Below are positions 1 to 64,000 of a stretch of DNA of 64,000 nucleotides, piece by piece. The notes below the pieces were generated by a model that was not told the DNA's origin, did no database searches, and saw nothing but the letters and a program-made list of their open reading frames with translations. Positions within the stretch are counted from its first letter, which is position 1; the number at the start of each line of letters is the position of its first letter. The DNA comes from Schmidtea polychroa (lineage: Eukaryota). The position numbers and the translations under genes were made by a program. The DNA lies in the NCBI GenBank assembly GCA_044892525.1, contig CM097885.1, forward strand, positions 251,162,001 to 251,226,000, read 5' to 3'.

Positions 1-607
1 CAAAAAAATAAACAATAAAATGCTATAAAAATACCGCGGAAGGAGAATAAGGTAAAGAATAATCAATAAAGATGGAGAGTGACATTTGCCAAAAGAAAAC
101 GAAGAAAGTAAAGAAAATTTAAATTTGTTAAAACAATGTGGGGATCTGTTTCTGAGCCAAAAATTCGGCGATTGATCAATTATAATAAGCCGTTATCAAA
201 TGTATCTCAATGTCATCATCTATCTACTGTTGGCGTATACAGAAAATATGGAAAAATCAAGATAGATGCGTGTCGGCTCTTGGCAAACGCTCCATGACCT
301 AAGAACTTTCGACCTGTGTGCCCATGACGACCGCCACGCTGAGAGTCAGGAGACAAGTGAGATTCTGTCTTAAAACTACTATCTCCAATACTTTCTAACG
401 GGTTTGCGACTGCCGGAGGAAGATCTTACATCAAGAGTATCACTGGAAATGAGGTTCTTATATATCACATTACTCTATATACTCATGCGTACTTGACTCT
501 AAAACTGAAAAATCATTATTTCAAACGAAGTTTAAATTAAGATATGAAATAAAGAGAAATATGGAGAAAATCCCGTCCGCTCTGTTGTGTCACGTTGATA
601 CAAAATT

Positions 608-1333
608 CTACTCTAATAATAAAAACCCATCTTCTAATTTTATGTTGTTATGCAAATTGAAAGGAAATTTCTTTTTATTCAAGTCATCTTTTTTCTCTTC
701 TCCCTGTAACACTCTTGTCATGTGAATGAAATCTACATCATCTTGTTGCTTTTCTAAGAGTTTAGTCATCGACTCAGTCTTCTGTAATGAGCTGATATGT
801 CTTACTTTGGCTTTTTCTTCATTTGCGTCTTCATGTCTAGTCTGGCATTGTGCACATAGCATCCCTTTAATCCTTGATATTCCGTCCGCATTTCCATGTT
901 CCTCTCCTTTCCTATATTGAAGATCGAAATCATATCCGGAAAGGTTGGCTAGCCAGGTTTGAAATTGCGGGCTTATCGGTTTTTTTGTGTATCTCATGAA
1001 AACCAACACCTTGTGATCCGTTCGTACTACAAATGACTTTCCGTATAGATATTGTTTAAAATACATTACATATTCGTGTATAGCAAGTAACTCCTTCCTA
1101 GTTACACAATAACCTTTTTCATGCGCGGTCAAGTGTCTCGACCCATATGCAATTACCACTTCAGTACCATCTTTTTTAGCTTGACATAAAACTGCTCCGA
1201 TGGCCCCAAAACTAGCGTCTGTATCCAGAATAAAGTTTCTATCCATTCTTGGGTAATCTAGAATTGGAGCTTCACACAAATTTGTTTTAAGTAATTCAAA
1301 ACTATTGTTGCAATCTTCTGACCAATTAATCTT
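608..1333 (-). pseudogene. Ty3/Gypsy RNase H and linker
   Basis: FILDTDASFGAIGAVL..IAYGSR..ELLAI..F..RTDHK..W...L..YDF.L.YRKG..H.NAD.ISR. In frame with RT through a single TAA. Confidence 0.93.
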
Positions 1334-2662
1334 TTACTCACAGCCGGACGTAGCTGCATGTAGAGGTTCCGCAATTTTCGCATAGTCTTTTATAAACTTC
1401 CTATAGTAATTGGTCATACCTAAAAAGGATCTTAATTGTTTGGCGCATACTGGTATTTCTGCATCTTGAATCTCTTTAATCTTCTTGTCGTTCGTTTTTA
1501 TCCCACTTGCACTTACAGTGTGCCCTAGGAATGTCAATTCTTCTTTATACAGATTACATTTTTCTGGGTTAATTCTCAACCCCGCTAGTTGAATTCTTCT
1601 GAATACTTCCTCTAATCGGTTATTGTGTTCCTCTATGTCTTTTCCATAGACAAGAATGTCGTCGAGGTAGACAACAACACCCTTAAATAATATTCCATCC
1701 AACATTGAGTGCATCATTCTTTGAAACGTCGCAGGGGCTGTTGCTAGTCCAAAAGGAAGTCGGTTAAAACAAAACTGTCCTTGCCTTGTACTGAAAGCCG
1801 TGACCTCTTGAATTTCCTTCGCCATTCCAACTTGATAATATGCTTGACCTAGATCGATGGATGTGAAATATTTTGAATCTGCCAGACAATCCAGTAGAAA
1901 TCGTGTATCTGGCATTGGAAAAGATATCTTTTCAGTGATCGCATTCAACCCTCTATAGTCGACACACATCCTTATTGATCCATCTTTCTTAGCCACAATC
2001 ACTAGTGGCGCGTTCCATGCACTTTTGCATTTTCTAATAACTCTCGCTTCTAATAAGTTTGTGACAAGTTCGTCAAGCTTTTGTTCTAAATGCATTGGTT
2101 GTCTTCTTGGCTGTAACATTACAGGCCCACCTACTATATTCATTTCATGCTGAACAACTTTCGTAAACCCGAGATCAAAAGTTGAAGCCATAAAAATACC
2201 TTTGAACTTCCGTAGCAATATGTCTAACTGTTCATTCTTCCTGTCTCCAAGCATTAATAATGCTTTCTCTTCTCGTTGTGAGTCCACATATGTCCTCATT
2301 ACTTGTGACGCTTCAATATTGTCTACCTCTACCAGTTGAATACCAAATCTCTCCATTGTATCTACACCCCCAATGAAATCTGGACGTATATCTTTGACAA
2401 CTATAACATTAATAATTCTTTTTTTCCCATTCCAATCAGCTTCTATCGTCATTGCTCCTAACGGTCTTTCCATTCCCGTCGAAAATACTCCACAAAGAGA
2501 AATTGTGCTCTGCTTCAACCTCGGTTTCCCGATCTTTGTCCAACTTTTTTCACTCATAACTGATACTGACGCTCCAGAGTCCCAAAGCATGTCAATCACC
2601 GTCATGTTTATTACAATCTTACTCCACTTTCTTCTGTCTGTCGTCTCATACATCTTCTGCAT
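1334..2662 (-). pseudogene. Ty3/Gypsy aspartic protease + reverse transcriptase
   Basis: LWDSGAS protease motif; RMCVDYRGLN, IDLGQAYYQV, RLPFGL, VYLDDILV and FLGH RT motifs. Confidence 0.96.
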
Positions 2663-2691
2663 CTTGTCTTCATTTCGCTTCTTTCTACTGA

Positions 2692-3396
2692 TTATTGTGT
2701 CGACCCCACTGACGAAATGAAAGCAATGGGATCGTCCTTGTTTTTTGGTTTATCCATTGATTTTTTTATCGTTTCTTCGTAATTACTGTATAAATCTTCT
2801 GTGAAATCACCATTATTTCTTTCGTGATCTTCTTCGTAAATACATGCCACTCTCTTCTGATATCCATTTCTATTTTTAAGCAAAAAACAATCTCTGAATC
2901 CATGACCTTCTTTTCCACAGATTAGACATTTGTCTTTCATAGGACATTCAAAACGCCGGTGCCCTATTTCTCCACAACAAAAACACTGACCTGGTGTCAG
3001 TTTCACTGGATGAGGCGAATCTCTTCCTTTGCTGTCATTAAATAACCTTCTTGCAATATCTTTAAGCGATACTGTAGGTATTCTTCTCTCTGGTTCTCCT
3101 GTCTCATATCGTCCTCTATACCGCTCATTTTCATTCTTGTCTTCATTTACAATTGGTACAAACCGACCATTACCAGGTCTATTCCTCTCATGATTAATCT
3201 CTCGGTGTTCGTCGCGTTGATGTGCAGTTGTCTTCACAATTGTTCTTTGGTCTCGTCTACCCTCGAATTTACCATTTTTCATCACTGATGCGTAGGAGTC
3301 TCTTCTTATTGCATCAATATTGAATTTATTGTCATTCGTCATCTCGATCTTCTCCTGAATTTTTGCCATATCCCTGGCATCTTCAAAACTTGTCAC
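2692..3396 (-). pseudogene. gag C-terminus with two CCHC zinc knuckles
   Basis: CFCCGEIGHRRFEC and CLICGKEGHGFRDC. Confidence 0.9.
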
Positions 3397-3853
3397 TTTC
3401 CTGATAAGAATATTTCTTTTACTCTATCGTCTTTCGCTCTGTTTGAGATAATGTCTCGAACAATCTGTTCATCAGACATTCCAGAGCTAAATACACTTTT
3501 AACTAAACTTCTTACTCGTATTTCGAAGACTTGGAATCTTTCATCTCTCTCTTGCTGAATTTGAGCTAGTTCCACAATCTTGTTAGTAATGGTTTTCCTT
3601 ACTGTAAAAGTTTCTATAAACCACTCTTTTGCCATTTCATCGGTCATTATCGCTATTTTCGCCGCTTCCCATGACATCGATGCCGCATCTGTCAACAAAA
3701 GATCCAATGCGTCTACTAGACTTTGATCTTCTATTCTCAGCCATTCCATAATATCCTTTAGCCAAAGTTCGGCTTCAGATCCAACTTTTCCGTCAAACTT
3801 TCTGACATTAAAATTTAGCATCTCACGTGCTTGTTTTGACAAGGAATCTAACA
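3393..3853 (-). pseudogene. gag capsid N-terminal part
   Basis: RKFDG..AELWL..A..W gag-like pattern. The true start is probably MLDSL, downstream of the PBS, not the tracked start at 3950. Confidence 0.75.
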
Positions 3854-3898
3854 TATTCTTAGTTCCTTTCTTTTTTCCTATCGCATTGATTTCCTTGG

Positions 3899-3909
3899 CG
3901 TGGTCGCCA
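3899..3909 (-). promoter_or_regulatory. Primer-binding site TGGCGACCACG (tRNA-Arg-like 3' end)
   Basis: The minus strand reads ...CATCA-TAAC-TGGCGACCACGCC just upstream of gag: an LTR-end CA, a short spacer, then a TGG-initiated PBS. Confidence 0.7.
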
Positions 3910-5449
3910 GTTATGATGTCCTCAACTTCTAAATTCATAAAATAAATCAATAATAATTCAATAAGTTATATTTTTCAAAAACACGCTAAAACGAATATTA
4001 TTCAAACAAAACTTTACATAACTATGATAAATAATGATATCTGAATATCTTATTCATATTTAATTGAATCTTAAAAGTTTAGAAATTTAGAGTTAATATA
4101 TAAAAATGACTGCTTAAGATCTTTTGATATTAAATTAAAAAATTTAATTATATAATTAATTGTTTTTTGCTAACTTTCAAATTAGTTAACTAATTTGCAA
4201 ATTTTCAATTAAATATTTGTTTATATAACCAAATATCAAATGAAAAAATTAAAAGTTTTTATTTTATTTAGATAAATTTGTGTTAGTTTAATTGATAATT
4301 TAATAAAATTTGAAATTATGTTTTAACTGAATTAAAATTCAGGTTGAACGGATTTGATAATTAAATGATAATAATTCGAATTCTGACATACGATTATTCG
4401 GTGAAATGCTTTGTCCTCGTTAAGCATTTCCTTCGCAGTAAGTTCTATTCAATGAATAATTGCACATAAATTTCTCACTAAAATGAAGATTATCACCTTC
4501 TGAGAGTATTAATTTTTATCAGAGTTCTTATGTTGATTAACTTTTCTGGGTTATCATTTGAAATAATGAATATTTAATATTGACTTGATGTGATATTTAG
4601 GCCTTTAAGGGAATATAATGAAATTTGGTCATGATATCTACAAATGTTTTTGAATATGTTTATAATTTGAGTGGTAGAAATGATTTTGTAATGTTATTGA
4701 TTTCTAATTGACAAATTGATTAAATTCAATATCTATTCATTTTATATTTTCTTCTAAGAATATATTATCTATTGATTAATAAAAGAATTATTATTTGAAT
4801 TGGCCTCATGATCTTAATTGCCAAAATTAATGTCTCAATCATTTGCTCAAATTCCCAGGATTCTCGAGTTATATATTACTTTTACTGTCCATCATTGTCA
4901 GCTCACTTAAAATGTTTTCTTTGTCAATAAATTTGTTTTTGAAGTAATAAATAGAATTTAAAGAAAAAAATTTTTTTTTGTGAATTTTCTTTAAATTTCA
5001 GTTGTTTAAATATTCTCGTTTTTTGAGATGAATTTGTAAATTTCTATAAATTGTTTTAAAAAATTCGTTCGGTTTAATTTATAGATTTGACTTGCAACCA
5101 TATAGTAAACAGTAAATGGGCCAAATTGTCATTGAAATTTGAATCTTTTTATACATACGATCAGCAATACCAGGATATATTGTTGAACTGTCTGATAAAA
5201 CTGTATTGCATAGCATTTCATCATGCTGTTATATGCCATCTCGTGAATACCAAGAATGATTGCTGGAACAAAGCTTCTGGACATCTGAGTCTTTTATATC
5301 CAATAGTAATAACTTGACCATCTGGTAGTTAATAACTCTTCAAGTAACGATGAAAAAGCAGGAATTTGCATTTCTTACTCAAAATCAAGAACAACGTAAC
5401 ACAACTTTAATTTTTAACTTTTAGTTTTTTCTTTTTAAAGACTTATTAT

Positions 5450-6212
5450 TCCATTTCCAAACAAACTCGGTTAGAAATTAGCCTCGCAACCTTGTATCAA
5501 CTCATTTTCTTGCCTTTATCTCTAGTTTAAGAGAATTGTTCAAAGACTCAACATTTTGAGTATGAGTTCCTGTAACTGGGTTTACAAAATTATATTTATG
5601 GCGTACAGTACCGTGTGTAAACCCAGCAGAACCCAAGGATGTGTAGCTACGATGAATGGTAGTTCAATCTAAAACATGATACATGATTATTTCAATTTCC
5701 TTATCCGGTATGACCTCTGCCCATATCTTTGTAATGCCGGAACAGCACTCCACTATGCAAATTGCGCCTGTCTCGTTCCCAAGTGAACGTCCACGATGGT
5801 TTTTACATTTAAAATTTAGCATAGTTTCATCCATTTGAACGACAGTTCCGGGTCCACCAAGTTTTCGAGAAGCTTGTTTCGCAACCTGTATTTTGAGCCT
5901 AAGCTTTGCATTGTATTTACGAAAGAAAGGACCCGAAACATCAAGAGTGGTATATATGGAGTGCTGTGTTTGCCTACCAGCTATTCGAAACACGACCCTT
6001 AAAACGCTACAAACATTCTTCCATAGGTCGGAAAAAAAGGATTCTTCCGAAGCGTACGACGACTGTTTATTTTCGAGCAGCCAACGCTATAACAGCGCCA
6101 GCAGTAGCCATCTGAATAACTAGGGGCGGCCTCGTATTTCATTGACAGCCCACAGGTCCCCAGGCAGTACATTACTCTCTAATATATGTTCTTCTTTTGT
6201 ATTGAATGCCAT
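5450..6212 (-). mobile_element. Merlin / IS1595 (ISXO2-like) DDE transposase pseudogene
   Basis: LGGPGTVVQMDET..K.HRGR in ORF 5664-5993. HGTVRHKYNFVNPVTGTHTQNVES lies in another frame at ~5545-5620. Frameshifted. Confidence 0.9.
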
Positions 6213-6360
6213 CTTATGGTGGTAAAATAAAAGTGGTTCGTTAAAATTATATATAAATCAGGATATTTTTTAAAAGTATATTTTTATTGATTTAAAATAA
6301 ATATTAAAATACAAAATATTATGTTAGGTAGGTAGTTATGTGTAGGTGGTAGGTATTAAT

Positions 6361-6400
6361 GTGTACACCAGATCCATGTGCACTCCAGATCTAGATACCC
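6361..6400 (-). repeat. Candidate single terminal repeat of the Merlin element
   Basis: GC-rich GGTATCTAGATCTGGAGTGCACATGGATCTGG (minus) with an internal GATCTGG direct repeat, ~150 bp upstream of the transposase start. I found no partner at the other end. Confidence 0.4.
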
Positions 6401-7880
6401 CCCCCCTCTTTTTAAAAAAAATTTTTTTTTAGAGACTTAATTTAATTTTTTAAAATTATAGATTATGCAATAACTTTAATTCTGTTTAAATCGTTGATTA
6501 CATCATCAATTTTGATTGTTTATAAGAATTTTTTATGTCAATATACTTTAAATTAAATTCTCTATTAATTGAGACTATGACGTATTCAAAATTTCATTTT
6601 TAGTGCACCATTTTTTGAATATACACATCTTTCATTCATTCATTCACATGCATTCATTCATTTTTATATCCCTTTATTGAAATATTTAGAAACTATATTT
6701 TAGTTACTAAAATAGTTATCAATAAATCGAGTAAGGGTAGGAAATTATATAGAATCAATAAGTAACATATAGCTTAGTGTAATAGATGTTAATACATATT
6801 ACAATAAACCCGCTAACATGTGTATACATATATTAAAACACCTACATATTAACATTATTTCATACACACGCACAAATTAATATTAGTCAATAATATTAAA
6901 TAATAACTTCTATTACAGTATTTTAAACTATATCCAATCACTAATTATTGCAAAATAATAAATTATTTCAGTTATTGGTTGCAAAATTAATAAAAATAGT
7001 ACAATAAATCAAAACAACACAATAAAATCTTTCAATAAATTGCAATAATGCCATAAAGTATTCATTAAGTTGCAATAAAGTGGGAAATTATTTCGGTGAA
7101 TAGCAACAATTTAATAAATATTTTACACTAAATTACAACAAAGTATTAACATTTTTCATCAAATTGCAACAAAGTAATAACATATTTTGGAAAAATTTCA
7201 ACAATTGTAAAATATTTAAGCAAATTGTAACAAAATTATAAAAATATTGCAGCAAACTAATAACATACCGATGGATAGTTAACTATATGTGTTAGCACTA
7301 CGCAAAACTTTTCAAATTTTTATTATAGTGTTTTTTATTTGGGGTATGTGAGAATTTTATATCAGGGTATTAAATATTTATATCAATTCGAATTTCTGTT
7401 TGTCACAGTAAATATTATTAAATAAAATTTCTCTCGGTTTTATGAACTTAAAAATAAATTATTATTGAAAATAATAAATCTTATTGGTAAATATATTATT
7501 TTTTTTTAAAGTTTTTCATTTCTCAACTGTGTTTCTCAATATTCTACAAATTGATAATATGTTAATGCACTACTAAAACCTACTAATTTCTGCAAATTAT
7601 TCATAATTAATTCGAATAAACTGTTAATTTAGAATTCTTAAATTTAATAAAACTTTGATTTTTATAGCTTAAATATTATTTAAAAAATCATAACCTATAA
7701 AAATTCGTCAGCAATTAAGGGTAAAATTTTAAAGAATTATATGTCAATTTTGAGTAAATAAAAAATGTATATATATTGCACTGAAAATATGCGTTTTATT
7801 AGGGTTAGTAAATAATTTTAAAATAAAAATTTAGTTATCACATGTAAAATTTTAAACGCTCATACTATTTTTATAATTAT

Positions 7881-8290
7881 TTAAACTATAAAAATCAAGA
7901 CAAGAGAGGACAAGGCAAAGTTTATGCATTTAGTATTGCCAGGCCTAACGAGCAGTGACCAAATATCTGTGCCTGAAAGACACGGTGGATATTTGTTCGC
8001 GTCCACAAGGGTCGTCTGTGCCTCCCCAAGTGGGGTCAGAAAAACCTGGGCATCATAGTTCTCAGTACGGAACATTACGCCTAGCATGTCAGGGTAGTCA
8101 AATACCAGTACATTCGAAACGTATTAAAAATATATTACAAATGTGCGAGCATGACAATGCGTCATTTTTCACTATAACCAAATTAATTAATGTATTCACT
8201 AATAACAATATATATTTACAGAGGCCTACCACTAGTTGGATTGCAACCGCCCACCACGACGATCAGCTTGTAAATACGTATTAATTAAGG
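7881..8290 (-). other. Unidentified GC-rich island (possible terminal exon with hydrophobic C-tail, or structured RNA)
   Basis: An open minus frame ends INFALSSLVLIFIV*. The plus strand also forms several hairpins (7960-7995, 8016-8052). Confidence 0.25.
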
Positions 8291-8899
8291 GATAAAGAGG
8301 GCCCCCAACCCTATTATATTTAATTTACAAAATGATGTTTTTAATATCCAAGGGCTTCTGTCAGTTTTCTCACTCTTCTAATGATGTCAGTCCACTAATG
8401 ATAACATTTAATAAACCAGTAAATTCTTTTATATGACAATATTTTACCATTTTTTATATCCACTAAAATCATCTAAAAAGCATCAAATTTCCTTAAAATA
8501 TCTATCCATCTTTAACACTAGATTTACGGAACCCGTCAATTTGACGGATTCAATTTTTAAAATTAAAAATACAAGAGAAATATTATTTTTTCCAATTTTT
8601 TTTATGTTGGGTATTATTGATACAATGATACGCAAATATATCACTATCCTTTTTTTGTCGCCCTTTTAGTTGAGCGGAAATGTGTTGTATATACATATAA
8701 TTTTACGGACACCCGTGAAATTGTCATTTAATGTCAGTAAATCTAGTGTTAAAGATTAATATTTTATCGATAAGTATTTGTAAAAGATAATATCTAACTA
8801 ATAATATTTATTAAAATCTATTTAAATGACTAATTCTAACCCCTTTAACTTTGATTATCTAAAGATTACACTATAAAACATCTAAAATCAAGTAAATTT

Positions 8900-9370
8900 A
8901 ATTTGTCATTAACCTCAAATAATTTATAAAATCATTTGATAAAACCAGTTATAATTACAAAGAATTAAATTTTTGTTCTATCATTCTACTCGAAATTTAA
9001 AATAAATATTACTGTAATTCACTTTTAACCGAATATACCCCCCTTAAAATATTTCCACGTTAACCGATCCCTCACCAAATAATTCTACCCCCTATCCAAC
9101 CGACTATATCTCCAAAGATTCATGAAATTCCACCCACTTGAGGTCATCACCATTTAATATATTAATTCTTTAAAAACCCTTAGAAAATGTGAAAAATCTT
9201 CATAAATATGAATTTTCATTAATTGTTATCACCACCCAAATATTGTAATATCTAAATATATATACAATAAGAGCATCCCAGATCAAAATTTAATAAAATC
9301 AATATTTTCTACAAATCAACAAAATATTTCACCCCATTTACCATCAAATAGCTAATTAGAGATTATATTT
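8900..9370 (+). repeat. Dispersed AT-rich repeat, inverted copy at ~42500-43690
   Basis: Blocks such as GATAAAACCAGTT..AATTAAATTTTTGTTCTA..CTCGAAAT..AAATAAATATTACTGTA, AATTCCACCCACTTGA and AATCAATATTTTCTACAAAT recur reverse-complemented at 42.5-43.7 kb. Confidence 0.8.
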
Positions 9371-9411
9371 TCTCATGTACACATAACTACCTACTGACGG
9401 CCGTCTTTTTT

Positions 9412-9594
9412 TCACTGATCCACAATTTCTCTTTCGGCAGTAGTTGTAAAACTGTATCCTCTGCCATAGCCTACCATAATTTTCATTAGATAATCAGTAA
9501 AGTCTCTTCCATTCAAATTCATAGACCGAGTTGCACGAGCCAACACATAGGCTTCATAAATCGACATAGAATGTGTTCCTCTATCTCCGGAATC
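9412..9594 (-). pseudogene. Actin gene fragment
   Basis: [58 protein letters not shown] matches actin [49 protein letters not shown], then a stop. Not in the ORF track. Confidence 0.9.
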
Positions 9595-11354
9595 TCACCT
9601 AAAAAGTCTCATCACCCAAATAAGCAACAAATTTCGAAAATCTTTTAAAACTTAAAAATTCCAAAACTTTATTTTAAAACTTTCACAAAAATCCTTAATT
9701 TCCACAAAAACTCGAACCATACACAAAACTAAAAATTGATTCGGCCAAACAAAACTCAAAAAGATACACCTCCAATTCCAAAAATAATACATTGCCTTGC
9801 GTCTGTGTAAAATAAGCTTACAAATCTAATTACCAAAAAACATATTATTAAAACAAACCCTTTTTCATTATTCCATCGTTTTATTTGTTCTGTTTTTCTT
9901 TTTTGAATAATTTGTTTTTTCAAATTAAATATATTCCAATTTAAAACATAATAATATCATGAGAAACTTTATTTTCAATTAAACATATTAACCTTTTCGT
10001 GACGTGCTATTTTCCTATTAAATATGCCTATACGACGGACAGTTTTTGAGGTTTTCGGAATCGTACGGTTCGTGCGCCCACTATGAAATAAGAACTACAG
10101 CCAGAGCTATACATGACAAATAAAATAACAGAGAAGTTTAAACTTGTCTATAAACACTATTATGGGTGTTTTCATATATATGTGTATATATAATGTGTAT
10201 ATAATGTATAATGCATGTATAATGTGTCGTGGAAAAACCGTAGGACCCAAAAGAGTTGCTTAATAAAAATGAGGACGATTGGGGTATATGTTATGTATAA
10301 AAATTACAAATTTAAATATTATTAACAAATTTTATTAATATAAAAAATAAAACGCACTTGGTATATTCTGGATAAAGTTTTCGAGGAGAAACGATCGTTT
10401 CTTTCTTGATTAAGAGAATGATTTTGACTAAATTTTAGTTGGTTATAAAACTAATTCAATAACTTCACCAATTTATGCAGAAGCAAAATTGGCAATTCCA
10501 AAAAATGGAAAAAACACCTAATTAAAAAAATTCGAATGTTATTTCAAATATCAAAAACAAAATTTAACTACTTTTTCATTGATTTGTTTTTTGTATTCTA
10601 TATACTGTTGAGATCTCACTATTTGAGATTTTCAACTTACTGGTTCTTATATAAATGATCGAATAACAATAAGACTGATTATTAAAATTTATTCAAAAAT
10701 AAAATTCACCTTTTAAAATTTACAACTCGATTTGTTTTTTCCGAACTTTTGATATCAAATTGATTTACAATAGATGCTGGTTGTGTTTCAGTTATATGTT
10801 TTGTCGTGCGTGTTATATTGTGAATGCAAAAATTCTTGTGAGACTTTTTATCTGTCTTATTTTTAAGTCTAATGAGGATTTCCATTTTTAGACTGCAAAA
10901 AATCGGTTATAATTTTTGGGCCAATAAACTGATTTTAGTGATCGTTTATATACTAAATTTTTCTACGTGTTGAATGCCTAATAAATATTTATTTTATTTT
11001 TTCTATACCTAAATGTCTAATATTCGAGAAGTTATTATAAATATTTATTTCTATATCCACTAATTTATTTTATCAATTAGATTGAAATCGATTTTGAAAA
11101 TTATTTAATTCTATATCCGCTAATTTATTTTATCAATTAGATTGGAATGAAAATTATTTAATACAAGAATGCTTAAATTATTCTGATATTATTTTTTTTG
11201 ATTATTATATTGGAAAAATTAATTCAAAAATGTGTTGGCGTATGTGGGAGAGGAAAAAATATACACACATGATTGTCATACATACAACGCATCATCGTTC
11301 CACTTAGACACTTCCCTTACATACTCCAAATGATCATACAAATATTCCCACGTA

Positions 11355-11530
11355 TGAGCCCGTGGTGATGTCCCACGTTGGTACTGCCCACACGGGTTGG
11401 AAAAGGTTAGCAGGTGAGCCCCTGCCTTAGGACTACTCCTAACCCCTTCTCGGTTCGGGTTCCATGGTGCCTTAGGAGGTCTTATCCATTTCTACACACG
11501 TGATTCAGTCCGACCCTGGTCCAGAGGGAC
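11355..11530. other. Conserved structured non-coding element, copy A
   Basis: Shares ACGTTGGTACTG, GGGTTG, GTGAGC, GCCTTA, GGGTTC..GG.GCC..AG.AGG, CACGTG and TCCGA, in that order, with 43790-43925. Confidence 0.6.
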
Positions 11531-11766
11531 GACATTTAAGCTCATGCTATGTCTTCATGATCACTTTTTTATTCAAATCAGCCACTAAAAATCACGCATA
11601 CTATTAACACAGTCAAAGATATCGAACAATTATATTAAAATAAACATAAAAAGACAACCATTCTTATTTAGATAATGACACAACATTAAAGATCGTGCAC
11701 AGGATAATGTCAAATTTTTCGAGTTCATTCATAATGCAGGAGAATCGAGACCGATGAAAAAGTTCG

Positions 11767-12527
11767 CTACGAGAATACTTCTCCTTCTGCGAGCATCTCG
11801 TCAATATCGACAGGTAGTCGATGATCTGTGATAAACCTTATCCCCTCGGCCGGAATTACTCGGAAGATTTCCTTGGCGGGGATTGAGTGCGTCGAGGATA
11901 TTTTCTCGATCGTTGATTGCGCCACAGACAACGACGCTTCGAGGGCGGCCATCGCGTTTCTTCGCTTTTGATTTTTTTCTGATCTGGTTGGTCGCTTCCT
12001 CTTACGGGATGGCGGGTCGTTACCTATTGAAGGCGCTATGACGGGTGCGACGAGGATTGGGGCCAGGATGGGGTCAGAAGAGCCACCTGCCATTGGTCGG
12101 TAACCTGACAGCACTGGGGCTGGGATGGGAGGCATATGAGGACCATGCCCTCCGCAGCCTGACTTTGACGACTCGGATAAATGATGGTGAGTGGGAAAAA
12201 CATTGGCTTTATCTTGAATGGGAAACCCTCGTACTCGTTTTGCCAGCTCGGCCTCCGTATACACCTTGTGGAGGGCTTCCGACTGGGCCTTATTGTCAGT
12301 CTCTGACAGCGGCTCTCCTCCAGGAGGCTGTCGCGACAATGTTCTAATCGCAAGATTTTACTCCGCTCTTCTTTCATTTGTGGCGGGGAGAACCACGTCC
12401 CTTCATAGAGATCAATTCTCTTTTTCAATTCCCCGATATATAGGTGGAGCTGTGCGATGTCCGCATTTTTATCGGCACAGGAAAAGCAAGGACGAAGAGT
12501 GCTTCCGGACTTGGTTGGTGTAGTCAT
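11767..12527 (-). pseudogene. Coiled-coil / basic protein, family member A (frameshift near 12330)
   Basis: EGTWFSPPQMKE matches ECTWFSPAEMKK at 44.4 kb. The C-terminal PSRKRKRPTRSEK matches SKPRRKRLGRNTR. Two overlapping ORFs, with a ttttag acceptor immediately before 12527. Confidence 0.6.
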
Positions 12528-12919
12528 CTAAAAGTTAAGACATTTATACTCACACTTCAAACAGTAAGGTATTGTCAGTGACACTCCTACGACGCGAAGT
12601 TTATTACGTCCGTCCCGTATAAAAATAAAACAATAAAAACCAGTCTCATGCATATATACCAGTGGCCATACCGAGATCCATTCAACCCCAAACATTCGAA
12701 CTAATTTATTCAAACAGCTGCAGTTAGATGGAAAAGAAAACGGAACCTTTCACCTCATCCTATGCGCATGTGACAATCTTAAATCTATCTTCGGGGTTAA
12801 AAGTTTACCTTTAACTATATTATCACCAACTTGTATTATCATTTCATTTTCGCTGATTTTTTTTTACATTATTTTTCCCCCTTTTAAATTTGTTGTAAAA
12901 CGCCCTATCTTTTGTTCAA

Positions 12920-14820
12920 TTTTCAGGGTTTTAGGCTAGCTAAATAATCAGGTGCGACATAGGTTCCCTGGCTTTGCACTAACTCAAGTTAGTCGAAAAG
13001 GAGACTTGTAAGTTATTAAATTACAACGATTAATTCAACGTCTCAACTTCCTAATTTTAATTTTCCGCCGATATTTATTTCATTTATTCGCTTTTTATAA
13101 TAATTCTTTAGCATTTTTTATAGTTTAATTTTCTAAACCTGGTTTTATCAAATCTGTTTAACAAGCTCTAATTCTATTTTCGATGTCATTCATGTTAAAT
13201 GGTGCGATATCAATTCCCGTTCAACGCAAAATTTAAAAAATATATTATTATATAAAAATGCATTATAAATTAAGATATAATGATTTACAAAACGCGCCGT
13301 AATCGTCGTCATAGCGACGCCTGCTTGTGTATGCTATTGTATTATTGTTTGTTTCTACTATGTGAATTTGTGTGTCTGGCTGGCTAGTGTGGATTTATGC
13401 TTTTTTGAGTGGTTATCTACCTACACTAGTCTAGAAAAATCAATGCCATGCTACTTCACGATGATACGATCTACTCCTCCGTTCTAATACGCGGTTCTAC
13501 CATCTCAGGTAATATTCCATACTCTTATGCAATTCTGATGACATAACACAATTTACTGTTCGGATTTACTATCATCCTACCGGGAGAAATTTCGCTATTG
13601 TGTGTCTAACTGCATGCATTCTCGAGAGGTAGTCACTTAGAATTTTCTACTAGGGTTTCCATGAGTAATCGACGCAGACAGTATGTGACAGATGTAGAGA
13701 ATTACGAGTAAATTGGGATTGTTAATCCGTCTTCTATCGTGTTGTTGACTCAAGGCGATATTTGTCACTACGCCCCCTAAACAAATCATTTCGGAAATTA
13801 TCACGTTATCTCTCCCATTAGATTTTCGTTGGTCATCTAATTCGGTTACTCAAAATCTAACTGAAATTCGTTCAGCAATTAGCCGATAACACTGACAGCG
13901 GTTTCCTTCATATCGGCCGTAAGTATTCCGATAATTCCTCAGGATTTATTTACTTTATTTTCAGAGAATCACGGCTTATCAGCAATACAAGAGTTGATAA
14001 TTCAACCTAAAACTACATCGTAGATGGGTTTCGTCGCCAACGTCCTGGCGATTCAAACCTTAAAAGACTACAATTTCGCGATTTTCCTATGAAACCCTAT
14101 CGACAATATCGCGCGAATACAGATCTCTGTTGTTTGGATATTCGACACTATGCGTCGGCAAGTACAAGCCGTAGTTCGTATTCAATCGAGATTCGAGAAA
14201 AAGACAATTGGATATAGTGTCTATACTCTGTAAATCTGCAATTTTCTAAAATTCCCCATGGATTTGTCCTCTACCTTGAATTTCATGACTGTCACTCGTT
14301 CCGCTGGAAATATTTCCGACAACGATAATAACGGATCGCACTCGATGAAAAGATTCGTCCCTGCAACCTCTTTCTGCCACTCACTAGATGTCCTCACCCC
14401 TCCGGACCCACCCAAGAACGGCATACATCGCTGCCACCACTCTTGGACCGTCAGGAGGGACGATTCTATCTTCCCAATTATTATTCCACAAATGAATCAT
14501 AAATAATTATAAAAAAAGGCATATAATAAAATAGGTCCATGAATAATTCAATCTTGTAAAATCATATCTACGGAATGGGAAAATTAATTACCTGGCGACC
14601 ACGCCGTCTACGTTTCGGATATGATGCCGTATGGTGATGCTCGTTAGGCATTAAATAATCAGCTCGCGTGATATTCATTTTATTCCAAACCTCGATTCAA
14701 GTTTCTCCTTTCCTGCTATTCGTTCCCAGACATTTTCTTCAGATTTATGCAAGTTCGCCGCATCACATCCGATTCCTAGACGACATCGTCGCCAGCCATC
14801 ATAAAGAAAGAATGCATCTT
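12920..14820. pseudogene. Decayed, intron-containing coding-like region, product unrecognised
   Basis: More GC-rich than the flanks and has splice-like motifs (ttttcag, gtaagt; 46-nt gtaagt..ttttcag at ~13919-13964). Every frame contains stops. Confidence 0.3.
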
Positions 14821-16142
14821 TGAAAGTATAAATTTTTTTAAAATAAAATGTTTTTATTGTTCATTATTATAGCTAAAGATATCATACAATTTTCATTCAT
14901 ACCACTTACCAAAATTTTCCTCGAGAGCGTTGAAAATATCGTTAAGAATATTCGAATTGTTTTCCAACTTTAGTGGTTTCGTCCCTTTAAAATCCTGATC
15001 TCTGTCTGAATAATTTCGAATGATTTTAACTTGTCGTCTATCGAAAAGGTTCCTGTTGAATAAGTTGTAGTGATGTCCAAAAATAGGTTTCTAAGTCTGT
15101 AGAGTATAGCGGTTAAATGGTACTTAAAAAATAGTAAAATTTTACCTGTAGAGTATAGCGGTTAAATGGTACTCTACAGATATTTTCCATTTCTTTTATA
15201 CTATTTCTCGTCCAATCAGGACACGCCTTGTGTGCAATGTTATTATTTATTATTATTTTTATGTTTTTTGACGTAATATGCTAGAATTTAATAACTATTT
15301 CTTATTTTTCTTATTATTTTATTTATTTCCTATTTTTTATTCTTTTTCTCCTGTTTTTCCTGCTAATTTATTGTTATTTGGTTATAATACAATTTTTTGT
15401 TTTAATTAGCCTATATATTTATTTGAAAATGATTTTATTTCTTAATTTCTTGTTTATTTTCCTTAAATTTTATTATTTTATTTCCTTCCGTTATTATGTG
15501 TGTTGGGTACTTTTTCTTTTTCGTCTTGTTTTTCGTCTTATACATTTTATTATTTTATTAGTTATTTTTATTCCCTTTATATTCTTATTTCTTTTATGGT
15601 TATCTAATTTAGTTGTTCTTATATTTTCCGCGCTTTTTTGTGAAATTTATTTTATCCTTTTTATTCATCCTTAATCTGATTTCCAACACTCTCGAAGCTT
15701 GGCCCAACAAATGCTTAAATTATTCTCATATTATTTATTAAATTAATTTCTTTTAAATATGTTACCCATTATTTTTATTTGTGTTCACAGATGGCATAAA
15801 AATTCAATTAAAGTTCGATAAAGTTCCTAACAAATTGTATATACAATTCAATAAAAAATAAATCATGATAAAGTTCCGAACACATAGTTATTTACACAAC
15901 CATAAGAATATCGATGAAAGTTATTGTTCAATCATTGGCTCTTGTTTGATGAATTAGATTGTTGAGTTGTCGATCCGGATTGCAGAAATGGAGGTCTACG
16001 AGAATACATTATTTATTGACGTTCTTCGGCGTAAACGTTAACTCTGTACTTGCCTGTCCCTGCTTTATAATATTTGTCTAAGGAACATGTAGTGACGGGT
16101 CTACCCTCATCATCCAACAATATCAAGGTACTTACTATAGAG

Positions 16143-17485
16143 CAGTGCTTCTCAAACTTTTTTATATTGTGGCTCCCTAAAGTTGAAAAAAATAATTCAA
16201 TCCTCCCCAAAAAATAACACTAATAAAACACTATTTATCATTACTTTTTACTTCAAAATATATTACTTCTATATTACTTCAAAAATAAAATTCTTTCAAA
16301 TCAAGTTTTTAAAACCATATAAGTTGCAAAATTTTTACAATAATAATATTATAAAAAATAAAACAAATGTATAATTTCTCACTAAAATAATTACTTAATG
16401 AGAGAGATGTGATTGCATATTTTTACATAAATAATGAATATCCGGTAAAATTTCTACTATTCCTGCTATATGAAAACTTTTTCTTACATTTTCAATTCCA
16501 CATTTTACTAATGCCTACCCCTTGCATGAGTGCAACTCAGTTCATTATTTGCTGATTAAAGCCTGAAAATTTTTTTTGAAAAATAACTTGTTTGTCCCTT
16601 TTGAGCGGCTGCCTTTCTATGAAAAAAATCAAGCGGCTTATTTTTATATTCAGGATGCAAAGTAGTTAAATGACGAATTAATTTTCCTGGCCTCGTGCTG
16701 TCGTTTGATAGTTGGGTGAAACAAATTACACACAGGTCTTTCTTGATTATTGATTGTAGACGAAACAAATCCATATTTCAAATAATCAGAATCATATTTC
16801 CGATTTTTTATATGACGTGTATTATTATTATTATCTGGTGGGACTTTTCTTTTATTGCTAGTTGTTAATGTTGATGTTAATGCAGGATTTTCTGGTATAG
16901 TTGAATCCGTTGCAGAAGTGGGTTCTACCGATGCCTCTATATCTTCGTTATTTTCTCGCTCTTTATGTGTTTTTATTAACCACATCCATTTTTAAAGATA
17001 TTAATGAATTGTTAAATTTTTTAAGAAATTAAAGTTATTTTATAATTAAACAAATAATAATTACCTCGAATATATAAAAATTTTATAATATTTTAATAAA
17101 TAAACTTTTTTTAATAAATTTACTTTTTTAACACTTTAAAAACTTTAATAAATTCACTTTTTTACAAAAACACTACAAATTCTGACAATGTTGAAACTAC
17201 ATACATCAACATATCTACAAATGGTGATACTACGATTATTTTCTAAAAATCTCTTAACATTTAAAAATATACTTATGTATAACCTACTACGAAATAAAAT
17301 TAGAAAAAATAACGGTTTTGAAAAGTATAAAAAATGTAAAAATAATTTTTCATATAAATTTATTTATATTCTTAAATATGAATTTAAAATTTTTTAAAGA
17401 GTATAATACCTAAATATATCGCGGCTCCCTTGTCAGAGTTCCACGGCCTCCAAGGGAATCGCGGCTCACAGTTTGGGAAATACTG
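16143..17485 (-). mobile_element. Non-autonomous Buster/Charlie-type hAT deletion derivative
   Basis: TIRs CAGTGCTTCTCAAAC / CAGTATTTCCCAAAC. Perfect 8-bp TSD CTATAGAG (16135-16142, 17486-17493) with central TA. Internal RKYDSDYLKYGF and CVICFTQLSNDSTRPGKLIRHL transposase N-terminus. Confidence 0.93.
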
Positions 17486-18069
17486 CTATAGAGGATTAAC
17501 TTTGAAAAAAAATAATAACTGTAATAATAAAATTTGGGGGGATGAAAACGGAAGATTCCGGCATTCGTCGCTTAAATATAATGAAATCGGATAATACTGT
17601 CTTCGACTATTTGTCACGATTTATTTTTAGGGGAATATACGGCGAAAAGGTTAATTATACAATTGAAAAAAAACTTATAAAATAATCTTACAAAGCTAAT
17701 TACCAAATAAAACATCATATATTAACTAAAACAAACCCGTTTTTATCAAAAACCTACAATAATATAATTCTATTTAATTTTTAAATTTCCTTTTTTTAAA
17801 CCCCATTAAATTTTTAAGTTTAAGATCACCAAATTAAAATTAAAAATATTTCTAAAGTTTATTTTAGTATTGTTAAATTGATCGGCGCAGAATACATTTT
17901 AAGTGAGATGACAATTATAGAAAGCAAAAGTAAATAATGAATAATAATTGAGCCATTTATGTAAATTTTTAGTAAATTCTCCAAATGTTTTCAAAATACC
18001 CCAATTAAAATCTAACTTTTGGCAATTAAGATCATGAGGCCCTTTCAATAAATTCTTAAATTAATTCAA

Positions 18070-18920
18070 TTAATAAGGTAGCCGAACAATATATCCATTC
18101 TATGAAGTTACAAGCAATTGTATTTAATTTTATTCGTAATTTGGAGTTGCTGATCAGAATTTATATTCGATCTGGTATTCTCGAATTCGATGTCTATCCA
18201 GATTTGGAAATTAGTCAACGGAATGATACCGATTTAACATCCACAAAGTTAAAGTTTTCTATTGCTATCTATGAATTTGCTGTCAGATAGGTTACGTAAA
18301 TCTTGAAAAACAACAGAGTCACTAGGGAAGGAAACATAAAATTCCAATAATCACATATTGAAAGCAGCCTACATAGATCCACAGGCGGGGAAATGCTGAT
18401 GAGGCGAATAGGAGGCTCTGTTGACCAAAGACGGGAACACGACCTGCGTTAAACCGGCAAATGTAAGGATACTGGTATAGATCCATGGAGAAAACTGGCT
18501 TGTGCGTGCTCCAATGTGATGACCTGAAAACAAGAAATTAAAACAATACAACGTGTCAATGAATAGTTATGAATGAGGTTCGAGTCGGGGTGAGCCATTT
18601 TGTCAACGAGGAAATATTGGTGCCAAGAGATGGAACCAATAAAGCACATCGATGACAAAGCCCCTTTCGGCAAATAAACTATACAGGAAATCGTAAAAAT
18701 AAAATACTAGATTAAATTCAGACAATTAATTGAAATGATGAACGTAAATCATAATCGTAATAAATTCCTGTGATAGAGATAAACAAAACATCAACGTTTT
18801 ATTAATACAGAAACGCCAACTCAATAAATTCAACATAAACGCGATATATTTCAATTGTACAACAATCTTCGTCAGGCCGCAATCTGGATAATCAATAATA
18901 AGACATAGAATATGCAATAT
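18070..18920 (-). pseudogene. Unidentified decayed coding-like region with small introns
   Basis: Several short minus-strand ORFs in a GC-richer island, with a 26-nt gtattg..ttttcag intron-like segment at ~18525-18550. Confidence 0.25.
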
Positions 18921-20154
18921 CTAAACAAATTAACTAATAATAATCATCTCCAAAAAAAATATTTCAAAAAAAAAATATTTCAAAAAAAAAATATTTTAAA
19001 AAACCAAACCATATTTTACATAACCCCACATATATTGTAAAAATAAAAAAAAAGTTCCAAACAGACAAAGTATAAAAATAATCCTTTAATTTCTTTTGCA
19101 ATTTTAGTATATATTCTTCTTTTGAAGTTTCGGTTAATTTTATGCTTCTTTTTTAAAATTTTTTATTGACTTTAATTTTGTATCAATTTTTCTATATTTT
19201 TTATTTAAATTTTATTTTTTTACGCAGTACGCGATAATAAAATTGACAATATTATAACACTAAGATTAAGATTTTATCGCTATAAAAAAATTTACACAAA
19301 ATTAAAAGTCAATAAAAATTTTGAAAATACTACACTACACATTCGATAATCGATTTACAATAGACTAGTATCTCATCTGTCAAACTATGCAGTATAGAAT
19401 CTACTATACTATAGATGTTCTTTACTTACCTTTAAAAATTTAGAAATTGCACCGAAGTAAATTTTATGGACTTTCACTTTTTATCATACCAACATACTAA
19501 CAATAATATTACTATTGAGTAATGAAACCGCTCTTTTATAATTAGTGGTAAACAATACGAATATGCCTAAGCAAGTCTATGGATGCTTAAACACAACTGA
19601 AGCAGCGCTCTACTCGCGAGATAATGTTTTGCCTTGCATATATTCATTGCTATATTGCATTGGTTGTATGTTCAAAAAAGTTCAAACATAGTTCATTACA
19701 AACACTGCGTTATTTTTTCAATAATAGTGTAAATATTTTTAGCATTTAGACATAAACAATATAAATATACGCTACACTGTACTGTAAACTTTTACGTACG
19801 AAAAAAATGATGTGAAATTTTCTATTTATTGAGTATTTAACACATCAATATTTTTCTACTTTTCTCACACTTACAACCAAAATGTCCTGCTATGGGATCA
19901 CGTCCGTCGAGTTTGTTTGTTACTCCATTTTTCACACCACTTGACACCATTCATACTCATTCCACAACTTGATTTATTCAACAGAAGCAGCCATAAATTA
20001 TCTTAGTCCACCAGATCAATCCTAACATAATTAACAATTTTTTTGATTTATTAAAATTAAAAATATAAATTACACTTCAAATTTTATTTTTCTAACTTTG
20101 AGTGTAACAAATTTATCAATAATATCATAATTAATTTTTTTACTATTTCATTTT

Positions 20155-22393
20155 CTATAGATAATATTGGTAGACCAGATAGCCTTTCTTGGCTCATAGA
20201 GGACCATAAGTAATTTTAATTAATTTCAACTTGCTGAAAGATCTTTCCCTCGCCGCAATTGATACTGGCATGGTTAGAAATATTTTATATGCAATAATGA
20301 GATTTGGATACGAAACGCTCATATTCTATTTATATATAGCATTTAAAATATCTTATACAGCTGCATCTTCTAGTTTAGGCATAATTTCTTTTATTTATAC
20401 TTGAAATGTTTCAATCTTGCTGATGATTTCAGTGGAATCAACATCGCAGATATATTCTAACTCCTTATTTCGAAAGTTGTCAATTTTTAATGATTTTAGA
20501 GCAGATCCAGTTAAAAATTCAAAATCTGATTTGATTTTATGTAACCTGCTTCAGTTACCAATTAGGGAATCTAAAATTTTAAAATATTGAATACGAAAAT
20601 TTATATCTCCAATAGGTAACCCTTCATCGCTAGATGATTCTCCTGGCATTTTTTTAATTTTTCGATGTTTTGGGGAAAATTCTGCAGAAATTGTCAAATT
20701 ATTACAGATATTGCTTTTACATGTGCGAACTCCGGATCCTTTTCCCGCAGGTCCACCATTGTCTTTTCAAACCATGTATTTGTTTTGTTGCATTATCTAT
20801 TAACTCTTAATATGGTTCAGAATGTTGTCCCATATTATAAGCCAATAAATAAATTCAAAGTCTATTTTTTGATTAATTTAAATTCATAACTGTCATCATT
20901 ATATAAAATATTTAATGATTTTAATGTTCCCTTGATTTCATTCTATAATACTGGCACCGCATTATATTTACTCTATAGCGAGTATTTGCGTGTATTTCAA
21001 GAGTATGTTTTACATTTTGTAAAAGCAAATCCCAGCGACGAGTTGATTTTGAAAAAATAATTATATATATTACTTATCGTATCAAAGAAATATACTATAT
21101 TCGACTACACTTTTGCAGCATAAACTCCAGTTAGGTTCAAAGAGTGAGCTGTGCATGGTTCATAAGCAACTAAAGAATTTCCCTAAAAGTCTTATTTGAA
21201 CACCTCGATCCTTTCCAGGTATTTTAGAACCGCTGCCTTAGCATTGTCCACAGAATTCTGAAAATTCAAATCATCTTTAGAATATTTTTGCAGTATTTCT
21301 GAACTTAATCCTTCTCCAGTTTAATTCATTTCTATTGATAAAATCAATAAAATTCTCACTAACGACATATCTTTAGTCTGTTAGCTCGACAAAACGAATT
21401 ACCTCAAAAATTTGCTCCTCTGAAATATCAGTTTTTAAATTGAACATAATGGAGTAATATTTTGCATCTTGTATTTTAGAGATTATATAATTTCTAACTG
21501 TACTTGCCAAGATATTAATAAATTCGTTTTGAATATCTTTAAAAATATATTTATTTCTATTTCTGCCTTCTAAATCGTTTTTCAAAGTAACATCATAACG
21601 ACTAACTAATTCGATCAAATTCAAAAATATTCCACTATTTGAAGCTCCGATTCGATCAATAGATCCAAAGGCAAATAATTGAATGCACGGGAAAGTGATA
21701 CAGTCTATTAATACTTTCAAGATGTTTAAATTTTTTGCATTCATTATCCATTTCATTCAAGTAAAAAATTTTTTCCAATTCTCTTTTGGTCACACAAGCT
21801 TGAAATTATATTACAAGTTACATAAAATCAAATCAGATTTTAAATTTTTAACTGGATCTGCTCTAAAATCAATAAATAAATTTTCATTAAAAGATCTTCC
21901 AATTGTTTCCCCATTTGTAAATGTTTTTATGAACCAATCATTTGAGAATTTTAGTTTTTATTGTCTGTGCTCGTTTTATTCTCTTTTCTGTACTGGCCAC
22001 GATTTAAGTAAGTATTCACGAATTTTGTTACGAATTTTTTTTGTTATTTTTAACAGGCCAAGAGTTGAATTATTATTGTCAAAATTTAGAAATAATTCTT
22101 GATTTTCAAAGTCATCATTCATCATCATCAATGAAGTTTCTTTCATCGCCATAGTCTCTATGATCTTGAGCCGAAAAATCCTCAGAAGATTTTCCGACTT
22201 CTGCATGCGTGGAGCCAACAAATATTTCTGTGTTTCTCTTTTCTTGAACTTTATCGGTGTTTGATAATTTATCTTGACAATTTTTTGTTAAAAATAATTT
22301 CATTATTTCACTTTGTTTTTTGGCTTCTACTTCACGTCGGGCATTTTGCGTACGAAATTCGCGACCAGATTTTTTCTTTTTCATTTCAGACAT
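20155..22393 (-). mobile_element. Degenerate hAT transposase (ZMYM1/DUF4371-type with C-terminal dimerisation domain)
   Basis: MSEMKKKKSGREFR N-terminus; GIFLNLIELVSRYD..IQNEFI..AKYYSIM; YPNLIIAYKIFLTMPVSIAARERSFSKLKLIK at ~20215-20330. Many lesions. Confidence 0.88.
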
Positions 22394-22718
22394 TATTAAA
22401 CTAAATATATAAAATAAAAAATAAATTAAGTTAATACATGTATAGCAAATATATTACTTTTTACTTTTAATTAAGATATTAATAAAATTTGGAATACTCA
22501 ACACTACTATGCAATACTGCCTAACTAAATACAATTAAAAGCGTACACCGATGAAAGTTATTTATATACGAGTAATATTGATTTTCTAATCTCAGCAAAT
22601 TAAATAGTTACTTGCAAATTTGCAACATGAAATATTTATGAAAAAATCAATATCAATGCGTGGACGTGTAGACTAATCGATTTTATATTTTCCTTTCAAT
22701 TCTGATTTATGTAATTTT

Positions 22719-23470
22719 TTATATTCGATTATGGTAGTCTCTCCTGTTTGTTGGAGTTACAGTTAGGTTGTCGCCCATGATGTTTTCTCGACTTGTATTG
22801 ACTGTACGGTGGTTGTACCACAGGCTAATGTCGTACTCGTCTTTTACGACAATGTTTATTAGGTACATCGTTACCCTCTTTGCCCATTCTGTAGTTTTAC
22901 CCAATATCGAATAATATGAGAGGTAATGATCAGCACGGTCAACACCTTTCATGTGCTTATTGTATTCGATTACAGATTTTGGTTTTATGATTTTATTGCG
23001 CGTTTTCCAATCCATGTTCTGGCTTTCTTTCATTTCAGCAGAATGAATGGTGGAAATCATTCGAACTTCTTTTTTAGATTGCCAAACTTGCAATAGTACA
23101 TCTTTTGAAAATAGATTCGCCTTTCTTCTGTTTAATCATTTGCAATGATTTGGGTAGACCCCTGTTTTTTATAGTACCACAAACTCTTATTTTATTTAGT
23201 AATAAAGCCTTGCAATTTTCGGCACTGTTGTAGTAATTGTCCATATAAGACAACTTTTTTTACAGTTTCTAGTAATTTAAGTCCTTGTGCACAAAATTGT
23301 TCAAAATTGCAAATGTAGCCTGTATCACTCTCACATAAAATTCCGTATTGTATTCCGTATGTATTCCGTATTTCACAATTTTAGAAGCATGTAAACTCTA
23401 AAAAATAGTCTTCCCCTCCAAGGTATCATTCCTTCATCTAAACTTAATTCTTGGTGGGGTTTGTAAATGT
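22719..23470 (-). mobile_element. piggyBac (PGBD4-like) transposase fragment
   Basis: ELSLDEGMIPWRGRL at ~23405-23450; W..KKEV.MISTIH..KP..V.EYNKHMKGVDRADHYLSYY. Confidence 0.9.
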
Positions 23471-23544
23471 TTATAAATTTTTGGTAAAAAAATTTTGATC
23501 AATAATTGGTTTTACTTTGCATAATCGGTCGGAACTATCTATTA

Positions 23545-24209
23545 TTACTTCTTATTAATTGCAGCACCGTTTTGAGTAGAACCAACCAAATCTGAATCAC
23601 AATTTATACCAAATGATTGCAAATGATCTGTTATTAACTTTAACATGATTTCAGCTGGACAACTTCCAAAAACTTTTACAAGACCAGTTTTATATATTTT
23701 ATATTGGTTGGTATCGAATAAATGCAAATTGATTCCAATGTATCGTCGACGGCGAACAGTTGTGTATTCATCAAAAGTCAAACTGATTTTTCCCATTCAT
23801 TTCAATCATTTTTAATAGTTTGCTTCATTTTTTCTTTCATGCCATTGTAATGATTATCTATAAGTTTCATAGTATCGAATTCATTCGCTGCTAGTTTAAA
23901 ATTATCACGAACGATATTTGCTTCTGGTCATAAAGTAGATTGAAATTCCATCTGTAGCTAATTCATAAACTATATCATTTAATGTTCTTCGTTTTACAAA
24001 CGCATTCATTGTTTAGATTTTCCTTGAACTACTGTATGTTGTGATTTCATTATTTTCGATGATTATATTGTGAATAGCTTTCAAATGCCCTTTAATGGAA
24101 GTTGTTGATCTATCTGAACTTTTTATTGATTTACCACATTGCAAATTTCTTCAATCTCATTTGTTATTTGATTTTTTGGCCTACTTGCAAATTCCCAAAC
24201 CGATGACAT
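23545..24209 (-). mobile_element. hAT (hobo/Ac-type, BED finger) transposase fragment
   Basis: MSSVWEF..STTSIKGHLKAIH BED finger; ISLTFDEYTT.R.RRYI.INLH first catalytic D region. Confidence 0.8.
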
Positions 24210-24429
24210 CACAACGGTAGTAAAATTAAATCATTTAATTGAAAATTATTTTGTGAAATAATATAAATCATAATATATTAGTTATTTAAAATACTTACTT
24301 AATAAATTTTATCAAAACTATTCGCAAATTGGTTATGAGCAAAAAAGCATAAAAATTTAAATTTCGAAAAACTGTAAGTTGTGAAAAAAATGTTATTCAT
24401 AAACCGAAAACAGCGGCTTTTCGGTTAAA

Positions 24430-24760
24430 AAAGTATCAATTTGTGTCAAGCTTTACCTTTTGATAGCCTTGGTGAAAGGATCTTGTCTAAATCAAAGGAA
24501 ATCAGTAGCATTATATTTGCACCAAAATACTCATTTTGCGATCCTTCAAAAAGATTATATCATAGGAATTTTCATCTTCAATTATTAGAATTGTTTATTT
24601 AGAATATTTTTGCCAATATAAATTAGCTTTCTGGTTGAATTATAATAGGGATGCCATAATATCCTATCCATATTTATAGAATAGATCATGTGGTATTAGT
24701 GTGAGCTCTCTTTGCATGAGAAAACTGTTTTCCTCAAGCTCTTTATTATTAATTAATTAT
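24430..24760 (-). pseudogene. Unknown gene family remnant, copy 1
   Basis: TILIIEDENSYDIIF..RSFHQGYQKVKLDTN, paralogous to 25400-25716. Confidence 0.5.
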
Positions 24761-25399
24761 AATAATATTGCAGATGAATATAATATTTATTAATAAAAAA
24801 ATTCAACATCAATGACTTAAATGTGTTGGGTTTAGGATTATATCCATTTAATTTATCCCATCAACACCAATAGTCACCAACAATCTGTAATTATCTAAAA
24901 ATTATGAAAAAAATCTTACAATCCTTATTCAAACAAATATAAAAGAAAACAGAAGTACAATGGAGCATTTCAGTTATTGTCTACAGTAGATGAAAGGGAC
25001 AATCGAAAAGACAAATTTATTAATATCTATTTTCATGTATAATTTAATATTTGGAGCATAGATTTTTTTGTAACAAGTTCAAATTTTGATTTTAAGTAAT
25101 TTAAAAAATGTCAAAAATACCACAAAAAATGTCAATTTAAATTAAATATTTCAAGTTTGCTTTATTCCTTTTTCTCATGGAATATTTTGTTGATGATTTA
25201 TGTTTAACACAAATTTTCGGTGCAACTTTTTTCAAGTGTTTGTTACATACTAGGAATTTTAATTTAGAATTGTCCTTTCATCGAAGAATTATTGATAACA
25301 TTTAAAAACTATATTTATTGTGAGATTGTAAGTGTTAACTGTGTAAATAAATTTTTATTTTATGTAAAGAAAAGAAGAAATTACGAACGTGGTAAAATT

Positions 25400-25716
25400 A
25401 TTTTAGTAAGGGATCCGTTGGTGTCTAGCTTTATTTCTGGATCACCCTGATGAAAGAAACTCATTTCAGTCAATTGAAATACACTAGCAGCATTATATTT
25501 GGCAAATAAATGCTCATTTGAGACACTCTAAGAGATTATATCAAATGAATTTTCATTTTGAATTATAAGAAGTCCCCAGTGTTTATTATAAAGTTCAATT
25601 AGATTTCTGGTTGAATTATAATATGATTGCCAAAAAATAACATCCGCATTGGTATAATATGTTAGATAGTCACAACGCGGCAAGCTGGTCCCCATCGTAA
25701 TGAGTTGGGTTGTCAT
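25400..25716 (-). pseudogene. Unknown gene family remnant, copy 2
   Basis: LLIIQNENSFDIIS*..SFFHQGDPEIKLDTNGS. Confidence 0.5.
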
Positions 25717-26388
25717 AATTGCAGCTATTCAATAAGTAATTGAGAAATTATAACATTTTATCAATTATACAACGAAATTTATTCAACAAAATTTATAAAA
25801 TAAATAAATCAATAGAATCAAATAATAAACGTAACATGTGAAATAATGGAAATTTATACAGTAACGCAAACCAAATTGTAAAAATCGGCCCAAAGCAAAA
25901 TTAAATCAATTTTTTATTCAAATGTTTGTTTAAATTTGTCAATTTTGTATCTGAGCAACAATTTATTATTTTTTGCAGCGTTTGAATTGATTGAGAAATA
26001 ATAACAAAAAATTGTATCATTTCTGCCATTTGATAGTTTCCTCCACCCGGCATCAGTATAGCGATCTGTGATAAATGTTTCCATTTACTGGAATTATCAC
26101 AACAATTGTTACCGAATTTTTGAACGCCATTCCATTTTACCGATTTGCCGGAAATAAAATGACTTGCAGTAAATCCATTCATTTCTCTTGTAATAATTCG
26201 TAAATTTACCCTAACCCAACCTTACCATTTAACAAATTTGCAATTCATATAATTTTAATTTCCTAATTTGGTTTCAATCACTTCAATTTATACATCAATA
26301 TTATCAAATCAACAATCAAACTTGATTGATTTATCCAATGTGTTTCATATACCTTCTAAATGAAGGATTCTCATACTGTACCATTTCC

Positions 26389-26672
26389 TTATTCAATTCG
26401 TTTATTTTCCACTGCTATCCACCTCTCTCCGTTCAATATTGCATATTTTCCTCTCTAATCACGAATAACAATAAAATTAACTACAAATAAAATTTTACTA
26501 ATAAAATATTATCATTATTATTATTCAATTCGTTAATTTTTCCCTGCTATCCACCTCTCTCCGTTCAATATTGCCTATTTTCCTCTACAATCACGAATAA
26601 CAATAAAATTAACTACAAATAAAATTTTACTAATAAAATATTATCATTAATATTATTCAATTCGTTAATTTT
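26389..26672. repeat. Isolated ~2 monomers of the 132-bp satellite
   Basis: Same monomer as 30156-41061 (TTCAATTCG..CTGCTATCCACCTCTCTCCGTTCAATATTGC..CACGAATAACAATAAAATTAACTACA). Confidence 0.95.
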
Positions 26673-26959
26673 AATAACAATAAGTTTTAATTAATACAAT
26701 AACATGATTTATTTATTTACTTTTATTATTCACAGCTATTAAAAAAATACTTGATTTTTTTTAAATATAATTAGCTTTTAAGAGAAAAAATAATTATTTA
26801 TTTATATTAATATAGTTAAACAACAAAAAAATATATAACGAAAAAAAACATAAAAAAAATTGCACTTAAAATTCATTTGCAACTTGTTGAACTTTTGTAA
26901 ATAGTATAGAAATTTATTTAAGATAAAAATCCAAAATAAAAATACGAAAAACATAACTC

Positions 26960-53900: not shown

Positions 53901-55440
53901 CTATGTCGTATCACACACTAGATATGGTCCTTTAAACGGTCGTTGCAATTTCGTTGACAAGCTTTTTGTTGGTTCTGGTTTGTTTATATACACGAGATCT
54001 CCAATTTTAATGTCATGCGCCCTTGCGCGTTTATCATAGCATTCTTTATACGCTTCTTGATGATGCCTTATGTTAAGTCCAGCTTGGATCCATACTGACT
54101 GTAATCTTTCATGCATAGCTATTTTATAATCTGATACATCCATATATTTGGAAATAGGTGACTGAAATTCCAGATCGACTGGCATATTGTTTCGTCGTAG
54201 ATACATGAGATAAAAGGGTGTTTCTCCAGTGCTTTCATTTACTGCATTCCGGTATGCAAATAAGCATGGTTTAATGAATAAATCCCAATCCTTTTGTTTC
54301 CTATTTACATAGGATGATATCATATTAATTAGTGTCCCATTAAATCTTTCAACTAGGCCATCTGTTTGTGGATGATATGGTGAGGTACTAAGTTTCAATA
54401 TACCAAATAAATCTGCAATTGATTTAAATAATTCACTCTGAAAATTTGTTCCTTGATCTGTAAGTAATTTCTTTGGTGCTCCGTATCGAAAAATAATATT
54501 CTCCACAAATATTTTCGCAACTGTTTCTGCTTTCTGATTTGGCATTGCATAAGCTTCTGGCCATTTAGTAAGATAATCGCAAAAATCAATAATGTATTTG
54601 TTGCCATTTGTTGTTTCCGGCAATGGACCAACGATTTCCATTGGTGCCTTTGGCACTGGCATAGGCTTAAGCGGAACTTTTATTTTCCGTCCCGTATTTC
54701 GTCTTGTTAGGCATATCTCACACGTATGACACCATTGTCTGACATCTTGTTCCATCGTTTTCCAATAATATTTCTGTTTCAATCTTGATAATGTTTTTCG
54801 CGCTGATAAATGCCCTCCTAATGCTCCATCGTGATACAACAACAGTAATGCTTTTCGATGTTTTGTCGGAACAATAATTAACAAATTTTCATTTTGTACA
54901 CATTTTAACAAACCATCATGAATAATGTATTTATGGTTCTCTTCGGCAATATGTTTCCAGTCACTCTCCTTTTTGATTGAGACAGCATGTTGACGTAATT
55001 GATTTAATTCCTCGTCATTTTCCTGATCATCTTGTAATTTTTCTATATTATTTGCCGTTTTAATTGCCATGAATATTGTATTTTCGCAATTTTTCTCATC
55101 CAGCTCAACATTATTTTCTACGGGTATTCTCGACATAGCATCCGCATTTGCATTTGACTTTCCTGTACGATACTTTATCTCGAAATCATATTCTTGTAAC
55201 GCAATTGACCACCTAATTAATTTACTGGCTGAATCTCTGTGCTTCATTAGCCATTGTAACGGATTGTGATCCGTAAAGACAACAAACTTTCTGCCTACTA
55301 GGTATTGTCGAAAAGTGGTTATCCCATATACCAATGCTAACGTTTCTTTTTCGATTGTCGAATAATTTTTTTCATGAGGTTTCAATGATCTGCTGGCATA
55401 AGCAATTACATGATCTTTTTCCCCTTCTACTTGCTGTCCT
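53901..55440 (-). pseudogene. RNase H + integrase
   Basis: AYASRSL..YSTIEKE.LA..TDHNPL; H..ALGGH..C..C zinc finger; DYLTKWPEA, LLTDQG, YHPQTDGLVERFN; GPY motif. Confidence 0.96.
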
Positions 55441-55450
55441 AATACCGCGC

Positions 55451-56677
55451 CTAATGTGAAATTACTGTCATTAATATAAACGGTTTTTTAAAGTTCGGAC
55501 ATCTTAATATCGGCTGTTTTATTAAGCTTTCTTTGAGTTCATCAAACGCTTCTTGCTGAGCTGTTGTCCATTTAAATTTTGCTTGCTTTTTCAATAACAT
55601 GTTCAAAGGTTGTGCGACATGTGAGAAACGTTTAATAAACTTTCTGTAATAACTAGCTAATCCCAGAAATTGTCGAACCTGATCTACATCCTTGGGAATA
55701 GGATATTTCTTAATTTTCTCTACATTTTCTGGATTTGGTTGCAAACCTCGACGCGAAATGATATGACCCACATAAACGACTTCAGATTTTCCCCATTCTC
55801 ATTTGGAGGGTTTTATTTTTAAGTTTGCTTCTAACAATCGCTTGAATACTGTTTCCACATCCTGCAAATGTTCCTGAAAACTATTCGAAAATATTATAAT
55901 ATCGTCAATATACACTAATGCATGTGGTATATCGCGCAAAACAAAATTCATACCTCTCTGAAATGTAGCAGGTGCTCCTGTTACTCCGAATGGTAACACG
56001 TTAAACTCATATAGACCTTTCCCATCTGAAAATGCAGTTTTCCTTCTATCTTCCTCTTTGACTTTAAATTGATTGTATCCTTTATTAAGATCTATTACCG
56101 TAAAATATTGCACCTCCCCCATCTGATCGAACATTTCCTGTGGAACAGGAATAGAATATGTATCTTTTCTCGTAACTTGGTTCAATTTTCGATAGTCGAC
56201 ACAAAATCTTAAATCACCGTCCTTCTTTTTAACTACTACTATTGATGATGAGAATGGTGAGGAACTATCTCTTATTATATTGAATTCTTTCATTGCTTTG
56301 ATTTGCCGATCACTTTCTTCCTGATGTATGTATGGTATTCTATACGGCCGTAATTTTATTGGGGTTTCGCTGAGTAATGGTATTTCATGCTCAATCACCT
56401 GAGTGAGTCCCAGATCATACTCATGTTTTGCAAATACATTTCTATATTTCTTTAATAATGCACCAAATTCTTGTTTTTGCAAATCCGTCAAATCTTTGCT
56501 TGTGATCTGAGGTTCTTTATAAATTTTTATATTTCTCGGTAACTTCTGAGCTTCCTCTGATTTGATTTTTGTTAATTTTCCCAATTTGGTTTTGGGCTTT
56601 ATTTCAACGGATCTTGCACTATAATTCGCTATTCTAACTGGTACTGACTTGTTTTGGACTTTCACTACTTCGCACAC
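55451..56677 (-). pseudogene. Reverse transcriptase (+connection)
   Basis: RFCVDYRKLN, IDLNKGYNQF, LPFG, VYIDDIII. In-frame TGA at 55799-55801 (PSK*EW); frameshift at ~55465 through the TDAS motif. Confidence 0.96.
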
Positions 56678-57474
56678 ATAGGCACGTCGTATTTTTCAAC
56701 CAGCTTTTGATTTGGCTCAAATATGTACTCCTCATCTGAGACTCTCATAACATCTGCATAGTATATTACTTCGCTTTTTGGTGGTACTTCCAATGTTTGG
56801 TTTAGAAATACCTCTCCTACTTCAGGCACCATTTCACCCATTTGTCCTTTTATTAGTTTTCCAGTTCTCAGATCAAGAGAAATTCCATGTAGTTGCTCCA
56901 TGACATCCATGCCAATAAGACATTTTACAGGACTTTTTCTCATCACTGATACCCAATGAATTATTTCTTGATCTCCAATTATCAGTTTAACTTCTAATTT
57001 TCCAACAATATTTAGTGCATTATGTGACATTGATTTAATAATGTGATTCGTTGGTTTTATTTTGGCTTTCTCCTGATACGTCAAGAAGCTTTCCGCTACT
57101 ATAGTATGACTTGAGCCTGAGTCTAATAAAGCTTCCACTTTTCTCTTGTTAAATTGTATATTTATTCGAGGTTGTTTTCCTCCTACTACTGTTGTCATTA
57201 GTGCATAGCTGCATGGTAGACCAAGCATATTCTTTCTTTCAATTTCAGCACTCGTTGGTTCAATCTTCTCTAATTCTATTGTAATATTATCGACCGATTT
57301 CATCTCTTTTAGTTTTTCACTTGGATATACTGGTGCTGTTGGTCTAAATGTCGGGGTATACCATCTACTAAGAGTATCAATCCCACTTAATTTTGGCATT
57401 GGTTCAAGCAAGAACCTGGACTCTGGCTCTACTTTACTCTTTATTACACTTTTTCGAAAGTATTTATGCTCCGA
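56665..57474 (-). pseudogene. Aspartic protease region
   Basis: VEALLDSGSSHT..LIGMDVM. A 1-nt frameshift at ~56670 joins it to RT. Confidence 0.9.
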
Positions 57475-57538
57475 TTACCCGTTGTTGTTATCATCATTAT
57501 GATATTCGTTTTTATCTTCCGACTGACACGTAGATTCC

Positions 57539-59461
57539 TCACTTTTCCTTAATTTTTCTTAATTGTGCCCTTACTCTTGCCATTTCTTTAAATTGATGAT
57601 CTGTAATAAAGAATCTAGCCAACAATGGAATACAACCAATAATTAATTTCCATGACCATCCCGATATTGCATATATTCGATGTACTGACAACATTTGCGA
57701 CACTACCACCTTTGCCGTTATCACAATCTCGTAAATTCCAATTAAACCTGCACATGCTTGTCCCAAAAACATGAACTTGCCCCAAATCTTTTCCATCGTT
57801 TTATATGTAGCTCGTTTGAAATGATCAGGTGTTAGCAAATTTTCGTAATTTACTGTTCCTTCTCCATTCGGTAATACTGTGTCAATCATTTCTGAAATTA
57901 TCCGTTCCTTTTTGGATGGAAACAACAAATTCCTTTGAGCTTCTTCGATATCTTCGCTTGCATACAAGCCCATTTGTGCCATTTTGTTTAGTGATGTGAA
58001 ATTTATCAGGTATTCTAAATTTGTTAATTCTAGTTTGTCTGGAGTCTTGACCCCACGATAATCTGGTAAGGCTATCCATGAATCTGTAGCTAATCGGTAT
58101 AAAGGGGCTAATAATCGATTGCATTGCAAAAGTTTTGGTTTAGTTTGTTCATCAAGCAAGATTCTAGTTATCGGTTCCATAAATCGTACCTTTCCCCCAA
58201 AGCTTACTGGTAATTCGTTCGTACATTTTTCGTATTTGGCAATTTTCACTTTGACTTCTTTGCATTTGTAACTGTATAATGCTTCTCCAAATATTCTCGC
58301 AAACACTCCATTTTCTGATATTAGCATAGGTGCTACTAAATTTGGATTCGTAATTGCCATCGCCATCCGATTTCGGAGAATCTCTTTATTCAACTTACAA
58401 TCGTTCAGAATCATTTCTCTATATACATTTTCCATGATGTTTTGACTAAAATGAAACAAATAATCAATTTTATTATTAAAATAATGAGTAAGTTTAATGT
58501 CATCTCTATGAATTTTAATTTTTGCTTCTTCCACAACATTTCTAGACACGTAAACACCTTTATAATTTGTTACATATACCATTCGACCACATTTATTTGT
58601 GATTTCCTTTCTTATAAATCGCATTCCATCTGCTGGTAACGTAGACATTAAAACTGTTCTCATTTGTTTTGTCCATACTGGGGTTGATTTAATGGTATTA
58701 TTTGGTCTATAATTCATATTGAAATTATCTGGTTTATCTCTAAACTGTTCTCCTACTAGTTCTTTAAAGTTCATAGTTTTTAAGTGCGCTAAATTACACT
58801 TATTTGTTTCTACATTATAAACAAGAATCAATTCCCTTGTTTGACAATGTGTTTGTTTCATATTACAGAATGGATGAGTTTGTAATTTTCCCGTATCATC
58901 ATCGAAAGCTCCTTCGAACTCTCCGAACTCCGTGAGATATTCTTCTAGCACTACTGTTTGCTGAATAATTTTACCGTTCATTTTATATGGTTCACCTTCA
59001 CAGTCGCCATTTGCTTTCATAACTCCCTTTACAATTATTGTTTCTCGTATTCTATGGTTCAATTTTGCCTTTAAACGAATTTCTGGACTTATTTTTAATT
59101 CTCCTGTTTGAAATTCTGCTAGACAGTTTTCTGGAAGCACCTCGACTGGCCTAGGTATCGCATGCATTTTTATGAGTGACGTATGGCTCCATTTACCACA
59201 ATAGAATACAAATGTTGTATGTTTGACAATACACTCTCTCACTTGAGTTCTTCGCAAATCAGACTCTTGATACACATAATATTTTACGTCATTTTCTATT
59301 TTTAAACTGCTCGAATACGCACCTGGGCATTCCGACATATCTACTACCGAATAAACTTTTCCCATTTCAGTTTGGGAACAATCGTACGCAACTAAAGATG
59401 ATGTCTGTGTAATTATTGCACAAAACGTAATCACCATAAACATCGCCCATGGAAATATCAT
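57539..59461 (-). CDS. Chuvirus-like (Monjiviricetes-type, class III) fusion glycoprotein: signal peptide, ectodomain, TM
   Basis: Signal MIFPWAMFMVITFCAIITQTSS, then VAYDC, DMSEC, YCGKWSH, GDCEG.PY, CKLNKEILRN.MA.A..NP, A...GE.LY.YKC..V.V, CTNELPV, P.TRIL, GLY, WGKF..LG..CAG.IGI. This is the ordered motif series of chuvirus G. Confidence 0.88.
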   Translation of the reverse strand: MIFPWAMFMVITFCAIITQTSSLVAYDCSQTEMGKVYSVVDMSECPGAYSSSLKIENDVKYYVYQESDLRRTQVRECIVKHTTFVFYCGKWSHTSLIKMHAIPRPVEVLPENCLAEFQTGELKISPEIRLKAKLNHRIRETIIVKGVMKANGDCEGEPYKMNGKIIQQTVVLEEYLTEFGEFEGAFDDDTGKLQTHPFCNMKQTHCQTRELILVYNVETNKCNLAHLKTMNFKELVGEQFRDKPDNFNMNYRPNNTIKSTPVWTKQMRTVLMSTLPADGMRFIRKEITNKCGRMVYVTNYKGVYVSRNVVEEAKIKIHRDDIKLTHYFNNKIDYLFHFSQNIMENVYREMILNDCKLNKEILRNRMAMAITNPNLVAPMLISENGVFARIFGEALYSYKCKEVKVKIAKYEKCTNELPVSFGGKVRFMEPITRILLDEQTKPKLLQCNRLLAPLYRLATDSWIALPDYRGVKTPDKLELTNLEYLINFTSLNKMAQMGLYASEDIEEAQRNLLFPSKKERIISEMIDTVLPNGEGTVNYENLLTPDHFKRATYKTMEKIWGKFMFLGQACAGLIGIYEIVITAKVVVSQMLSVHRIYAISGWSWKLIIGCIPLLARFFITDHQFKEMARVRAQLRKIKEK

Positions 59462-59557
59462 AGTTTTTCTTAGTTCTGGCTTAACTCTTTCATTTACTCG
59501 TCTTTGGGGTGGACTCATTTCTTGCTTCTCATTTTTCTTTTCTGTTAGAGATGAACA

Positions 59558-59870
59558 CAGTGTTTTCCAACCACCTTTTTCGTTTACCCAGCTCATTAAA
59601 TATTCGTTTACTAGCCGGGCAGCGATGTCTATCAAATTTTCTAACTTGTCTGACCTTGCGAACGTATGCGTTCCAATTTCTAAAACAACATAAGTTAAAG
59701 CTATTATTATAACTTCCTTATTAATTTCATTTTTTGTTAACTTTTCAATTACTGATCTCTCGCAAAATGTATTCTCTTCGCCAAATTTCTGCATCACTTC
59801 AGGAAGCCTATTCTTCATCTCTTTAACTATTTCTTTCAGTTCATCATCTACCTCTATTTCTATGTCGAAC
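59558..59870 (-). CDS. Bcl-2-like domain within the large ORF
   Basis: BH1-like VIEKLTKNEINKEVIIIALTY and BH2-like LVNEYLMSWVNEKGGWKTL, with canonical spacing. Confidence 0.65.
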
Positions 59871-60178
59871 ATTGGATATACTGCTTTAACGAGATGTTTC
59901 AACATTTTCTTAGTTTCGTCGACGTCTTGTTCTAGCTTCACTAAATATTTCTTTATTTCATATAAAGTTCTAACTTTCTTATTTTTGATTTCACCATTTA
60001 TTTCGCCTTCAGGTACAAGTGGCTCTCCTTGTACGTCTGGTTCTGTGGACTGATCTTTGTTATCAGGATCTTTTTGCTCATTATCACTAACGATTTCATC
60101 AATTTCTTTATTTCCCTTAACTTTTTCATCTTGTTCCTCTGTGTCAGGCTTGTTAGACTCAATATTTACTTCTAAACT

Positions 60179-60460
60179 CACTCCTTTTACTACGACTATA
60201 TGGTTCACTAAATATCCCACTCGTCCATCTCCGATCAAATATCCATTTTCATCCAGCTCTTGTGGTACACACCCACAATCATATAAGTATTCATCATCGT
60301 CAAGTTCTTCACCTTTGTACATTATTATAATAATTCCATCTTTTCCCAGCGTTTCAGCCGCTCTCTTCCGCAATTTTCGGACCTTTGCACACCAATGCTC
60401 GTCTACATATTCCGTTTTGCCATATCCCTCATAATCCAATGCTATCAAAAATGGCTTTAA
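60179..60460 (-). CDS. Ubiquitin-like domain within the large ORF
   Basis: VRKLRKRAAETLG..IIMYKGEELDDDEYLYDCG..HIVVVKG vs ubiquitin IENVKAKIQDKEG..LIFAGKQLEDGRTLSDYN..HLVLRLRGG. Confidence 0.55.
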
Positions 60461-60629
60461 CTCTACTCTTGCCTTTCGGAGCTCCGTGCCCAATCTTTGC
60501 AATAAACTTCTTAATAACTTGGCATATCTGGTTTTCACATGTAAATATGGTCGTAAGTAGTAGGATGTGTCACCACTGGCACATGTCACCTCTGGCACAC
60601 CCCCCCGGGGGGTAAACGAAATTTTTTTT

Positions 60630-60925
60630 TCAAGGTCAAATTTTAAACAAAGACATATGACTCATCAAGGTCATTGAAACAAAGACCATGACTCATCCGA
60701 TGACTCATCAAATTTTTCAAGGTCATTTAAACAAAGACCATGACTCATCCGATGACTCACCAAGGTCATTTTCAAGGGCATATGACTCATCCAATGAGTC
60801 ATAAAAATTTTCAAGGTCATTTAAACAAAGACCGTGACTCATCAAGGTCATTTTCAAGGTCGCATGACTCACCCAAGGTCATTCTCAAGGTCATGTGAGT
60901 CATCGCGATGAGTCATCAAGGTCAT
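60630..60925. promoter_or_regulatory. Homotypic array of 11 TGA(C/G)TCA and 9 CAAGGTCA motifs
   Basis: Counted directly. TGACTCA/TGAGTCA at 60658, 60689, 60701, 60741, 60753, 60783, 60795, 60835, 60865, 60896, 60909. CAAGGTCA at 60631, 60666, 60718, 60761, 60812, 60843, 60874, 60886, 60917. Confidence 0.8.
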
Positions 60926-61752
60926 ATTATTATTTTTTAAAAATATTATTATTTTTATTATTATTTTTAAAAAATATTATTATTTTATTTTTAATTTTTT
61001 CAAAGTTCTCGCCAACGAAAATTATTCATCGATAGCTCATTTTAAAGCTCAATCCAAGACCTTTCGAATGAGCCATATATCTTGTTATTANNNNNNNNNN
61101 NNNNNNNNNNNNNNNNNNNNNNNNNNNNNNNNNNNNNNNNNNNNNNNNNNNNNNNNNNNNNNNNNNNNNNNNNNNNNNNNNNNNNNNNNNNNNNNNNNNN
61201 NNNNNNNNNNNNNNNNNNNNNNNNNNNNNNNNNNNNNNNNNNNNNNNNNNNAGTCTATCCGACAAAATATTTTGTCCCCCTATGGGTAATGCTCACAAGG
61301 GTACTGTCACGNNNNNNNNNNNNNNNNNNNNNNNNNNNNNNNNNNNNNNNNNNNNNNNNNNNNNNNNNNNNNNNNNNNNNNNNNNNNNNNNNNNNNNNNN
61401 NNNNNNNNNNNNNNNNNNNNNNNNNNNNNNNNNNNNNNNNNNNNNNNNNNNNNNNNNNNNNNNNNNNNNNNNNNNNNNNNNNNNNNNNNNNNNNNNNNNN
61501 NNNNNNNNNNNNNNNNNNNNNNNNNNNNNNNNNNNNNNNNNNNNNNNNNNNNNNNNNNNNNNNNNNNNNNNNNNNNNNNNNNNNNNNNNNNNNNNNNNNN
61601 NNNNNNNNNNNNNNNNNNNNNNNNNNNNNNNNNNNNNNNNNNNNNNNNNNNNNNNNNNNNNNNNAATATCATTATTATTACTTTTATTATTATGAAACAT
61701 ATATATAAATAGGTCTAATAACTTCATTTACAACATTCACAAATATTCATCG

Positions 61753-62321
61753 ATGTCTTCAAACGATCCACAGGTTTGATGTTATAATTATTTAGTAATT
61801 TAATTATTTTAAATAAGGTACAAGAATTGTCTATTGATTGGGATCATTCCTTTTTAATAATAGATAAACTTCTAACAATAAATGATGAAGATTATATATT
61901 CCTGGCCAAAATAAATAAATCTTTCAAACATCAAGTAATTCAAAATCTATTTGATAAGTTCGGCTTCAATATATCGATGTTGAAATTAACCAGCTGTATA
62001 ATATCTATAAATAATATTAACCATACAGAAATTAACATGCTTAAGGTTTTCTGGATATGTATGGATTTCAGGTTCGGAAAATATCGCGAGCTTATTGAAA
62101 TCTTCCTTCTTAATGCATATAAACTTGGTATTAAAATACATAATTTACTGAATGAAGTCAGAAAACAGTTTATTACATGTTGTATATGTCAAATTAGAGA
62201 AGTTTCTATTCTATATCTGCCTTGTGGTCATATCATTATTTGTTCCTTATGTTTGGAAAACTGTAGTAGATGTCAGAGTTGTGGTGTCATAATCGATGAA
62301 TCTCATTCAGTGTATTTTTGA
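61753..62321 (+). CDS. IAP-type C3HC4 RING protein (BIR-less), two exons (61753-61773, 61818-62321)
   Basis: C-terminal CCICQIREVSILYLPCGHIIICSLCLENCSRCQSC..VYF*. The ATG exon MSSNDPQ joins in frame across a 44-nt GT..AG intron. Confidence 0.8.
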
Positions 62322-62548
62322 AATAAATGTTGTAAAACTCCTACTTATTATTATTATTATTATTATATAATTTCAACTTTCTATCACAAATAACTAAAAA
62401 CATAGTTGATTATTATAAAATTTATAACACAAAATTATACCATAAAAAGTTGACAAACAAAAATAACTAAATATTTACAAATTTTTATTCAACATCGTAT
62501 TTACACAAATATAATGTCAATGTTAAATAATTGGCCCAAAATATAACT

Positions 62549-64000
62549 CTAAATTATTGAATTGAATATTTGATCGAATTGTTGATCTCGAATGACAGGA
62601 TCCGTTTCAGGCATGACGATATTACCACTACCATCTAAGACATCAACCCCTCTATAATGTCCATATGCAAAACTTGAGTTTTTCCCTACCCAAGCTCTCT
62701 TATCGTCGTGATTATTTAAAGCTATTTTTGAGTTTTTAAAAGTAAATAGCTGATGATTCCGGGTTCCTATTCTAGTTTGAGGAACCGACATGACTGTGTT
62801 GTTGTTATAGCAGTCTAAATAAGATTGATGTTTGATGTCGGTCCCCGGTAATTTTACGCCCTTAGCCCTCATTGTTGACTTATTTCCTAATAGGCTGTAA
62901 CATTTAGGACGTAAGAAAACCCATTCACTATATATCCTAACCCTTTACTCTCATCCTTAAACTTGCCTATAACTGAGTCAAGTCGCCTGGAATATAAAGG
63001 ATGAGAGGGATCGTAATTTGAAGTATCTAAAAGGTCATCCGAAATCATCGCTTGTAATAAGATATCTAATTTAAAATTTTTAACCTCTAAAAAGAAAGAG
63101 TCGGTATCACCCGCTACTAAATTAATTTCACAATTATAAATATCCCGATATCGTTGTAGCTCTATATACTGTAACTGATACATCCGTAGTTTGGATAGAT
63201 CCAGTACTGATTGTCCGATGTAGCTGGGTCTATCCAAACATATAGAGTCCTTATTGAGATGCGCGGCAAACAGATCATCAGCTATTTCAATTGTTTTTCT
63301 GAATGCCGGTTTTGACGAATATGTAATTAATTTTTCAGATGAATTACATAGTCGCAAATTCATCCTCTTTTTAAGGTTCTCTACGGATTTACCGTACAGG
63401 CTATTATTATATAATTTAAATAAATCTCTATATATTTCACTAACTGCATTAGCACGCAAGTTAGTGTTTTTATCGATATAATGTTTAAAGATATGATTTT
63501 GTTTATATTTTATAGCTCTGTGTATATTTACAACCTTAGCCCCAAGTGAAAGATAAAGCCTGAGAAGCCTCCAATGAAGAACATAGTTCTTCTTTGGATA
63601 ATGCGTGAGCATTAGCTTCTCAACTTTTGAGTTAGGTGGGCACATCTTTTCCGGTCCAATCGGAAAGTCATTTAAAAAATCATGGAAATCAATCGGAATC
63701 TCGATATCAACTTCCATAGTATATCCATATGGAAGTGTTTCGATATCCGCAACATTCACACACTCATCCAAAACTTCATTCAAGCCATCATACACCCAAG
63801 TAAAATCACCATAGGGAAGACTTTGGCTAAGAGCCCAACCATACAGATTATTTATATCAATATACAATAATTCTGTATCATCTGAAGCAGCCGTGTAATG
63901 TTTGTTAACAAATGTTAACCCACCCCGTATTCCTCCCTCGTAAAAATTGAACATTTCCATGTCCTGTAAAAGTTCTATGGGTTCCGTTAATGTCATAAGC
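62549..64000 (-). pseudogene. Protein-primed family B DNA polymerase, C-terminal part, frameshift near 62930
   Basis: GIRGG, YIDINNLYG, KLYNNSLYGK, AGDTDS, GKFKDE, then (shifted frame) FLRPKCY, RAKGV. Confidence 0.93.

Follow-up and report, generated by a model that had tools for sequence, protein, structure and literature searches.

The locus analysed here raises the question of whether a viral fusion glycoprotein found next to the pol region of a planarian retrotransposon is a captured gene of its own or a working part of the element. The window, a stretch of 64,000 nucleotides from Schmidtea polychroa, contains on its minus strand (59461-57539) 640 codons free of stops, which the original prediction had read as a chuvirus-type fusion glycoprotein (G) with signal peptide and transmembrane segment. 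This part was borne out. The window G matches the Pfam family Monjiviricetes_fusion (PF24664) with an E-value of 1.2e-84 (285 bits, cut-off 27), a sequence match that is far above chance. Its signal comprises 22 hydrophobic residues starting at the Met at 59461, and mature G, beginning at approximately 59395, has 618 aa and 16 cysteines, 14 of them N-terminal to the anchor. An anchor-like stretch lies near 57763-57700, and a GWSW motif is found at 57661. The AYDC or AFDC start of mature G aligns with the start of stand-alone Gs.

The view of G as a separate gene did not hold, as the frame continues for 400 codons further upstream, resulting in a stop-to-stop frame of 1,040 codons (60661-57539, minus strand), and as G is an internal polyprotein domain in other copies. 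It was also predicted that G ends about 130 nt before the protease frame. Counted on the translation, 137 nt indeed separate the G stop of the window copy from the first ATG of the frame that contains the protease, but this stop is due to a frameshift of that copy. The features of the locus are compiled in Table 1.

Table 1. Features of the element copy in the window and of the insert that interrupts it.
Feature	Position	Strand	Basis and remarks
Signal sequence, predicted class III (gB/chuvirus-type) fusion glycoprotein G, membrane anchor	57539..59461	minus	PF24664, model of the reference copy L053, Foldseek; internal polyprotein segment in other copies
Internal signal sequence	59396..59461	minus	Hydropathy; putative cleavage before LVAYDC
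Bcl-2-like domain, in frame directly upstream of G	59540..59840	minus	PF00452 E 0.004, under the curated cut-off
Acidic linker of the polyprotein, separated from gag by the insert	59841..60555	minus	Frame translation, hydropathy, copy alignment
Tail remnant and aspartic protease (LLDSG), then spacer labelled dUTPase-like by analogy with Burro	56665..57474	minus	PF00077 E 4e-7
Reverse transcriptase, RNase H, integrase; interrupted here by frameshifts and stops	53901..56695	minus	Pfam, copy alignment
Integrase end, second signal, all-beta ectodomain of about 330 aa (possibly FN3-like), anchor	52506..53900	minus	Hydropathy, weak predicted-fold matches; polyprotein C-terminus in unbroken copies
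ORF2, ISG20/ISG20L2-like DEDDh exonuclease domain	50628..52104	minus	PDB matches; 3' end enters N in the window; 496 aa in other copies
3' UTR end and polypurine tract, no LTR immediately behind	47113..47312	minus	Copy comparison
Polypurine tract and LTR of the same family (88-92% to other copies)	28825..29913	minus	Copy comparison
Polinton-like insert, about 11.3 kb, extending beyond the window end	60556..64000		AGTAG ends, 6-bp target duplication, terminal inverted repeats
RING ORF within the insert	61788-62321		Part of the Polinton-like insert
Frames within the insert, presumably DNA-polymerase-B-like	62549-63999		Motifs

In a genome search with the G region, 40 of 938 candidates were scored, all of them 99-100% identical over 1.8 kb. 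Among the 39 other copies, 24 were analysed, and one of these, a segmental duplicate of the window, was left out (n = 23). The copies were picked as best matches to G, a selection that favours an intact G. A typical copy has 16-17 kb, with LTRs of about 0.9 kb that have TG..CA ends, and 4-bp target duplications; the LTR pairs are 96-100% identical, mostly above 99%. Four of the 23 copies contain a single open frame of 3,435-3,437 codons, in which Gag, zinc knuckles, a Bcl-2-like domain, a signal, G, its anchor, protease-reverse transcriptase-RNase H-integrase (PR-RT-RH-IN), a second signal, a possibly FN3-like ectodomain, and a last anchor follow one another. The Pfam scan of reference copy L053 detected the zinc knuckles, a ubiquitin-like and a Bcl-2-like domain (both weak), G, protease, RT, RNase H, and integrase, and Retrotrans_gag was scored in a sister family. 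The sister family has a frame of 3,334-3,361 codons in all eight copies examined, which were chosen for long frames. The genome contains two further families of identical layout, with G 70% and 82% identical, and 187 exact matches to the pre-protease junction pattern, which suggests a family size of about 190 copies.

The assignment to Ty3/Gypsy was confirmed. The other copies have LTRs, target duplication, primer site, and polypurine tract, as expected for Metaviridae, and the element has the order PR-RT-RH-IN with a Gypsy-type RT whose best solved matches are 4ol8 and the Ty3-G Gag-Pol chain 7q5b (E about 1e-78); BEL/Pao families were absent from the element's Pfam matches. Behind the 5' LTR, 31 of the 33 copies from three families have a primer site that is complementary to the host tRNA-Trp. 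Genes for this primer tRNA form a tandem array with a 284-bp period at G000:C4:55.02 Mb (L092), with 821 pattern matches genome-wide.

The copy in the window is itself dead. Relative to L053, its frame shifts near 57550, 56670, and 55460, and stop codons interrupt it near 57480, 55800, and 53900. The frameshift near 57550 is found in the window copy alone among the 21 aligned copies that span the region from the anchor to the protease site, and all 21 other copies (20 aligned copies and L053) continue from G into the protease without a change of frame. The G frame of the window copy thus stops ahead of the protease because of its own frameshift. In addition, the Polinton-like insert at 60556 interrupts the element's frame, and part of gag continues about 11.3 kb further on. 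The polymerase label given to frames in this insert is what we take from their motifs, the Pfam scan being without such a match. As gag lies upstream of G in other copies and is separated from it only by the insert in the window copy, the predicted 5' position of G had to be abandoned; "stand-alone" and "5' position" are both artefacts of the window copy, caused by its own frameshift and the Polinton-like insert. A 5' LTR of this copy was not found in the 20 kb examined beyond the window, and the LTR listed last for the element in Table 1 may or may not be its own 3' LTR.

Several other features were observed around this copy. The region from 28669 to past 64000 recurs in inverted orientation at G000:C1:254.93-254.98 Mb, as a nearly identical duplicate (mostly 98-100%) of 46 kb or more that includes the broken copy together with its Polinton-like insert. 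A 132-bp tandem repeat with 83 copies occupies 30156-41061. Further mobile elements are a second, distant Gypsy element with gag, RT, and RH (608-3965), a hAT transposase remnant (26960-28836), and a DDE_3 (Tc1-like) transposase fragment (48761-49324).

It was further predicted that G remained open while pol decayed. The 640 codons without a stop and the breaks in pol are indeed present. Among the 23 aligned copies, there were 0.35 breaks per 1000 codons in G, 0.64 in gag, 0.84 in the integrase, and 2.47 in RT-RH, but the low rate in G is not to be taken at face value because the copies were chosen by their match to G. As a separate observation, RT-RH accounts for 21 of the 54 breaks outside G on 15% of those codons (binomial p 1e-5, post hoc), and all sites differ.

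A subfamily without pol (L047/L048 and L035/L036) has an in-frame deletion of 3,510 bp, which begins immediately ahead of the protease, ends within the second signal, and leaves gag, G, and the second membrane protein in frame. Its junction has 7 exact matches, versus 187 for the normal junction. An origin of these copies by splicing was considered and set aside, as the junction lies in a 12-base repeat common to both sides, which fits template switching better. With regard to a skipping of G, no such joint on L053 was found among the matches listed from three presumed-RNA contig sets and one unlabelled set, and such contigs reveal neither level, strand, nor absence.

We modelled the region of L053 that matches the window G with AlphaFold, using an alignment of 81 rows. 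The predicted monomer had a mean pLDDT of 90 and a pTM of 0.67. Its best solved matches were herpesvirus gB chains, mostly in the post-fusion state (Foldseek E 6e-15; by VIA, Z 10.6 with 419 residues aligned and an rmsd of 10.3). The best predicted viral matches were chuvirus-type Gs (E 1e-43, TM up to 0.69), followed by xinmo-, nyami-, and rhabdo-like Gs. Chains of VSV G, gp64, or thogotoviruses did not occur among the PDB matches listed, which gB filled. The cysteines of G are kept across the aligned Gs. In agreement with the original prediction, profile search and structure prediction thus both match G to chuvirus G and gB, and by its model G is a chuvirus-like class III fusogen with a gB-like fold.

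To judge from its substitutions, G is also under purifying selection. Between families 1 and 3, in which G is 82% identical, its dN/dS is 0.057, and G is the best-kept domain of this pair; the comparison with family 2 was saturated in eight of nine domains. Within the family, the pN/pS of G variants is 0.12 for those shared among copies versus 0.39 for private ones. Any stop or frameshift ahead of pol would be selected against in a single frame, so that it was in principle possible that G is a passenger without present function, retained only because breaks in it would stop the translation of pol. This would leave the constraint on amino acids unexplained, as the dN between families 1 and 3 is lower in G (0.12) than in gag (0.19) or the protease (0.20), whereas the adjoining linkers drift (0.36-0.39). 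Moreover, G is kept in frame in the subfamily that has no pol. We therefore regard a mere passenger as improbable.

A full HMMER protein search with G found 1,395 proteins at E 0.001, whereas a word-index search had found only six fragments. The top HMMER matches were long unnamed polyproteins with a G that is 26-44% identical; most of them have a protease behind G, and several also contain RT, RNase H, and integrase. A search with the RT added five more polyproteins. For an unrooted G tree, 44 of 165 matching proteins were dropped for short cover and cluster duplicates were removed, leaving 116 rows. In this tree, 17 polyprotein rows lie on one side of a branch with an SH-aLRT of 97 (97-100). 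The Gs of Wufeng shrew chuvirus 2, Tacheng tick virus 4, and Guangdong red-banded snake chuvirus-like virus lie outside this clade, and so does a BEL-linked G. The latter (P0070, with G after DUF5641) served as a stand-in for the Anakin elements, and forcing it into the polyprotein clade was rejected in an AU test with 22 rows (p-AU 6e-42), so that the predicted separation from Bel/Pao-linked G was supported.

In the 13 proteins that have both domains, the starred groups were concordant in the RT tree and a quick G tree. In the RT tree (93 rows, after removal of 31 of 124 rows that were gene models of one arachnid), the G-bearing rows are scattered and do not form one clade; gains and losses of G cannot be counted on this tree, because many of the G-less neighbours are N-terminally short. 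This scatter and three divergent members with a very distant G speak against a single origin. Because the G and RT trees agree, we see these sequence comparisons as pointing to an old partnership of G and RT that is separate from the BEL-linked G and not a recent capture. As side observations, the related polyproteins P0154, P0007, and P0009 contain several aspartic-protease-like domains (up to seven stretches in P0154) and ankyrin repeats, and P0012, which carries the label of a bacterial MAG, is probably a misbinned animal element.

These data also bear on the reading with which the analysis of the locus had started, namely that a chuvirus gene was captured recently and sits as a separate G gene on the 5' side of pol. 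Chuvirus Gs are the closest named viral matches, and the frame of the window copy does stop ahead of the protease. Yet G is in frame with gag and pol in other copies, the starred groups agree in both trees, and G occurs in long frames of about 17 polyproteins from other sources, in most cases before a protease; these are down to 26% identical and form one clade (SH-aLRT 97-100). The element G shares only about 25% identity with the named chuvirus Gs, the polyprotein Gs are a deep clade of their own, and the trees are unrooted, which leaves the predicted capture from a chuvirus putative. We consider a recent stand-alone capture to be very improbable.

The polyproteins of both families show four hydrophobic peaks, which lie before G, after G, after the integrase, and near the end of the frame. 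Downstream of the integrase, a stretch of about 330 residues lies between a second signal and a strong anchor. Glycosylation sequons number 11 in the 335 aa of this second ectodomain, compared to 2 in the 1070 aa from gag to the Bcl-2-like domain and 8 in the 1295 aa of pol. As G itself has only 2 N-glycosylation sequons in 540 aa, sequon density is no marker of every luminal part. The model of the second ectodomain had a pLDDT of 42; its matches to FN3 chains were at E 4e-4 or weaker, and the top Atlas score was 0.90 with low recognition. We take a FN3-like fold as a lead from these predictions. The ectodomain is 35% identical between families, versus 70% for G, and by sequence it had no relatives outside the sister family among the proteins compared. 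In 15 of 21 polyproteins listed, one or more hydrophobic segments follow the integrase, with a signal-plus-anchor pair in about 10; five had none, and one had no integrase motif. The most distant G-bearing polyproteins, P0218, P0221, and P0243, end soon after the integrase, with no second membrane segment in the available part.

Matches of the Bcl-2-like domain to PF00452 were all under the cut-off (E 1e-4 in family 3, range 0.01-1e-4). Its matches in the PDB were weak (best E 0.13), and all 24 were chains of the Bcl-2 family. The ubiquitin-like matches (E 0.057 and 0.0013) were under the cut-off as well. ORF2 matched ISG20L2 (7yw5, E 2e-10) and ISG20 (1wlj, E 3e-7) and retains the acidic and His motifs of a DEDDh exonuclease. 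In two copies of the sister family, no frame of more than 150 aa was found downstream of the polyprotein.

Our main reading, to which we assign a probability of roughly 0.6, is that the G region represents the envelope portion of a multicopy Ty3/Gypsy element, whose single frame codes for Gag, a gB-type fusogen, Pol, and a further membrane protein, and that the polyprotein would be threaded through the ER to give enveloped, fusing particles. As the hydrophobic segments alternate, the part from Gag to Bcl-2 would remain cytosolic, the first signal would direct G into the lumen, and the anchor of G would bring PR-RT-RH-IN back to the cytosol. The second signal would then direct the possibly FN3-like ectodomain into the lumen, until the last anchor halts transfer. 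Host signal peptidase would release the N-termini of both ectodomains, and the element's protease would cut the cytosolic parts. The spent signal would keep Gag at the membrane, and the tail of G would do the same for Pol, which would thus enter particles together with Env and not as a Gag-Pol fusion. It speaks against this scheme that a single frame implies equal amounts of Gag, Env, and Pol, which is unusual for the Ty3/Gypsy group. Trimers of G would fuse membranes, with the second glycoprotein as the likely attachment or shielding partner, and the Bcl-2-like domain and the ISG20-like nuclease may blunt host defences. The main structural risk is a second, weaker hydrophobic stretch behind the anchor of G (Kyte-Doolittle 1.35 versus 2.19); if it crossed the membrane, Pol would be luminal and the scheme would fail.

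The same polyprotein could also serve within the cell, with G and the second membrane protein tethering assembly to ER or vesicle membranes or fusing inner membranes, and no spread from cell to cell. Copies inserted in planarian stem cells could be passed on without leaving the cell, and selection on G indicates use and not infectivity; a passage in PMC13524379 calls the extent of infectivity of such ENVs unclear. A complete predicted class III ectodomain with kept cysteines would nevertheless be costly as a mere tether, and the fast change of the second ectodomain relative to G fits a host-facing role, and we rate a purely intracellular function as rather unlikely. The particle-forming reading can be extended to two-glycoprotein enveloped retroelements built like a flavivirus polyprotein, with a frame woven four times through the ER, a class III fusogen, a FN3-like attachment protein, Pol packaged on the tail of the fusogen, cell-to-cell spread in planarians, and a defective subfamily without pol riding along. 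As a whole, this extended picture is speculative, and we regard it as possible but doubtful.

The layout as such had been thought to be unreported, but selected sections of two publications, to which the following comparisons refer, describe it. In PMC6431247 (Arkhipova and Yushenova 2019), the planarian element Burro/GYPSM1 has an env in frame between BCL2 and protease, with matches to mononegavirus fusion proteins, an arrangement described there as the first of its kind. GAG-ENV-POL Ty3/Gypsy elements with a gB-type ENV in Platyhelminthes, Nematoda, and Bryozoa are the subject of PMC13524379 (Chary and Hayashi, eLife 2026), which also notes chuvirus-like glycoproteins adjoining gypsy POL and lists six Schmidtea elements. 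A gag-env-pol layout with a chuvirus-like G before pol is thus already published for flatworms.

Like the flatworm errantiviruses of PMC13524379, whose listed spans are 14.5-18 kb, the window family is a multicopy Ty3/Gypsy lineage with gag-env-pol order, and it has an HSV/gB-type ectodomain between signal and anchor. By eye, Smed_errantivirus_1 differs from the window family at 28 of 156 residues of domain I (about 82% identity) and Smed_errantivirus_2 from the sister family at 4 of 156 (97%). Based on this comparison of the ENV by eye, the window family would be a sister lineage that is identical to none of the elements listed. The primer tRNA of the Smed elements is given as "none", in contrast to tRNA-Trp in the window family, and the main text of PMC13524379 contains no mention of polyprotein, in-frame, fibronectin, exonuclease, or Bcl. 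Burro, as described in PMC6431247, resembles the window family in that one polyprotein contains Gag, CCHC knuckles, ubiquitin-like and BCL2-like domains, env, and then PR-RT-RH-IN, with the ubiquitin and Bcl-2 matches being under the cut-off here. In contrast to Burro with more than 30 kb and 4,873 aa, the window family has 16-17 kb, LTRs of about 0.9 kb, and a frame of 3,437 codons, and its Pfam scan gave no match to Burro-type MATH, BIR, or ankyrin cargo. The window family works like Burro but is not Burro proper. The Burro section of PMC6431247 mentions no post-integrase membrane protein or exonuclease ORF. BURRO1 RNA rises upon piwi knockdown (PMC8532177).

The Anakin BEL/Pao elements of mosquitoes (PMC7642597, PMC10084718) carry the same glycoprotein family, PF24664, in an LTR element of another superfamily, and the sections compared of PMC10084718 report no clear Gypsy capture in arthropods. 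Unlike Anakin, the element has no BEL/Pao pol, and its G lies in a clade apart from the DUF5641-linked G. With the G of Chuviridae and Jingchuvirales it shares the cysteine pattern, the predicted fold, and a C-terminal hydrophobic region, but the viral G is a stand-alone protein of about 650 aa and distant in sequence. In the text passages of the flatworm-element literature that were searched, we found no description of the post-integrase membrane protein, the ISG20-like exonuclease gene, the tRNA-Trp primer, or the subfamily without pol.

The family therefore adds one member to the published Gypsy elements with a chuvirus-like G before pol. Its less familiar feature is the second predicted membrane protein, which would likely help particles to attach to cells. 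The possible importance lies in the way a single frame can function with an envelope lying between gag and pol, a point that the portions of flatworm-element literature compared do not address. RNAi tools exist for planarians, and as the family is compact and young, with about 190 copies in a planarian, topology, cleavage, and cell-to-cell spread are testable. If true, it would be new for LTR elements that a class III fusogen is accompanied by an attachment protein of its own and that Pol is packaged via Env.

What the first reader, a model, noticed from the sequence alone, without database searches (positions are those of the whole stretch)
59558..59870. Bcl-2-like domain encoded by a retrotransposon, directly N-terminal to the envelope signal peptide
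Seen: the helical segment DDELKEIVKEMKNRLPEVMQKF..SVIEKLTKNEINKEVIIIALTYVV..LENLIDIAARLVNEYLMSWVNEKGGWKTL. The W-x-x-x-x-GGW motif and upstream L..YL are the BH2 signature. The BH1 NWGR is degenerate (NKEV). Known: viral Bcl-2 mimics occur in large DNA viruses (herpes-, pox-, adeno-, asfar-), and Bcl-2 proteins are usually tail-anchored. Inferred: the following hydrophobic G signal peptide could double as the C-terminal membrane anchor after cleavage, giving an apoptosis modulator co-produced with the fusogen.
Basis: partly seen in the sequence, partly recalled or inferred. Interest (0 to 1): 0.86.

Follow-up and report, generated by a model that had tools for sequence, protein, structure and literature searches.

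The report
Bcl-2 fold in Burro-like retrotransposon polyprotein
A virus-like jumping gene carries a domain related to the Bcl-2 cell-death regulators just before its envelope protein, a layout already published for planarian Burro elements; the envelope's signal peptide would likely leave the domain anchored in the endoplasmic reticulum, but any effect on cell death is untested.

Summary
A profile built only from element sequences matches Bcl-xL (E 3e-8). The AlphaFold model aligns to Bcl-xL at Z 13.8, and its top 35 matches are all Bcl-2-fold proteins.

The domain lies in the single Gag–Bcl-2–Env–PR–RT–RH–IN polyprotein of a young, multi-copy 17-kb LTR element. It is under purifying selection, and three element families of this genome keep it before an internal signal peptide. 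The window copy is broken and split by a Maverick.

The layout is already in print: BCL2-like motif, then in-frame Env, then protease, in planarian Burro elements (PMC6431247).

Added here: fold support; loss of the BH1 Gly (16 of 17 sequences) and, in this family, the Arg, which argues against canonical BH3 binding; a conserved cleavable signal peptide 20–56 residues after BH2; and a second signal peptide plus membrane protein after the integrase. That gives a four-pass topology.

Verdict: new member of a known kind, modest interest.

The parts
59531..59941 (-). Bcl-2-fold domain (about residues 241-377 of the window ORF), predicted helical bundle
   Evidence: Pfam PF00452 E 2.4e-4; profile vs PDB E 3e-8; model pLDDT 71-91 per 10-residue block over residues 1-130; VIA-align Z 13.8, rmsd 2.6, 126 residues to Bcl-xL 4qnq_A
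59876..59920 (-).
   Evidence: helix H2-24 of the model, inside the range aligned to Bcl-2 structures; coordinates
59711..59722 (-). BH1 position: NKEV where cellular members have NWGR
   Evidence: alignment to Bcl-xL; column table; same word in 30 of 30 nearest copies
59567..59590 (-). BH2 motif W-x4-GGW
   Evidence: 30 of 30 nearest copies; second Gly invariant in 17 of 17, last Trp in 16 of 17
59465..59530 (-). Variable hydrophilic linker between the domain and the signal peptide
   Evidence: pLDDT under 50 for residues 137-165; highest dN/dS of the regions scored, 0.44-0.84
59396..59464 (-). Internal signal peptide 1 (basic n-region, hydrophobic core 59408-59464, small residues at -3/-1); predicted cleavage after 59396
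   Evidence: hydropathy and -3/-1 table over 11 homologues; the -3/-1 rule is recalled and no signal-peptide predictor was available
57701..59395 (-). Envelope glycoprotein ectodomain and membrane anchor (anchor about 57701-57775)
   Evidence: PF24664 Monjiviricetes_fusion E 1.2e-84; hydropathy
53901..57474 (-). Protease, reverse transcriptase, RNase H, integrase (Ty3/gypsy order); in this copy broken by frame changes near 57549, 56672, 55465 and in-frame stops at 55799-55801 and 53901-53903
   Evidence: Pfam; ORF list; places of frame changes
52506..53717 (-). Internal signal peptide 2 (53658-53717) and a second predicted type I membrane protein (anchor 52590-52655, 11 N-glycosylation sequons); the C-terminus of the polyprotein in unbroken natural copies
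   Evidence: hydropathy pattern in three families; 36% identity between families F1 and F3; no significant Pfam hit; fibronectin-III-like look-alikes at 0.85-0.88, a lead only
50620..52104 (-). Separate accessory ORF with a weak exonuclease match, inside the element
   Evidence: PF00929 E 0.005; present between the LTRs of the natural copy
60556..64000 (.). Left part of an 11.3-kb Maverick/Polinton-type element inserted into the polyprotein gene; the first 35 codons of the window ORF are its terminal repeat
   Evidence: element homology stops at 60555 and resumes 11.3 kb on with a 6-bp overlap; inverted repeats of about 600 bp at both ends

Best explanation
This is a Bcl-2-fold domain in the single Gag–Bcl-2–Env–Pol polyprotein of a Burro-like, envelope-bearing LTR retrotransposon; signal-peptidase cleavage of the envelope's internal signal peptide would likely leave it on the cytosolic face of the ER with that peptide as a C-terminal anchor, where it likely damps host cell-death or stress signalling through a non-canonical groove. 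Shown: homology, predicted fold, place in the polyprotein, purifying selection, conserved hydrophobic segments. Inferred: four-pass topology (Gag and Bcl-2 cytosolic, Env luminal, Pol cytosolic, second membrane protein luminal), cleavage site, persistence of the anchor (about 0.55), pro-survival role (about 0.45). The window copy itself is broken and could not make the full polyprotein; the mechanism applies to the family.
For: Homology and fold. One sister-family copy passes the Pfam cut-off (32.2 bits).

Context: a natural copy is 17.4 kb with 865-bp LTRs 99.7% identical and one 3437-aa ORF, Gag-CCHC-(weak ubiquitin-like)-Bcl-2-Env-PR-RT-RH-IN. TG..CA ends, 4-bp target duplications, PBS and polypurine tract are seen in 3 of 3 copies examined.

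Conservation: the order Bcl-2, linker, signal peptide, Env start recurs in families F1, F2 and F3 and in 6 of the 8 outside proteins found (the other 2 end before the signal peptide). Bcl-2 dN/dS is 0.21, 0.12 and 0.48 in three subfamily pairs.

Signal peptide: hydrophobic core in 11 of 11, net positive n-region in 10 of 11, small residue at the predicted -1 in 11 of 11. The same four hydrophobic segments fall in the same order in all three polyproteins, which returns Pol to the cytosol.

Pro-survival viral Bcl-2 homologues are established for large DNA viruses (PMC9027176, passages).
Against: BH1 Gly is kept in 1 of 17 aligned sequences. The Arg position is Val in this family and F3 (5 of 17) and Lys or Arg in the other 12. 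PMC9027176 (passages) calls these residues important for binding and reports a large loss of affinity for Mcl-1 R263A. Helix 2 shows no Gly-Asp BH3 core (read by eye).

The integrase is also followed by a signal peptide, so these peptides may simply serve the downstream glycoproteins.

Selection is not specific to the domain: the 195 codons upstream give similar dN/dS (0.18-0.39), and Env is far more constrained (0.05-0.08). dS is near saturation in two pairs, and the F2 pair was picked by a Bcl-2 search.

Only 1 of 5 AlphaFold models was confident (70.8 against about 43), the single-sequence model was poor (49.8), and Foldseek gave no E under 0.001. The model is not independent of the sequence likeness.
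Confidence: 0.45

Rival explanations
1. The element's own aspartic protease cuts in the flexible linker and frees the Bcl-2 domain, soluble or still joined to upstream Gag-side sequence. The signal peptide then only delivers Env to the ER, and any anchor is transient.
For: The linker is disordered and variable, 20-56 residues. The integrase sits before a similar signal peptide and presumably must be released (inference). The residues after the hydrophobic core are polar and uncharged, unlike the basic ends of the stand-alone bcl-2 tails in this genome's Mavericks.
Against: No conserved cleavage word is visible in the linker. A Bcl-2 fold followed by a linker and a terminal hydrophobic helix is the ordinary layout of the family (established knowledge).
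Confidence: 0.3
2. The fold is kept for a job other than BH3 sequestration, such as blocking innate-immune or autophagy signalling, like the vaccinia Bcl-2-fold proteins A52, B14 and A46 (roles recalled).
For: Loss of the BH1 Gly and Arg and of a BH3 core. The domain evolves faster than Env. These vaccinia proteins share the fold (Z 5.9-7.4).
Against: The best structural matches are cellular and viral pro-survival proteins and Bak (Z 13-14). 12 of 17 sequences keep a basic residue at the Arg position. ORFV125, with SPGR in BH1, still binds Puma, about 250-fold more weakly (PMC9027176, passage).
Confidence: 0.25
3. The domain is structural or membrane-active for the element itself: a membrane-binding spacer that holds Gag beside Env during budding, or a Bak/Bax-like helper of particle release.
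For: It sits exactly between Gag and Env in one chain. Its central helix is hydrophobic enough to score like a membrane segment in F1 and F3 (KD 1.8-1.9). Bak is tied for the best structural match (Z 13.7).
Against: A hydrophobic central helix is normal for the folded bundle. No BH3 core for Bak-type dimerisation is evident. Nothing here shows particles.
Confidence: 0.1
4. The resemblance is chance: a generic helical region with a GGW word.
For: The single sequence is below the Pfam cut-off and not significant against PDB. The fold tool warns that helical bundles can reach Z near 13.
Against: Profile E 3e-8. Unbiased profile ranks Bcl-2 first. The top 35 structural rows are one fold and the first unrelated row is at Z 5.7. 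The motif was reported independently in print (PMC6431247).
Confidence: 0.02

Closest known systems
Burro / GYPSM1 giant gypsy-like LTR retrotransposons of planarians (PMC6431247, section 7 read in full; Grohme 2018 and Jurka 2007 not seen, known only through that review)
   Same: One long ORF with N-terminal Gag and CCHC knuckles, a ubiquitin-like stretch (weak here, E 0.014), BCL2-like domain, in-frame Env related to mononegavirus-type glycoproteins, then PR-RT-RH-IN; high copy number.
   Different: 17.4 kb and 3437 aa here against over 30 kb and 4873 aa. No BIR, ankyrin, MATH or dUTPase hit in Pfam at E 0.1. Here the ORF ends in a second signal peptide and membrane protein, and an exonuclease-like ORF follows; the section read mentions neither. 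No direct sequence comparison with Burro was possible.
Cellular Bcl-2 family (Bcl-xL, Bak, A1/Bfl-1; PF00452)
   Same: Helical fold (Z up to 13.8), BH2 W-x4-GGW, helix 1 in the BH4 position, a C-terminal hydrophobic helix after a linker.
   Different: BH1 NWGR replaced by NKEV, no BH3 core, 8-16% identity in structural alignments. The hydrophobic helix is an internal signal peptide within a polyprotein, not a terminal tail anchor.
Viral Bcl-2 homologues of large DNA viruses (A179L, BHRF1, KsBcl-2, CNP058) and adintovirus/Maverick Bcl2 (PMC8502044, one passage)
   Same: A Bcl-2 fold carried by a mobile element or virus.
   Different: Those are stand-alone genes of DNA viruses or DNA transposons; this one is a polyprotein domain of a reverse-transcribing element.

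Membership tests
Bcl-2 fold superfamily | Helical bundle around a central hydrophobic helix, superposable on solved members | tested here: met
   (prediction; 1 of 5 models confident)
Bcl-2 fold superfamily | Sequence homology to PF00452 or solved members | tested here: met
   profile E 3e-8; the window sequence alone is below Pfam's cut-off (22 of 31.4 bits)
Canonical multidomain Bcl-2 proteins | BH2 motif | tested here: met
Canonical multidomain Bcl-2 proteins | BH1 NWGR with Gly and Arg | tested here: not met
   NKEV in 30 of 30 nearest copies; Gly in 1 of 17 homologues
Canonical multidomain Bcl-2 proteins | C-terminal membrane anchor | tested here: inconclusive
   a hydrophobic segment follows in 11 of 11, but whether it stays on the mature domain is unknown
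Canonical multidomain Bcl-2 proteins | Binds BH3 helices and regulates apoptosis | not testable with these tools
   needs a binding or cell assay
Ty3/gypsy-type LTR retrotransposon | LTRs with TG..CA ends, target duplication, PBS, PPT, domain order PR-RT-RH-IN | tested here: met
   3 of 3 natural copies examined; no RT tree was built
Burro elements | Gag-BCL2-Env-Pol in one frame | tested here: met
   3437-aa ORF without stops
Burro elements | Giant size (over 30 kb) with BIR, ankyrin and MATH domains, as described for Burro1/GYPSM1 | tested here: not met
   17.4 kb, none of these domains in Pfam; filed as Burro-like, not as Burro1
Burro elements | Sequence identity to a named Burro family (1-4) | not testable with these tools
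   no Burro reference sequence was at hand; the Grohme 2018 paper is not held

The most novel reading that the evidence does not exclude
These elements are enveloped, virus-like retroelements whose one polyprotein is threaded four times through the ER membrane, in the manner of flavivirus polyproteins. A single signal-peptidase cut yields both the fusogen and an ER-anchored, NWGR-less Bcl-2 mimic that keeps the producing cell alive, and a second cut after the integrase yields an undescribed fibronectin-III-like surface protein.
Probability: 0.3. Interest if true: 0.7.

Novelty: new member of a known kind. Interest (0 to 1): 0.36.

Why it matters
A retroelement with its own Bcl-2-fold protein is unusual, but it has been in print since 2018-2019, flagged then as worth testing. 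This work makes it testable. It gives domain borders, a predicted cleavage site, a topology and a clear prediction: weak or non-canonical BH3 binding in this family, and possibly stronger binding in the sister family that keeps a basic residue. If confirmed, it would show a reverse-transcribing element controlling host cell death with a protein made in one chain with its fusogen. That bears on how such elements reach very high copy numbers in animals with continual cell turnover.

Tried and rejected
Single-sequence fold: pLDDT 49.8, not used for searching.

Word-index protein searches: no hit at E 0.001 among longer proteins, which is weak evidence.

Complex prediction of the domain with a host BH3-like helix from L031: no answer, score 0.01, alignment not used; no evidence either way.

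Expression: no RNA holder listed. Contigs of four runs only guessed to be RNA cover the stretch in part (30, 25, 12 and 19 of 30 bins); one shows T-tails at A-rich places, which could be internal priming. Not used as evidence.

Origin: the 10 element domains form one side of a branch (92/95, not starred; 90% of bootstrap trees), but host and Maverick rows are unresolved and branches are long. No donor is claimed. The best-scoring non-LTR frame was L042 (33 bits), taken as host without a check, then Maverick L053 (24 bits), of 36 frames scored. The tree left out 8 of the 17 A2 rows (near-duplicates and short pieces) and added P0004.

The idea that the window copy is simply 5'-truncated was rejected: it is split by a Maverick.

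Literature: three searches returned no paper (LTR retrotransposon + Bcl-2 + envelope + polyprotein + signal peptide; chuvirus + glycoprotein + retrotransposon + gypsy + flatworm; Bcl-2 + endogenous + retrotransposon + signal anchor). led to PMC6431247. So the anchor and topology idea was not found in print, but Grohme 2018 with its supplements and Repbase could not be read and may hold more.

Earlier scan findings by words and by sequence: nothing.

Full report
Observation. The segment lies in a minus-strand frame, 57539-60661 (1040 codons). Pfam finds a chuvirus-type fusion glycoprotein in it (PF24664, E 1.2e-84) and a weak, full-length Bcl-2 match (PF00452; E 2.4e-4 for the isolated domain, 22 bits against a cut-off of 31.4). 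Downstream frames encode protease, reverse transcriptase, RNase H and integrase.

Is it a Bcl-2 domain? The single sequence is not significant against PDB (best E 0.16), though the 60 listed rows are Bcl-2-family entries. I gathered homologues from two further families in this genome and from a search of 1.84 billion representatives, which gave 8 proteins at E up to 0.001. A profile of 17 element-derived sequences hits Bcl-xL at E 3e-8. Some members had been found through PF00452 or a profile seeded by it, so I repeated the search with four sequences found only through the window and the envelope profile; Bcl-2 again ranks first (E 0.003).

Fold. AlphaFold with the 17-row alignment gave one confident model of five (pLDDT 70.8, the others about 43). 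Against 48,161 chains it aligns to Bcl-xL at Z 13.8, rmsd 2.6 over 126 residues. The top 35 rows are Bcl-2-fold proteins (the fold of the poxviral rows is recalled) and the first unrelated row is at Z 5.7. Foldseek lists 40 rows, all Bcl-2 family, none under E 0.001; viral Bcl-2 homologues lead the viral library at weak E-values.

The carrier. All 150 scored matches in the genome (of 1743 candidates) are 96-100% identical and 146 of 150 have no stop in the domain. A natural copy elsewhere on the contig is 17.4 kb with 865-bp LTRs 99.7% identical and one 3437-aa ORF: Gag, CCHC knuckles, a weak ubiquitin-like stretch, Bcl-2, Env, PR, RT, RNase H, integrase, and a C-terminal region. It has TG..CA ends, a 4-bp target duplication, a PBS and a polypurine tract, as do one copy each of families F2 (13.4 kb, 3053 aa) and F3 (17.7 kb, 3334 aa). 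The window copy is 97.3% identical over 9953 bases. It is broken by three frame changes and two in-frame stops, and is split at 60555/60556 by an 11.3-kb Maverick-type element; the retroelement resumes beyond the window.

Conservation and selection. W-x4-GGW is present in 30 of the 30 nearest copies, which were picked by similarity to this domain. In the 17-row alignment the second Gly is invariant and the Trp is kept in 16. dN/dS for the domain is 0.21, 0.12 and 0.48 in three subfamily pairs, against 0.05-0.08 for Env, 0.44-0.84 for the linker and 0.18-0.36 for the upstream region. The domain is therefore kept as protein, but no more strictly than its upstream neighbour, and dS is near saturation in two pairs. 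At BH1 the Gly is kept in 1 of 17; the Arg position is Val in 5 (this family and F3) and Lys or Arg in 12. PMC9027176 (passages) states that these two residues are important for binding within the family, and also that ORFV125 with SPGR still binds Puma weakly.

Topology. In 11 homologues a hydrophobic core follows BH2 after 20-56 residues (35 here). It has a net positive n-region in 10 of 11 and small residues at the predicted -3/-1 positions four residues before the conserved YDC in 11 of 11 (one F2 copy has a short deletion there; a second candidate site just before the Tyr fits 10 of 11; rule recalled, no predictor available). All three polyproteins show, in order, this segment, the Env anchor, a second signal-like segment after the integrase and a C-terminal anchor. 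Each also has one other segment over the threshold: the central helix of the Bcl-2 bundle in F1 and F3, and a stretch in the protease region in F2. The simplest reading puts Gag and Bcl-2 in the cytosol, Env in the lumen, Pol in the cytosol and a second glycoprotein in the lumen. The same logic would tether the integrase, which presumably must be cut free by the element's protease, so the Bcl-2 domain may be cut free too.

Known or new. PMC6431247 (section 7, read in full) describes planarian Burro elements with one ORF running Gag, accessory domains, a BCL2-like motif, Env with hits to mononegavirus glycoproteins 'between BCL2 and PR', then Pol, and suggests meddling with apoptosis as worth testing. 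It credits the BCL2-like motif to Grohme 2018, which is not held; its supplements may bear on details here. PMC8532177 (passages) shows Burro transcripts rising after PIWI knock-down and has no mention of Bcl. PMC11410931 (passages) mentions Burro once. This family shares the layout but is half the size and lacks BIR, ankyrin, MATH and dUTPase hits, so it is Burro-like; that the host is a planarian is inferred from this likeness. Three targeted searches found no paper on the signal-anchor idea. Two earlier scan notes concern bcl-2 genes in Mavericks of this genome and agree with what I saw; they do not bear on the retroelement.

Verdict. The element is a new member of a known kind. Homology about 0.97; lasting ER anchor about 0.55; pro-survival role about 0.45; interest 0.36.

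Noticed in passing
window 52506-53717 (-): After the integrase the polyprotein carries a second signal peptide and a predicted type I membrane protein with 11 N-glycosylation sequons; 36% identical between families F1 and F3, same hydropathy pattern in F2. No significant Pfam hit; fibronectin-III-like look-alikes below the 0.9 mark. Not mentioned in the Burro section read.
   Followed up: partly
window 50620-52104 (-): Accessory ORF with a weak RNase T/DEDDh-type exonuclease match, inside the LTR element.
   Followed up: partly
window 60556-64000 and L097: An 11.3-kb Maverick/Polinton-type element splits the retroelement; it carries a RING-finger ORF (61788-62321, PF13920 E 4e-7) and a DNA-polymerase-like ORF (judged by eye; no Pfam match).
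   Followed up: partly
L093-L094 (L046 type) and L095-L096 (L053 type): Two kinds of stand-alone, dispersed multi-copy bcl-2-like genes with hydrophobic tails lie among Maverick-type ORFs (named by eye); one appears to have an intron. So two unrelated mobile element classes in this genome carry Bcl-2 homologues. Bcl2 in adintoviruses is already reported (PMC8502044).
   Followed up: partly
L031-L037 (G000 C4, about 89.95-90.83 Mb): Seven near-identical copies of a bcl-2 gene with intact NWGR clustered within 0.9 Mb.
   Followed up: no
L083:676-2838 (+): Family F2 has a second 722-aa ORF overlapping the end of the polyprotein and running into the 3' LTR; no Pfam hit at E 0.1.
   Followed up: no
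window 30001-41000: About 11 kb of very strong, uniform GC skew (-0.64); not examined, possibly a simple tandem array.
   Followed up: no
window 608-3965, 26960-28836, 48761-49324 (all -): Fragments that look by eye like another gypsy element, a hAT-type transposase and a Tc1-type transposase.
   Followed up: no
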